DNA from: Thalia democratica
Lineage: Eukaryota
Length of the DNA: 64,000 nt
Direction: 5' to 3'
Assembly (NCBI GenBank): GCA_965202585.1
Contig: OZ241828.1
Location: 56,978,001 to 57,042,000 of the forward strand
In this document: positions 1 through 64,000 of the stretch, piece by piece
How the letters are laid out: every line of letters begins with the position of its first letter
Numbering within the stretch: the stretch's first letter is position 1
Notes under the pieces: model-generated
Database searches by the model: none
What the model saw: only the letters and a program-made list of their open reading frames with translations
Told to the model about the DNA's origin: nothing
Translations under genes and position numbers: made by a program

Positions 1-2097
1 ATGAAGGTGTACCACAAAATATTCCGCCTCAAAGATGAGAACAACGAAGAAGTGGGAGTGATGCTCATCGACTGCAAAGGGTTCCACGGCCGAGACCTGA
101 CGCTTTCCGACGCGGCAAAAATTTTCACTCTGAGCAGTTTCGTGAGCGGTTTGCAAATCTACAACTTGGAGAAACGAATAAGAGCCGAGGACCTGCACTT
201 TCTCGATCTTGTTTGCACTTGTAGCAAGCTTGTTTCAGATACCAAGCCTTTCAGCGACCTCGGTTTGTTAATAAGAGATTACAACAATGCAAGCGACCTA
301 AACTTCAACGGAGATGTAGAAGGAAGGTTTTATTGGGGATCGTGGCTGAGGCGATCACAAAGCAATGACCTCGGATCAATACAAAATCGTCTTGCCAGTT
401 GTTTTGAGAGTGTAAATTGTTTTTCGTTTCCCAGTCCTGGAAACCTGATAAGTAGTAGGAGAACAAACGATGCCTTTACAGCTCAAGTAGATCAAAGATT
501 TAAAGAAAAAGTTCAAAGTTACGTCGCGAACATTTGCAGAAACTTGAAAGCTAAACAGGTCGATAGACACAGCATAAACTGTTCGCAGTTACTACAACGT
601 TTTCAAGAAAAATTTGATGAGGTAAGCAATCAAAGTATCTTTGATTTAAAACTCTGGAAGCATTCTGTGTCACATGATTACTATGAAGAAAAAGCTTTTA
701 AACTTTACAAGTTGTTTTGCGACCAAATTGGCACTAGTTTAGGTGGTGAACATTCTGATTATGAAGCTTGTAGGCAAGATAAACTACAGCAATTTGACAA
801 TTTAAAGGACTTAGGTTGTATTGAAATAAGAGAAAAGTGCAGAAAAAAGCTAGATGAAGACATGACAATTAAAATTGATGAAACGAAAAAGATTGTGCTT
901 GTTATTGAAAAAGTAAAAAGCACAAAGATAAACTGGAATAATCACCTTAGAAGCTTTTATACTTTTGCTAAACCATTTTTAGTAGTAGTTTTACTTGTTT
1001 TGTCAAATGCTGCGCTTAATACAAGCAGTTTAAAACAAAATGAAAATTTTGAAGTTTCAGAAGTGGAGGTGGTAAACTTTTTCAAAACAACAGTAGAAGA
1101 TTGCTTTGGCATTTACAAAGAAGAGTTAAACTCTAAAAAGTATAAAATTAAAAGTTCTGATCATTTACATGAAGTAGCTTTAAAAGCAATGGACAATGCA
1201 CTGACAAGGTTTAATGATGAGCTTGCTACTTTCAAGACAGATATGAGTATTAACAAAATATCTTTATCTTCAAAAGAATTAGTTAACAGAAACAACACAA
1301 AGTACAAGTCGAAGCTTAAAGAAAAACTTTATAGCTTTTACGTCACTTTGAAAAACCAGTTTGCTGAAGAGTTTGAACTATCAGAAAAAGAAACAAATCT
1401 TATTGAAAACTTTTACAAAGCAAGAGCAAATGAAGTTTTAAGAGTTTACGATGAAAAAATTGCAGATTTTATTCAAAACAAGCCATCAACTGATGAACTA
1501 GTTTCGTTTTTAATAAAATTAAAAGATAGTCTTTTAACAAAATACAAAGATTCAGTACTTGTAGGTAAATTAGCTTCGAACTTTGAATTTAAGCTTCTAA
1601 ACCCAAATGAAAATCAAGTCAAAAATGAATTAAAAAATCAATTATACCAAAGGATGAACGAAAAATACCTAAATGCAAACAATTTAGATGAAAGTTCTCA
1701 CTTTAAATCTAAAACAGAAAACTTCTCAGAAGTTATTGAACACGGGTACTTTTATCCAGTAAAAAACGTTCTGTTTACTCTAGTTATTTACTTGTACTGG
1801 ATTTTTTGTTGTTCAACAAGTGGATGTGTTTTGTATGATTTAATAATTTTAAAGTTTTATAAAGTTAAATATTCAATTAGTATCTTTTTCTTTGCAATAA
1901 CAATCTGTACATCTTTGTATATTATCCAACTATATGTGTACACTTATACCCTTGATGCTTCTCATGTTGTGTTCACAACAACAATTGCTTATGGTACCAA
2001 ATACGGAAATTCTACGTTACATGATTATTTAACGAATTGTTGGGTTTTATACAATGTTATTCGTACATTGGTATACATTTTGCAATTATTAAATTAA
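1..2097 (+). CDS. Atlastin/GBP-family (dynamin-like) GTPase-like membrane protein, copy 1; 5'-truncated by window edge; intronless
   Basis: Open 698-codon frame with atlastin-type motifs LIDCKG (G3 DxxG), KIFTLSSFVSGLQIYNL, EDLHFL, LLIRDY (G4 RD) and SCFESVNCFSFPSPG, followed by helical segments, one internal hydrophobic stretch and several C-terminal hydrophobic stretches. Base 1 matches position 5880 of copy 2, so the true start should lie about 294 nt upstream of the window. Confidence 0.85.
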   Translation: MKVYHKIFRLKDENNEEVGVMLIDCKGFHGRDLTLSDAAKIFTLSSFVSGLQIYNLEKRIRAEDLHFLDLVCTCSKLVSDTKPFSDLGLLIRDYNNASDLNFNGDVEGRFYWGSWLRRSQSNDLGSIQNRLASCFESVNCFSFPSPGNLISSRRTNDAFTAQVDQRFKEKVQSYVANICRNLKAKQVDRHSINCSQLLQRFQEKFDEVSNQSIFDLKLWKHSVSHDYYEEKAFKLYKLFCDQIGTSLGGEHSDYEACRQDKLQQFDNLKDLGCIEIREKCRKKLDEDMTIKIDETKKIVLVIEKVKSTKINWNNHLRSFYTFAKPFLVVVLLVLSNAALNTSSLKQNENFEVSEVEVVNFFKTTVEDCFGIYKEELNSKKYKIKSSDHLHEVALKAMDNALTRFNDELATFKTDMSINKISLSSKELVNRNNTKYKSKLKEKLYSFYVTLKNQFAEEFELSEKETNLIENFYKARANEVLRVYDEKIADFIQNKPSTDELVSFLIKLKDSLLTKYKDSVLVGKLASNFEFKLLNPNENQVKNELKNQLYQRMNEKYLNANNLDESSHFKSKTENFSEVIEHGYFYPVKNVLFTLVIYLYWIFCCSTSGCVLYDLIILKFYKVKYSISIFFFAITICTSLYIIQLYVYTYTLDASHVVFTTTIAYGTKYGNSTLHDYLTNCWVLYNVIRTLVYILQLLN

Positions 2098-5000
2098 ATA
2101 AAAGATTAAATAAACAATTTCAACTTTTTTTCTTTAACATAATCAAAGCTAAGAGAAGTTGAAAACTGCTTGAAAAAAGAAAAATTTTTGAAATACACTG
2201 GCTATAGTTTTATTTTAATAGCAAATTGTTTATAAAATGTTTCATAAAATATTACGGAGACTTATATGTTGTACTTTTTGAAATACTTTTTGACAAGTGT
2301 AATTTATTTTAATTGAACAAAAACATCAGATAAAATATAATAGATAATTTTACTAACTACCAAGCAAGGTGTGAAGTTTACAAAAACAACGTGAAATAAA
2401 ATAATAAACTTTGTGTTCTTGTTTTTGTGGAAGATATTTTTTTCTTTGAACAAAACTTTTAAACAATTCTCAAAAAATATTTTAAAGAAAATATTGGTGT
2501 TATTGAATAAGGATTTAAAAATTTAAGTAAAATAATTAAAACAGCATCTGAATGACATAAAAAATGCATTGTAAAGTTTAAAAGTACTAAAAAGTTTACT
2601 TTTCTTATAAGATCTTTTAATAAACTAAAACTGCTTTAAAACCATTTTATCAAAAAGTTTAATTTGTTTCAAAGTATTTCAAAATGAAAGTCCGTTGATA
2701 TTAAAACGTAAATTTTACAAGCTGTATAAAGTAAGCTAACAATATACTTTTAGCTAGAACAATATTTGTTTTAATATATAAGATTATAAAAATACATAAA
2801 TTTATCTTAACAAAAATCTAATACTTATCATATTATTTCATACTGATAAGAGCCACTGTTATTTTAAAGAACACTTAAAATGAATAACTTCAATGAAGAA
2901 GTATTTTAAAGAATTAAAAACAAAACCAGAACTTTGGAATCAAAACTTACATTTGCTTTATTAAAAAGCTTTTAGTTAAAATGTTATACTGTTTTCAGTT
3001 ATATTTTCAATTGTTTAAATCAAATAAAACAAGTTTTTTCTGTAAACAGCTAAAAAATTTCATGAATCACCCATGATAAGTAGTGTGCATAGAAGCTATT
3101 TAGCTGTGCACAGAAAGTTTATTACGGTAAAGAAATATTACTATTAACGTTTATATTTTCTTTCTGTTAGAAAAAACATATTTATTTTACAAATTAACAG
3201 TTATTTTCACGTTATTTAAAATACTAAAAACATTAGAAAAAATGTGTTTTAAAAGATAAGTTTCGTTTTATTCCAAAGTATAAGGCTTTTAAAAACATTG
3301 AGACACTTTTATCTAGATTAAAGAACGAACTTAAAAAACTAAGCATATTTGACTTTCAGAAATCTGGTATACGCTACTTTAAAAAAAGGCATCGTAAAAT
3401 ACTTTTTTTTTTAATTATATTTATTAGTCATAAATACGCAGCATCTCAAAAAAAAGTCTAACTATAGCTGTTCCTAAAAAAAAATTTTCTTTTCTCCACA
3501 GAACAAAAAAAAATTATCAAACGGTAACTAATTCGTTTTAAAGCTGCCTAAGCTGAATTTTTTTATATTTCCGGACTACACTCGTCTGTACTTTGTAAAA
3601 TTATAACTTAACTCAACTTTTAAACTGCATCATTAATGTTGTAGTCTTCTTTAGAAAAAAAAAAATATATAGGTCATAATAGTCTGACTTGTATAAGAAA
3701 ATGTTTTATTAGCATTTACAGCTTGTTTGTTTTTTGTGTTTCTTCATCCAACAATTCAAATTTTATAGTTATAACAAACCTAATGAAAAACTAATAGTTC
3801 TACTATGAATAGTATATATATAACAAAATAATTATGATACACCATAAAAGATATTCTAAAGTTAATACAGTTACTGTCAAGTAAATTGTTTACATTTAAT
3901 TTTCTACTTAATATTGATGCATAACTTACAACAAAAGTTTTCAGGATTATGCAAAGATGACTGGATACAGCTGTTTTTTTATTGAAAAAGTTTAGACAGT
4001 TTTTAAGTAAAGATTATTTTTGTTTAGCTCTTTTTTGTTACTTAAGTATTTTTTAGAAACAGACAACAGTTTAATATTATTCTAAAATCAGATAAGATTT
4101 TAATTCAACCTGCTACGGACGATTTAAAAAAAAGTACTAAAGTCATTAAAATAATAGTAAGAACTGTTATTAATAAAATTTTGTTCTAGTATTAACTTAA
4201 TTAATTTAAATAAACTAAAACCAAACTACTGAAGTACTATTTTATTTTAAAAAATGTTCCTGGTTGTGAGAATTAGAACTATTGTCAGTTAAAAAAGAAG
4301 CTTGATTAAAAATTTAGTAAAAAGCTGCTCTTAAGCTTTTGAAAAAGTATACTTTTGAGCCTACTGGTTTAAAACTACAATGCTTTGTATCAAATTACTT
4401 TTATCAAATTAAGGATTTTAATTGTCCATTAAATTTAAAAAACCTCGTTGAATTATTTAATTTTAATGTTTTATTTGAACTGAAAAATAAACTTTAGGCG
4501 TTTTGATTATAAACATCGTAAAATTATTTTAGAGTATAATTCTGAAAGTAATTAATACTTTCTAACTTTAACTAGTACTGCTTTTAAAATCGTTGAAAGT
4601 TTTGTTACCTTGTTTATAAAACATTCTATTTTGAAAAGAAACAAAACATTTTTAACAAAAACTTTCTTTTGGAAAACCAAACGAACTTCAAAAACTCAAT
4701 GATTGTAATACTTTTAGTCGAACTACATAACTTTTAATTTTGTTATGCTTCAAAAGTATACAATCAATACTTAAACATTTTATTTTAGACAAGAAAACAG
4801 GTCTTTATGGCGTGCATATGTGCACAGAAATTATTTTATACAAAAATTGTCTTATTTAATTATTTCAAATTTTTATTGTCTATTACGCACAGATGTTTTC
4901 CAGTATTAAATTTTAAATAGATTTTTAAAATATTAAACTACAAATCAAATATTTGTTATTATTGAATTATTATTGAACAAAAAATTAATGTTTGTAATTA

Positions 5001-5585
5001 CATCATTATTTGTTTGCCATTTAGTCTACTAATATTTACGTAAAAAATTAAAACTTTAATTTATTAACTGATTTTATATTGTTATATGAAAGAGTTTTTA
5101 AAAATTATAGAAAACTATAGCTGAAATTTTAAAAATAACTGACAAAAAAATTAAAAAATTTGTCATAAATTTCAATTATTACAAAACCTTCTTTAAAAGA
5201 TATTGTTTTATAATAAGTGATAATTTTTAAGAACAAATGAGATTTGTTTCATATTCAAAATTTATAAACAACGATTACTCCAGTTTATATATAAAAGTTA
5301 AATTTAACATTTTTTGAAAATTTGTAATGTAAAATTAAACTCTATAGGTCTGTGAATCATAAAATTAAATGTTATCTGTCTTAAGAAAGCTTAATGCAAA
5401 AGATGTATATCATTGAATAAATATTTCAGGTGAAATACTGATTTCTATAATAAAAATATATTTTGAGTATGCTGACGAAAACTACCTTTAATTTTACAAT
5501 TTACAGTTTAAGTACTCAAAATGTTAACAAAACCAAAACTTAAAACAAATTCTAGCAATTTGAGTTTAAACTGAATGTGGTAAAC

Positions 5586-8026
5586 ATGGAAAGAACAGCC
5601 ACCGTGGTGGAAAAGGACCCGATCACCAATCACCTTCGCTTCCACCCCGCCAGACTGGAAAACCTCATCCGGGACAATTTCGCAGAAAACCTACTTATAA
5701 TGCCCATATCAATAGCAGGACCATATTCCACTGGGAAGTCGTTTTTCATGAACTTCATGGTGAAGCTGCTGAACGGAACGAACTCTGACGACTGGATCGA
5801 AGCAGAGACCGAGAGTGTGAGATTGAACCTCAACGCGATGACTATCGGAAGTGGGGATTCCCTTAATGTAGGTTGCTGCATGAAGGTGTACCACAAAATA
5901 TTCCGCCTCAAAGATGAGAACAACGAAGAAGTGGGAGTGATGCTCATCGACTGCAAAGGGTTCCACGGCCGAGACCTGACGCTTTCCGACGCGGCAAAAA
6001 TTTTCACTCTGAGCAGTTTCGTGAGCGGTTTGCAAATCTACAACTTGGAGAAACGAATAAGAGCCGAGGACCTGCACTTTCTTGATCTTGTTTGCACTTG
6101 TAGCAAGCTTGTTTCAGATACCAAACCTTTCAGTGACCTCGGTTTGTTAATCAGAGACTACAACAATGCAAGCGACCTAAACTTCAACGGAGATGTAGAA
6201 GGATGGTTTTATTGGGGATCGTGGCTGAGGCGGTCACAAAGCAATGACTTTGGTTCGTTGAAAAATCGTCTTAATAGCTGTTATGAGAATGTAAATTGTT
6301 TTGCGTTGCCCAGTCCTGGAAATCTAGTTAGTATTGGTAGACCCAATGATGTTTCTACATGTCAAATAGATCACAGATTTGAAGAAAATGTTCAAAGTTA
6401 CGTCGCGAACATTTGCAGAAACTTGAAAGCTAAACAGGTTGATGGGCACAGCATAAACTGTTCGCAGTTACTACAAAGTTTTCAAGACAAGTTTGATGAG
6501 GTAAGCAATCAAAGTATCTTTGATTAAAACTCTGGAAGCATTCTGTGTCACATGATTACTATGAAGAAAAAGCTTTTAAACTTTACAAGTTGTTTTGCGA
6601 CCAAATTGGCACTAGTTTAGATAATGAACATTCTGATTATGAAGCTTGTAGACAAGATAAATTACAGCAATTTGACAACTTAAAAGACTTAGGTTGTATT
6701 GAAATAAGAGAAAAGTGCAGAAAAAAGCTAGATGAAGACATGACAACTAAAACTGATGTAACAAAAAAAAAAGCGCTTGATTTTAAAAGAATAAAAAGTA
6801 CCAACAACAACTCGAACAATTACTTAAGAAGCTATTTTACTTCTAATAAAACATTTGTAATAGTAATTTTACTTATTTTATCAAATACTGCGCTTAATAC
6901 AAGCAATTCAAAAGTGAATGAAAATTTTGAAGTTTCAGATGTTGAGGTGGAAACCTTTTTTAAAACAACAGTAGAAGATTGCTTTGGCATTTACAAAGAA
7001 GAGTTAAACTCTAGAAAATATAAAATTATAAGTTCTGATCATTTACATGAAGTAGCTTTAAAAGCAATGGAAAATGCACTGACAAGGTTTAATGATGATG
7101 TTACTACTTTCAAGACAGATATAAAAATTAACAAAGTTTCTTTATCTTCAAAAGAACTAGTTTACAGTAACAACACAAAGTACAAGTCAAAGCTTAAAGA
7201 AAAACTTTATAGCTTTTACGTTACTTTAAAACATCAGTTTACTGAAGAGTTTGAAAGATTAGAGAAAGAAACAAATATTATTAAAAACTTTTACAGAGCA
7301 AAAGCAAAGGAAGTTTTAAGAACTTACGATGAAAAAATAGCAGATTTTATTCAATACAAGCCATCAAATGATGAACTAGTTTCGTTTTCAAAAAAATTAA
7401 AAGACACACTTTTAACTAAATACGAAGATACAGAATTCGTAGATATAGTATCTTCGATTTTTAAGTTTAAACTTTTAAAACCAAATGAAAATCGAGTGAA
7501 AAACGAAATATTTAATCAGTTATATCAAAGAACGAACGAAAACAACTTAAATGCAAACAATGAAGAAGAAAGTTCTCACTTTAAATCTACAATAGAAAAC
7601 TTCTCAAAAATTATTGAACAAGGGTACTTTTATACAGTGATAAACGGTCTGTTAACTCTAGTTAACTACTTGTACTGGAGTTGTTGTTCAGTAGTAAGCA
7701 TACATTTTTTTCGTTATCTATTCTCCGAAAGCTTCAAAATTAAATTTTCATTCAAGAACTTTTTCTTAGCATTAACAATATGTACATCTTTGTATATTAT
7801 GCAACTATATGTTTACTCTTATACCCTTGATGCTGCTCATGTTGTGTTTATGCCTGCAACAATTGCTTTTAATCTAAAATACATTGTTGGGTTTATGTTT
7901 GCAACACTTGCGGGTAAAATAAAAACTGTGATGTTTGAAATTACGGTGTTTTGTTATTTGATGATATTTTGGGCTCTGTACAGTGTTGTTCGTACACTTA
8001 CCTACTTTTTGCAGTTAATGTTTTAA
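5586..8026 (+). pseudogene. Atlastin-like GTPase copy 2, interrupted by one 1-nt deletion at about 6524 (pseudogene, split gene or homopolymer error)
   Basis: ATG at 5586; P-loop ISIAGPYSTGKSFFMN. Colinear with copy 1, whose TTTGATTTAAAACTC reads TTTGATTAAAACTC here, giving TAA at 6525-6527. The downstream frame 6545-8026 resumes the copy-1 protein. No other lesion seen. Confidence 0.75.
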
Positions 8027-8767
8027 GTTAAAGATTAGAAATACTTTTTTAAACTAAATTATTAACTTTTTTATTATATCGAATTAAAAAAGAAGTTAAA
8101 AACTGTTTGAAAAACGTAAAAGTTAAAAAAATGCTGATTATAATTTTGAGTTGTAGTAGCCAAATGTTTGTAAAGTGTTATATTAAAATATTTCAGATAC
8201 TTTTTTATACGCATATTTTTGACAATTGTTCATTCATTAATTTTTAATAAAACAACAAAAGAACTTACAATTCATAATTCTACTTACTACAAAGCAATAT
8301 TTTCCAAAGTTAAAAAATAACTCAAAATAAAAAATTTCAAATGAATGTTCCTGTTTTTGCAGAGGCTATTATTTTGCTCAAAAATACTTTCAAACTGTTC
8401 AAAAAAAATATTTTTCAGATAAAAACTTAGTTGTATTTTTGTACTAAAAAACTATTAAAACTTGATAAGTTAGGTGAAAAAATAAAATGATATTTATATA
8501 AAAAAGAAAATACTTTATAAAGTTTTTTTTTATCATCTGTTTTTAGACAATTTTAAAAAGTAATTTTTAAATGTATGTATGTCCTAAAAGTTTTAGAACA
8601 ACCAAACAAACATGTTTGTTTAAGGTTTAAATCGTTAGAAAGATATACAAAACATCTATATACAAGCTTTAACAAAACAATTCACAGCTAATATATTTAA
8701 AATTACCAATACTGCGTATATCTAATACAGATTTTGACTAATTAGATTTAAACTAAATGTAGTAAAC

Positions 8768-11221
8768 ATGGAAAGAACAGTCACCGTGGTGTGGAAAAGG
8801 ACCCGATCACCAACCACCTTCGCTTCCACCCCGCTAGACTGGTAAACCTTACCCGGGACAATTTCGCCGAAAACCTACTTATAATGCCCATATCAATAGC
8901 AGGACCATATTCCACTGGAAAGTCGTTTTTCATGAACTTCATGGTGAACCTGCTGAACGGAACGAACTCTGACGACTGGATCGAAGCAGAGAGCGAAAGT
9001 GTGAGTTTGAACCTCGACGCGATGACTATCGGAAGTGGGGATTTCCCTAATGTAGGATGCTGCATGAAGGTGTACCACAAAATATTCCGCCTCAAAGATG
9101 AGAACAACGAAGAAGTGGGAGTGATGCTCATCGACTGCAAAGGGTTCCACGGCCGAGACCTGAAAATTTTCACTCTGAGCAGTTTCGTGAGCGGTTTGCA
9201 AATCTACAACTTGGAGAAACGAATAAGAGCCGAGGACCTGCACTTTCTCGATCTTGTTTGCACTTGTAGTAAGCTTGTTTCAGATACCAAGCCTTTCAGC
9301 GACCTCGGTTTGTTAATCAGAGATTACAACAATGCAAGCGACCTAAACTTCAACGGAGATGTAGAAGGAAGGTTTTATTTGGGATCGTGGCTGAGGCGAT
9401 CACAAAGCAATGACTTTGGTTTGTTGAAAAATCGTCTTGCCAGTTGTTATGAGAGCGTAAATTGTTTTGCGTTGCCCAGTCCTGGAAACCTGATGAGTAG
9501 TAAGAGAACAAACGATGCTTTACAGCTCAAGTAGATCAAAGATTTAAAGAAAATGTTCAACATTACGTCGCGAACATTTGCAGAAACTTGAAAGCTAAAC
9601 AGGTCGATGGACACAGCATAAACTGTTCGCAGTTACTACAACGTTTTCATGACACATTTGACGAAATAAAAAGTTAAAGTATATTTGATTTAAAACTTTG
9701 GAAGCATTCAGTGTCACGTGACTACTATGGAGAAAATTCTACAAGACCTTACAAGTTGTTTTGCGACCAAACTAGAACGAGTTTAGATAATGAACATTCT
9801 GATTATGAAGCTTGTAGACAAAAAAAATTACAGCAATATGACAATTTAAAGGACTTAGGTTGTAATGAAATGGGAGTAAAGTGCAGAAAAAAGCTAGATG
9901 AAAGCATAAAAAACAAAGTTGATAAAACAAAAAAAAAACTTATTTTTGAAAGGGTGAAAAGAACAAATAAAAACTCGAACAATTACCTAAAAAACTTATC
10001 TACTTCTTTTAAAGCATTTGTAGTAGTAATTTTACTTGTTCTATCAAATACTGCACTTAATACAAAAAATTCTAAAGTAAATGATATTATCGAAATTTCA
10101 GAATTTGAATTTGAAAGCTTTTTTAAAACAACAGTAGAAAATTGTTTTGTTATTTATAAAGAAGAGCTAAGCTCTAAGATGTATAAAACTAAAAAGTCTG
10201 ATCATTTAAATGAAGTAGCTTTAAAAGCAATGGACAATGCACTGACAAAGTTTAATAAGGAGGTTACTACTTTCAAGACTGAAATGAATATTAACAAAAT
10301 GTGTTTATTTTTAAAAGAATTAGTTAACAAAAACAACACAAAGTACAAGTTGAAGCTTAAAGAAAAACTTTATAGCTTTTAAGTCACTTTGAAAAATCAG
10401 TTTGCTGAAGAGTTCGAAAGATCAAAAGAAACGAATCTTATTGAAAAGTTTTATAAAGCAAGAGCAAATGAAGTTTTAAGAGTTTACGATGAAATAATTG
10501 CATATTTTGTTCAATACAAGCCATCAAATGATGAACTAGTTTCATTTTCGAAACAATTAAAAGACAGTCTTTTAATTAAATACGAAGATTCAGTATTTTT
10601 AGATAAAATATCTTCAAATTTTAAATTTAAACTTTTAAAACCAAATGAAAACCAAGTGAAAAACAAAATATTTAATCAGTTATATCAAAGAACGAACGAA
10701 AACAACTTAGATGCAAACAATGAAGAAGAAAGTTCTCACTTTAAATCTACAATAGAAAACTTCTCAAAAATTATTGAACAAGGGTACTTTTATACAGTGA
10801 TAAACGGTCTGTTAACTCTAGTTATTTCCTTATACTGGATTTTTTTTTTTTTCTAATTAGCGGATGTTTTTTACATGAACTAACCTTTGAAAAATTTAAA
10901 ATTAAACTTCGTATTAAGAAATTTTTATTACCAATAACAACATGTACATCTTTGTATATTATCCAACTATATGTGTACTCTTACACCCTTGATGCTGCTC
11001 ATGTTGTGTTTATACCAGCATTTATTGGTTGTAATCAAAAATTCATGGTTACGTTACAGATTTTAACATTTCCTCCTAAATTAAAATTGATAACTTTAAA
11101 ATTTAGGGCGTTTGATCATTTACTTATAATTTGGGCTTTGTATAGTGTTATTCGTGCATTTACCTGCTTTTTGCAGCTAATATTTTATATACTATATACT
11201 TTAGTGATATACTTCATTTGA
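8768..11221 (+). pseudogene. Atlastin-like GTPase copy 3, multiply disrupted pseudogene
   Basis: ATG at 8768, then a 2-nt GT insertion at about 8790, an 18-nt in-frame deletion (TLSDAA) near 9160, a 1-nt deletion near 9517, in-frame TAA at 9675-9677 and 10380-10382, and a frameshift in the T-run near 10850. Confidence 0.88.
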
Positions 11222-12509
11222 CTAATTCATTTTATTTTTTAAACTATATCAAAGTTAAAAAAAGTTAAAAACTGTTTAAAATAACAAAAAGTTGAAAAAA
11301 ATACTGGCTATAATTTTAATTGTAATAACCAAATGTTAGTAAAGTTTTATACTAAAATACTGAAGAGATTTTTTAGTTGCTCATTTACTAAAACTTATTG
11401 ACAACAGCATATTCTTTATACTGAAATAAAAGCATCATATAAACTTACAGTTGATAATTCAAACTAAGTTTACCAAGCAAGGCGTACAAAAATTTAAAAT
11501 AACTTAAAAATAAAATTGTTTATTAAATGTATTTGTTTTTGTAGAACGTGTTACAATAGACATTTTTAACCTAAATGTTGATTAACTTATAGTAAGTTTT
11601 TCATATAAACTTCACACTATTTCGTATTTGATACTTTAATAATCTAGGTAAAAGAAGTAACCAACTAAACTTTGACAAATTCTTATCAAGTTTTGTTGCA
11701 TGAAAATCTAAAACGGAGAAAATTCCCATAACGAGAAATTGCATGAAGTTTTAATATAGTTTTGATTAAACTAAGTATCTTAGTTGAAAAAAACAGGACT
11801 CTACACACGGATAACTTTCACTACAACAGCTACTAAAGAAAACCAATAAAGTACCTCAAACCAAAAATAAATAACTTTTATAATTTTTGTTACAACGTAG
11901 TTTCAATAACAGTCATCGTATAAAGTTCTCACATATTTTTTGTTAAAACTTAGTTTTTAATTTTGTAAAAACAGGGCTTTCCCCAACTAAAATAGCAATT
12001 ATTGATAAAATTAGTAATTCTAACAACACTTACTTCTCAAAAAGAAAAACTAGTTTTAACTTAAAGATTTAAATTTTCACTTAATTTTTATTCAAACGGA
12101 CATTTAATCGTATTATAACGTTTTGTTACATGCTCGTTTTAGAATCCCACAAAACTCTAACTTAGTTTTTGTTTGAGTTCAAGTTATAATTTATAAAAAA
12201 AAAACTTTACAAATATAGAAGTTCAACAACAGAATTAGTTAACCAAAACTTCAAAATAAACAACATTATACAGATCAAAAAAAATTTATGGATTAATTTT
12301 TTTATCTAAACGGGTATTTTTCCGTCGGACGACTGCACTATTTGAACCTGTCTATGTAAAAACTGTAAAATAACTTTTTTTAAATCTCTTTTTTTATAAA
12401 TTACAAAAATAGACACTAAACAGAGAATTTTCATAACAGCAGCATAGGAAAACCAACAACTTTTCCTCTAAAAAAAAAAACAAAAATAATATTTTGTGTA
12501 TTTTTATTA

Positions 12510-14152
12510 TCAAACGGCTATTTTTTCGTCGGAGGGCTGCACCAGCTCGAAGGTGTCCATGTCCGGGCAGCACTGGTCCCGCATCTCGACCTTGTCCTGC
12601 CCGTGGTACCGCTTGACGTTGGGGCCGCACAGGGCGCACGAGAAGCAGCCGCACACGACGAACATGGCCAGCATGGCCAGCACCATCCAGAACACGTTCT
12701 GCAGCGCCAGGTCTGTGGAGCATGTAAAGGTTATTTTTGTATCACTAAAAATATTGTGTGCAGTTGTAGAGCCAGGTATGATAAATTATGAATGACTGCG
12801 TAACTGGACTTTATTTGAATAATGAAATTTGTCGAATTTAGTAAACTGTCTGTAAAAACTTGCGTATTAGCGTGTTTAACTGGATTTTCCTATGCCAAAA
12901 ATTGTAGAATTTTATAAAGTTCTTTGCTTGTTAAACTCTAATCGTTGCGTTAAAAAGTTATGCGAGTCTGCAGAAATTTGAACAAGTTAAAAAGCGGAAA
13001 ATTGTGTTATTCTTGTATAATAAAATTATTGTATACGAAAATCTTAGTTTATTTTTTTGAAATTAAACTAATTAATCAAAAGAAGGGTGAAGTTAAAGAA
13101 AAGTTATATTGTAAAAGTTTGTTTGTAACCTGTCTGTGAGTAGAAAAGGCAGAAAATAGTGATTTACGTACTTTATTCTGAAATAAAACAATTGTTTTGA
13201 AAATAAAAATAAAAATCGAGAACTTAATAACTTTTTTAGTTAAATTCTTATGTTCTTGCATTAAAAAATTAATCATTCAAAACAGATTTAGGTTATTTAA
13301 ACAGCATTTAAGATTAAAAAATAACAAAACTCGGTGCATATCAAAATAAATATATTCGTTAACTTTTTGACAAAAGCAACTTTTAAAATAGCAGAAATCA
13401 TTTTTAATATATCTTGCTGTAAGTTAACGCGACAATAAATAGTTTTTATAATAAAACATTTTATAAAGTTTAATTAAACTCATCTTTATGAGTCAAAGTT
13501 AACATACTTAAATACGTTTCAGCCTTTATAAATCAAACTTTAAACACCAGCTTTTGTACACACAAAACCAACCAATTGTAACGTTTTTTTTATCCTCGTT
13601 CATCCCAAATATCCAGTCTCCGACCGTCTTCTGGGCACTTTCAAGAAGATCCCCGCCCCCGGGAATATTATTTCCAATTTCTTTAATAGTGTCCGCCCCT
13701 TCACTGATCTTGTCCCCGGTCGTCTTTCCCGTGTCCTTGACCTTGTCCGCTTGCCTGCCCATGATGGTCACGCTTCGCTCCACCGAGCATAGTCGGCTGA
13801 AGTCGCCCTCAAAATCGCAGCTTTGGGCTTCGAGAAGGCCCGCCGAAGCGTTGTAAAAAATTCCCGCGCATTTCTCGATTGTTTCCAGCAAATTTCGGTT
13901 GAAAGTTCTGTTTATTCTTTTCAAATTAAGCCGTGTTGCGTTGTTCCAGAGGTAGCTGTTCTCGCTCAGGGTGATTTTCCCGATTTTAAGAAGCTTTTCA
14001 CCGAAGCTGCTGCAGCTGTCGAGTTGGTTTTTCAGGTGCGATGTGAAGTTGGTCGAGGTGATAACTTGCGAGCTCACCGGATTGCAGTCGGCATTTTCAG
14101 CGACATTGTGAAACACTTTATTGTTTAGCAAAACTGTGCATTTTTCTTCCAT
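12510..14152 (-). CDS. Uncharacterised single-pass membrane glycoprotein-like protein, 2 exons (14152-13573, 12712-12510), 260 aa if the ATG at 14152 is the start
   Basis: Two GC-rich islands join in phase 1 (ATT G|GTTGGT ... CTCCACAG|AC = Asp) into a 783-nt frame. N-terminal part has several N-x-S/T sequons and Cys; then a hydrophobic segment VFWMVLAMLAMFVVCGCFSCALC and a short tail. No family recognised; 5' end uncertain. Confidence 0.7.
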
Positions 14153-17100
14153 TTACTCTAATGTGGGTTCGGTGCTTTCTTTGGAGTGTTTTTTTGATAG
14201 AGCAGTTTAGCTTAAAGATCTTTAAGATTTAAATAGTTAGTAAAATCGTGATCGTTATAAAAACTTAATTTTTTTATAAATGATATAATACGTAGAGGTT
14301 TTTGTTTTACATAAAAAAATTATAATTCAAACAACATTTTTGCATAAATTTAGCTGTTGCGTTTTTTATAAGCTGTAAAATTATAAAAGTTTTGAGCTTT
14401 AAAATACGTAACAATTAGGCTCAACACTCGCAGTTTTTAATTTGAATTAAACTTTTACCTGATTTTTATTATTGCAAACTGTTTTGGTTTTCAAAACGGA
14501 CTTTCTGATTTTTATTAAAGTACGCAATCACATTTAAAGAATAATTTTATTAATTGAATGTTTTTATGTTATTTCATAATTTCTTTTTTTACATAAATAC
14601 TTGGTTTTTAAAGTTTTATTTCATTTTAGAGTTGGTGACTAACAAATACAAACTTTCGTATAGACCATTTCTAAAGTATAGATTTTTTTTTCATAAAAGT
14701 TAGTGTTTGCACTATTAGTTTAACAATCTTTTGATAAAAACCTAGTATTTTCTTAATTAAGACTTTATAAACCAATTTAATATAACCAATGTAAACCAAT
14801 GTAATTTTTTTTTAATTTGAGTATCAATAGTTATCAAAACTTACCACATTTAAGTAACAATAATGTTTTGAAGTATTAGAAAATAGTTTGAGTTTATTTA
14901 AATTTAAGCCTAATTAGCGTATCAAAGCAAGTTTTTTAAGAATATCAATAACAAATATAAAAAGTAACGAGTTTTAATTGGTACATGAGTAATTATTTTT
15001 AAAGTTAAGATAAATTTTACAACAGTCTTTACGAATCCAGGTTACTTATAATCAAAGTTTTACAAATTAAGTTATTATAAGTAAGTTTAATGTAGCAATA
15101 TTTTTTATTCTTTATATCTTAAAGTGATTTTTTTTTATTTTCTTTATGCCAATAGCGTTTCCATCTGCTGAAAAACAACTTTATCGTATGTAAACTTTTA
15201 AATTAGCTTTTTCTAAAAAGTTTGGAGATATAAGAAACTAATCACCCATTAAATAGTTGACAAGCGAAGATATATAAACTTACTACGTACAAGTGATTGT
15301 TATCAAACTGATAAACTACTGTAATCACAGATTTAATAATGTTTAAAAACGAAAAATAGTCTTTTTTATAGTGTTTTCTTATACGCTTAATTTCAAACAC
15401 ACTAAAAATCGCATAAAAACGTATACACTAAACGGTTTTAAAGCTAATAACTTTATAAAGACTTAGAGTTGTTTATTTTTAGTTAATCTAAGATGTTTTA
15501 ACAAATACAAATTTAAATTTTGTGAATTTAAGTTAATATTAGCGTTACAAAGAATATATATATATATTAATTGCTTAATATTTCTTTATGTTGAAGTTGC
15601 GAAGTATTACCAATAGTGCTTGTTATAAAGTATGAATTTAAATATAATTAAAACTTTAACCATGCAAATCAAATCTTAATATTTTTTACTATTATACTCA
15701 GCAATAAATATTTTACTACATATTTTTTTCAACTTGTTATAGCTGAAATAAATCACAAACTCATCGATTTTCGCTGAAAGTTTAACTTAAAACAAACAAG
15801 AAAACGACCAGCGTATTAGAAATTAAATTGGCTGCTTTCAACAACAAATATAAAATTTCGGTATAGTTCAATAAAACAATATGTAGCCCCAGTTTGAGTT
15901 CTGAGAAATCAGAAAATCCAAGTATTATTAGGTCGCGTGAATGTGCGATATTGCATAAATGCACAAATAGTGAAACAATAGTTTGAAAAAACTACTAACT
16001 TTTACAGAGTAAAATAATCGTTGTTGAGTACTTTTTAAGAGAGGTGCTATTCAAAAAGTTAAGAAGCAAATGATGAAACAGCAAATTCGATTTTGTTTTC
16101 AAACCTACAATTTCATCATGAATTTTAAGCTTTAAAAGATCAGTAATACCTTATTAATTGCAGCAGAATTAAAGCTGTTCTTATCTAGTGACAAGCTCAA
16201 GCTGTCGTAAAAACTGTTTTTAACAAGTTGAAGTCCTAAATTAATATAAATTTACGATAAGATATATTCTTTAAAAGTTATAAAAACAGTGCACAATAAT
16301 TACCAGCAAGCTCTTGTAAATACACAGTTTCAACTTTATAACGACAAACTCTTAGCATACATGAGGGCTGTTACTGACTGATGTGCAGTGTATAATAAAT
16401 GTTTTTTTTAGACGCTGATATTTTTTTATTTCAACATCTTGTTTCGGCTCATTCTAATTACATGTTTTGAACCACATCCGTTTGTTATGAAATCTTTAAA
16501 AAATAATAGAGAAATATACTTTAAGCTTCATACGTAATTGAATAATAAATCTACAAAACTTATATGCAAATTATGTATTGCTGATATAAAAATAACATTC
16601 GAATTAAAAAAGTAAGCTACTTCGTTTATTTAACTTTCTTAGAAGCATTAAGCTATAAATGAAGAATCTTTTTTAATGTAGTGTTTTTATAGTTTTTATT
16701 TATAAACTTCATTACTGCTTAAATTTGAAAATTTTAGGCCATTTGACATCTGTATTTAAAAAAACAAAAATTTGTTGTCTTGAAGGAATTGATTTTTTAA
16801 TTAAAGTATGTTGTTGTTCAATGCTTAACAAACTCTACTAAATGGAACAAAAGACAAAATCAGTTTTACATAAGCTTTTGTTAATTAAACAAAAAATACA
16901 AAACTTTTATAGTACAAGGTTAATTGACCATATTATATTTAATATTATTTTGTTTTATGCGAATATCTTAACAACGTTTAATTACACTTTAATTTTTTTG
17001 TTTAATACATGTAAGCTTATTTTAATTTGAGTTTGTCTTTTAGTTCCATTACAAAAAAAAATTCGAGCTCTAAAGATACATTGAATGTTTGTTAAACCTA

Positions 17101-20100
17101 ACTATGTTTAGAAATAGAGTTAGATTTTATAAATTTTTAAACTTGATCTTTTGTGCTGTTTTGCGTTTTTTTACTAAGCAAAAAAATGCCAAAAGTGAAA
17201 AATTTTATTCTATAAAGTTCAACAATCACAAAAGTTGTTGTTATTAATAGGTTTTACTATTAAAGCGCTGAAAAAGTTTTTAATATTTGGTTTTCGGCTA
17301 AATAGTATAATTTTTAAGTAAGAAAGTTTTTTGAGTAATGCTTTAAAGTACAACAAAAATTAAAACTACAGAAAATAATCGCTGTTGAAAAATTATTATT
17401 AAGTTTATATAAAGTTGAAAAAAAACCTAAACACTTCAAAAAAAGAAATAAGAAGCTTAAAATATATAGGTTATGATAAAGTTACTATTGTAACATCTTG
17501 AAAGCATGTGCGATAAACGATTAAATGATCAAAACAACTGCAATAAAAGGTTTTATCTAAAAACATTTAATTTAACAATCTTAAAACTTGTAAAAACGAA
17601 AACTTAAGTTAGAAAACAATTAAAAAATAAAAGTTCAAACAATTATTTTAGTCGTAGTAAAAGTTGAACTTTATCTTTAATAAGCCAAAACAAATAAACA
17701 ACAAGCTTTCTGAAGAATATTCTGCTTTAACAAGTGTATATGAAGTTCATTTTATTCATTTTATTTCGTACAATTAAAAAGAAACTATTTTTAATGGTAA
17801 AATGAGTGGCTACAAAAGATTTAGTAGAAAATTGATTGTTATATTTATATTAAATGACAATTTTATTAAAGTTTCATAAACCTTTTAAGTTTACACTTGG
17901 AACAACATTAATTTTATTGTTTAACTTATTTTTTATGATTTAATGCCAACAAGTACTTAAAATAGGTCAAAACAGTTCGTTTTAACTTGTTTTAATCAAT
18001 AAAATTTAAACTACAAGGCTTTTGTAATTCAACAGATGTTAAACTTTGTCTGTTGGCATCTTAGCTTCATGTGTTTCTAGATAAGAAGTATTATATACTA
18101 CATTATCTAATTGAATAACATTTCTTACCTAGACACAGCGAAGCACTCTTAACTTGAAAACATTTTCAAATAAAACAAAAGTAATGGTAAAAAACTTGTT
18201 TGTTCATTAAAGAAATAGAAACGAAAATGTATTACAACTTTTTGCCTGTTTAAATCTGTAAAGCTTTTTTTTTGTCTCGATAGTTAAGACTCATTAATCC
18301 TTGATACAATAAAGTCAAATCAATTTTGTTTATGAAAAAAAATCATACTTATATAACATTTCGATGTTTGAATAAAACAAGGTGTTCAAAAAATGTTTAT
18401 TTAAACTACTAAAACTTTATAAGAAATGAAAAAAAAATAATTCGTTCATAAGTTTTCAAAAAATGAATTTTTATATCTTAATTTTATTATTTTCTTTAAC
18501 GCTTCCAAATGTTAATTAAATGTTTTTATTTTACTTTTAGGTCAAAAAAATCTGTTTATTAACAGCAGATATGTCGTTTTTATTAAAAATCTTCTTAAAA
18601 AATTTTCTTAAAGCTTTAAGTAAGGACGGGTAAATAGCATAAAAATATATGCTAAAATAACAACTAGAATGGCTTATGTGTGATAATATAGCTTTTTATG
18701 ACTTACTTTTATCTCAAAACTTGTATTTCATATTACACTGTAGCACTTTATTGCCTTAAAACATCCTACATAGTGCCAATAAAAACAATTTTTAACGAAT
18801 ATGTTAGCTAAAACATCGTGCAAAAATTGCTTTTAGTAGTTTTAAAAATGTCAGATCATTTAAATTTAATCAAACTTACGAAACAATAACTAAAAGATTC
18901 GTATATCTTGTGATGTTGTTTTTTTTTCCAGTTAAACTGATTCAATTAATTCTGCAGACGACTTTAATGATTAATAGCAAAGATGATTCACTAATGCAAC
19001 AAATACAAAGCAAAAATTGTTTATACTTTCACCTAGATACGATCTACGTATGTTGCTAAATTCAAATTGGTTTAGAAAAATGAACTTGTTCAGCTTTTTA
19101 AGCTGTTCTTATATTTATTAACTATTTTTAAAATTTTGTTATGATGTGCTTATTTTCTGTAGTTCTCTAGTTCTCTCCATTTATTTTAATTTACGTTAAT
19201 TTGAAAAAGGTTCTTTTGAAAAATGCCTATAAGTAAAGCTACTTTTACAAAAACATTGACAAATGAATATCTTACATAAAAATTTAGTTTTTTTAAACTT
19301 TGTAACATTTTTTTCTAAACTAAAAAGTTATTGATGTGAAAGCTTTGTAAAAGTTCTTTAGCCTTAAATTTACTGGTAAAATTATGTACAAACACTTCAA
19401 CATTAACATCTGTATTTCAGTCCTATGATAATTTTATTAGCAAGTTTTATTTACTTTGTTAATGAGAGTTTAAAGTAGTATGCATTGTATGTATATGTAA
19501 AGCATCAATGATTTTTCATATAAGAAACTAATAGTATATTTAAATACTAGAATTTATTTTGTTCAAATATACTTGTTAAGCAATTTAATTTTTTATATTT
19601 GTGAACTTAAACACATAACACAAGTTGTTAATTATCACGCAAATTCATTTATTATAGACTTATAAAATATTTGTACAAAAAAATTAACTAGATTTAAGAA
19701 AAACATTTAAAACAACCGTCTGTTTTTATGAGAAAATATCTTTAGTATACACATTTACTCATTAAGAAGTATCTTAAAAAAAGTTCACACTTGACAAAAT
19801 CAAAAGTAGATATATTTTAAATGGTTATATATAAACAACATCACATTTTCCCACGACAGTAAAAGTTTTTTTTAACGTTTTTTACTTAATACATATTTTA
19901 CGATTTTTATTAATTTATCATACTGTTTTGTTTGCTAAAGTAGCGGTAAAATAAATTTTTTAATATTATTTTAGTTTATTTTCAATGTTTTAATTAAGAC
20001 GAGTTTTGTTTCAGATAATAAATTAAAAGTTAAATATAGCTCTACAATAATTAGTTTTTTGATTCTTAGTTGAATTATTTTTTTAAAGTCTGTTTTTTAT

Positions 20101-20517
20101 ATAAAAAGAACTTAAGAAAATTTAAGTCTCATTTATTTTGTGATTTGTTTGTTGTATTTTTATTGTACCTTGTATACTTATTTTTTCAACCTTTGTTATA
20201 TAGTTTATTTTATTACGTTTTAGTTGTTTAAAATTTTAGAGTAATTTTGTATCGAAAAATATTTTCAAATCTTGTGATCGAACAAAAAGCAACGTATACA
20301 GATATAAACAATCTTTTATTACAAATCATATTTAAGAAAGTATTTTTGAGTTAATTGAAAAATTTATATGGAAATTTGTGTATTGAATTTATGTGAAATA
20401 ACACTTAATTAAAATAAATTCACACAATTATGTGCGTAATACAAGAAGGAAGTGTAGTAATATATTTTTTTCATTTAAAGATTAGAAAACTTTTCTTCCT
20501 AATATCAAACAACAAAG

Positions 20518-20670
20518 AAAAAGTGTGAAAAAGTTCTCATTTCTATAAGCTTGAAAAATGATTACTTGCATCAGACTTTTCAGTGAATGTTTTAAAGACA
20601 AAAAAAGTTGTGAAAAAGTTCTTGTTTCACTGAGCTTAAAAAATGAATTATTGCATCAGATTTTTTAGTG
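20518..20670. repeat. Two-copy degenerate tandem duplication, period about 85 bp
   Basis: GTGAAAAAGTTCT...GAGCTT/AAGCTT...AAAAATGA...TTGCATCAGA occurs at 20525 and 20610. Confidence 0.7.
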
Positions 20671-23119
20671 TTTTTTTTTTACTTTTTGTCGAACAAACAG
20701 AAAATGTTTATGTATAAATACTTAAGCTTCAGTATTTTATAGTTAGTGTTTAAATTTTCAATTCAAATATTATTACTGAATAAATTAGTTATTTACTGTA
20801 GCTATTTTTTTATCATGGTTTTTTATTGTTTATCAGAGTACTGTTTTAAACAACATTATACTATGTTAAATTTTGCACAGATGTTCTTAATCAAGTTTAA
20901 GCAGATTTGTTGTACTTAATTACCCTTTTTTAATTTGTGTAGAAAAAGCTTGTTTAAATTATTCTTTAGTATGTTAATGTGGTTTTATAATACAACCAAT
21001 GAAAATTGCTAACTAGAAGGAGTTGAACTTACTTTTTTAATAAAGTATTTATCTTTTTAAATTAAAGTAACGAAGTATTTTTTTAAGTAAAAGTAGTAAT
21101 TTGTTTTCAGAGACCAACTTATTTTATTATTATGGTAGTTTAAGTTTTTGTTTGTATAAATTTGTTTTAAATTTAAACTGTTCAATAAATATAATTCATG
21201 ACAAAACTGTTTTTTTCAATATATTCTCACTGTAAAATTAAGGTAGTTCTAAGGCTGAGAATATTTGATGACGGAAATACAATATCATTTAAATGTAAAC
21301 TAGCTTAAGTGGGTCAAGAACTTAATAGTTGTTTTTTTAATTTTCAAACTTTGTAAGTTTCTTAAGTTTTAAACTACTTAAATTTTTTTAAGTTGATTAT
21401 GTATTTTTTATTTATCATAAAGTGCTAACATTTAGATAAGAAGGTAATCATAAGATGGTGTTAATAGATATTTTGCTACGACCTGCGATCTTCTCAGTTT
21501 AGAAAAATTTCAGTTAAATAATTCAAGGCAAAATAGTCTTGGTGGCAGAGCTTACACTGAGGCAAAAGTTCTTTTGATTCCCATAAAAGGATTGTGGTGA
21601 CGTAGAACGGTGTCAAACTAATTTTTAATGAATAAGTAATGCGAGAGACTTGCCCACTGTGACGCAACGAATCGAATCGCTCACAACAAACAAAATACGC
21701 GGCTGCTATTTTGTATGCAAACTTTGCACCGCTATTTATATCATTCACCTACTATCTGTGCTTGTGTGGTACAGCTTTGAAACAGTTTTTTAGATAAGTG
21801 ACACTTTTTTTAAGTTTATTGTTAAGACTGTAATTACTATGCAAAAATTATTTTCTAGGTGTCTGTCCAATCACCCTTTTAATTTAAACACAAAAGTGGT
21901 TAGTTCAACAACTAACAGTTTGATTTTGTTTTACAATTGTAAAATCTAATTAAAAGTAGTGTGATACAAACTTTAAGCTTTTAAGTATTTAAAGTACTCT
22001 TCTAAGTATTTTTTACCACTTGTTAAAGACTTTGATTATGTGGATTATAAAAGTTACTAAAATAGTTTTAAAATATTAGTGGGTCATGTTTCTCATTATT
22101 TAATTTTAAAAATAAAGAATATTTTACAAGTTTTAAGAGTTATTAGTTAAAAATAAAGTATAGTTTAATCATTTAATCTAATTAAATTCGATTTAGAAAA
22201 ACTATAAAACAACGTGATTTAGTTTACAACATTCAGTTATAGCAACTTAAGCAACACAATGTTTCTAATTTATATGAACTAAGTTGATTAAACAAGTTTT
22301 ACAGCATTTTCTAAAGAACTTATATTCTTTCGAAAAAGCAACAATTTCTTCATACATACTAATATCAATATTCAAAGTCCTGTAAGCATTTTTTATAGAA
22401 AATATTAAAATAGCTTTTGTTTTTAGTGAAGTTTAGTATTTAACTTTTTTTTGTCAGTGCCTAACTGTACTCACTTTTTATAATAGTTCAAGCTAGTCAT
22501 ATTTTATCAACAAGTTTTTCTATCAAGTATCAAATGTATGAGCTTTTGTTTAAGAAATGTAAATATGAAAAATGTGTCGGTTTTATTTAATAAAAAAATT
22601 CAATTTATTTTTGTTTTATTAATCAGTTTTAAACGCAGTTAATAAAGTTTAGATACAACCCTTTTATTTATTTTATTGTTTTCAGCTCCAATTTTTCAAA
22701 TTTGTTACAAAAAAGTAAAAACTATAGCCTTCCAATTTAGTTACAGATTAAAAACATATTTGAATAACTTTAAACTTGATTAAAGTTGGTATGCTTTTGG
22801 TAAGAAAAGTGTTAATGATTACGTATTTTTGTAAAAATAGGTTTACAAAAGGTTAAACCTTCTAAATGTACTTTATACAATTTTTTAATTCAAAAAAAAA
22901 CCATACTACACTATGAGTAACTGATAATAAAAAATTTATGAGAATTTGAAAAAAAGCTTTGTTTAGATAATTCAATTTTACAATTATTAGTTTATTAAAA
23001 TTTTATTTTTTACCAAAAAATAATTTAATTTAGTTTTAGTTTTTTTGTCAACAAAAATCAAATTATTTTAATGATATTTCAATTAGCATGAATGCTTTTT
23101 TTGTAATTAAAAGCTCCTC

Positions 23120-23244
23120 ATATTAGCAATTAGTTTAAATTTCAGTTAAAATGTTAAGCAAGGTGTTAGCTAATGCATTTTAAGTTGTTAAAATCACTTG
23201 AGCTGGCGTAAGGCTTAACTGAAATTTTAACTAATTGCTAATAT
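23120..23244. repeat. Inverted repeat, 30-bp arms (1 mismatch), 65-bp spacer
   Basis: ATATTAGCAATTAGTTTAAATTTCAGTTAA (23120-23149) pairs with TTAACTGAAATTTTAACTAATTGCTAATAT (23215-23244). Confidence 0.8.
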
Positions 23245-23831
23245 TAGTTTCATCAGTTTTAGGCAAGTTCTTAGCTAATGCGTTATTTGTTCAAAACAGT
23301 TAAGCTGTTTTAAGGTTTAAATATTAACAGCTCATTTAAAGTTATGCTATTGGACTAAAAATTTTTGTTAAGTTTTTAACAGTATTAGTAAAAAATGTAT
23401 TAAGAAATTAATTTTAGTTTAAACTAAGCTGATCTTATATCTTTAAAATGTTTATTAAACTTATTAGCAAAATAGTTGATTCTTTTTAGATTTAGTTGGT
23501 ACAAAGGTGTAAATTTTATTTATAACTTTATGTTTCAGAGTTGAGTTATTAAATGCAACTATAAACTTTTCTGTGTGATAACAATGCTTAAATTTATATT
23601 TAAAATGTTAAGATTTAACCTGCTATCTTCCTATAAAAAGAGTGTAGTTTACCTAATGCAGTTAAAACATTTCATTGTAATACTAACTATTATAACTAGT
23701 TTAAAAAGTTACTAAACAGCTTAAAGCAAAGCTATATTTCACTAAACTAATTAAGCAAGTCTTTACAACATAAACAGATTAAAAGTGCTTTTATTTTCTA
23801 ATAGAAAGGTGTATAACATTTTGGTTTTAAA

Positions 23832-26800
23832 ATGCCGCTTAAAATGCCTTCGTTCCTGACTGGTCTGACCCGCAAAAAGTTGCTGAACGAGGACAGTGGG
23901 GAAGGGACCAAACTGAAAAAGGGCAGCCTCAGTGTCCTCGACCTTACCGTCTTGGGCATTGGAAGCACTTTGGGTATGAGTTTTTTTATTGAACATTTTC
24001 ATAAACTTGAAGTATAAATTTTATAGCTTACTTTAATTTGTTAAAACGTATATAGCTTTTTTTAATTTGTGAGAGTTTACTATGTACCTATATACTTTTA
24101 CATCAAGCTACAAAATTAAAGTTTAAGATTGGTTAAACAAGACTTTTTAGCAGTTTTTTTATAAGGTTTTTTAGTTTAATTTTTTTTTTAGTATTTTGCA
24201 ATTTAAAAAAAAATTTACTTTGTTTTGTAATGAAACACGAGCTATAAACAAAATAAAATGAACATATCAACAAATAAAAAATATTAGAACTTTTAAACCA
24301 AAGTATTGTAATAAGCAGTTGTTTTAAACAACATGTATTTCAATACACACTGTCAATAAACTTTTTTTTAGTGTTTAAGTTTAAAAACACAACCTTGGTT
24401 TCAATAAAAAGTAAATATAAATGGATTTTCAGGTGCTGGAGTCTACAACCTGGGAGGTCAACAGGCTCTCAATACCGGACCTTCTGTAGTTATATGCTAC
24501 GTTATTTGCGCCTTCGTCACTCTTCTATCAGGTAGTTACAAATATTTTTGATTGTACTGTTCAGAAGAGAACAATATTATAGACAATAAGATAAAAAAGC
24601 TTTTTTTGTCTACTGATTTTTTGTAAAGAGACAAAAAACGCTTTGTAAAAACCAAGTTTAAATTTTTTATGTAGTTAACTTTTAGCTCTGAAGCAAAAAT
24701 AATACTTATATACTTGTGTATATAAATTGAAGTAGAACGTTAACTGAACATAGCTTTTTTGTCAGTTTATAAAGAAATATGATGGTTGTACAACGTACAT
24801 TGTTATTTATTACCATTCCAAAATTTCCTGCAGCTTTCTGTTTTGCCGAGTTCGGAGCCCGCGTGCCGAAATCGGGAAGTTCTTACATCTACGCTTACGT
24901 CACACTGGGAGAAATATGGGCGTTCACCATCGGGTGGAACCTCATCTGCGAGTACATGACCGGTTAGTTAAAACTTTAATCTATGTTTTTAGTTCTATTT
25001 ATTTAAAAACTTACATTGTTTCATTTGAACTGTTATTGAGAAAACTTTATTAGTTTATACGCTTATTTTTTTTTGAAAAATAATTCCAACTTTTTTTTCC
25101 AATGCAGGATCAGCAGCGTTGGCGAGCAGTTGGAGCAACAACATCAACTCGCTGTCCGACGGAAAACTGCACGACTGGTACAACTCCACCGTCCCGCTGC
25201 TGCAAGACTCGGAAATACTGAACAGCCACTTCGACATCGTCGCCGTTGCCGTCATTCTCCTTCTCACTGGTTCGTTTGAAATTAACATGGAACAATCAAA
25301 ATTTTAACTTTAAATTTCAATTTAAAAAAAAGCAAACTGTTAAGTCTTTCAGGTAGTGAATTAACGTTCTTTATACACTAAGCTTTTTACCCTCTCTTTT
25401 AAAAATCATAGCTTGAGCAAAAACTTAATTAATAAACCCAAATAATTTTTGTTATTCCACTTAAACTTTATCAGACAGCACTCAACAAACAACTCAAAAA
25501 CTAATTATAATTTTTTTTCAGCTGTTACGATAGTGGGATCGAAACAGAGCAGCTTGGTCACTCAGGCGTGCACTTACGTCAACGGCGTCGTCATAATGTT
25601 CATGATCGTCTGCGGCTTCGTCTACGCCAACTTCGCCAACTGGTCGACCAAGTCCGATGACGTCATGGCGTACCTGAACGACGCGAACAACACGAAAACG
25701 ACGTTCTGCCTGGATGAGGGAAAAAGCGATGGTGAGTTTTATTTTTGTGTTGAAATCACTGTTTGAACAGCGCTAAACACGAGGAATTTGCTTTGAAAAG
25801 ATGTAAAATAAAGTTTAATTATGAAATCTTTGTGTTATATGCTTTGAGAGAACAAAGTAAAACTTATCAGTTTTTCTATAAGTTTTGGGCTGTTATCAGT
25901 TTATAATTTTTTGTTTAGTAAAAGTTTTGTTAATGTAAAACACGTTAGAAATTTTGCGTAAACGAACAAAACTGCTTATAATAGATGTGAGAGATAAGTT
26001 TTTTTTCTAGATTTTGTCTAGCGCGCTTGAACAACTAAAAATCAATGTGTGCTTTGAATAATTGTCGAAAAAATCAAACATTACTGTAAATAAAATGTAA
26101 ATTTTTTAGTAACTACGTTTTTATAAAAATATGTCAATTAAAAGATTTAATTAATAGATTTCTAAGTCACATTTTCAATTAAGCTTAATTTGATTTAAAA
26201 TAAATAAGCAAATGCTACATTTTAATTTTTCTTTTTTATAAATTTGAATTTACAAATTATTATTTCCAGATCATCAAAAACTAATGCATGTTTAAACACG
26301 AACAGTTCAAAGTATAATTATGTACAATTTGAATATATTTTTAGCAAAATTAAAAAAAAAACAAAATATTAAAAGTTTTCAACTAAAAAAAAATTAGACT
26401 ACACGCTAAACAAAACGTAAAACTATTGCACATAATGCACTTATTTATGAAACAAATTAAACAATAACAAAATATTTTTATCAATCATACAAACAAAATA
26501 GAGCCGGAGTGTCCTGCAACTGAAGGAGGTTTCGCGCCAAGGGGAATCCTGGGAATCGTGAAGTCTTGCTCGCTCGTTTTCTACGGGTTCGTCGGCTTCG
26601 ATGTCATTGGAACCACTGGTTAGATAAGTTTACTTACAGTACTATTTCAATTATTTTCTGAGAACAATTTAGTTATAAACTACGTTTTAATAATGTTTTG
26701 TTATTTCCTAAAATGATAGTCTATAAACTCAAAGTGTTCTTTAGAAAATCGTTAAAAAACAAGCTAGCTGTGATGCACTTAAATTTAAAAACTAATCACA

Positions 26801-29800
26801 AAACTCTTTTAAAGTGGCTCATTTTCAAAGATCATTTTTTCAAGCCAAAGACATTAAAAAATACTGTTCTGTTTAACTTTAAATAACATTATTTTAAGTA
26901 ATTGTGTATTTCAAAGAATCTTTAATGTCTCCTCACATACTACAAACGTATATACTTATAAAATATATTACTAATATATTATCGATATTTTATCAAACTG
27001 ATAATCAAAACAAAAAAACGTTTCACTCGAGGTGTTAATCTAGGTTGATCGACAGTTGATAATTTAATGTTATTCAAAAGAAAAAGAAAAAAAAAAACAT
27101 TGTTTTGTTATAAACTCTTGCATTATAATTTATTGAATAGAGTCTTGATAGTTTATCTTCTTACGTGTGTATAAGTTAAGAACACTTTGTTTCTAAATTT
27201 AGAAAAAGGACACAATCTTATATTATTATCTTTAAACAAGCAAACAGGGGATGAAGCAAAGAAGCCTTACTGTTATAATATAATTAATTTTTTTTTCTAG
27301 TTACTGAACTTATTATTGTAATCTTCATACTCTAGGTACATGATATAAGCAAGTATTTTAACAAAAAGTACAATATGAGTATTACTTAAATAAAATACAA
27401 AACAGGGGACGAAGCGAAGAAGCCGCACAAGTCCATCCCCCGTTCCATCTTCCTCTCGTTGTCAGTGGTCACCGTCGCCTACATCCTCCTCAACACCTCC
27501 CTGACCCTCATGGTCCCATACTACTCCATCGACCACAGCGCGCCCGCCGTCAGCGCTTTCGGTAAGATAGGGCTCGATTGGGCGAAAATCGTTGTGGGGG
27601 TGGGGGCCACCGCCGCCATTACTTCCAGGTTTGTAGAACTTGTTATAGCTAGTGAATACGGTTCACGTAAAATACATTTTGAACGTTTAGTTTTATTTTG
27701 CTGACATTATCACTTATACGGTATGTTATTGTGAGTAGGAGTGAAGGTTTTTAGCTGAAGATTTTGAACAAACGTTTTGATTAGCTGAGAATTTGTGCAT
27801 GGAAATTCACGCTTAACTTTTATGAATTGCAAGTTTTACCTAGTTAAACTTTATAGAACTAACATGAAGTTACAACTATAAGCATAGAGTATTTTTTAGT
27901 TGCAATTTTACCTTTCTCGCAAATGTAAATACTTTTTTTTGTACATTGAACAGCTTGATGGGTACCATCTTCCCTGTCCCGAGAGTGATCTACGCCATTG
28001 CAGAGGACGGTTTGATATTCAAAAAGCTTGGATTTGTGCTGAAGGCCACTCAAACCCCGGTATTCGCGCCATTAATCACTTCTTCAATTGCATGTTGGTT
28101 GAACTTTTAACAAGATAGCAAAGAAAGTTGCAACAAAATAAATAAAAGCTATAAATAAATTTTTAGGTGATTTTTAGACAATTAGTTAAATGCTTTTCTG
28201 GGCTATTTAAGTACATATAAGTATTTCTATAAAAGTTAAATTCAGAAGATGCAACAAATTTTTTTTTAGCTTAAATTATAAGAAAATTTTAAATGATTTT
28301 TTTAATCCAAGTTTACATAAAAAACAGCCATAGTGAGCTATTAACAAATAAAAATAAACAAAAGACAACAACTAGCAAATATTCAACAGGTTTGATAGCA
28401 AGCATGTTCAAGTTGGACGATTTGTTGGAAATGGGCACCATTGGTACCCTGGTGTGTTATGCCCTCACATCCGTATGCGTCCTCATTCTCAGGTTTGTTA
28501 TATGAAAAAAATTTAGTTGCACGGTTATGAATAATGAATGACTTTTTTAGCATTTTATAAACTTTAGGTTGAAAAATATCAATTGATTTTTTAAAGTTTT
28601 TAAACAACTTTTTATATATATTTTTTTTAAACGCAAAGTTAGTTAGAGAATTGTTGTTAAAAAGGTACAAAAGCGAAGATGACGTTGCCGACGAGCGAAA
28701 CATTTTCAAAAAAATGATCTTCCCCGACGACAAAGCCAGCAGGACATCGGGAAAAATCGTCCTCGTGGCCACACTATCTTTCTGTAAATTTATTCTTAAA
28801 ATTACTTGCTTAGCTGAAAATTATTTTTGTAGTTTTTAGCTTTAGATTTTACGAACCATAAGCTGAGTTGACATGTTCTTTAACATTTTTCAGCTGTGCT
28901 GTCATTGGTATTCGGGGCAGTTATGAATGTTCAGGAGAAAGGAGCTCTCGTGTACTGCTTCATTGGGTTCGTTGCATTCTGTCTGCTGGCCCTGACCTTC
29001 GTCATCTACAGGCAGAAGCAGCAACCAACTGACCTTTACTTCAAGGTTGGTAAACTTTAAATCTGAAAATAACTAATTTTAAATACATTTTGCAAAACAT
29101 GCATGTTTTTTACTTCCACCAGAGTAAACTGTAAATGTAAAATGCTTAAGATAAATGTACATTTTGCAAAAATTGTCCTTGACATAAGCAATATAACCCC
29201 AAACGGACAAACGTGTAATAAAGTGTTTAAGGGACGATATCTATTAACAAAGGTATTTTTTTTTTAATTGCTGCAAAGTAGGTGACTGTAAAAATGAGTT
29301 TGGGAAACCTAGCTTTAAATAAATGTACTTTACGCAAAATATTTAAACTGTAAGAAACACATGTACTTAACAGGTTCCGTTCTGCCCGTTCTTCCCCCTC
29401 TTGTCAATTTTCTTCAACTTGTTTCTGATGTGCCTATTGGGCGCCACTGTTTGGGCGTTCTGGATTGTCTGGATGGTGATTGGTTAGTTTTTAGTTTATA
29501 TTTTTAAAATCTTGTGTTCAAACGAATACTTCCTATAAAAGTATTCAAATTTGTATTTATAGTTTTATTTTCTTATTCATTGAATTTAAGCTTTTAGATA
29601 TAAAACTTGTTGGAAATTTTGCTAACAACTTATTTTTTTTTTACTCTTTATGCTGTTCATAGTCGTCAGACGATTAAATAAACAAATAAACTAACATCAA
29701 CTTAAAAACAAAGGTTACGTGATCTACTTCACCTACGGACACAAAAACAGCGTGGTGGGCAAGAACAACAACTCGATAGAAGTGACGGAAAAGATGGAGA

Positions 29801-29844
29801 TGAACAAAATCGACAGCAAAGGTGACGAAGTTGTCGACGTTTGA
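23832..29844 (+). CDS. Cationic amino acid transporter, SLC7A1-4 (CAT) family, 13 exons, 611 aa
   Basis: Exons 23832-23973, 24433-24531, 24834-24962, 25108-25269, 25522-25731, 26502-26618, 27406-27628, 27954-28093, 28390-28492, 28665-28783, 28894-29045, 29374-29482, 29714-29844. All GT-AG and phase-compatible, total 1836 nt. CAT motifs: [88 protein letters not shown]. Exact paralog not assignable. Confidence 0.93.
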
Positions 29845-30327
29845 AGAACTCTTTATTTTTTTTTGTTACGGCTCAACACTGCTCACCATTCTGCCTTCTG
29901 CTGTCTTTTTCTTTTTTTTGTAAAGCTTTTTGAAGTTTTTCCAGTAAACTGCTGATTTACCGTTGTTTCGCGTACTTTTAATAAAGCAATATTGCAAATG
30001 TTATCTATTATTTTCGTATGTCTATGTTGAAAGTTATATTGAAAACAAACTTACAAGAAGAGCACGTCAGGAAATGTCTTTGTTTAGAAAAACTTTTACT
30101 TAAAGTTTACGTTAATAAAAAACTTATACAAACAAATACGAATCGGTTGCAGTAAAACTGTCTTTGTTATGCAGTTGAGAAAGGTAACAAAACAGAAGTT
30201 CAAAATAATGTTTAAACTATTATCCCTAATCCATTTTACTCTAACATACGACATATAAAACTAAAAGAAATATTTTGTTACGGCCGGGTCCTATTTAACT
30301 TACAAACTTTTCTCACAATGTCTAGTG

Positions 30328-30717
30328 CATGGGTAGGCAAAATTTTCAATCGGCGGGCGAGATGTACAAAAATGTAATCCTTTGCGTGCCGAGGTGGTTC
30401 AATTACACTTGAGTTACGAAAATTACTCAATTGTCGAATTCATTTTGATATAACACTACTTGTATGTGAACCTGTTTTTTATTATATATTTCTAAGCTTC
30501 CAATCTCCCATAAATTGTACCTGAGACCATTTTTATTCAATTTCAGGTTCTAGAATATCTAGTGTAAGTTTTGAAATTTGGTTTATTGGTCCAGGTTTAC
30601 AGGCTTGCGGGCCGAAACTTAGTCTCTCGTGGGCGGACTCAACTTATATTTGCTCTTATATTCCACTTATATTGGCATGACGGTTCGGGTCCGCGGGTCG
30701 TACGTTGCCCACCTTTA
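30328..30717. mobile_element. Non-autonomous hAT-type MITE, about 390 bp
   Basis: Imperfect TIRs CATGGGTAGGCAA / TTGCCCACCTTTA, subterminal GCGGGC and CCGCGGG motifs typical of Charlie-like hATs, and 8-bp flanking duplication GTCTAGTG / GTCTTGTG (7 of 8 match). Confidence 0.7.
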
Positions 30718-31170
30718 GTCTTGTGTAAGTTTTAAAACTTCGAATACGCCTAAGACCCTTTTTCTCTTTATCATAGACTGTATAGTGTAATTTCAAATTT
30801 TCTTTTTTTTTTAACTTGTCTAGTGTAATTTTCAAAATTTCTCCTTAGTACCTGGCAAAAGTTTAAAGACTAACCTTAAATCCGCCAAAGACTTTTTTTG
30901 CTCTTTATCAAAAATTTTAGAATGCCTAAAGTTATTTCAAATTTTCTAATGATATACAATGCAATTTTCAACGATTTCACTTAATATCTATTGTAAGTTT
31001 CAAAACTACTCTTAAAAACGACAAACATCTTTTTTTTTTGTTGTTCATCATATATTTCAGAATGTCTAGTAAAAGTTCGAAACTTATTTAAAATACCTAA
31101 TGTAATATACAAACCTTTCTCGTAATATCTAGTATAAGTTTTAAGACTCACCTCAAATATCCCTAAAGCC
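30718..31170. repeat. Degenerate tandem/minisatellite region
   Basis: Recurrent TCTAGTGTAAGTTT-like and GCCTAA/GCCAAAGAC..CTCTTTATCA-like motifs; unit boundaries not clean. Confidence 0.4.
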
Positions 31171-33060
31171 TTTTTTTTTCGAGTACACCGTCAAGTCCAA
31201 TGCCCAATAAATTTCTAAGCTAAAAAATAATTACTGGAAACAGCTGAAAACACTAAAACTAGTTCAGTGTATTTACCGTAATCATAATATTAGGGTCCGG
31301 CAGGATTCAAACATTACTTTTAAGTTAGCATCCAGATCTAAAAAGGTTTTTTCCAACAAGATCCGGTTAATCACTAGTTTTAATTTTACAAAGTATCTAC
31401 ATTTTGTTTATAGTAGATCAGTAAATGCATAACGTTTTTAAGGTAAGCTCCCTACTTTATTGTTTTAAATAAATAATAATTTAAAACTTTTTGTTTCGAA
31501 CACATATAACAAAGCATAATTTAGACAACTTTTATTGTACTATACTTAGTACAAAATTTGAATCAAATAAAACATTTATAAACAATCAACTACTAAGGGT
31601 TTTTTTTTTTTGTTTTTTATTTTACTGAAAAATAGAAAAATAACTTTTTGCACTCTTTATTGTTTAAACTTTAATGGATTTCTTACTTGTTTAAAAATCT
31701 TTTTTCAATTCTTTATTCATTTAATGGACATAAAACTCAAACGGTTAAATCAAGTTGTATTCTAATTTGCTTTATACTAGGTTTAGTTAAAAATAGAATT
31801 AGAAACCTTAAGAATAGTTTAAGTACAAGAATGCTAAATTAAGAACATTACAAATTAACAGCAGAGTATTGTAGTTATTGTTTTATTTCATCACATACAA
31901 ATAAATAGCATAGTATTTTCATCGGCTTCTAATTATATTATCGAGGTCATCACGGTATTCGTTTGTGACTTAAATACATAATTTACTTTACATAGAAATC
32001 TTTTTTTTTTTTTGTAAAGCTAATTACGCATACATTAGCAGTTTATTAAAGTTTATTCAAACATTAAGGCACTCAAAAAAAAAAACAAGTATACTCTTTA
32101 TTTTAAATAAAACAAGTTATTTAACTTTTACTATTAAATAGAATTGAACATAAATATATAAACTCTAAAGGAACACTATAGTATTCTTTCTGCATACAAA
32201 TGGTAGTTTTCTATTTAAAATTCTATTATTCATTTTTATTCTATTATAGCTCCCTTTTTGATCGAGTCAAAAACGTTGAACTTACTTAAAACAAATTGCA
32301 ACAGTTGTATAGCTTCTCTTTCAATTAAAATTAGTACTTAACTTGTTTGGTATTTATATCTTAGCTTTCACTTATTAATTGAATGTTTTTCTAAACTATT
32401 TGAAAGTTGTTTTTATTTTTATTTGCCGGTTTAGTGCAGTTTCTGACTTTGCAACCTAAAATGTCTGACTTTACAACAAATTTACAACAGTTTCTGACTT
32501 TACAACCTAAAATTTTTCAACTCTCTATGTCGATCGGACCGACATCAGTTCGTTTTTTACTTTTCACTTTTTGAGTAGCATTTAGCTTTTTCAATTCTTG
32601 TGTATAATTAAAATGTTTAAATTTTTTAAATAACACCCTAAGTTTATTAAGTTAATAATTAAAATTTTTATTAAGTGTGTTTTTAGAGTTGCAATATGTA
32701 AACATTATGTATTGTACCATAATAAACTTAAAACATTAGGCGAAAACAAGGTTTATCAAAAACAACTATGTACACATAGTATTTTGAATTATACATTAGT
32801 AAAATTTTAATAGTTTTATTATTTTAGTTTCTCAAATCTTCTTGGAACTGCCAATTTTCTTTCCAATTTTTTCTTTATTGTTTTGGAAGGTGTTTGATAT
32901 ACAATCAAGTCGGTAAAGGTGGAACGGTCAAAAACCAATTTTATAGAACAAGAAATGAACAGAAAAACGATAAAGTTTAAAAAGACTTAAAATTAAAAAA
33001 CTTTGGAGTTTATGCAGCAAAGTATAGCTACTATTGAGTGAGTATTGGTGAGTTCTATTG

Positions 33061-33994
33061 GGAACGGGTCTAAATTGCACGAAGACAAAATTGCACGAGG
33101 TTACTAAATTGCACGAGGGGACTAAATTTCACGAGAACAAAATTGCACGAGTGCACAAAATTGCACAAAATCAAATTTATACAAAGCCAAATTTGCACGA
33201 GAGCACACATTTGCACGAGGGAACAAAATTGTACGAAGACGATTTTGCACCAAGGGTTAATTTTGCACGAATTACATTTTTGCACAAAAGTAAAAATTAC
33301 AGAATAAAAATAAAATTAAAAAAACAAAAAAATAATCAAAAAATAATTCAATTAAAAAAAAATTACTGGCCGAGGGTAAGGGTTAGAGGTATCAGTGATA
33401 GTAAAACAAAAATATTAAAAATAACTAATAAAAATACTATTATGGGAAGGTTTTTAAACGTATTTATATACCATTTGCAAATTAATATCAATAGATTATT
33501 CATTCTGTTTTTTATATTTTTTTGAAATGTATTTAAAATTTATCACTTGAGAATAAAACTTGTATGGTTTTGATAAGCTTTGTAAAATAAAATAAACAAA
33601 ACAAAATGAATAATCTATTGATATTAAGTTGCAAATGGTATATAAAATACTAATAAAAACTATAATAAAAAAAAATTCAATAAAAATTAAAAAGCTACCG
33701 ACCGAGGGTAAGAGTTAGAGGTAACAGTAATAGTAAAAATATAATATAAAATAATTAAAAAAATTATGTTAAAAAAAATAACAAATAAAGCAAAAGAAAA
33801 AAAGTTACCGACTAGGGTCTAGGGGTAACAGTGATAGTAAAAGAAAAAAAAAACTACTAAATTTAAATATGAAAAACATAACAATAATAAAAAAATTGTC
33901 TCCGAGCAAAATTGTCTGCTCATGCAAAAGTATCTTAGTGCAATTTTGTATGCTCGTGCAATTTTGTATGCTCGTGCAAATTAGACAGCTATCC
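33061..33994. mobile_element. Non-autonomous foldback/MULE-like MITE, 934 bp, 10-bp TSD
   Basis: Begins GGA and ends TCC; flanked by exact direct repeat AGTTCTATTG (33051-33060, 33995-34004). AAATTGCACGAG repeats at the left end are inverted (CTCGTGCAAT/AAA) at the right end. Superfamily inferred from TSD length and repeat-rich ends. Confidence 0.8.
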
Positions 33995-35114
33995 AGTTCT
34001 ATTGTATCCAGACATGACGTCTTTTTTACAAATAATTAGCGTAAACTTGTATTATATTTTTTAATGACTTTTTCTGAAGTTTTTCTTATAAAATTTAAAT
34101 AAAAATAATTACGGCTATTAATCAAAATCTTAAAATTTAATTTTTATCTGATTTTTTGTTTTAATTTTAAATTTTTAGACCATTGTCAAAAGTTTTTTTT
34201 TCATTGTAAATTTTTAAAGTTTTTAGTTATACATTACAAAATTATTCCATCCATTAAATTTATGAGTTTAAAACTTTATTTTTTGAAGTCTCTTTGAGTT
34301 TTTTTAGACTTTCTTGCATCGAAAAGGTTTGTTTGATTACTTATTATTTTACTTGCTTGCTAAGGGCGATTAAAAAGTAATAATTCAAGCAAAATAATGA
34401 GTTAAAACACTATTTTTGTACGTTTTTTTAACAAATTTTTTCTAAAGATTAATAATTTTGTATTATTGGACTACTGTGGTTGAATTATATGTTGTGTTTT
34501 TGAGCTCTAAAATTCACTGCGTTAATGCTCTATGCTCAAGCTGAATTCAACTTACAACAAAAAATATTCTATAGTTTCAACTTTGGGTTAATTTGTTGTT
34601 TATCAAAAAAAAAAATTGAAACTGAGATGACATGTTCAACTTTTGGAAGTGCAAAACAAAAAGTTCAAAACAAAAAGTGCAATATTTCATCATTTTACTC
34701 AAAGTGCAGAACAAAAAGTGCAGAATTACATTAGTCCACTCAAAGTGCAGAAGAAAAAGTGCAATATTTTATATGTTGCTAAAATCAAAGGTTAAAGTTA
34801 AAAAAATAAAAGAATTTAAAAGACTAATTTTAAAAAATGCTGAATCAGCAAATATCAGAGGAACTACGTTTCACTTAAAATCAGACCCGTTTAATCACAA
34901 AGAAAAACAAATTATGCAAAAAATAAAAATTCCTTGACAAGACGTTAAAAGGTATCCGTGATGAGCAACTCGATAACCTAAAAGTTTTTCGTGCACCAGG
35001 TCCTAGAATCAAAATTTTTTGTCGTTCAATAAACTATAACTTCAACATTATAGTTTTCAATACTATATAAAATTATTAAAGTACTTAATTATCAAGTTAA
35101 AATTTTAAACATAT

Positions 35115-36066
35115 ATGAGTATGACGTGAGGATTCTAGTAAATTTAAAACGAATATAATGTATTCATTTATGACGTCTAAATAAAAAAAAACTGTGCTTT
35201 CCGTAATGTTAACGCCAAAGTTACTCATTTAATCGAACTCATATTTCGTATACGTAATAAGTATGACGTAACGATTCTAGCAAATTTAAAATAAAAAAAA
35301 AATTGTTTATGACGTCACAATAAAAAAAACTGTGCTTTCCGTAATGTTTACGTCAAAGTTACTCGTTCAATCAAACCCAAATTTCGTATACGTAATCAGT
35401 ATGACAAAACGATTCTAGCAAACTTAAAATTAAAAAAAAAATTCATTTATGACGTCACAATAAAAAAAAACTGTGCTTTCCGTAATGTTTACGTCAAAGT
35501 TACTTGTTCAATCGAACCCAAATTTCGTATATGTAATAAGTATGACGTAACGATTCTAGCAAATTTAAAATTAAAAAATTTTTTTGTTTATGACGTCACA
35601 ATAAAAAAAAACTGTGCTTACCGTAATGTTTACGTCAAAGTTACTCGTTCAATCGAACCCAAATTTCGTATACGTAATCAGTATGACAAAACGATTCTAG
35701 CAAATTTAAAATTTAAAAAAAATATTCATTTATGACGTCACAATAAAAAAAAACTGTGCTTTATGTAATGTTTACGTCAAAGTTACTAGTTCAATCGAAC
35801 CCAAATTTTGTATACGTAATCAGTATGACGTAACGATTCAAGCAAATTTTAATTTTATTTTAAATGTTCATTTATGACTTCACAATAAAATAAACTGTGC
35901 TTTCCGTAATGTTTACGTCAAAGTTACTAGTTCAATCGAACTAAAATTTCGTATACGTAATAAGTATTACGTTACGATTCTAGCAAATTTAAACTTTATT
36001 TTAAATATTCATTTATGACTTCACTATAAAAAAAAAACTCTGCTTTCCGTAATGTTTACGTCAAAG
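35115..36066 (+). repeat. Tandem array, unit about 141 bp, about 6.7 copies (left arm)
   Basis: CTGTGCTT anchor at 35192, 35330, 35471, 35612, 35754, 35895 and (CTCTGC) 36038. Confidence 0.95.
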
Positions 36067-36390
36067 TTTATTAAAAAGAATTTGTAAACAGTACTGAAAA
36101 TAAAATTAAACTTTCGAAGTTTTTCCTTTGTTTGGCCTATTTATTAAAGATAGTAAGTGTAAAAACGTTTTATATTTAAAATTTATCTTTTTTCTCCCTG
36201 CTTTGTTTATAATACCTATAACAACAATTTTTAATGTTAACGTTTTGTTGCATCAGATTTTTTACAAATTTTAAATGTTGACCTTTGACATATCAAACTG
36301 TTTACAAACTGTTTTTATAAACAAAGTATTAATTGAAAAATTTGTTTTGGAAAATTATATTAACATAAATAATTCAAAAAACTTCAAAGA

Positions 36391-37419
36391 ATGCGTCCGA
36401 AGATAGATATTACCTTGGAAAACTTTTCAGAAACCTTAAAAGTCATTAATCAAACATCTTTTTTTACTATTTGGCAGTCTAGTCCAAAGGAAGCATCTGA
36501 GGTGTTTGTCAAGTTTGTACTTACTGGTTGGAGGAAGTTTAAGAAGGATAAGTTTCTTAAAGAAACTTACAAAGTGAGAAACTTTTTTATTAACAGGAAG
36601 ATTTCAAACGTAGAAGACTTGAGATTAAGTTATGGTCAAGTCCCGGAATATTCTTCGAGAGTTATGTTGGGATCTGAAAAGATTAAGGAAGTGAAATGCA
36701 ACTCTAGTGATAGTAAAAACCAAAACCAACCAATTGAAAGTGTATCCGGAGTTGGAACCTTCACTTGAACAAACCCTACATAATGTAAGTAACCTTTTAT
36801 TTTTATTTTATATTATTTATTACAGAAAGTTTAATAAACATATCTTAGGACAATGTACTAAATAAAGAAACTCAATGCTCGTCAATAAAAAAAGTAACAG
36901 CTAAAAAAAAACAAGCATTTGAAACTCTACCAGAAGAAAGTGAAGAAAATATACAGATTGGGAGGTAATATATATTTTTTAATTTTAAGTCATTATATTA
37001 AATCAAAATATAAATATTTTTTACTTACAGGACCAGCACATCCAAATACCCCTATGCATCTCCTTTCCCCATTTTGTTTTATATGTTGGGGCGAAGATGA
37101 GATGAATGAGGATGAAGAATCAGTAGAAATCGAATGGGTGCGTATATTATTTGATATACCTTACAAAAATTGCATTTTAAATTTATTTTCAACTTTTAAG
37201 AGCTATATACAGAGATCTATACTATATACAGATACTATATACTGAGATAACTTCAAAACGAAAACTAAAATAAGTTATTTAAAGTTTTTAACGTATGATA
37301 TTATAATATTTATTTAAGATACTATATTTCAGACGGATTGTTCTAGTTGTGCAAGATGGTTTCATAAAAGTTTAGCCAAACAAAAAAATAAGGATTTTTT
37401 TTGCGATTTATGTACTTGA
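36391..37419 (+). pseudogene. Intron-containing, degenerate PHD-finger-like cargo gene inside the foldback element
   Basis: Exons 37031-37137 and 37333-37419 join in phase 0 to give CFICWGEDEMNEDEESVEIEW|TDCSSCARWFHKSLAKQKNKDFFCDLCT* (C4HC3 spacing, one Cys replaced by Leu). Upstream pieces (ORF 36391-36768; donor GTAAGT near 36785; exon about 36826-36963) need a frameshift and a stop read-through to join. Confidence 0.6.
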
Positions 37420-37831
37420 TTTAATTTTTATTCAAATTAAGCATAAATTTAAATTAAGCTTACATTAAAAGTTATTGTTAAAATTGTTATTTTTTTGATT
37501 TTCAACTACTTCATTCAATATTGCATCATTTTGACACTTATTTTGTCGTGCAGTTATTTTCAAGTTTTGTTTAAACATTTTTCATTTTCTCAACATTTTT
37601 CATATACATAAATACCATTTTTAGTTTAAAAAGTTCATTAATTGTTTGTTCGTAATTCATTATATAATGAAGAGCGGTTAATTGTTATTCTTTTTTAATT
37701 CCAAATTGAAAAAACTCGTTCATATATCATTCATTTTGCATTAATATAATATTTCGTTTAATAAAAAAAGCGTTTAGTTATTGTGATATTATTATGTTTA
37801 CTATTGTGATATTGTTAAGCTGTTTATTTAT

Positions 37832-38800
37832 AGTGACGTCATAAATGAATTTTCTTTTAAATTTTAATTTTGCTAGAATTGTTACGTCATACTGATTACG
37901 TATACGAATTTTGGGTTCGATTGAACGAGTAACTTTGACGTAAACATTACGGAAAGCACAGTTTTTTTTATTGTGACGTCATAAATGAATATTTTTTTTT
38001 AATTTTAAATTTGATAGAATCGTTACGTCATACTGATTACGTATACGAAATTTGGGTTCGATTGAACTAGTAACTTTGACGTAAACATTACGGAAAGCAC
38101 AGTTTTTTTTATTGTGACGTCATAAATGAATATTTTTTTTTAATTTTAAATTTGCTAGAATCGTTACGTCATACTGATTACGTATACGAAATTTGGGTTC
38201 GATTGAACTAGTAACTTTGACGTAAACATTACGGAAAGCACAGTTTTTTTATTTTGACGTCATAAATGATTTTTTTTTTTAATTTTAAATTTGCTAGAAT
38301 CGTTACGTCATACTTATTACGTATACGAAATTTGGGTTCGATTGAACTAGTAACTTTGACGTAAACTTTACGGAAAGCACAGCTTTTTTTATTGTGACGT
38401 CATAAATGAATATTTTTTTTTAATTTTAAATTTGCTAGAATCGTTACGTCATACTTATTACGTATACGAAATTTGGGTTCGATTGAACTAGTAACTTTGA
38501 CGTAAACATTACGGAAAGCACAGTTTTTTTTATTGTGACGTCATAAATGAATATTTTTTTTTAATTTTAAATTTGCTAGAATCGTAACGTCATACTGATT
38601 ACGTATACGAAATTTGGGTTCGATTGAACTAGTAACTTTGACGTAAACATTACGGAAAGCACAGTTTTTCTTATTGTGATGTCATAAATGAATATTTTTT
38701 TTTAATTTTGAAATTGCTATAATCGTTACGTCATACTGATTACGTATACGAAATTTAGGTTCGATTGAAGGAGTAACTTTGACGTAAACATTACGGAAAG
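37832..38800 (-). repeat. Tandem array, same 141-bp unit in reverse orientation, about 6.9 copies (right arm)
   Basis: GCACAG anchor at 37956, 38097, 38238, 38377, 38518, 38659; reverse complement of the left-arm unit. Confidence 0.95.
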
Positions 38801-40891
38801 TAAATTTTGAACTTTTTTGTTTTGCACTGCGAGAAGTTTTACATCTGAGATGACTATACATGCAAAAACTTGTACCAAATATTGTATACAATAACACATA
38901 TTGTTAGAAGAAAAATGTGACTCACAACTAAGGTCAATGGATTGGTGTGGAGAAAGACCTTTCGGTCATCGAGCTGCACAATATTTACTTGTAACTAATA
39001 CTTTGAGCTTACTTTAAAACAATAATGAAAAAATAAAAGCTGAAAAAGTAACTATATATACATTAATTTTTTTTTAAGTTTAAAAATAGGAAGCACCCTA
39101 TTTTAACCCATTACTGCCAATATTGACCATAGAAACCATGGGCTTCCACACCGTCTCCTCCCCTAGATTTCAATTTTTATGATCATGTACATACACATTT
39201 TTCTTGTTGCCCTCTCAACAAGAGCAACCACAAAAAATGCAACAAATATCTCAAAATTGAATAAATGGGGAGCGTTAGTAATATTAGTATACATAAAATA
39301 ATTAGTAATGTCATAAAACTGAAAGAGGGCCATGTATTTTAAAATAGTGTCTTTAAATTTCTAGTATATGTGTTTGCAGGTAAATGAAAATTAGAGCAAA
39401 AATAAAACTGTTTTACTGATTTGTAAACAATTCAGTTTTTGTCAATAAAATCTAGCACTAATAATTGATTGAATTTGTTTAAACTACTCAAAATAAAGTC
39501 ACTCTTAACACTAAACAGCTAAATTTTAAAAATAAATAATAAAAATTAACAGATATTCTGAAAAAAATAAAGTAATAATAAAAGTATTTTAATTTAGTTA
39601 AATAAACTATTTTTAAACCTCAAACTAATTTTTAACAAATAAAATAAATAACCTGAATGTCTAAAAAATATCAAGTTTTACACTTAAGTTTAAAATCTTT
39701 ATATTCTGAAACAAATGAACATTTAATATCTAGTAGACAAAAAATTACAAAATAGAATTAATAAAGAAAAATAACACATCTACTTGTATCAATGAAAGGT
39801 TCTATCAATTCTATCAATGAAGACAAAAGAAGACTATTAAATTTTATATACAAGAAACAAATTAAAAAAGTTTATATAATAAATAAAATAATAAAACCAT
39901 CCTACACCAATCCAGCTCTACTTACATCCAGTTTATGAGACCAATAGCAATCAGCCCAAAACAGTACAAACACCAATACAAAGATATAAGTTTAACTATT
40001 GGTAAAGATTAGGCTTGATATTTTTCTAATTGTCTTTAACAACAATCTTAAGGGCATAGAGGGGGGTTGAACACCCTTTTTTGGTTTTTGATCCTATTTT
40101 ATATAGTTTTTACTAAGCTACAAGATGCTTTTTACAAATTTGAAAGATTCAAAATGATTTTTGAGATATACAGGGTTGCCACACACTCAGGGAACTCAGG
40201 GAATCTCAGGGAATTTTCAAACTGTAGAAAATCTCAGGGAACCTCAGGGAAACTCAGGGAATTTTGGCATTTTTCTTTTAACTCAGGGAAACTCAGGGGA
40301 AGTTTTGATTTTTTCTCTAAATTTCAGGGAAGTTTTTGAAAATCTCAGGGAAATTTTTTTCTAGATCTAGAATGAGGTTTAATTAATCCAGATTCAATAT
40401 TTTGTTCAAAATTAGTAATTTTTATTATTTAAGTGGTTATTTAGAATTTTTTAGCCTTGCGGCTAGTTCTTAAATATTCTTAGTATTAAAATTGTAGTTT
40501 TTTTAATTTAAAATTTATATTAACTTAAGTAAAATCAAACAGTTTAGAGAAATGAAAGTTGTTGTTAACTATTCATTGAAAAGTTCTAATAAACTTTTTA
40601 TTTTTAGTTACTTATGTAGTTTAAAAAACACTATGTTGTACTATTAGTTCTTATTTTTTAAATAATAAAGTTATTTGTTATTTGTTTACAACTACTTGTT
40701 TTCAGTAAAAAAAATTAAAATGAATACAGATTAGTGTTGTATTACTTTTGTTAAAAAAATAGAGGTTAAATTTTTGTTTATAAATAATAATTTCAAAAGT
40801 AGTAGCAGTAATGGTAACTAATTTTTTATTAATGTTTTAATATACTTCACAACTTTTTTGTAGATTTAATTTTAAAGCTTTTTTAAGTATT

Positions 40892-42810
40892 ATGAGTAAA
40901 GTACAGTAACCTCTCGCTTATTTACGCACATTGTGTCCACAGAAAAACTGCGTAAAGATACGAGAGATCGTAAAGATGATAGGTATTAAATTTACTTACT
41001 ATAATGGCTGTTTTTTGATATAGCTTCTAGTTAAAAGCAGACTGGTACTTTACTACTTTTAACAATTTTTTCACTTAATTTATTAATATGAAAACAAAAG
41101 ATAAAACTATACATCTATCAAAAAAAGGATTTTAATTTATATAAAGTGATAATACTTGTAAAATTATTTAATTAATTTTAATAAGTATATTTTATCTTAA
41201 TGTTTATTTACATGTGACTTTTTTGATACTTAACATTTATATTCTATTGTACATAGCAAATTCTATTTATAATTAAGCTTTTGTTTACAACTAAGAAATG
41301 GTGTGATGTTTATATTAAAATCTGTTTCTATAGTCTTTTACAAAAATATGCATTTGGTGCTGTAATGGATTTCTTCTTCTGAACAAAAATATGTAAAATA
41401 TAAGAAAAATGTTTATGCTACTATAACTTTGCTAATTTTGCCCACATAAGGATAAACTTAAATTTGATCTCCTATTGTTAACAAAATTTCTAATATACTT
41501 ATGTATAACTAAATGTTCATTAACGAGTCAAGGACATAAGTTAACAAAATATAAAGATATAGAGAGGTAAGTTAGCATTAAAAAACATACTTTAAATTAA
41601 AAATATACAATAAACCTAATTTAAGCAATACTAGAATAAATTAAAATTTTTATTTTTCAAACTTTAAGAATTCTAAAATGCGTAACTAAACGAGATTGCG
41701 TAACGTCATGAGTGCGTTAAGATGCGAGAGGTTACTGTACAGATTATAACCTTGTTTAAAAAAAGTTGGCTTAACCATGAAGACTTCAAAGATTGGTTAC
41801 TTGAGGATGTAGACAAAGAGAAGTTTAAATGTAATTGGTGTGGTGATGATACACCAATGGCCTTATCCAACATGGGTATAAGGGCATTGAAATCGCACAG
41901 TATGTTGAAAACATCTTAAATTGAAAGCCTCTAAGAGTAAAAATAATGCAATTACTTCTTATTTTGGTGGGGCTAATAGTTCAACTAGTATATCAGCTGC
42001 AACTTCTTCAACAGCTGCTGAAATTTATTGGGCTCTCAAGTGTACCAAAAAAACTGGTCAGGAAACTCTTGCGATAATAATAACACTTTATTCACTACCA
42101 TGTTTCCTGATAGTGAAATTGCAAAAAAGTTCTGCATGAATAGAACCAAATATTCATATATAACAAACTTTGGTATAGCCCCTTTTTTTAAAGATGTCTT
42201 AAAAAAAACAATTTTGTGCTCGTCTTTTTATTCCATTTCATTTGATGAGTGTTTCAATAAAGTCTTGCAAAAAACTCAACTAGATTTGGTGGTGAGATGC
42301 ATGAAGAAAAAAAAAGTACGCTGTCAATATTTTACATCAGCATTTTTAGGTCACTGTACTGTAGATAATTTAAATAAAGCCCTATTGACCGAAATTCAAG
42401 AGTTAAACCTAAAAAATTTGATCCAAATTTCAATGGATGGACCAAATGTGAACGTTGCTCTTGCAAAAAAAGTTGACTTTGATAGAGAGGCGTCAGGTCT
42501 ACCTCAACTTAATAACACAGGGTCCTGCAGCTTGCACAAAATTCATGGTGCATTCAAGTCCGGTGTTGAAGCTACACCTTGGAAAATAAAAAATGTTTTA
42601 AAACATTTCCATTGCTTATTTGATCACATATCGGCCAGAAGAGATGACTATGTAACTGAAACTGGGACAACCACCTTTCCTTTATCATTTTGCGCCACAA
42701 GATGGTTAGAGTCAAAGCAGGTAGCTGACAGAGCCATTTTAATTTGGCCTAATGTTGTTAAAAAGGTACAGTACTGGAAAAAACTGCCTGGTTACAAACC
42801 TTTTAAGATT
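40892..42810 (+). pseudogene. hAT transposase remnant
   Basis: Reconstructed start MSKV|QIITLFKKSWL split by a MITE. BED-like zinc finger CNWC...H, then MFPDSEIAK, FDE (first catalytic Asp), MDGPNVN (second Asp), CSLH (CxxH) and TRW. Frameshifts near 41910 and 42050; C-terminal catalytic Glu and dimerisation region absent. Confidence 0.88.
40904..41737. mobile_element. Tc1/mariner-pogo-type MITE, 834 bp, TA target duplication
   Basis: TA|CAGTAACCTCTCGCTTATTTACGCAC ... GTGCGTTAAGATGCGAGAGGTTACTG|TA; about 26-bp imperfect TIRs beginning CAGT. Its removal restores the transposase frame. Confidence 0.85.
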
Positions 42811-44659
42811 GAGTTTTTGAAAACAGTTTTTTTTATAAATTTAATGCATAAGCATACACATATAACCTTCCTTTTATTATTAAAGAAGAAAAATGAGAAT
42901 GAGGTATTAATAATTTGTGTTAGAAGAGAAATTTTTTTTTTAAGATTTGAAAAATACTCAGGGAAACTCAGGGAAATTTAAGGTTACTCAGGGAAATTTT
43001 TGGTCACTCAGGGAAGATTTTTTGGCTCAAAGAGTGGCAACCCTGGATATAGCCGGTCAAAGTCGGAAGCAACAATAGGTTCCTTATGGAAAGCGCAAAC
43101 TAAAATGGCAGAAATAGACTATTTCACTAAAAATCTATCTCCTCCTACGTTTTTTGAGATAACTACCTCAAATTTTCAGGAAATGTTCCTTGATATTTTT
43201 TAAAAATTCTGTCGAAACAGATTTTATATAAAAATTAAACAAAAAAAACAGTTTTTTTTTAGTTTTTTTGTTATAAAATTTTTAGTATTAAGTTTATAAA
43301 ATTCTGTTCGGACAGAATTTTCTAAATACATCAAGGAACATTTCCTGAAAGTTTGAGAAAGTTATCTCAAAAAACGTAGGAGGAGATAGATTTTTAGTGA
43401 TTTCTAGTTATTTACCATTTTAGTTTGCGCCTCCCATAAGGATCCTATTGTTGCCTCCGACTTTGACCGGCTATATATCAAAAATTATTTTGAATTTTTA
43501 TAATCTGTTAAAAGCGTTTTGTAGATTAGTAAAAACTATATAAAATAAGATCAAAACCCAAAAAAGGGTGTTTACCCCCCTATGCCCTTAATTCTAATTG
43601 GTAACTTGTTGAACAATACTAATCATAACAGTAAAAGTATACTATCTTAAGGTCATTAAAAATGAATAGTGAATAAAAATTAATGAAGTTTAGCAATATA
43701 ATGTTTAAGTTTTATTAGTTTATGATAAATAAGTCTCCTTATATTTATGTATTTATGAAATATAAATTTTAGCCTAAAACTTTTGTTAAAAAAGATATCA
43801 AATATAGTATAATTTCAGCTTGATATTGGTGTGACATCATCCTAGGTATTTACCATTAGTTTATGACAAATAAAAACAATTAAATTAAATGTTTAATAAA
43901 AAAAATGAATTAAAAAATAATAATTGAATTTTCTTTATCTATAGAATTCAATTTTGAGAAAATATTCCTTTATCTGTATTTTAACTCTGTATCTACTTAT
44001 AAAAAAAAATTATTGACCAAAACTTTCAAAAACCCCTGTTTTTTTTAATGAAGCCTTTTTCTTAAAACTACAATAGTGATTGTATTTTCTAATAAACTAA
44101 TTATAAAAAATCAAGTTTGAAAACTTCCATAATATAGTTTTAAAATGATGAAAATTTTAATTAATATTGTGCTTTTAGATTACATCTTCCTTATGGAACC
44201 TGTTTTGGTCATAAATTTCGATACCTTATACCTCAAAAGCTACCTGTATTTTTGTTAAACTGTTAAGTATCTAGTAGCTAAGACAAAAACTTACAAAATA
44301 AGACCAACTTATATAAAATATAACGGATTACCTCTGGTCTTAATGCAAATAAAAAAGTTAAAATATATAATATTTTTGTATATAATGTTTTGAATGAAAA
44401 AATATTAAGTTGAACTTAATTTTGTAAAAAAATGTAAACTGCAGTACAGTAAAAAATGGACTTCAGTTTTTATTATTCTTTTTAGTATTGACTGTTTATT
44501 GTAGTTACTAGAAAAACTTGATTTACAGCATAAGTTATTACAATTTTTTATCTCATTTATGTTTAAAAGAAAAACTACTATAATACTTAGATCAAGAATT
44601 TTATCCCTCATCTCATTATTGACATTACACAAAAAAAAAATATACTATAACATTCAATT

Positions 44660-44945
44660 TTCATCAGGAATGTTTAAATCAGGGATCCCTGAAGTAGGTC
44701 ATATGGCCCACTTAGAACCATTACAAAAACTTAGTTGGCCAAAAAAGGCCAGCCAAGGGGGCCATTAGTAGTAAAGGGACCACAGGGGGCCCATGAGGTC
44801 ATAATTTGAAATTTAGACTAGATATTCTAGACTTAATGGTGAAGAGCAAAAAAAAAAGGTCTTAGGTGTATTTAAGGGTAGTTTTGAAACTTAAACTAGA
44901 TATTCTGGTGTAGATGGTGAAGAGCAAAAAACAGTCTTAGGCTTA
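44660..44945. repeat. GC-richer repeat relic with an internal about 78-bp direct repeat, possibly a decayed DNA-transposon end
   Basis: ACTAGATATTCT...ATGGTGAAGAGCAAAAAA...GTCTTAGG occurs near 44817 and 44895; no matching TIR or TSD found. Confidence 0.35.
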
Positions 44946-46254
44946 TAAAACAGTATTGTTTTGAGAAATCTTGTCCAAGGAGGCTGTAGCTTTTTAATTT
45001 CTTTAAATGGGGTATAATGAAAAAAAGGGAAAACTGAGTTAACTCAATACATGTTTATATACCTATTCAAATTTAAATACTAAATAAGTATTACTTGGTG
45101 TGAAAGCATTAAACTAACTTTTTGTAGGGTTGCTAAGAAATCAGGCTAACCAGGATAACTCTAGTTAGTTATAATTCTTTTGAAAAACTCAGGCTGACCT
45201 AAACTAGTTTTATAACTTTTATCTAAGTTTTGTTTCAATCAAGTTGTTTTTTTATTATTTTGGAATTTGTAAGTAATTTAACACAGTAAGTAGTTTTTTT
45301 TCAAAACTTTGCTTATTTTTTTTCAATTTTGTATCAAATCAGGGTGGCTTTTTTGTCTTAAAGAGTTGCAATCCTGTCTATTTTTCAGTCTTTTTGATTT
45401 GTCAACACCATAAAAAACTAACTTAACTTTCAATTAAGTTTTTTTTTTGTTTTAAACTTGTTGTTTCTACTATATTTTTTTTCTGCACTGAATATTACTA
45501 GAATTGAAATAATTTATTGGATCTTTATTCGTAGACCCACTGATATATCAGTGCAAAAGGTAGTTTTAGGCAGTAAAAAAACTTGGAGCTGAAGTTTAAT
45601 TTCTGTCCACTTTAACTAGTACTAGTAATTGTTTAACAAAGTTTTTTATCAAAGTAAAAATATATGTTTAGTAATACTACACTGCCTTAGTTTTACATGC
45701 AAATAAAGCAAATAATAAATATTTTAAACTGATTTTGAATAGTTGTTTATTTAAAAACTTTCTACAAAAGGATAAATAAAAAATGCTTGGGTTAAGTAAG
45801 TTTATGAAAAATAAAATTTTCTGACAATTAAAATCTGAAAGACATCTATCATTGTATAGTTATTACTGTTGAATTAACATGATATTTGTTATGCAACTAT
45901 AAAATTAAAATATTATCTGACTCTTTCAAAAGTAGTATATAAGTATATATATTAGTATATATATAAAATAAGTATTCAAGTTTAGTTAAGTATGCTCAAT
46001 AATTTGAATTAGTTGTTTTCAAATAAGATAATAATCAGGAGCAAAATATTTTTCATTAAACTTTTTATTGTTTTAAACTATGTATATAAGTTTAATATGT
46101 ACTATTCTTAACTTAAACTAAGTATATTTAAAAAGTTAGACTATATTTTTGTAAAACATAAAATATTAATTTGATCTCAAGTATTGTAGTTATAATATAC
46201 TTTTTATCAACACAGATGAAAAGTTAAGTTTATGTTAACAAAACTGCTACCACA

Positions 46255-49200
46255 ATGCTCCAATCACCTCTTCAAATTTTCTTCCTGCTTTTTTTAGCTT
46301 CCAACTTCAAGCACATTTTAGCAAGTCAAAACAAAAAACCTAAAGTTTTGCTGATTTCATTCGACGGATTCAGGTGGAACTACTTGCAAAGGACCAGCAC
46401 CCCAAACTTTGACGAGCTCATTGAAACAGGCGTCAAAGCCAAATGGATTGAGGATGTTTACGTCAGTCAGACTTTCCCCAATCACTACACGATTGCAACC
46501 GGAATGTACGAGGAGTCGCATGGAATTGTTGCAAATCAGTTTTTTGATCCTGTTCTGAACAAGTCGTTTTCCTATGTCAAGCCTAGTGCAAATGATCCTG
46601 AGTTTTATGGAGGCGAGCCGATTTGGATCACTAACCAAAAGCAAGGTTAGTCTTTTCTGGATTTTTAAGCTTTTGTGCAACTATGATAATTTTAAAAATA
46701 AATTGATTTTGATAGTTTCTACACAAAAGTTTTGGAACTATAAAGTTGCCAAAAAATATATTAGTTCAATGTGAATTTTTAAATGAACTTTTTAAGTGAA
46801 CAAGTCTTTTAAAAATTTGGTAAATAAGCATTACCATATAAAAAAATCATCTTAGTATCAATATTAAATGCAAGATTCATTTGCAGAAATATTTAAGAAA
46901 GTTCAAGCATAAATATATTTTTTCAAACAGTTTATAAATCAAACTTTTTTTTGTAAGTTTTTAAGACCACAAACATTTTTATAAGTTTGTATTTTTATTT
47001 AATTTTTTTTAAACTTAGTACTTGTAGTATTAGTTTAAAAAAAAATTAATAATAAGACATCAAACAATCCAATTTATTTGTTCTTTTTTTTTCTCTTTAT
47101 TTAGAGTTTGGTTGGTATTATGACAAAAATAAGCACATAAATTCTATATATAATTTGTGATAAAATAAAAAAAAAGTCTTTATATTAAAGTTGACTCATA
47201 TTTACAAACACTATTTTTTTTTATTACATACTTTTCTCTTATGAAATTTAATAAAAAAATTGACCTACTTTTCTTACCATCTTTAAATCTTTTAAGTTAC
47301 TAATAGTTCTATTTAAAAGGTTTCATTAGTTTTCTTACACCAATTACCTAATAGTACATTTTTTGAAATACTAACAAAAATATCATAGTTATTATGCTTA
47401 ACTTATTTTGTTTAATCTGTGAACTAAATGCATACAAATTTGTTATAATGTACTGTAGTGGTATAAAACTAACTAAACGTTGATCAACTATTTAAGTAGA
47501 ACATGGTTTTTTTAACAAATTTGTAAGTTTAAAATTTAAATGGTTATTGATTGCAATAACTCCCTAACTTCTGAACAACTAATAAATGTTATTGTTTCGA
47601 ATTATATCTTCAATATCTTTACATTTATTATTGTAACTAATTTAAATGAGTGTTTTATTTATTTTTAAAGTAATAACTTATATCTGGTAAAATGACAAGT
47701 ATATTTGAAATATTTTTTTTTGTAAATTACTACATTTATAAACTTGTTTTATCCATATCCCAAAAAATATTTTTTATTTTTCAAAGTTGTTTGTAGATAT
47801 TAATAACATACCTCTTTTTTTTATTTGTACATTACTTTTTGAGTTATGGCTCTTTAAATTTTGTTAAAGATTTCTTTAGTCATGCACCCATAATATTTTT
47901 AATACAAAAAAGTTTTTAAATACATTTGCTTTAGACAATATAACGAAATTTAAAATTACAAACATTAAATGTTATTATCAGGACGTAATTTAATAAAAGG
48001 GAGTAAAAAATAAAATTAAATTGCAAATTGTTACTGATACAAAATAATCTACTACTACTGCATTGGTACTAAAAATGTCTAAAATTATATGCTTGCTCAA
48101 ATTTGTTACAAAAATTTTATTGTAAAATTTTTTATTTGCCTGTCATTTGGTGAAAATACTTATAGTATTGCAGATAAATTTTTCAAACTTTCAAATTAGA
48201 CTTAAAAAAATCTTGTTTTATTAGATTAATTCATTCAACTTTTTTTTTACAAAAAATCCAATTTGTTGAACATCATAAAGTAAGAGTAATAAATTTTGTT
48301 TTTAATAGCAACCAAGTAAAGTTTTAAACGCTTTATAAAATATAAATAGCAAATAAATACTAAAAATTAAAAACTATTTTAAAGGTTACCACACGGGGGT
48401 GTACTTTTGGGTGGGCAGCCAGGTGAAAATAAAAGGGGAATACCCAACAGTGTACCACCACTTCAACAAATCCGTGCCGTGGAACAGCAGAGTGGACGAG
48501 GTGGTCGATTGGCTGTCCGACGAACCAATCAACGGGCAGCGTTTGGACATCAACCTGGCCCTGCTGTACTTTTCCCAGCCGGACCACTTCGGCCACCAGT
48601 ACGGGCCGGAGTCGGCTGAAGTGACCGAACAGATAAAAAGATGCGATGACACCGTGGGTCTGTTTGTTTTCATTAAACATTCCTTTTTGTAACTGTTTCA
48701 ATAGAAGATTGTATAATTAAATGGAGAAGTTTACAAGTTATTATTTTAGAAGTTATATGTTTTTGAGCTAAATTTTTTCGCTTTAATTAAGTTACTTTTG
48801 TACCCTTGTTATTTTTTAAATTGCATTTTTAACTCTTGAATATGTTTATTATATCAAACTTTATTTAAGCATAAAAGTTGAAAAAAAAAGTTAGGTCTTA
48901 GCTATGCCTCTTCAACTATTAGTTTGTAATGTTTCCTTTTTCTAATTGTTTTCAACCAACTCGTCATCGCATCTAATTAAAACTCTCGTGTGATTTTTAA
49001 TAAAACTCATACAAACAGGCTACCTTATCGGCAAGTTGAAGGAGGCTGATATATACGACAACGTGGACATCATAATAACGAGCGACCACGGCATGACCAG
49101 CCTGAGCGAGGACAGGAAGGTGGTCATGTACTCGCAACTTGACAGGAGCAAGGTTGAAAGGGTCATCAATCTCGGCGTTGCCACCCAAATATGGCCGAAA

Positions 49201-52200
49201 GAAGGTTTGATTTTTATTTTAAGTATATAATATCTTAGATACATATTATTTATCTTTGCAATAACTTTGCCAAGCTTTAAAACACAAAACCATGTAGTGT
49301 TTGTTTGTTGTATAAGATGTTTAGGAAAAGTTTCTTGGTTTTGCCACACAAATATGGCCGAAAGAAGGTTTGATTTTTATTTTGAATATATAAAACCTCA
49401 AGCATCGTAATTTGTTCTTAAATTTTTTCATAGTTTATTGCAGTTGTTTTGCTAAGTTATAACTCACAAAACTTTGCCACTCAAATATGGCCAAAAAAAG
49501 GTTGAATAATTTTCATTTTGTTGTGTATAAAGTATAAGTTTTTTTTCTTGATATTTTTATGCTTCTTAGCATAAGTTTTTAAAGTAATAAACCATATAAT
49601 CATTGAGAATTATAAATGTTGTTAAGTAGATATTAAAAAAAGACATCCTTGAACAATCTTCAATTTCAAAACAGTTACAATTTTACTGGTTGTGTATTAA
49701 ATTAAATTTTTGTCTAATATTATTAGTGTACATTTTTAAAGGTTTTCAAGCTCTGAAAAATAACTTGATTAAAAAGTGAAGTTTTTACAAATGTTATTTA
49801 AAGTGTTATTGCCTCAAAATTGTATGATTAACATACAATCTAGTTTAAACAATAATTAAAAATTTATACACATTTGAGCTTAATTTAATTGTAGTTTAAC
49901 TTTCTTTTAAGAAACAGTATAACTAGAGAAAAAACAACAAAATATCGCTTTTTGTTATTATAATATACTTTTTCAATAATGAACAACATAATTTTAAATC
50001 AAAGTAACACCAACCTCTTTTTAAGTATTTTGTCAAACTAATTTAAGTATTTGTATTTAAATACAAAAAATATATAATTTTATAGCACAAAAATGTTACA
50101 ACCTTTCGATATCATTTCTACAGGTTGCATTTTTCCAAATATATTTTTTTTGGTTTAAAATTAAACTGTTTAAGCTGTAAATATAAATATACTTTATTTT
50201 ATTTTTTTATATTTAATCAAATATACTTACAATTCTTATTACCAACTGTGCCAAGTTACACTGCTGGAAAAAAACTAGACTAACTAAAGTTTTTTACTTA
50301 AAGGAAAGTTAAAATTTGTTTCTTTATTATCTTATAAGTAACTTAACAGTTTTTTATAACAATAAGTTTGTTATTTTAAATTAACTTATGCCGCAAACTT
50401 TGCTCATAATTGAACAATCAGTTTTTTTTTCAAGCATGATGTATTATTTAGGTGAAAAAGAGTCAGTTTACGAGGAGCTTAAAAAGCTCGGCAGTCACGT
50501 GAGTGTTTACAAGAAAGAGGAAATTCCGAATTCGCTCCATTACTCCCACAACGCGAGAATATCACCCATTTTTGTCAAGCTTGAAAACGGCTATTGGATG
50601 GTGGAAAACGAAAACGACACCGTTCCTTTGAGTGAGTTCATAAAAAAGTTACAACTTTTTTGGTTTTTATTTATTTTCGTTACGTAGTTTTTTAAACTTC
50701 ACTTAATTTTATTTTATCTTAACAATTTTTCACCTAGTGAGTATGTGTGATGTCTCACCCTGTCTCGTTATAAAATCGAACATTTGAAAATCAAAATTTC
50801 ATTATTTGAGAAAAAATTGAACGCCGAGACTAAACAGCATTTCCAAGTAATGTTTTAGCAGTTTTGTGTTGCGATCAACTACTATAAATACTTTTACAAG
50901 TCATCAAAGGTTTCTATGCACAATTTAGTAACTTATTTACATTACTACACACTTACTGTTCATAGGTTGACATATTGAAATTTTAAACATGCAGTCTGTA
51001 CAACTTATGCTACTAAAAACAACCTGAAGGAATAATTCCGATCATAAGCTTAAAAGGTTCTTACATGTAAATCAAAATAAAACATTAACAAAAAGAAGGA
51101 TCTAACGGGCTCGATAATCATGTGATGTATTTAAAATCAATATATTTTTACAAATTGATTAAATAGTTTACATAAAAAAAAATGACAGAAGGGTTCGATA
51201 ATCACAATATAAAATCAATATATTTATATACAATTTAAATATATAGTTACATTAAACATTATTCATTTACAGAAGGGTCGCACGGGTTCGACAATCACGT
51301 GATGGACATGCACCCCTTCTTCATATCACGTGGTCCCAGCTTCAGAAACAATTATATTTCAGAACCGTTCAGCAACATTCACATATATTCCCTCATATGC
51401 CACATACTTGGTGTTGGTTTTTGTTTTGATTTGTTTTCTTTCTTTAATGCAGCTTTAAATGTTGTTATTATTAATCTTTTTATAGATGACATGCTTTGTT
51501 TATCTGCTTTTAAAGGTTTTTTTATGCTTCATAGATTTTAAAATATTAATTATATTAGTATTGAGCTACAGTTTGTAAAATTTTTTATTAACGATTTAAA
51601 CTATTAGTTCGTTTTTGAACTTTTTTACTGTAAATATATGATACAAGTTACTTATTTAGTAATCAATTGTATGACATTTTATTTTGTAATGATATGTTTG
51701 TAGCAACAAAGTTTTTTTAAATATATCTACGTTGCATTAGTTATGGTGACGTTGCATTATGACCGTGGAAATATCGAGAAAATTGTGTTGCAAAGTAAAA
51801 AGGAAACTTACCTTATAATTATTTTATTTTGCGCAATATTAAACTTATTTTACTTTCAGATTGAACCTTCTAATAACGATGGATCTTTGGAAAAAATTCA
51901 GCATATTCTCAAGTCTGAAGACCGATACTTTTACCAGTATGCCTTTCTCTGTTAGTTTGACTTAAATTCTTAAGAACATAAGTAAATGACCATTTTTCAT
52001 TACAGTTTTGAATACATATAGTCAGTAAAATGAAATTCAAGCTGTAATAAAAAAAAAAGAATACTACAATACTTCTTTTAGAAATATTTGCAGATACTGT
52101 TGTTTTTTAGGCTTTAAAAGTTTCATTGGGCATTACAAGAATTTAGAAATGTGTTTTTATAATTATTTTTACTAGAGTAAATGTTTTTCTATAAATAAAT

Positions 52201-53950
52201 TTTTAAGGTTAAAATGTATAACTTAAAAAATATATAACTACTACAGGTTGTATTACTTAAGTAGCTTCTTGTTAGTGTTCATTATTGTTAGGTTTTTCAC
52301 CTGAAGTATTTTGTGGGGGCGTAAGTGTTTAAGAATTTTTTACCACTGAAACAGTAAACAATATTTCTATAGTATTTTCCCTTATATTAAACTTTTCATT
52401 CTACAGTTTACACAATTCTAGCTAAAAACAAAGTGAAAAAAAAAGAAAAATTTGATATTTTAAATTAAGCATTGTTTCGATGAATACTAAATGTATCTAT
52501 ATATTCATATTAAAAGCTCTTTAATTTATATATAATGTATAATCACTAGAATACTTTATCAAGTTATTAAAGTGTACTTAATTTATTTTTAAAACAAGTG
52601 TGTTATTAGTATCAGTAAAGTAAAATATGTCGTTATTTTAACACGATTTTAGTGGTTTTTATTCAATAACTAATAGTTTACTAATGCAATTTTATACAGT
52701 CATGTGTTTATTGATAATTAAGTGCTAGTGATAGTATGAAAATATTGTAGGAGAAAACAAAATTGTATTAGCAATTAATTTATTAGCCATTACTAGATAA
52801 TGTTATTTAAATAAATGTTATTTGAACAAATCTTTTGTTTTATTTATTGTAATATTATATTACATTGTACAATTTATTTTCCTTGCTTTCTCGATTAGTG
52901 TGTCTAAATTTTTTGTTGGATTTAAGTTTGAAGTTTGCCATTGTTAAACTTCCTAATAAAATTAATATATAGAAAATAGTTTTTAAACTTTAAACGAATA
53001 ATTTTGAAATTTCATTTGTGGTTAAAAAGTTTAAATAGGTTAATTAAAACGTTTTGGTCAAATGTTATTTTGATTTAAGCTTAGAATATGTCTACAGTAA
53101 CTTTAAAATGTAAACGAAATCAAAAATATACATAAAACTTTGTACTAGTGTAGTTTTTTTTTTGTAAATAGTATGTTTAAGTATAAATTTATACTAAACT
53201 ATACTACTAAGTAAAGTTCCAAACATACTTTGACCAAAGAACCGTTTTAAGTTTTTAAATAATTAAATAAGTTACAAGTGATACTGTAAGTTAAATTTTC
53301 TACATGAAATTAACCTAAAAGAAGCATTTAGCGAGATATAGAACGCTTTACGAAAATAATGTATTAATAAAAAATTCATTAATAAGGTAAAACAAGTTAA
53401 AATTACAAGTAAGTTAAAAGATATAGATTTATGTATTTTTTTTATGTTTAAAAATATAAATCGAAACAAGTTGATCTTACTTTATACAACAATAATTATT
53501 AAAGAGAATTAAAACTTACAATACTAAAGGAAAACAATATACAATTGAAACCATTTTTTCAATAATCAATTACTTTCGTATTCTATTTGTTTTCTCTTTC
53601 TTTGATTAGAAAATAGAGAATAGTAGTTTTTTTTCAATCTTCCATTAAACTTTCATAGTTTGAAGATAGAAAAACATTTAAGATACATTTTTTATCATAA
53701 TCAGCAAAATTAAATAAAACTTGTCTTAAATTCCAAGTATCTATGTGTGCATTTTTGTACTTTAAACAAACAACAAAAAAATCAGACTACATTTTGAATG
53801 CAATTATTTCAATCAGGTGTTTTGTTCGGAGTAGCCTTTCTAATGATGGTCGCCTTGATGTTCATATGGAAGTTACTGAGCGATTCTGAAAAAACTTCGG
53901 AAAATAAAAACTACAAAATACTTGCCAATTCCAGAGAAGATGTTGCTTAG
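46255..53950 (+). CDS. Ectonucleotide pyrophosphatase/phosphodiesterase, ENPP4/ENPP5-like type I membrane protein, 7 exons, 464 aa
   Basis: Exons 46255-46645, 48385-48657, 49019-49204, 50452-50631, 51273-51412, 51860-51950, 53817-53950 (1395 nt, phase-compatible). Signal-peptide-like N-terminus; LLISFDGFRW; nucleophile TFPNHYTIATG; metal ligands QPDHFGH, SDHG and GSHG; C-terminal TM helix and a tail with YKIL (YxxPhi). Confidence 0.93.
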
Positions 53951-55808
53951 TTGAGTTTTTGTGCCTTTCATATTTCAAACATGTATTTTGATGAAAATTT
54001 CTTCAATTTTATCTTAAGCACTGTATGTTACTTTGTTATGCTGTTTTGAAATGTTTTAAAGATTAGCGACTGAGTTAGAGATTGGCAATATCTATATAAG
54101 CTTATGTTAGATGCAATAGTCGTTTGTAGATGTTTTAAGAATATTTTTTTTTAAAGAAACGTTGTAAAGTGTACTCAAATCATTCTTTTTTTATTCACTC
54201 ATGTATATTTTTACTTTACAGTCAAAATTAATATATTTTCCTTATTCAAAAATATTGTAAAGCTTTTAAATTTACCCGTATGTGACATTACATTACAACA
54301 AAAAATGCTCACAGTTTCAACTAAGAAATAGCATTCTTAAAATTTAAAATCAGAAATCCAAACTTGAAACGTTTAGTATTACCGTTGCAAAAAATTTGAA
54401 AAGTACTTTTAATTTGTATTGATCTACATTACTTTTAATTTGTATTAGTCTGCACTGTTTTTGTTTGAAATTATTTAAAAAGTGTCTTAGGCGGCTGCTA
54501 CTTCCAATACTGTTCGTGGATATTTTTCATTTTAAACATGTTTTTTATTTTACAAAATTAATCTTTTTATATTTTCTTTGATATTATTGATTAGTAAGAC
54601 AAAACTAACACTTAAACGTACTTTGAAATAAAATTTATTTTTCTCCTTTCATTTTTTATTTTAAGTGTTATCGATTATATTATGTAATGTGTTATTACTT
54701 AAATAACACATTGTATAACATGTTAAATTGTTTATCTAACTTTATCATATCATATTTTAAGTCATGTGTTTTTACAAAAATAAAACTTATCATTATTTTT
54801 TATGTGTGGTTGTTACAAAATGTTTACGTAATAGTATTGACAAGTATAGTTATTAATTTACGGTTGCTTAAACTTGTTGTTTAAAACGTTCTTGTTAGTT
54901 TATTTTAAGTTAAACTGTTTAAGTAAGCAACATAGTAACTTTTATACTCCTTAAAGTATCAAAATATAAAAGCATGAATTTTCCTTAAAAGAAAATAAGT
55001 ATTTCAAACAAAAATTAATTAAATGTTTACCGTAAAATATTGATAAAAATGCTCTGATAATTTACATATAATAGTATATAAATAAGATAATTGTTATTAT
55101 TTAGATGTATAAATACTTTTTCAGGTAGTTTATAGCTTATCATAAGTAGAGTTATAGTACGATCTTGAAACATAATAAAAAGTCCTTCTATGTTGCTTCA
55201 TTTTATTAATACTAAAAGTATGATTTTTTTATGAATATGTAGTGGAATAAGTGTATGATTAACTGAAGTATGAAATTATCTAAAAGTTTTTTATTTTTCA
55301 ACTAAAACTGTTTACACTTTGAGTGGCGTTTACAATAACTTGTAAGTATTTAAATTTGTTGTACCTTTTTAAACTAACTTTACTTTTTTTCTTCTTAATC
55401 AAACAACTGATCAAACTTCTTCTGTTTGCTTTTCGGGCGTGAGCACAAAAGTTGGAATTTTTACTTAAAGTTCGGCGGTAAAATTGCATCACTTACAATT
55501 TAGCAAGTTGTGTAGTAGTTAACATTGCTAATACATGTTCTTTAGATAGATTGTTAAAGAAAATATCAAATAGCTTTTTTTTTTGTAAAATTAGTTTAGA
55601 TGCTTATTTTGGTAGATAAGAAGTTACATCAATGGTTGTAATCAGTTATGGAATTATTTTAATAAACTAGGAATAAAAGTGATTTATATTTTAAAGTTTG
55701 TAACAAAAAGAAAAAAATTGTATAGTTTTGTTTAAAAAAAAGTACATTGCTTTGCGTTTTTATTTTTTAAGGTTTATATCATTTAAGTTTTGTTTCTTTC
55801 AGACCACA

Positions 55809-58274
55809 ATGAAATTGAAATGTAGCATTCTAACTTTAGTTTTAGTAGTGATAGTTGTTTTCGAAGCAATAAACTTCAAGCTGTTTGGCGTTGAAAATGT
55901 CATTAACGTGGTTTATAAAAATGTCAATTCAAATAATGTTCGGATTGACACAAAATATGTCATGCTCAAAAGAAGACAACATTTGAAAGAAGCTTGTGAA
56001 AAAATCGGTTGGTGTTTTGTTTATCATGTTAACTCTTCCGAAAGAGTTCGAAATAAACATGTACGTTAAAAATGTAGTTTACAAATTGTTTTGTTATTTT
56101 TTTTTTATAACAAAAAAATAATCATAATGCTTTATCTGGTTTAAGTCACAAAATGTTTTAGGTGGTTAGTTTTGTTTTAGACAAGTAATAAACTGTTATG
56201 TTCTTTAAATATTTACGTTAAAATGGTTATAGATAGTTAACTGCATTTGATATTCTTTTAAGATGCTATTAACAAAACAAAAATTAGTACTAGTTTGTTG
56301 TTTTTATTTTGTAAAACTAAAAGTTTAATATTTTAAATATGTTATTTTAAGTCTTTACTGTAGAAGTCTAAAACAAAACCTTGCAGGAGTAAAAAATTAT
56401 TTATAAAAGAATACTCACCAGCATCACTGTATAAAATATGAAATTTTGACTAATCAAGACACATGCTGTTTTATGTAAACAAACATTTAATAACTGTCTG
56501 CACTTCTACATAGGTATACAAAATAAAAAAGAAGGTAGAACAAAGATGTTTTACGCAAAAGATTACAACTTTGCTTACTGCAGCATCCCCAAAACCGGTT
56601 GCTCCAACTTCAAAAAGATCCTGTGGCTCTTAAACGGGAAAGTCAGCAATGTGTCGGAAATTAGTAAGTTTGTAAGTAATTTAATAGCTTTTTTAGTTAA
56701 AACTTTACTAACGTTTTTAAATAGAATAAGAAGAAAATTCTAAAAGTACCTTAAGCAATAATAACATATTTAAAATAAGGGTTTTGTTGAATTTTTTGAA
56801 TTATAGTCTTTTACATATTTAATAAGTTATTATGACAATATAATCACAAAGAACGGTTGACATACTAGGACAGTTTGAGAAACTTGAGTAACATAATACT
56901 ATTACTGTGATCAGGATAAAATTTATCATATTAATAAGGCTAATGTGTCTACGTTCCACGAGAAAACCAGGAAATTTTTCCAACACCAAGACTGGTACGG
57001 CCTGCCGGAGTTCGCTCGAACTTACAAGAAGTTCATCATTGTCAGGCATCCATTCGAGAGACTTCTGTCGGCTTACCACAACAAGCTGGTGCCCATCAAA
57101 GCCGGTCGCAAGCCGCAATACGCCCGTCTCGCCGAGTTCATCAGGTCGAAGTATGCCGTCACAGAAAAAAGAAAAAGTTTGTTTTCTTTTTTTTTTCTAT
57201 TTTAGGTTATTAAGATTTTATTAATATTAAGTATAACTTTTTTTTTATATGATAAGATTGTAGCATACTTTTTACTTAGCTGTAAAACTAACTTTATTAT
57301 CTTTTCAATAATTAACAAAGCTATTGTTACAAAACATTAAACTATATCCATGGTGTATGACTCAATAACCGGTAGGTTTTTTCGTACACCAGGTCCTTAG
57401 ATTAAACTTTTTTATCGTTCAATAAACAGTGTTACAAACATTTATGCAGAAAAAACTGGAGCTCATCCGACTTTTGAAGAGTTTGTTGATTACGTCATAG
57501 AGGAGAAAAATTCGGGAAGAAAAGTTGACGACCATTTCTCCGACTACAACTGGCTTTGTTGGCCTTGCTCGATAGATTACAACGTCATAGCCCACACTGA
57601 AACGTTACAAGAAGACGTAAAGTTTGTATATAAAGCTTCTACAGTTATATCTTAAGTCATTTTACTTCTTTCTATTAAAGAACTTTTAAGACTTTTTAAA
57701 TTTTTTAATTATTAACAGTTGGATTTACTTCTTTATTTTTTTAAGATTAAACCTTTCCGTATACTTACATAGTGTTGTTTTTATTTTAGTGTTCAGTGTT
57801 ATTGAGTATATCAAATTTTGTTAGTACGTCTTGTATTGCCGATTTAGGCTGAAAACATAATACTTATGTTATTCAAATTAAAACAAATGATTAACCTATT
57901 TTTAGTTACTCGATACAATTCAAAAAACTCAACTAAAAATATCTAACGAGTGTGTATAAAACAAATATTTTTATTTTACAAAGTATTTTCTATTTTAATA
58001 GTACTTTTTTTATGAAACTTTTTTAATTAACCATACTTGTGTTTAATAAACCAAAAATTATTTTTTTAGATTTTTACTGAAAGAGTTGTCGGCTCCAAAT
58101 GATTTTTTGCAACTTGATACCGGCTATAGTGAAGAAGGAAAACCGCAAACTACTAAGCAGCAGTCTTTGAAAGAATTCTCAGAAATACCTCGCAGCAAGC
58201 TTCTCAGCCTTTACAAAATATACAGAAAAAGCTTTCTGATGTTCGGCTATGAAGCTTCTGACTACTTCCGCTGA
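55809..58274 (+). CDS. Golgi carbohydrate sulfotransferase, CHST8-14 (HNK-1ST/C4ST, Sulfotransfer_2) family, 5 exons, 331 aa
   Basis: Exons 55809-56007, 56514-56671, 56915-57176, 57450-57621, 58070-58274 (996 nt). Type II N-terminal anchor; 5'-PSB YCSIPKTGCSNFK; 3'-PB VRHPFERLLSAYHNK; TFEEFVDY; HF...LCWPCSIDY...ETL; FLMFGY. Confidence 0.9.
57345..57427 (+). repeat. Short dispersed repeat (about 82 bp) also present at 34953-35035
   Basis: TATCC...ATAACC...TTTTCGT(A/G)CACCAGGTCCT...TTTTT(A/G)TCGTTCAATAAAC is shared, same orientation, clearly diverged. Confidence 0.7.
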
Positions 58275-59162
58275 ACTTTTAATTATTTTCATCTGATATT
58301 TGTTTTGGTTTAAAGAGATGGGCTAAGAATATTTCTTATGTGGTTTTTTTTTCACTTTTTTTGTTGTATAGATTTATTAGTTGAAGTATAAATAAGTTCC
58401 TATATTTATTCTTTGTAGCTTGCTATCCTATGTTACTTCATAAAAATCTAATAAATTTATTAATTTTAGAATTAAACTAAGCACAATATAGAAGCTCATT
58501 GATGTTTTTAGTTGTTGTTTTATTTTACAACCAAATCGTTCACAAAACTCACAAAATTCTAATTTATTTTTTGTAGCCAAATGTGTATGATAATTTTTTG
58601 TCGATTAGTCACTTGAACTTCTTTGCTATTTAAAAAAAAATTAACCATTATTAGCTAACACTAAACAAATTAAATTAGTACAACTTCTCTACTAGCTTTT
58701 ACTAATAAAAAAAAAATTAAAGATATTGCATTTTATTCTTATTACGTCACATCTCGAATATACTGAGTTATTTTTGAATTTAAACATTAATCGAAAATTA
58801 ATAAACTTTAGGTGTTTGCTTAGTACTAGTTCAAAACATACTGTCTTACAGAAAACAGTTTAAGAAGTGTTTTGCAAATTAATTTGAAAAGTGGTAGTGT
58901 CTATTTTTTTTAATTTAAAACAATAAGACCACACTTATTTATATTAGTTTTCACATTTTATTGTAACAAGTTAAATCAAACTTTTTTTTTGAAAATACCA
59001 ACTATAAAATAAATTTAAAAAGTTATTTTCAAGATATAGTTGAAGTTTTAAAAGTTTATTTTGAAAGGTCTCACTATTATATTAAAAAAGAAAAAAAACG
59101 TAAAGCAATGCAAAGTTAAGGCACTTATAAAAAAATTTAACATTTTAATTAAAAAAAAACAA

Positions 59163-59433
59163 TTAATAAAATGGTGAAGTTCTGAAGATGGTCGAGTAGT
59201 GAAGCTTCCCCTCGCCAGCAACCGACATGGCGCTCAGCAGCATCCGGAACGCCACGTGCAACTGCGGCACGCCGATCATTTGCTCTATGACGTCATACTC
59301 CCCATGCTCACATAACATGTCTTGGGCGGTATGCTCGGTTTCACCGACTTCTGGCCTGCTGAGTTGCTTGCACGCTTCCGTGTGATCGTACTTGCTGTAG
59401 TCGAGCAACTCGGTCCTTTCCTCTTCCTCTCCC
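59163..59433 (-). CDS. Terminal coding exon of the large minus-strand gene
   Basis: GC-rich island with acceptor TTTTAAACCAG| at 59434. One leftover base completes TG|G (Trp) from the donor at 60472; reads GEEEERTELLDYSKY...HYSTIFRTSPFY*. Confidence 0.75.
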
Positions 59434-60472
59434 CTGGTTTAAAAGTAGCTTTAGAAAGTCATTGCAGAAAATAGTGTTGGAAAATTTTCCTTAACAGTGG
59501 CTAAAAGAGGCATAAAGTTTAGTAAAGTTTCAAGTAGCCATCAAGAAACTTACGAGGCTGCATGTTATATATTTTAAAGTTTTTTTTTTTAGTCTTAATT
59601 GCTTTAAGTGTAACAAAAGTTTCAAGACGTTTTATAGAACTGCACTAAAAGATATCAAACTGAATTATTTACATCTTAAAAAGTCAGTTGAACTTACTTA
59701 CAACGATAATTTTCTCAAAACTATGTACAAGGCTTTTTTGTTTCAAAAAGTAATTTTTTAATTATAAATGCAATTGTAAAAGTGTTTTTGCTTCCCACAC
59801 ACAAAAAGTTTAGAGGAAATCTTACTTGATTGTACTTGCGAGGCACTCATTAATATGCCTACTATTTTAGTTTCCTACTTTAAACTGCTTTTCAGCTCAT
59901 TACGAAAACTTTACTTATGTTAGTATTGTAAACTTTATACCAAAGCTTTTTAATTTAAAATTAGATTAAATTAGGTAACTAATCTAAAGTAACAAATATA
60001 CATTAAAACTTATTCTAAATACAAATACTAAAGTAAACTTATGTAGAGGTTTTTTTCAACAATGGTCAACATAGATTAGTTGATTAAATTAGTTGTTTGA
60101 CTTAAAACTTTTTTACTGACTAAAAACTTTATGTTAAACTTTGTTATAGCTTTACACATTTCTTTACTTATTTTAATAATCACGTACAACACAAATGTTG
60201 TTTCAGAAGATAAAAAGAAAGTTTTCTAGGAAAATGCTACCATATTTCAAACACATAAATCCTACACACCTAGAAATTTTTAAAGCAAAATAAATTACTG
60301 AGGTTAAAAAATAATAATTAACCATTGAATGACTCGTTAGAAACAGTGTTTAAGTATTTATATTAACTAAACATCTTAAAACTAATACAGACATAAGTAA
60401 ATTGCTCTTATGAATTCGGAAACAATAACATGTTATTTTTTACAAAGCTTTTTACCAATAAAACCAACTAAC

Positions 60473-63400
60473 CAGCTGGCGACGGTGGCGGCCGTTGCGG
60501 TCACCTGGTTCTGATTGGTCGCTTCCATCCTCGCCATCATCTTCCCCCTCATCGGCTTCACCTTCTCCTTCCTCGCCCGGCTCTGCGCGCACGGCATGCA
60601 CTCGATCTTCTCCTCGTACTTCTTCGCTTTCACCCCTTTGGCGAACGCGGCAAAGTGGCTCCGGTCCCACGTCCTCCCAATCTCCTCGTAGTCGACCCAC
60701 ATTGCGCCGGACGTCTCTTCCAGCACTTTCGGCTTGGCGGCGCCCTTGAACTCGAACACGGGCTGCCACACGACAACCGAGTTGTTGTTGGCGGGAAAAA
60801 TTTTGTAGTTGACGATTTCGTTGCAGTAGAGCTGCTTGAGCATGCCGTGCAGCTTGGCGCTCATCCTGACCACCCCTTCTTTCGCCGCCTCGCACTTCCC
60901 CTTGCCCCCTCCAACCGCCCTCCTGCGCTTCCCCCTCCCCTCCTTCGTGATGTAGAAGAAGTCCTTGCAGCACGGGCACCTGTGGCAGTGGCACAGCAGT
61001 TCCCTCAGCTGCTCCTGGTGGACGCCCTGCTTTATTTTTGCGACTATCTCCAGGTCTGTGGGTTTGTTAGAGGGACCAGAGAAAGATTTGGCTTCATTGG
61101 GAATGGACGGAGGGCACATGTTGTCCATCAGGCTGACGATTGTCTTCGGGCGAACGATGTGGTCTTCTATCCCCGTTTTGGTCTGCAGCGAAGCGACCAG
61201 CTTTTCCAAGTTCGTGTCCCCGCTTTCCAACGCCTTTTTAACTTCCATTTCCAGCTGGCTTTCGGTCATTCCGACCTGTTTGTTTTTGGCCAGCACGCCC
61301 AAGACCTCCTTGTACTGCTTCAAAGTTTCCGAAACCTGACTCGCGTTTTGATCGGACTTGTTTTTGTCAGCAATCTGTTTGCAGTTTGAGTTGTTATTTG
61401 GTGAATGGCTGACTGGTTTTTTTGTTGGGCCTTGTTTTTCAACTTTGTTGTCACTGCTAAGTTTTGCTTTTTGTTGGTCAATGTTAGAAAGTTGGCTCGA
61501 GACTGTAACATTTTGAGCTTTTACCTGAGTGATGAATTTGTTTTCTGTAGGTTTGGTCTGGTCTTTGGTTTGGTTTGTACTAGTTTTAGCCTGAAGTTCG
61601 TTAACTTCTTTTTTAAAAGGTATCGTTTCTTTTTGCTCAACAGGGTCAGAACTGCTGCTTCTTATATTTGCTGCTTCCTCTACTATTGAAAGACAATTGC
61701 ATTCATTTTCCGTGTTTTTCTTTGAGTCTGTAGCTTCAACTTCTTTGTTAGAGCTTTGCGAACCAGCTTGTTTTGACTTCCCACGTTTCTTTTTATTTTT
61801 GCGTTTTTTGCGCGACGGACTTTTGATAGAAACCTCTTCTTCATTTTTGTCTTCTTTTTTAACCACCTGCTCTTTTGGTTTGTCATTAGTTGAGATGTTA
61901 TTGCTTGTCGGTTTCTCGATTGAAATAACTTCTTGGGTGTTTGTATCCTCCTTGTATTGCTTCAGAGTTTCCGAAACCTGACTCGTGTTTTGGTTTTGTA
62001 CATTTAGGTTGGAACTGTTTTTGTTGGCAATTTGTTTGAAGTTTGAACTTTTTGTCGGTGAATGGTTGACTTGTTTTTTAGTTGGTTCTTGTTTTTCAAT
62101 TTTTTTGTCACTGCCTAGTTTTGCTTCTTGCTGGTCAATGCTAGAAGGTGGGCTTGAACATGTTACACTTTTAGTTTTTATCGGCGCTTTGGATTTGCAC
62201 TCTGTAGGTTTGGTTTGGTCTTTGGTTTGTTCTGTGATAGTTTTACACTGAAGTTTGTTTAATTCTTTTTTTGAGGATATTGTTTCTTTTTGCGTAGAAG
62301 GGTTTGAATAGTTATTTGTAATTTTTGCTGCTTCCTCTAGTATTGAAAGACAATTGCATTTATTTTCCGTGTTTTTCTTTGAGTCTGTAGCTTCAACTTC
62401 TTTGTTAGAGCTTTTCGAACCAGCTTGTTTTGACTTCCCACGTTTCTTTTTGTTTTTGCGTTTTTTGCGCGACGGACTTTGGATAGAAACCTTTTTTTCA
62501 TTTACTTCTTCTTTTTTGACCACACGCTGTTTTGGTTTATCATTATTTGAGCTGTTATTGCTTTCTAGTGTCTCTTTTAAAATTATTTCCTTGTCAGTTG
62601 TTTTAAGTAAAGTTTTTTGTAGCTCTTTTATGCATTCATCCCTAATTTCTTTTTTACTGAGACTTTCAGCATTCAGCCGTTTAATCTCTTTTCTACACTG
62701 CTGCCTAAATTCATCCAAAACTTGTTTTATGTTGCTTGACTCTTTAATTTCAACAGAATTGTTAGTTTTTACAATGTCTTTGTTTTGCTTCATTTCAAGT
62801 TGACGTAACGCTTTTGGAACAGAAATGTTTAGATCTACTTTAAAGTCATTTGGTTTTGGTTTTTCTGTAAGCTTTTGAATTGCTTTAGTTACTGTGTTAT
62901 CGAGTTTTTCAACAGCTAATTTGTTTTCGTTTTTAATGCTAGTATGTTGTCTTTCTTTGACAAGTGTTTGTTCATTACCTTTTTTTGTGATAGTTGTTAG
63001 TTTAAACTCATCTTTTTTAATTATATTTTTGTTAAACACTTTTAGTTTTTGAACCGAATTTATTTGATTTTTGACAAAAGTGTTATCTTTTTTTATGTTT
63101 AACTTGTCTGCTTCTTGCAATTTTTCAGAGGTTGAACTAGTAGGTATTTTAGGTGTTTTTGTTTTTAAATTATTTTCTCTATTTTCAGATTTAGTTTCAG
63201 CGTGGTTTTTATGATTTATAGTTGTAGATGTTAGAGTGTTTTGGTTATCTTTAGTTTTAATCGAATTAAAGTTGTCTTTTTTACTGTTATTAAAACTATT
63301 TTTAGATGAGTAGCTTGTACTGCTTTCATTCGAAACAATTGGCAAGTTTAAATTAGCTTGGTCAGTTTTACAATTTGTAGTTCCGTTTTCTTTGTCGATC

Positions 63401-64000
63401 AAATCAAGACTATTGAAACCTGTAGTTACTAAAGGGGTCATTTGTTTCTTAACATTAATAGCTTTTTTATCTTTTATACTAGTTTCAATTTTTTTAGGAG
63501 AGTGCTCACTCTGTATTTTAGGTAAAACGGCATAAGTTTTAGTTTTTACTTTTGAAGTAGTAACATTTTTTGTATCATTTAGTATTGGTAGTGGTTCTTG
63601 ACTTCGTTTCTGTATCTTAAAAGGTTTTGGTTTAAAAAAAGTTTTAAGTTTGTTGCCTTTTTGTTTCTTAACATTTGCGGCTGTTTTTTCTTGAAGTGTA
63701 TGTGTATTGCTATAGTTTTTATCATTTATTTTATTAAAGTTTGATGAACACGAGTTTTTATTACTTTTAATTACTGATGCAAAGGAAGGTAGATGGGTGT
63801 TTTCAACATAGCTACAACTTATTTCTGATGGAAAGTGTCTACAATTAGAACTATCAAGACCAGCTATTTTAGTTTTTGGTTTAACTGTATGTATATTACT
63901 ATTTGAATTGTTATTTATAGAAGAAGATTGACTAACTTTTTTATTTTGCTGGTCATTAGAAAATTTTTTACATTTTTTAGGCGTTTTTGTTATGTTGCTT
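60473..64000 (-). CDS. Giant (>3.5 kb) exon of an uncharacterised protein: Lys/Asn/Ser/Thr-rich low-complexity region, internal duplication, C-terminal candidate degenerate Nudix fold; 5' end beyond the window
   Basis: I translated 63442-64000 by hand and found no in-frame stop, so the frame is open to the window edge. A GTTAGT donor at 60472 coincides with the drop in GC content and is phase-compatible with exon 59433-59163. If unspliced, the frame stops at 60433. Confidence 0.8.
61305..62560 (-). repeat. In-frame tandem duplication, offset 657 bp (219 codons)
   Basis: SPSRKKRKNKKKRGKSKQAGS...QTKDQTKPTE...SQVSETLKQYKE occurs twice; anchor GCGCGACGG at 61810 and 62467. Confidence 0.92.

Follow-up and report, generated by a model that had tools for sequence, protein, structure and literature searches.

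Five intronless atlastin-related copies (A, B, 1, 2 and 3) lie in tandem in the pelagic tunicate Thalia democratica, and their clade has lost catalytic residues while the G fold stays under selection, which is a pseudo-GTPase-type signature. The explanation that we favour, with modest confidence, is that the array represents an atlastin-derived clade in birth-and-death evolution, whose G domain would hold nucleotide and hydrolyse it poorly or not at all. The label "pseudo-GTPase", i.e. that hydrolysis has been lost, is what we infer from the sequence motifs.

Copies A and B lie upstream of the window (the whole 64,000-nucleotide stretch that was analysed), and copies 1, 2 and 3, which share one strand, are inside it. 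The original prediction had placed three tandem intronless atlastin-like copies in the window; all three were indeed read without introns, and the array extends upstream to five. The ATG of copy 1 is found 296 nt 5' of the window start. The features inside the window are as follows.

1 to 2097, forward strand: copy 1, codons 92-789 and the stop codon, with its 5' end lying before the window start
70 to 81, forward strand: copy 1 G3 motif DCKG (DxxG kept)
268 to 282, forward strand: copy 1 G4 motif LIRDY (RD kept)
5586 to 8026, forward strand: copy 2, ATG to stop, frame broken
5718 to 5741, forward strand: copy 2 P-loop GPYSTGKS, with Ser at the atlastin-1 R77 position
5865 to 5879, forward strand: copy 2 switch I NVGCC, pairing with atlastin-1 RETTG in the HMMER alignment (Thr to Gly)
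5949 to 5960, forward strand: copy 2 G3 motif DCKG
6147 to 6161, forward strand: copy 2 G4 motif LIRDY
8768 to about 11200 (3' end approximate), forward strand: copy 3, a clear pseudogene
8902 to 8925, forward strand: copy 3 P-loop GPYSTGKS
9049 to 9063, forward strand: copy 3 switch I NVGCC
9133 to 9144, forward strand: copy 3 G3 motif DCKG
9313 to 9327, forward strand: copy 3 G4 motif LIRDY

The spacing from B to 1 (3202 nt) and from 2 to 3 (3211 nt) is that of a two-gene unit duplicated within the array. B, 1 and 2 share an identical tract of 186-204 nt, compared with an overall divergence of about 12%; gene conversion homogenises tracts within the array.

On the reference haplotype, at least one frame-disrupting lesion was found in each of the five copies. 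In this assembly, none of the copies reads through from ATG to stop, so that the array may lack function in this haplotype. Damage is slight in copies B and 1. Copy B, which has a deletion, retains its ATG and a frame of 724 codons, and copy 1 carries a 2-bp insertion after codon 8 that puts the ATG out of frame and leaves the remaining 789 codons open. This insertion is common to copies 1 and 3 (8789-8790 in copy 3) and is therefore no assembly slip. In copy 2, a 1-bp deletion at about 6523 leads to a premature TAA (6525-6527), and an ORF in the next frame (6545-8026) carries the remainder. Copy 3 contains a further 2-bp insertion (10852-10853), an 18-bp deletion after 9162, a 1-bp deletion at about 9520 and in-frame TAA codons at 9675 and 10380. 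Copy A is broken, and its P-loop shows a Gly to Trp change. The array had been predicted to be partly pseudogenised: decay was observed, and its extent had been understated. The claim of birth-and-death turnover was borne out by the lesions, the duplicated unit and the conversion tracts, all found in the same array.

The arginine finger is absent from all five P-loops, which read GQYSTGKS in B and copy 1, GPYSTGKS in copies 2 and 3, and GPYSTWKS in A. The P-loop of copy 1 was recovered from upstream sequence and did not provide an arginine-bearing counterexample; arginine is missing at this position in every clade member examined, not just in copy 1. Switch I of copy 1, also read from upstream sequence, is PNVGCY. 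Alignment to atlastin-1 (HMMER) places NVGCC opposite RETTG, so that the switch-I threonine is replaced by glycine; Thr or Ser is absent in either register. Switch I had been proposed to read (L/P)NVG: the loss of threonine stands, and the register was one residue off, Gly and not Asn taking the place of Thr. GKS, DxxG and RD are kept in the array. The motif readout otherwise agreed with the original prediction, both for the GPYSTGKS P-loop of copies 2 and 3 and for the combination of lost arginine finger and threonine with conserved GKS, DxxG and RD.

The finger position is occupied by arginine in 135 P-loops among the best 150 of 929 phmmer matches; in the same set, another residue is found in clade members and in P0021, which corresponds to a separate paralog (L011). 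The YSTGKS motif is also present in L011, where it arose independently. Within the clade, the finger position drifts (S, C, D, G, K) and G..TGK[ST] and DC.G are fixed. The array and L027, a paralog not linked to it, have lost the switch-I threonine; the relatives P0001 and P0018 retain it. With this threonine in place in P0001, GTP hydrolysis may persist in some of the clade. In L027, RD has gone as well, so that certain clade members may no longer bind nucleotide. Dynamin is an active GTPase that also has a serine at the finger position. In atlastin-1, the R77A substitution abolishes only hydrolysis (PMC5084822), and this mutant was crystallised with GDP (PDB 6b9d). Sey1p and RHD3 hydrolyse GTP with a serine at the same P-loop position (PMC5084822).

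The G domain of the clade is under strong purifying selection. Its dN/dS is about 0.08 against P0001 and 0.22-0.50 within the array; the private changes of copy B in this domain are 8 synonymous and 4 nonsynonymous. The remainder of the protein evolves at a dN/dS of 0.45-0.87, and the C-terminal tail is near 1. Since GK[ST], DxxG and usually RD are fixed under this selection, we infer that nucleotide is retained, with poor or no hydrolysis.

The genome contains about 20 intronless atlastin paralogs, most of which keep the arginine and the threonine; no other type of G domain was detected in the PF02263 genome scan. The arginine-less clade consists of the array, L027 (intact, 1006 aa, encoded on a different chromosome) and relatives from ocean metagenomes, some intact and some fragmentary; P0001, an intact 801-aa protein, is a relative from another species. 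The clade has 100% support in the tree, where its stem measures 1.0 substitutions per site, and from its known members appears to be confined to one tunicate lineage.

Both sequence and fold point to an atlastin origin, not to a GBP. The Pfam profile PF02263 (GBP/atlastin G domain) matched copy 2 (E 2e-22), copy 3 (E 2e-16) and the part of copy 1 (E 1.5e-14), while PF05879 (RHD3-type G domain) gave no match at E 0.1 or better and PF02841 (GBP_C) was absent from the copies. No family besides PF02263 reached the cut-off in this Pfam search, and a RING finger was not found. A scan of the whole genome with PF02841 gave no match, but carries no information, as its control also matched nowhere. In the PDB sequence comparison, atlastin-1 and -3 were the closest solved relatives (atlastin-1, E 1e-31), and no GBP was found at E 0.01 or better. 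Foldseek with the AF2 model ranked atlastin-1 first (E 1e-22, about 400-426 columns, covering atlastin-1 1-446), followed by atlastin-3, RNF112 and GBPs; the G domain alone gave a TM of 0.83 against atlastin-1. Placement with respect to GBP, Sey1 and RNF112 consists of these E-value and fold rankings. The derivation from atlastin, as first proposed, is upheld by both searches.

As in atlastin, a three-helix-bundle middle domain directly follows the G domain in the AF2 model, and both are modelled with confidence (pLDDT 77-97 at residues 300-400). The hydropathy scan then reveals one hydrophobic segment at about 407-435, about 250 helical residues and 3-7 TM helices. The atlastin-type TM hairpin and short amphipathic tail are absent from the clade, and in the canonical paralogs L012 and L015 the same scan makes the hairpin visible at about 435-480. 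The clade proteins are predicted from these profiles to be membrane-anchored. The second helical region was modelled as two three-helix bundles (pLDDT 81), and a Foldseek search of the PDB with this region returned nothing at E 0.001 or better. VIA-align scored it against the bundles of atlastin-1, RNF112, Sey1p and GBP1 at Z 8.4-10.4, values equalled by ribosome-recycling-factor and designed bundles; in these models, the resemblance is one of common arrangement only. Language-model features of the C-terminal half approached Sey1_3HB and GBP_C at 0.84-0.88, below trust level. The C-terminal module was found only at the 6 loci of the clade, in line with its monophyly. An origin of the second region as an internal repeat has no sequence support, as hhalign of the first bundle with this region, taken whole and in thirds, gave probabilities of at most 2%.

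Metatranscriptome contigs map to B and copy 1, and there to coding sequence only. RNA depth is zero over the 800-nt spacer and beyond the stop, both of which are covered by DNA runs; the family is therefore transcribed in wild populations. With lengths of 65-185 nt and identities of 95-100%, the contigs are not assignable to one copy or to intact alleles. Contigs from two runs contain an extra G at the copy B deletion site, where copy 2 differs from B by two letters and the G, so that cross-mapping is possible.

In the favoured explanation, every member of the clade has given up the P-loop arginine finger, and the array and L027 the switch-I threonine as well; the G domain and the first three-helix bundle of atlastin are retained, and its TM hairpin and tail have been swapped for a short hydrophobic segment, two three-helix bundles and 3-7 TM helices. 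The G domain would still bind nucleotide and hydrolyse it poorly or not at all, acting as a structural or regulatory module and not as the motor of the atlastin fusion cycle. At the locus, a two-gene unit was duplicated, conversion homogenises tracts and copies decay. The array could instead be dead DNA, a recently inactivated cluster without present function that would leave any role of the clade to the unlinked and intact L027. We consider this rather unlikely. The lesions in all five copies, the Gly to Trp change in the P-loop of copy A, the 2-bp insertion common to copies 1 and 3 and the near-neutral C-terminal tail are what it would predict. However, copy 1 still holds 789 open codons while its partner copy 3 gained about 5 further lesions, copy B combines its ATG and 724-codon frame with a 4:8 ratio of nonsynonymous to synonymous private changes in the G domain, and dN/dS of this domain stays at 0.22-0.50 within the array. 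The restriction of RNA contigs to coding parts also argues against dead DNA, as does the extra G in two runs, with the reservation on cross-mapping from copy 2.

The copies might also encode working GTPases in which a cation has come to assist catalysis in place of the arginine finger, on the pattern of dynamin, Sey1p and RHD3. The serine of the array lies exactly at the Sey1p/RHD3 serine position (PMC5084822), YSTGKS appeared independently in L011, GKS, DxxG and RD are conserved, and P0001 and P0018 have the switch-I threonine. This reading is nevertheless improbable in view of the variability of the finger position in the clade, of the additional loss of the switch-I threonine in the array and L027, and of the weak activity of finger-less human and mouse RNF112, which was not rescued by restoring the arginine (PMC12012479). 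A GBP-like family for cell-autonomous defence under birth and death appears similarly improbable. Tandem expansion, pseudogenes and gene conversion at the locus, a fast-evolving C-terminal half and about 20 atlastin paralogs with no other G-domain type in the PF02263 scan are in line with such a family. A review raises the possibility that invertebrate atlastins may stand in for GBPs, and BmAtlastin-n has antiviral activity (PMC9005921). Yet the array is small, and the immune or membrane-defence reading is without direct support because sliding-window dN/dS revealed no window clearly >1 outside the decaying C-terminal tail. More remotely, and in our opinion very improbably, salp atlastins could have radiated into a GBP-like system in animals where no canonical GBP is seen, with soluble, partly prenylated and catalytically normal paralogs as effectors and the arginine-less clade as membrane-resident regulators or decoys, a role likened to that of IRGM "GMS" proteins guarding self membranes. 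If true, this role would account at once for the tight constraint on a G domain that is catalytically degenerate and for how fast the array turns over. The IRGM proteins are membrane paralogs with an altered P-loop that regulate catalytically normal, soluble paralogs in an expanded, fast-turnover GTPase family; that family is a different one, and the likeness is by analogy only.

As a rule, atlastin is a conserved ER fusogen present in few copies. Nothing relevant was found in the literature on atlastin expansion in tunicates or on an atlastin pseudo-GTPase. Here, one animal lineage possesses about 20 intronless atlastin paralogs, and in one clade a G fold under strong selection has discarded the catalytic Arg and Thr (Thr being kept in P0001 and P0018) within a new membrane architecture; gene birth, conversion and death are seen together at one locus. 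Human atlastin-1 and -3 and Drosophila atlastin resemble the array through the G domain and the following three-helix bundle, which give the best sequence and fold match, through GKS, DxxG and RD, and through membrane anchoring (predicted for the array). In contrast, the array has neither P-loop arginine finger nor switch-I threonine. Atlastins have a close TM hairpin and a short tail, whereas in the clade a short hydrophobic segment is followed by extra bundles spanning about 250 aa and then by 3-7 TM helices; atlastin is a single conserved gene, whereas the array is multi-copy and decaying.

GBPs ranked well below atlastins by sequence and fold, and they differ from the clade in that PF02841 did not match the copies and in being soluble proteins, often with a CaaX motif, whereas the clade is predicted to be membrane-anchored. 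The clade bears on whether atlastins gained GBP-like roles in invertebrates (PMC9005921). Sey1p and RHD3 share with the array the P-loop serine and a stalk in which several three-helix bundles precede the TM segments; the C-terminal half also resembles Sey1_3HB weakly in its language-model features (0.88), which is no more than a lead. However, PF05879 did not match, the G domain groups with atlastin and the array is devoid of the switch-I threonine. RNF112/neurolastin (PDB 9jju-9jjx), the second-best fold family after atlastins, is like the clade an atlastin relative without the conserved finger. In human and mouse, RNF112 lost the arginine finger naturally and combines degenerate G2/G3 motifs with weak activity (PMC12012479). 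It differs from the clade in C-terminal architecture, and the clade shows no RING finger match, is confined to a tunicate lineage and is arranged in tandem. The clade would add a second, independent case of finger loss to that of mammalian RNF112, and would offer an experiment of nature on the function of an atlastin G domain that no longer hydrolyses GTP.

In the window, which corresponds to G000:C4:56978001-57042000 of the AT-rich, 802-Mb assembly, one gene is present three times over the first 11.2 kb, each copy intronless and all on the same strand. The original prediction of three tandem intronless copies therefore holds inside the window, but a six-frame genome search extended the array to five, with copies A and B lying upstream.

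Copies of the atlastin-derived array and their motifs (window positions unless contig C4 is named)
Copy A: C4:56964967
Copy B: C4:56974523, upstream of copies 1 to 3
Copy 1: 1-2097, 5' end beyond the window edge; DCKG at 70-81, LIRDY at 268-282
Copy 2: 5586-8026; P-loop GPYSTGKS at 5718-5741, DCKG at 5949-5960, LIRDY at 6147-6161
Copy 3: 8768 to about 11200; P-loop GPYSTGKS at 8902-8925, DCKG at 9133-9144, LIRDY at 9313-9327

Spacing is almost equal in the pairs B/1 (3202 nt) and 2/3 (3211 nt). Over about 100 nt before the ATG, copies 1 and 3 are alike and differ from the sequence common to A, B and 2. The near-equal spacings and the upstream sequences shared within B/2 and 1/3 indicate duplication of a two-gene unit, whose two members thus have different 5' flanks. 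Elsewhere in the window, a 1002-codon open frame runs along the minus strand at 60433-63441; this strongly AT-skewed stretch is the only GC-richer part of the window (0.43).

Each window copy matched PF02263, the GBP/atlastin G domain (Pfam, E 2e-22, 2e-16 and 1.5e-14), and no other Pfam family was detected in the copies at cut-off. All motifs quoted in the original prediction were recovered in place. Its switch-I assignment had to be shifted: HMMER pairs NVGCC with RETTG of atlastin-1, so that the threonine is replaced by glycine one residue later than proposed. The loss itself stands, as neither alignment has Thr or Ser there. Sequence upstream of the window gave the P-loop GQYSTGKS and switch I PNVGCY for copy 1, and the P-loops GQYSTGKS for copy B and GPYSTWKS for copy A; all five copies thus lack the arginine, and the refuting condition set in the original prediction, a copy with both Arg and Thr, did not arise. 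Altogether, the atlastin origin of the array and the loss of its catalytic residues are solid.

AF2 modelled copy 1 with confidence in its G domain and first helical bundle, and less well in the parts that follow. The best Foldseek match was atlastin-1 (E 1e-22 over about 420 aligned columns), ahead of atlastin-3, RNF112 and GBPs. By hydropathy, a single short hydrophobic segment (about 407-435) precedes about 250 helical residues, after which come three to seven TM helices. Modelled alone (pLDDT 81), the helical insert formed two three-helix bundles linked by a long helix. It matched the bundles of atlastin, RNF112, Sey1p and GBP no better than unrelated bundles, and profile comparison with the first bundle revealed no similarity. 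The arginine-less proteins differ in this from the hairpin-plus-tail layout of atlastin.

About 20 intronless PF02263 loci were found in the genome. Three of them (L012, L015 and L009) group with the atlastins of other animals: they have the P-loop GAFR[KT]GKS, a switch I reading D/ET-T/K-G (L012 and L015) or RVTTG (L009), the motifs DTQG and RD, and a TM hairpin like that of atlastin. The remaining loci form lineage-specific clades without TM segments.

PF02263 loci outside the array discussed here
L011: G000:C5:38346722, soluble paralog of about 790 aa, no TM segment
L013: G000:C2:55307082, soluble paralog of about 790 aa, no TM segment
L027: G000:C5:61764006-61767023, minus strand, on a different chromosome from the array, 1006 aa, intact from ATG to stop

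The soluble sisters L011 and L013 end in CaaX-like motifs (CIIQ and CVIQ). In L011, whose RD has become RN, loss of the arginine was independent of the arginine-less clade (GVYSTGKS versus GPFRTGKS in L013); L013 retains RETTG, DTQG and RD. A soluble paralog matched atlastin-1 at E 2e-63 and GBPs at 1e-8; thus, the radiation stems from atlastin. Our literature search found no paper on tunicates that reports a radiation of atlastins or a clade of them lacking the arginine.

An exhaustive phmmer search of 1.84 billion representatives gave 929 hits. The close hits were all unnamed proteins, full-length or fragmentary, of metagenomes in ENA or JGI, including P0002 (86%), P0018, P0007 and P0022; the next tier, at 26-31% identity, consisted of ordinary atlastin-like proteins from ticks, flatworms and nematodes. 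Among the best 150 of the 929 hits, the finger position was Arg in 135 P-loops, and the exceptions belonged to the arginine-less clade or were the counterpart of L011. Within the clade this position is S, C, D, G or K, and G..TGK[ST] and DC.G are invariant. In an unrooted quick-search tree of 70 G domains, the array, P0002, P0001 (a metagenome relative) and L027 formed one clade with 100% support on a stem of 1.0 substitutions per site. Only six loci of the genome carry the C-terminal module of the clade, namely the five array copies and L027. The latter, the sole clade member there with a complete ATG-to-stop frame, reads GPSKTGKS, lacks the switch-I threonine and has TG in place of RD. It also has about 110 additional residues in an insert, and its C-terminal part contains about seven TM helices. 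P0001 and P0018 retain the threonine; from the unrooted tree, the arginine was likely lost first and the threonine later.

When the five copies were aligned as DNA, every one showed at least one frame-disrupting lesion relative to the others.

Lesions of the array copies
Copy A: 8-bp insertion, 10-bp and 1-bp deletions, stop codons, P-loop Gly to Trp
Copy B: single 1-bp deletion near codon 725
Copy 1: 2-bp insertion after codon 8, ATG out of frame
Copy 2: 1-bp deletion at window 6523, leading to TAA at 6525-6527
Copy 3: 2-bp insertion at 8789-8790 (as in copy 1), 18-bp deletion after 9162, 1-bp deletion near 9520, TAA at 9675 and 10380, 2-bp insertion at 10852-10853

Copy B keeps 724 codons from the ATG and misses the last TM helices; an extra G that would restore its frame was present in contigs of two DNA runs but may stem from copy 2, which is nearly identical at this site. 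In copy 1, 789 codons are open from the insertion to the normal stop. This insertion is common to copies 1 and 3, and therefore no assembly slip.

Pairwise identity between copies is a mosaic along the gene. B, 1 and 2 are identical over a 186-204 nt tract, 93-122 nt of which extends to copy A, at an overall divergence of about 12%. The tract spans the last part of switch I up to and including G3 (array alignment columns 295-498; about 5880-6080 in copy 2). It is probably a product of gene conversion, but may instead reflect constraint at the nucleotide level. Gene conversion may also be the source of the recent frameshift in the otherwise open copy 1.

Within the array, dN/dS (NG86) ranged from 0.22 to 0.50 in the G domain and from 0.45 to 0.87 in the remainder, and the private G-domain changes of copy B were 8 synonymous versus 4 nonsynonymous. 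Against P0001, an intact 801-aa protein (54% identity) encoded on a contig of an ocean metagenome, the values were about 0.08 (dS saturated) and about 0.45. The G domain is thus strongly constrained while devoid of its arginine finger. Apart from the C-terminal tail, in which dN/dS is disturbed by decay and a noisy alignment, sliding windows detected no convincing nonsynonymous excess.

Public runs were compared with the 6-kb stretch containing copies B and 1. Contigs of two marine metatranscriptome runs fell on coding parts only, with zero depth over the 800-nt spacer and past the copy 1 stop, whereas two DNA runs covered the whole stretch, a pattern that points to RNA rather than contaminating DNA. 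The metatranscriptome contigs, 65-185 nt long and 95-100% identical, fit no single copy or allele and show transcription in wild populations only at the level of the family. Altogether, the array is largely or wholly disabled in the present assembly, though recently constrained and transcribed. A further run labelled as another organism, X3, contained the same locus at >95% identity, with a joint inside copy B (L026 1173-1650) that skips 476 nt, and with several 1-bp spacer differences; either the array varies in structure or the run comes from a very close sister species.

The P-loop arginine of GBP1 (R48) and atlastin-1 (R77) stabilises the transition state; atlastin-1 R77A is impaired in hydrolysis alone, and mutation of GBP1 R48 abolishes hydrolysis and keeps dimerisation (PMC5084822). 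The atlastin-1 R77A crystal structure contains GDP (6b9d). In the clade, GK[ST], DxxG and mostly RD are fixed under strong constraint, the finger position drifts and the threonine is lost, which suggests that its G domain probably still holds nucleotide and hydrolyses it slowly or not at all. With so little turnover, these proteins could not drive a hydrolysis-dependent tethering and fusion cycle. A defence role of the array, raised in the original prediction, is speculation.

Confidence in slow or absent turnover is lowered by known systems. Sey1p and RHD3 have Ser at the finger position, as in the array, and dynamin-type catalysis relies on a cation (PMC5084822). RNF112 is a documented case of natural finger loss (PMC12012479); 'pseudo-GTPase', for which it is the precedent, is a reasonable but tentative label for the array.

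What the first reader, a model, noticed from the sequence alone, without database searches (positions are those of the whole stretch)
34632..38844. Foldback element with about 1-kb inverted satellite arms, unusual ATGT...ACAT ends and a 10-bp TSD
Seen: exact TSD CTGAGATGAC, short imperfect outer TIRs, an asymmetric about 440-bp left spacer, then about 7 x 141-bp units facing about 7 inverted units around a 1.8-kb gene-bearing core. Established: foldback architecture with tandem-repeat TIRs and 9-11-bp TSDs occurs in Mutator-like elements, which usually begin with G. Inference: possibly an undescribed MULE-like family that disperses a satellite and a chromatin-reader cargo. The arms could also form a kilobase hairpin producing dsRNA or genome instability.
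Basis: partly seen in the sequence, partly recalled or inferred. Interest (0 to 1): 0.7.

Follow-up and report, generated by a model that had tools for sequence, protein, structure and literature searches.

The report
Decayed foldback DNA transposon copy
This is one broken, non-autonomous copy of a low-copy "foldback" jumping gene of the long-known Mutator/Foldback kind. Its supposed cargo gene is the fused leftover of the element's own gene, so the find is real but ordinary.

Summary
Window 34632-38844 is a 4,213-bp element flanked by an exact 10-bp duplication (CTGAGATGAC). It has ~40-bp imperfect ATGT...ACAT inverted ends and 6.7 and 7.0 inverted 141-bp units around a 1.75-kb core.

It belongs to a real transposon family. 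I found about 16 left ends and 23 right ends in this 802-Mb genome. Twelve copies with both ends range from 182 bp to 10.2 kb, and 10 of them have perfect 9- or 10-bp duplications at different sites.

The "PHD cargo gene" is not cargo. The copies form a nested internal-deletion series of one longer element, and the window copy joins a 5' remnant to a 3' remnant at about 36940-36955. The frames do not connect, exon 1 carries a frameshift, and one PHD cysteine is lost.

No copy keeps a catalytic domain. Assignment to the Mutator superfamily (Foldback/Rehavkus-like: 9-bp TSD, tandem repeats in long inverted ends, PHD finger) therefore rests on duplication length and architecture, not on transposase homology.

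An unrelated autonomous OTU-MULE transposon is nested in some copies.

Earlier notes of this scan describe other foldback Mutator-type families on other DNA of this genome. Verdict: new member of a known kind, with low to moderate interest.

The parts
34622..34631 (.). Left copy of the 10-bp target-site duplication CTGAGATGAC
   Evidence: Read directly. Identical to 38845-38854. Other copies have different 9-10-bp duplications at the same termini.
34632..34671 (+). Left terminal inverted repeat (~40 bp, starts ATGTTCAACTTTTGGAAGTGCAAAAC)
   Evidence: The first 45 bases shown are identical in 6 of the 11 other complete copies (c02, c03, c04, c06, c07 and the window); the other six differ by one or a few substitutions, and c05 and c11 diverge after about position 30.
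34647..34769 (+). Subterminal direct repeats (14 bp x2.6 and 41 bp x2.7) carrying AAAAAGTGCA motifs; candidate transposase-binding sites. The right end has no such repeat block (only one one-mismatch AAAAAGTTCA there).
   Evidence: The binding role is inferred.
34770..35117 (+). Left spacer. 34918-35042 is a piece of an unrelated, very high-copy ~125-145-bp repeat that entered the family ancestor.
   Evidence: dozens of other genomic matches at 79-91% to query 290-410. (contig word depth about 80,000 against about 130-350 in unique flank)..
35118..36068 (+). Left arm: 6.7 units of the 141-bp repeat (88% matches)
   Evidence: Unit counts vary from 2 to 12 in left arms of other copies.
36069..37822 (+). 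Core: a deletion chimera that joins a 5' remnant (to about 36955) and a 3' remnant (from about 36940) of a longer ancestral interior
   Evidence: c06 and c10 continue 289 bp beyond 36955. c05 continues 2.3 kb upstream of 36940.
36391..36794 (+). Remnant of first coding exon (M...PELEPSLEQ.LHN in intact copies, GT donor at 36795). The window copy has a 1-bp frameshift near its 3' end, so its ORF stops at 36768.
37031..37137 (+). Exon with the first half of a PHD finger (..CFIC..; AG acceptor at 37029-30, GT donor at 37138)
37333..37419 (+). Last exon with the second half of the PHD finger and the stop codon. The window reads ..CSSCARWFHKSL..FFCDLCT*, with the sixth zinc ligand Cys replaced by Leu. 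Four copies (c02, c03, c08, c09) keep the Cys and read through to the stop; c05 and c10 also keep it but are frameshifted just afterwards, and c04 reads Phe.
   Evidence: Pfam PHD E 0.017 for the window exon and 0.0015-0.002 for the intact exon of c02 and c08.
37823..38800 (-). Right arm: 7.0 inverted units of the 141-bp repeat (95% matches, with a 421-bp higher-order period)
38801..38844 (-). Right terminal inverted repeat (reverse complement starts ATGTAAAACTTCTCGCAGTGCAAAAC)
   Evidence: 23 matches to the last 64 bp in the genome.
38845..38854 (.). Right copy of the target-site duplication CTGAGATGAC

Best explanation
Window 34632-38844 is one internally deleted, non-autonomous and already decaying copy of a low-copy foldback-type cut-and-paste DNA transposon.

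Proposed mechanism: a DDE transposase supplied in trans bound the ~40-bp inverted ends and probably the subterminal AAAAAGTGCA repeats. It excised the element and inserted it with a 9-10-bp staggered cut, which on repair gave the flanking duplication. That stagger, together with the long inverted ends built of tandem repeats, places the family with Mutator-superfamily foldback elements (Foldback, Tetris, Tm1, Rehavkus).

The coding pieces in the core are the two ends of the element's own multi-exon gene. The C-terminal PHD finger matches the Rehavkus-type transposase layout. They are not a captured host gene.

The 141-bp arrays are part of the long inverted ends and change in unit number by slippage or unequal exchange.

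Shown here: mobility, duplication length, family structure, the deletion series, and the decay of the coding pieces. Inferred: the transposase superfamily, the binding sites, and trans-mobilisation. No copy with a catalytic domain was found, so the family is probably extinct or dependent on an unidentified relative.
For: - Family size: about 16 left ends and 23 right ends.
- Twelve copies with both ends, 182 bp to 10,195 bp. Ten have perfect duplications, five of 10 bp and five of 9 bp, all with different sequences.
- One copy (c07, 2,128 bp) is a pure foldback without a core, and one (c36) is a 182-bp MITE.
- Nested breakpoints. The 5' part is longest in c06 and c10 (1,175 bp). A 1.9-kb middle part is found only in c04 and c05. 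The 3' part starts at five different points in c05, c08/c09, c02, the window and c10.
- All open frames of these parts lie on the + strand.
- The exon-1 protein occurs only inside family copies, apart from three 43-49% loci.
- Decay differs between copies: frameshifts, a stop codon, and Cys to Leu or Phe in the PHD finger.
- The PHD finger is C4HC3 in intact copies; Pfam PHD E 0.0015 on the 28-aa last exon alone.
- The middle part has a conserved RTWAP..PLWTA..NNQ[short intron]ESWFG..K block. The nearest Pfam-named Atlas clusters are MULE, SWIM and Transposase_mut, at scores of 0.83-0.85 (lead only; alignment).
- Literature: Rehavkus has a 9-bp TSD, TIRs of 26-400 bp, a PHD finger and a minisatellite (PMC6446971), and is described as foldback transposons with subterminal tandem repeats (PMC12581902). 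Tetris and Tm1 are foldback elements with 8-10-bp TSDs assigned to Mutator (PMC4079207, PMC3169594).
Against: - No catalytic DDE region survives in any copy I could read, so the superfamily is not shown by homology.
- Pfam finds no MULE domain in the family's remnants.
- A profile comparison of the 93-aa remnant with a bona fide MULE profile from the same genome was negative.
- The whole-library HMMER search found only five short unannotated proteins.
- The distant kin of the remnant in this genome are not among the PF10551 or PF00872 matches.
- The ends begin with A, not G.
- Half of the duplications are 10 bp rather than the 9 bp given for Rehavkus.
- That the PHD-bearing ORF was a transposase is inferred from co-linearity, not demonstrated.
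Confidence: 0.72

Rival explanations
1. Pack-MULE-like capture: the element picked up a host PHD-finger gene as cargo and spreads it.
For: The window copy has no transposase, and it has a recognisable PHD finger with plausible GT-AG introns. Three 43-49% exon-1-like loci lie at C2:85.43-85.51 Mb outside known copies.
Against: - The coding pieces belong to a co-linear nested deletion series together with 1.9 kb of further coding-like sequence.
- In the window the gene is a deletion chimera with a phase mismatch.
- The pieces decay independently in different copies.
- No high-identity donor gene exists in the genome.
- PHD fingers are native to Rehavkus-type transposases (PMC6446971).
Confidence: 0.1
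2. It is a foldback element of another superfamily (for example P-like, as Galileo is) that happens to make 9-10-bp duplications.
For: The conserved ..Q..ESWFG..K block resembles, from my memory only, the QD.LENFFG..R block of P/THAP9 transposases at least as well as it does the N..ES.N...K block of MULEs. The MULE profile comparison was negative. Foldback shape is known to arise in several superfamilies (PMC4079207).
Against: - Published P-superfamily foldback elements make 7-8-bp duplications; here there are ten of 9-10 bp.
- Pfam P-transposase C-terminal model PF21789 has no match in the genome at E 0.01, nor on the remnant or its relatives.
- The Atlas's nearest named clusters are Mutator-type.
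Confidence: 0.13
3. The family is a non-autonomous partner of the OTU-MULE family ('B') found nested in some copies, and is moved by that transposase.
For: B has intact 930-aa ORFs in the genome and makes 9-10-bp duplications. It is present or leaves end fragments in c06, c08, c09, c10 and c11, and close to two further right ends. Both termini share ACTTTT at positions 8-13.
Against: - The ends and subterminal repeats are otherwise unrelated: ATGTTCAAC.. with AAAAAGTGCA, against GGGTAGGAC.. with TATTTTATGGG.
- B in c06 is a classical nested insertion with its own 130-bp inverted ends and a 9-bp duplication, GTTCGATTG.
- Only 4 of 694 B ends abut the 141-bp unit.
- The family has remnants of its own, unrelated gene; tblastn with the B transposase found nothing.
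Confidence: 0.05

Closest known systems
Rehavkus DNA transposons (Mutator-related; Repbase; Tribolium, Helobdella)
   Same: Long inverted ends that hold variable numbers of subterminal tandem repeats (foldback shape). A 9-bp class target duplication. One gene ending in or containing a PHD finger. The repeat is carried around the genome by transposition (PMC6446971, PMC12581902).
   Different: No transposase homology could be tested. Half of the duplications are 10 bp. According to the 2019 survey, Rehavkus is reported only from arthropods and annelids. The gene here has introns. Earlier notes of this scan, which I did not verify, call the host a planktonic tunicate.
Tetris (Drosophila virilis foldback element)
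   Same: Non-autonomous foldback element. Arms with tandem repeats a few hundred bp or less in unit length. 8-10-bp duplications. No autonomous copy found. Assigned to Mutator on duplication length alone (PMC4079207).
   Different: Tetris repeats have expanded into a free satellite. Here the 141-bp unit was seen only inside elements, and depth suggests tens to a few hundred units in all. Tetris has no coding remnants.
Tm1 (Meloidogyne Mutator/Foldback family)
   Same: Composite inverted ends with variable numbers of tandem repeats. Mostly 9-bp (8-10) duplications without a target consensus. MITE-like and longer forms in one family (PMC3169594).
   Different: Tm1 repeats are 14 bp, and its transposase is Phantom-type with a FLYWCH finger and no PHD. 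Tm1's end motif CCTACCC matches the nested B family here, not the ATGT family.
Drosophila Foldback (FB/NOF) elements
   Same: Long inverted arms made of tandem repeats. 9-bp duplications. Many copies lack any coding core (my own knowledge; also cited in PMC4079207).
   Different: FB arms are built of short (10-31 bp) repeats that run almost to the tips. Here a unique ~40-bp end and, on the left, a ~490-bp non-repeated stretch precede the arrays.
Galileo (P-superfamily foldback element)
   Same: Kilobase inverted ends with internal tandem repeats that hold extra transposase-binding sites (PMC4079207 citing Marzo et al.).
   Different: 7-bp duplications and a THAP-domain P transposase. Neither was found here.

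Membership tests
Mutator superfamily (MULE sensu lato) | Target-site duplication of 8-11 bp, mostly 9 | tested here: met
   Ten of 12 complete copies have perfect duplications, five of 9 bp and five of 10 bp.
Mutator superfamily (MULE sensu lato) | Terminal inverted repeats, often long | tested here: met
   ~40-bp imperfect ends plus ~1-kb inverted arms.
Mutator superfamily (MULE sensu lato) | DDE transposase with MULE/IS256-type catalytic domain (PF10551/PF00872) | tested here: inconclusive
   No family copy keeps the region of the first two catalytic residues. The remnants give no Pfam hit, hhalign to a MULE profile is negative, and Atlas leads to MULE/SWIM/Transposase_mut are weak.
Rehavkus | 9-bp duplication | tested here: inconclusive
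   9 bp in five copies and 10 bp in five, including the window.
Rehavkus | [quoted passage not shown] | tested here: met
   141-bp arrays of 2-14 units per arm in the copies. Definition from PMC12581902 and PMC6446971.
Rehavkus | PHD finger in the transposase | tested here: inconclusive
   A C4HC3 PHD finger ends the family's relic ORF. That this ORF was the transposase is inferred from co-linearity.
Rehavkus | Transposase groups with Rehavkus reference sequences | not testable with these tools
   No Repbase or Dfam library is on hand, and the catalytic part is missing from all copies read.
Pack-MULE (gene-capturing MULE) | Internal fragment derived from a host gene that exists elsewhere as the donor | tested here: not met
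   The exon-1 protein is found at 76% identity or more only inside family copies; the only others are three 43-49% loci.
P superfamily foldback (Galileo-like) | 7-8-bp duplication and P/THAP9-type transposase | tested here: not met
   Duplications are 9-10 bp. PF21789 has no match in the genome at E 0.01 and none on the remnants.
MULE-Ulp1-PHD foldback families noted earlier in this genome | Ulp1 (Peptidase_C48) domain next to the PHD finger | tested here: not met
   No C48 hit on the remnants. None of 62 genomic C48 matches lies in a family copy.

The most novel reading that the evidence does not exclude
The family is a chordate branch of Rehavkus-like PHD-finger transposons, a group so far reported only from arthropods and annelids. 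In addition, a sub-lineage of it moved as a 10-kb composite that carried a complete, unrelated OTU-MULE autonomous transposon as a passenger. Alternatively, that OTU-MULE specifically targets the GTTCGATTG site of the 141-bp unit.
Probability: 0.2. Interest if true: 0.45.

Novelty: new member of a known kind. Interest (0 to 1): 0.3.

Why it matters
- It adds a well-delimited family to the catalogue of foldback transposons whose inverted ends carry a satellite-like repeat, which is a documented route by which satellites are seeded and dispersed.
- For annotation, the spliced 'PHD-finger gene' in this window should not be called a host gene or functional cargo. It is a deletion chimera of transposon gene ends.
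- If the Rehavkus link were confirmed, it would widen the host range of that small group.
- The nested, apparently intact OTU-MULE family is the more promising object for work on active transposition in this genome.

Tried and rejected
- Fetching the remaining copies. The minus-strand copies were pieced together from two loci with small gaps written as N.
- Pfam on every coding remnant, exon by exon: only OTU and MULE for the nested B element, and weak PHD for the last exon.
- Word search and the whole-library HMMER search with the 93-aa remnant: only six short unannotated proteins in all (P0001-P0006).
- hhalign of that small profile against a MULE profile, and hmmsearch against PDB sequences: nothing.
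- Weak DUF5575_C hits on two relatives (E 0.012 and 0.1). I rejected them because the family has no match in the genome and no literature.
- Genome scans for PF10551, PF00872, PF02902 and PF21789, to see whether the remnant's distant kin (for example the 1,324-aa open frame at C8:20944691) carry a known domain: no overlap.
- AlphaFold on exon 1 without an alignment: pLDDT 49, unusable, so no fold search was run. The Atlas hint of a tyrosine-recombinase-like N-domain was treated as chance.
- Rfam on 33700-39700: no RNA family.
- Public runs: only Logan contigs and no RNA run, so expression, small RNAs and empty alleles could not be settled.
- The joined (spliced) protein model was deliberately not built or searched. 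All searches were exon by exon.
Full report
**Observation**

- CTGAGATGAC lies at 34622-34631 and again at 38845-38854, directly outside ATGT (34632) and ACAT (38844).
- The two ends are imperfect inverted repeats over about 40 bp.
- Tandem Repeats Finder gives a 141-bp array of 6.7 units at 35118-36068 (88% matches) and an inverted one of 7.0 units at 37823-38800 (95%).
- The arms pair at 85-96% over stretches of up to 295 nt.
- The left end also has 14-bp and 41-bp subterminal repeats (34647-34769) with three exact AAAAAGTGCA motifs, followed by a ~350-bp spacer.
- The right arm runs straight into the terminal repeat.

**A real, mobile family**

The window lies at C4:56,978,001-57,042,000 of an 802-Mb, roughly 27% G+C assembly. 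Earlier notes of this scan call the organism a planktonic tunicate. I did not verify that, but marine-metagenome contigs do hold pieces of the element.

The left 486 bp finds about 16 places with the terminus. The last 64 bp finds 23. I assembled 12 copies with both ends from the fetched loci.
- Lengths: 182, 2,128, 2,644, 3,757, 4,213 (the window), 5,298, 5,464, 6,381, 6,410, 7,141, 8,083 and 10,195 bp.
- Ten have perfect direct repeats exactly at the termini, five of 10 bp and five of 9 bp. All differ in sequence and show no consensus.
- Two copies (c04 and the 182-bp c36) have none.
- One copy (c11) is only about 80% identical, so at least two subfamilies exist.
- Identity to the window copy runs from 79% to 97%.
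- Arms hold 2-12 units on the left and 3-14 on the right. Units are about 92% alike within an element and about 90% alike between elements. Right arms are always the more homogeneous.

**The core is not cargo**

Pairwise comparison of the cores gives a nested deletion series.
- All copies share the first ~125 bp inside the left arm.
- The 5' part runs furthest in c06 and c10 (1,175 bp).
- A 1.9-kb middle part exists only in c04 and c05.
- The 3' part begins at five different points, in c05, c08/c09, c02, the window and c10.
- In the window the 5' remnant ends at about 36955 and the 3' remnant begins at about 36940, a 16-bp overlap.

That junction lies inside the exon at 36849-36964 of the apparent gene model. 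Read from the sequence, that exon ends in phase 2, whereas the next exon (37031-37137) needs phase 1. The model therefore does not stay in frame.

The window's first exon also has a 1-bp insertion relative to c03, c06 and c10, which read ...ESVPELEPSLEQ.LHN before a GT donor.

The last two exons encode a PHD finger split by a GT-AG intron. In c02, c03, c08 and c09 the second half reads CSSCA.WFHKSC...FFCDLC through to the stop, which with CFIC in the previous exon gives C4HC3. The window has Leu and c04 has Phe at the sixth ligand. c05 and c10 keep that Cys but are frameshifted just afterwards. c08 and c09 have frameshifts in exon 1, and c06 has a stop codon.

Pfam PHD scores E 0.0015-0.002 on the 28-residue last exon of the intact copies. 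The exon-1 protein is found at 76% identity or more only inside family copies. The only other matches are three 43-49% loci at C2:85.43-85.51 Mb.

All open frames of the three parts lie on the same strand. The simplest reading is a single multi-exon gene of the element itself. Each copy keeps different ends of it.

Every protein search was done exon by exon.

**Which transposase?**

The middle part (c04/c05) has a 93-aa open frame with a conserved block RTWAP..PLWTA..NNQ, then an in-frame short intron, then ESWFG..K. Spliced relatives in the protein libraries read NNQSIESWFGALK and TTNQTSEAWFSVLK. This looks like the region of the third catalytic residue of a DDE transposase. It could not be assigned:
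- Pfam gives nothing.
- The word search gives one near-identical fragment.
- The whole-library HMMER search gives five short unannotated proteins.
- A profile comparison with a true MULE profile is negative.
- PDB sequences give nothing.
- The protein-language-model Atlas puts MULE, SWIM and Transposase_mut clusters nearest among named ones, at 0.83-0.85, which is a lead only.
- In the genome this frame has just the two close copies. More distant kin reach 37-48% identity, including a 1,324-aa open frame at C8:20944691. I could not read these, and they do not coincide with PF10551, PF00872, PF02902 or PF21789 matches.

No copy keeps the first two catalytic residues. The superfamily therefore rests on architecture and on the 9-10-bp duplication. 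In the literature that length is used to place foldback elements such as Tetris (8-10 bp) and Tm1 (8-10, mostly 9) in Mutator (PMC4079207, PMC3169594).

Rehavkus is a Mutator-related group. It is described with a 9-bp TSD, TIRs of 26-400 bp, one ORF, a PHD finger and a minisatellite (PMC6446971), and as foldback transposons with variable subterminal tandem repeats in Tribolium (PMC12581902). It is the closest published match in layout.

**Nested second family**

Copy c06 (contig C20) holds a 6.1-kb insert in its right arm.
- It has its own 130-bp inverted ends (GGGTAGGAC...) and is flanked by the 9-bp repeat GTTCGATTG of the 141-bp unit.
- It encodes an OTU protease domain (PF02338, E 1e-9) and a Mutator transposase.
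- Three other loci have an uninterrupted 930-aa frame. That frame scores over the curated cut-offs for PF10551 and PF00872.
- Its relatives in the protein library carry PF10551 and PF00872.
- The genome has 694 exact copies of its end motif.

Its transposase shows no similarity to the ATGT-family remnants. End fragments of this family abut the same position of the 141-bp unit in c06, c08, c09 and c10, and c11 has one in inverted form. Two further ATGT right ends have such an end 86-140 bp away. One ancestral insertion carried along by later transposition of the host element explains this most simply. A target preference is not excluded.

**Mechanism and status**

Shown: cut-and-paste-type insertions with 9-10-bp duplications, internal deletions, change in array length, and decay of the coding pieces.

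Inferred:
- a Mutator-type DDE enzyme binding the ends and the subterminal repeats;
- deletion derivatives arising by interrupted gap repair;
- present inactivity, because no intact gene was found.

The arms could form a ~950-bp hairpin at about 90% pairing. With no RNA run and only short contigs, dsRNA or instability could not be tested. A contig of run X1 crosses the left junction without a difference. One of run X3 stops at 34625 with 55 unplaced bases, which might be an empty allele.

**Comparison and verdict**

This is a new family of a known kind. Earlier notes of this scan, which I did not check, report other foldback Mutator-type families on other DNA of this genome, some with Ulp1-PHD genes. 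My C48 test shows that this family is not of that type. Interest is low to moderate.

Noticed in passing
L025:2170-8308 (- strand; contig C20:127107-133245); intact copies at C2:17676144, C5:20630613 and C1:103582552 (L038, L041 and L043 hold the last 669 codons): An autonomous-looking Mutator transposon family with a single 930-aa ORF that fuses an OTU cysteine protease to a MULE/Transposase_mut domain. It has 130-bp inverted ends starting GGGTAGGAC, its own subterminal satellite, and 694 exact end motifs in the genome. The end 7-mer CCTACCC equals motif A2 of the nematode Tm1 family (PMC3169594).
   Followed up: partly
c06, c08, c09, c10 (C20:127096, C9:56640466, C5:24171092, C2:101329814) and L030:2596-3603: Ends of that OTU-MULE family abut the same site (GTTCGATTG) of the 141-bp unit in five ATGT-family copies. 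They also lie 86-140 bp from two further ATGT right ends (C1:607k, C1:58476k). Only 4 of 694 ends genome-wide show the junction. Either one inherited insertion was moved as a composite, or there is a target preference.
   Followed up: partly
window 34918-35042; also 33800-33993 and 38921-39230: Very high-copy short repeats: contig word depth is 70,000-300,000, against about 130-350 for unique flank. The one inside the element's left spacer is a ~125-145-bp unit that occurs as inverted pairs elsewhere (L017).
   Followed up: partly
window 35310-35740 and 37834-38543: Nearly every 141-bp unit carries a perfect TGACGTCA palindrome (a CRE/bZIP-type site) plus further ACGT-core half sites. Ten of the 12 TGACGTCA in the 64-kb window lie in the arms, against 0.38 expected for the whole window. 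The copies are related by descent, so this is a property of the unit, not independent enrichment.
   Followed up: no
G000:C8:20944691-20944846 (-): A 1,324-aa open frame with 40% identity to residues 5-56 of the family's 93-aa remnant. It may be an intact or domesticated relative of the lost transposase. It could not be fetched.
   Followed up: no
G000:C2:85427110, 85438622, 85505620: Three clustered loci with 43-49% identity to the family's first-exon protein. They may be a related element family or a host gene cluster.
   Followed up: no
window 33066-33240: An 18/34/52-bp tandem array (AAATTGCACGAG...) 1.4 kb upstream of the element. It is reminiscent of the subterminal repeats of another transposon.
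   Followed up: no
window 42028-42981 (+): A 317-aa open frame with no Pfam match at E 0.01. It lies in repeat-rich DNA downstream of the element.
   Followed up: partly
window 34625 (run X3, record 9): A 734-nt contig of a second sample matches the left flank up to 34625 and then has 55 unplaced bases. This could be an allele without the insertion.
   Followed up: no
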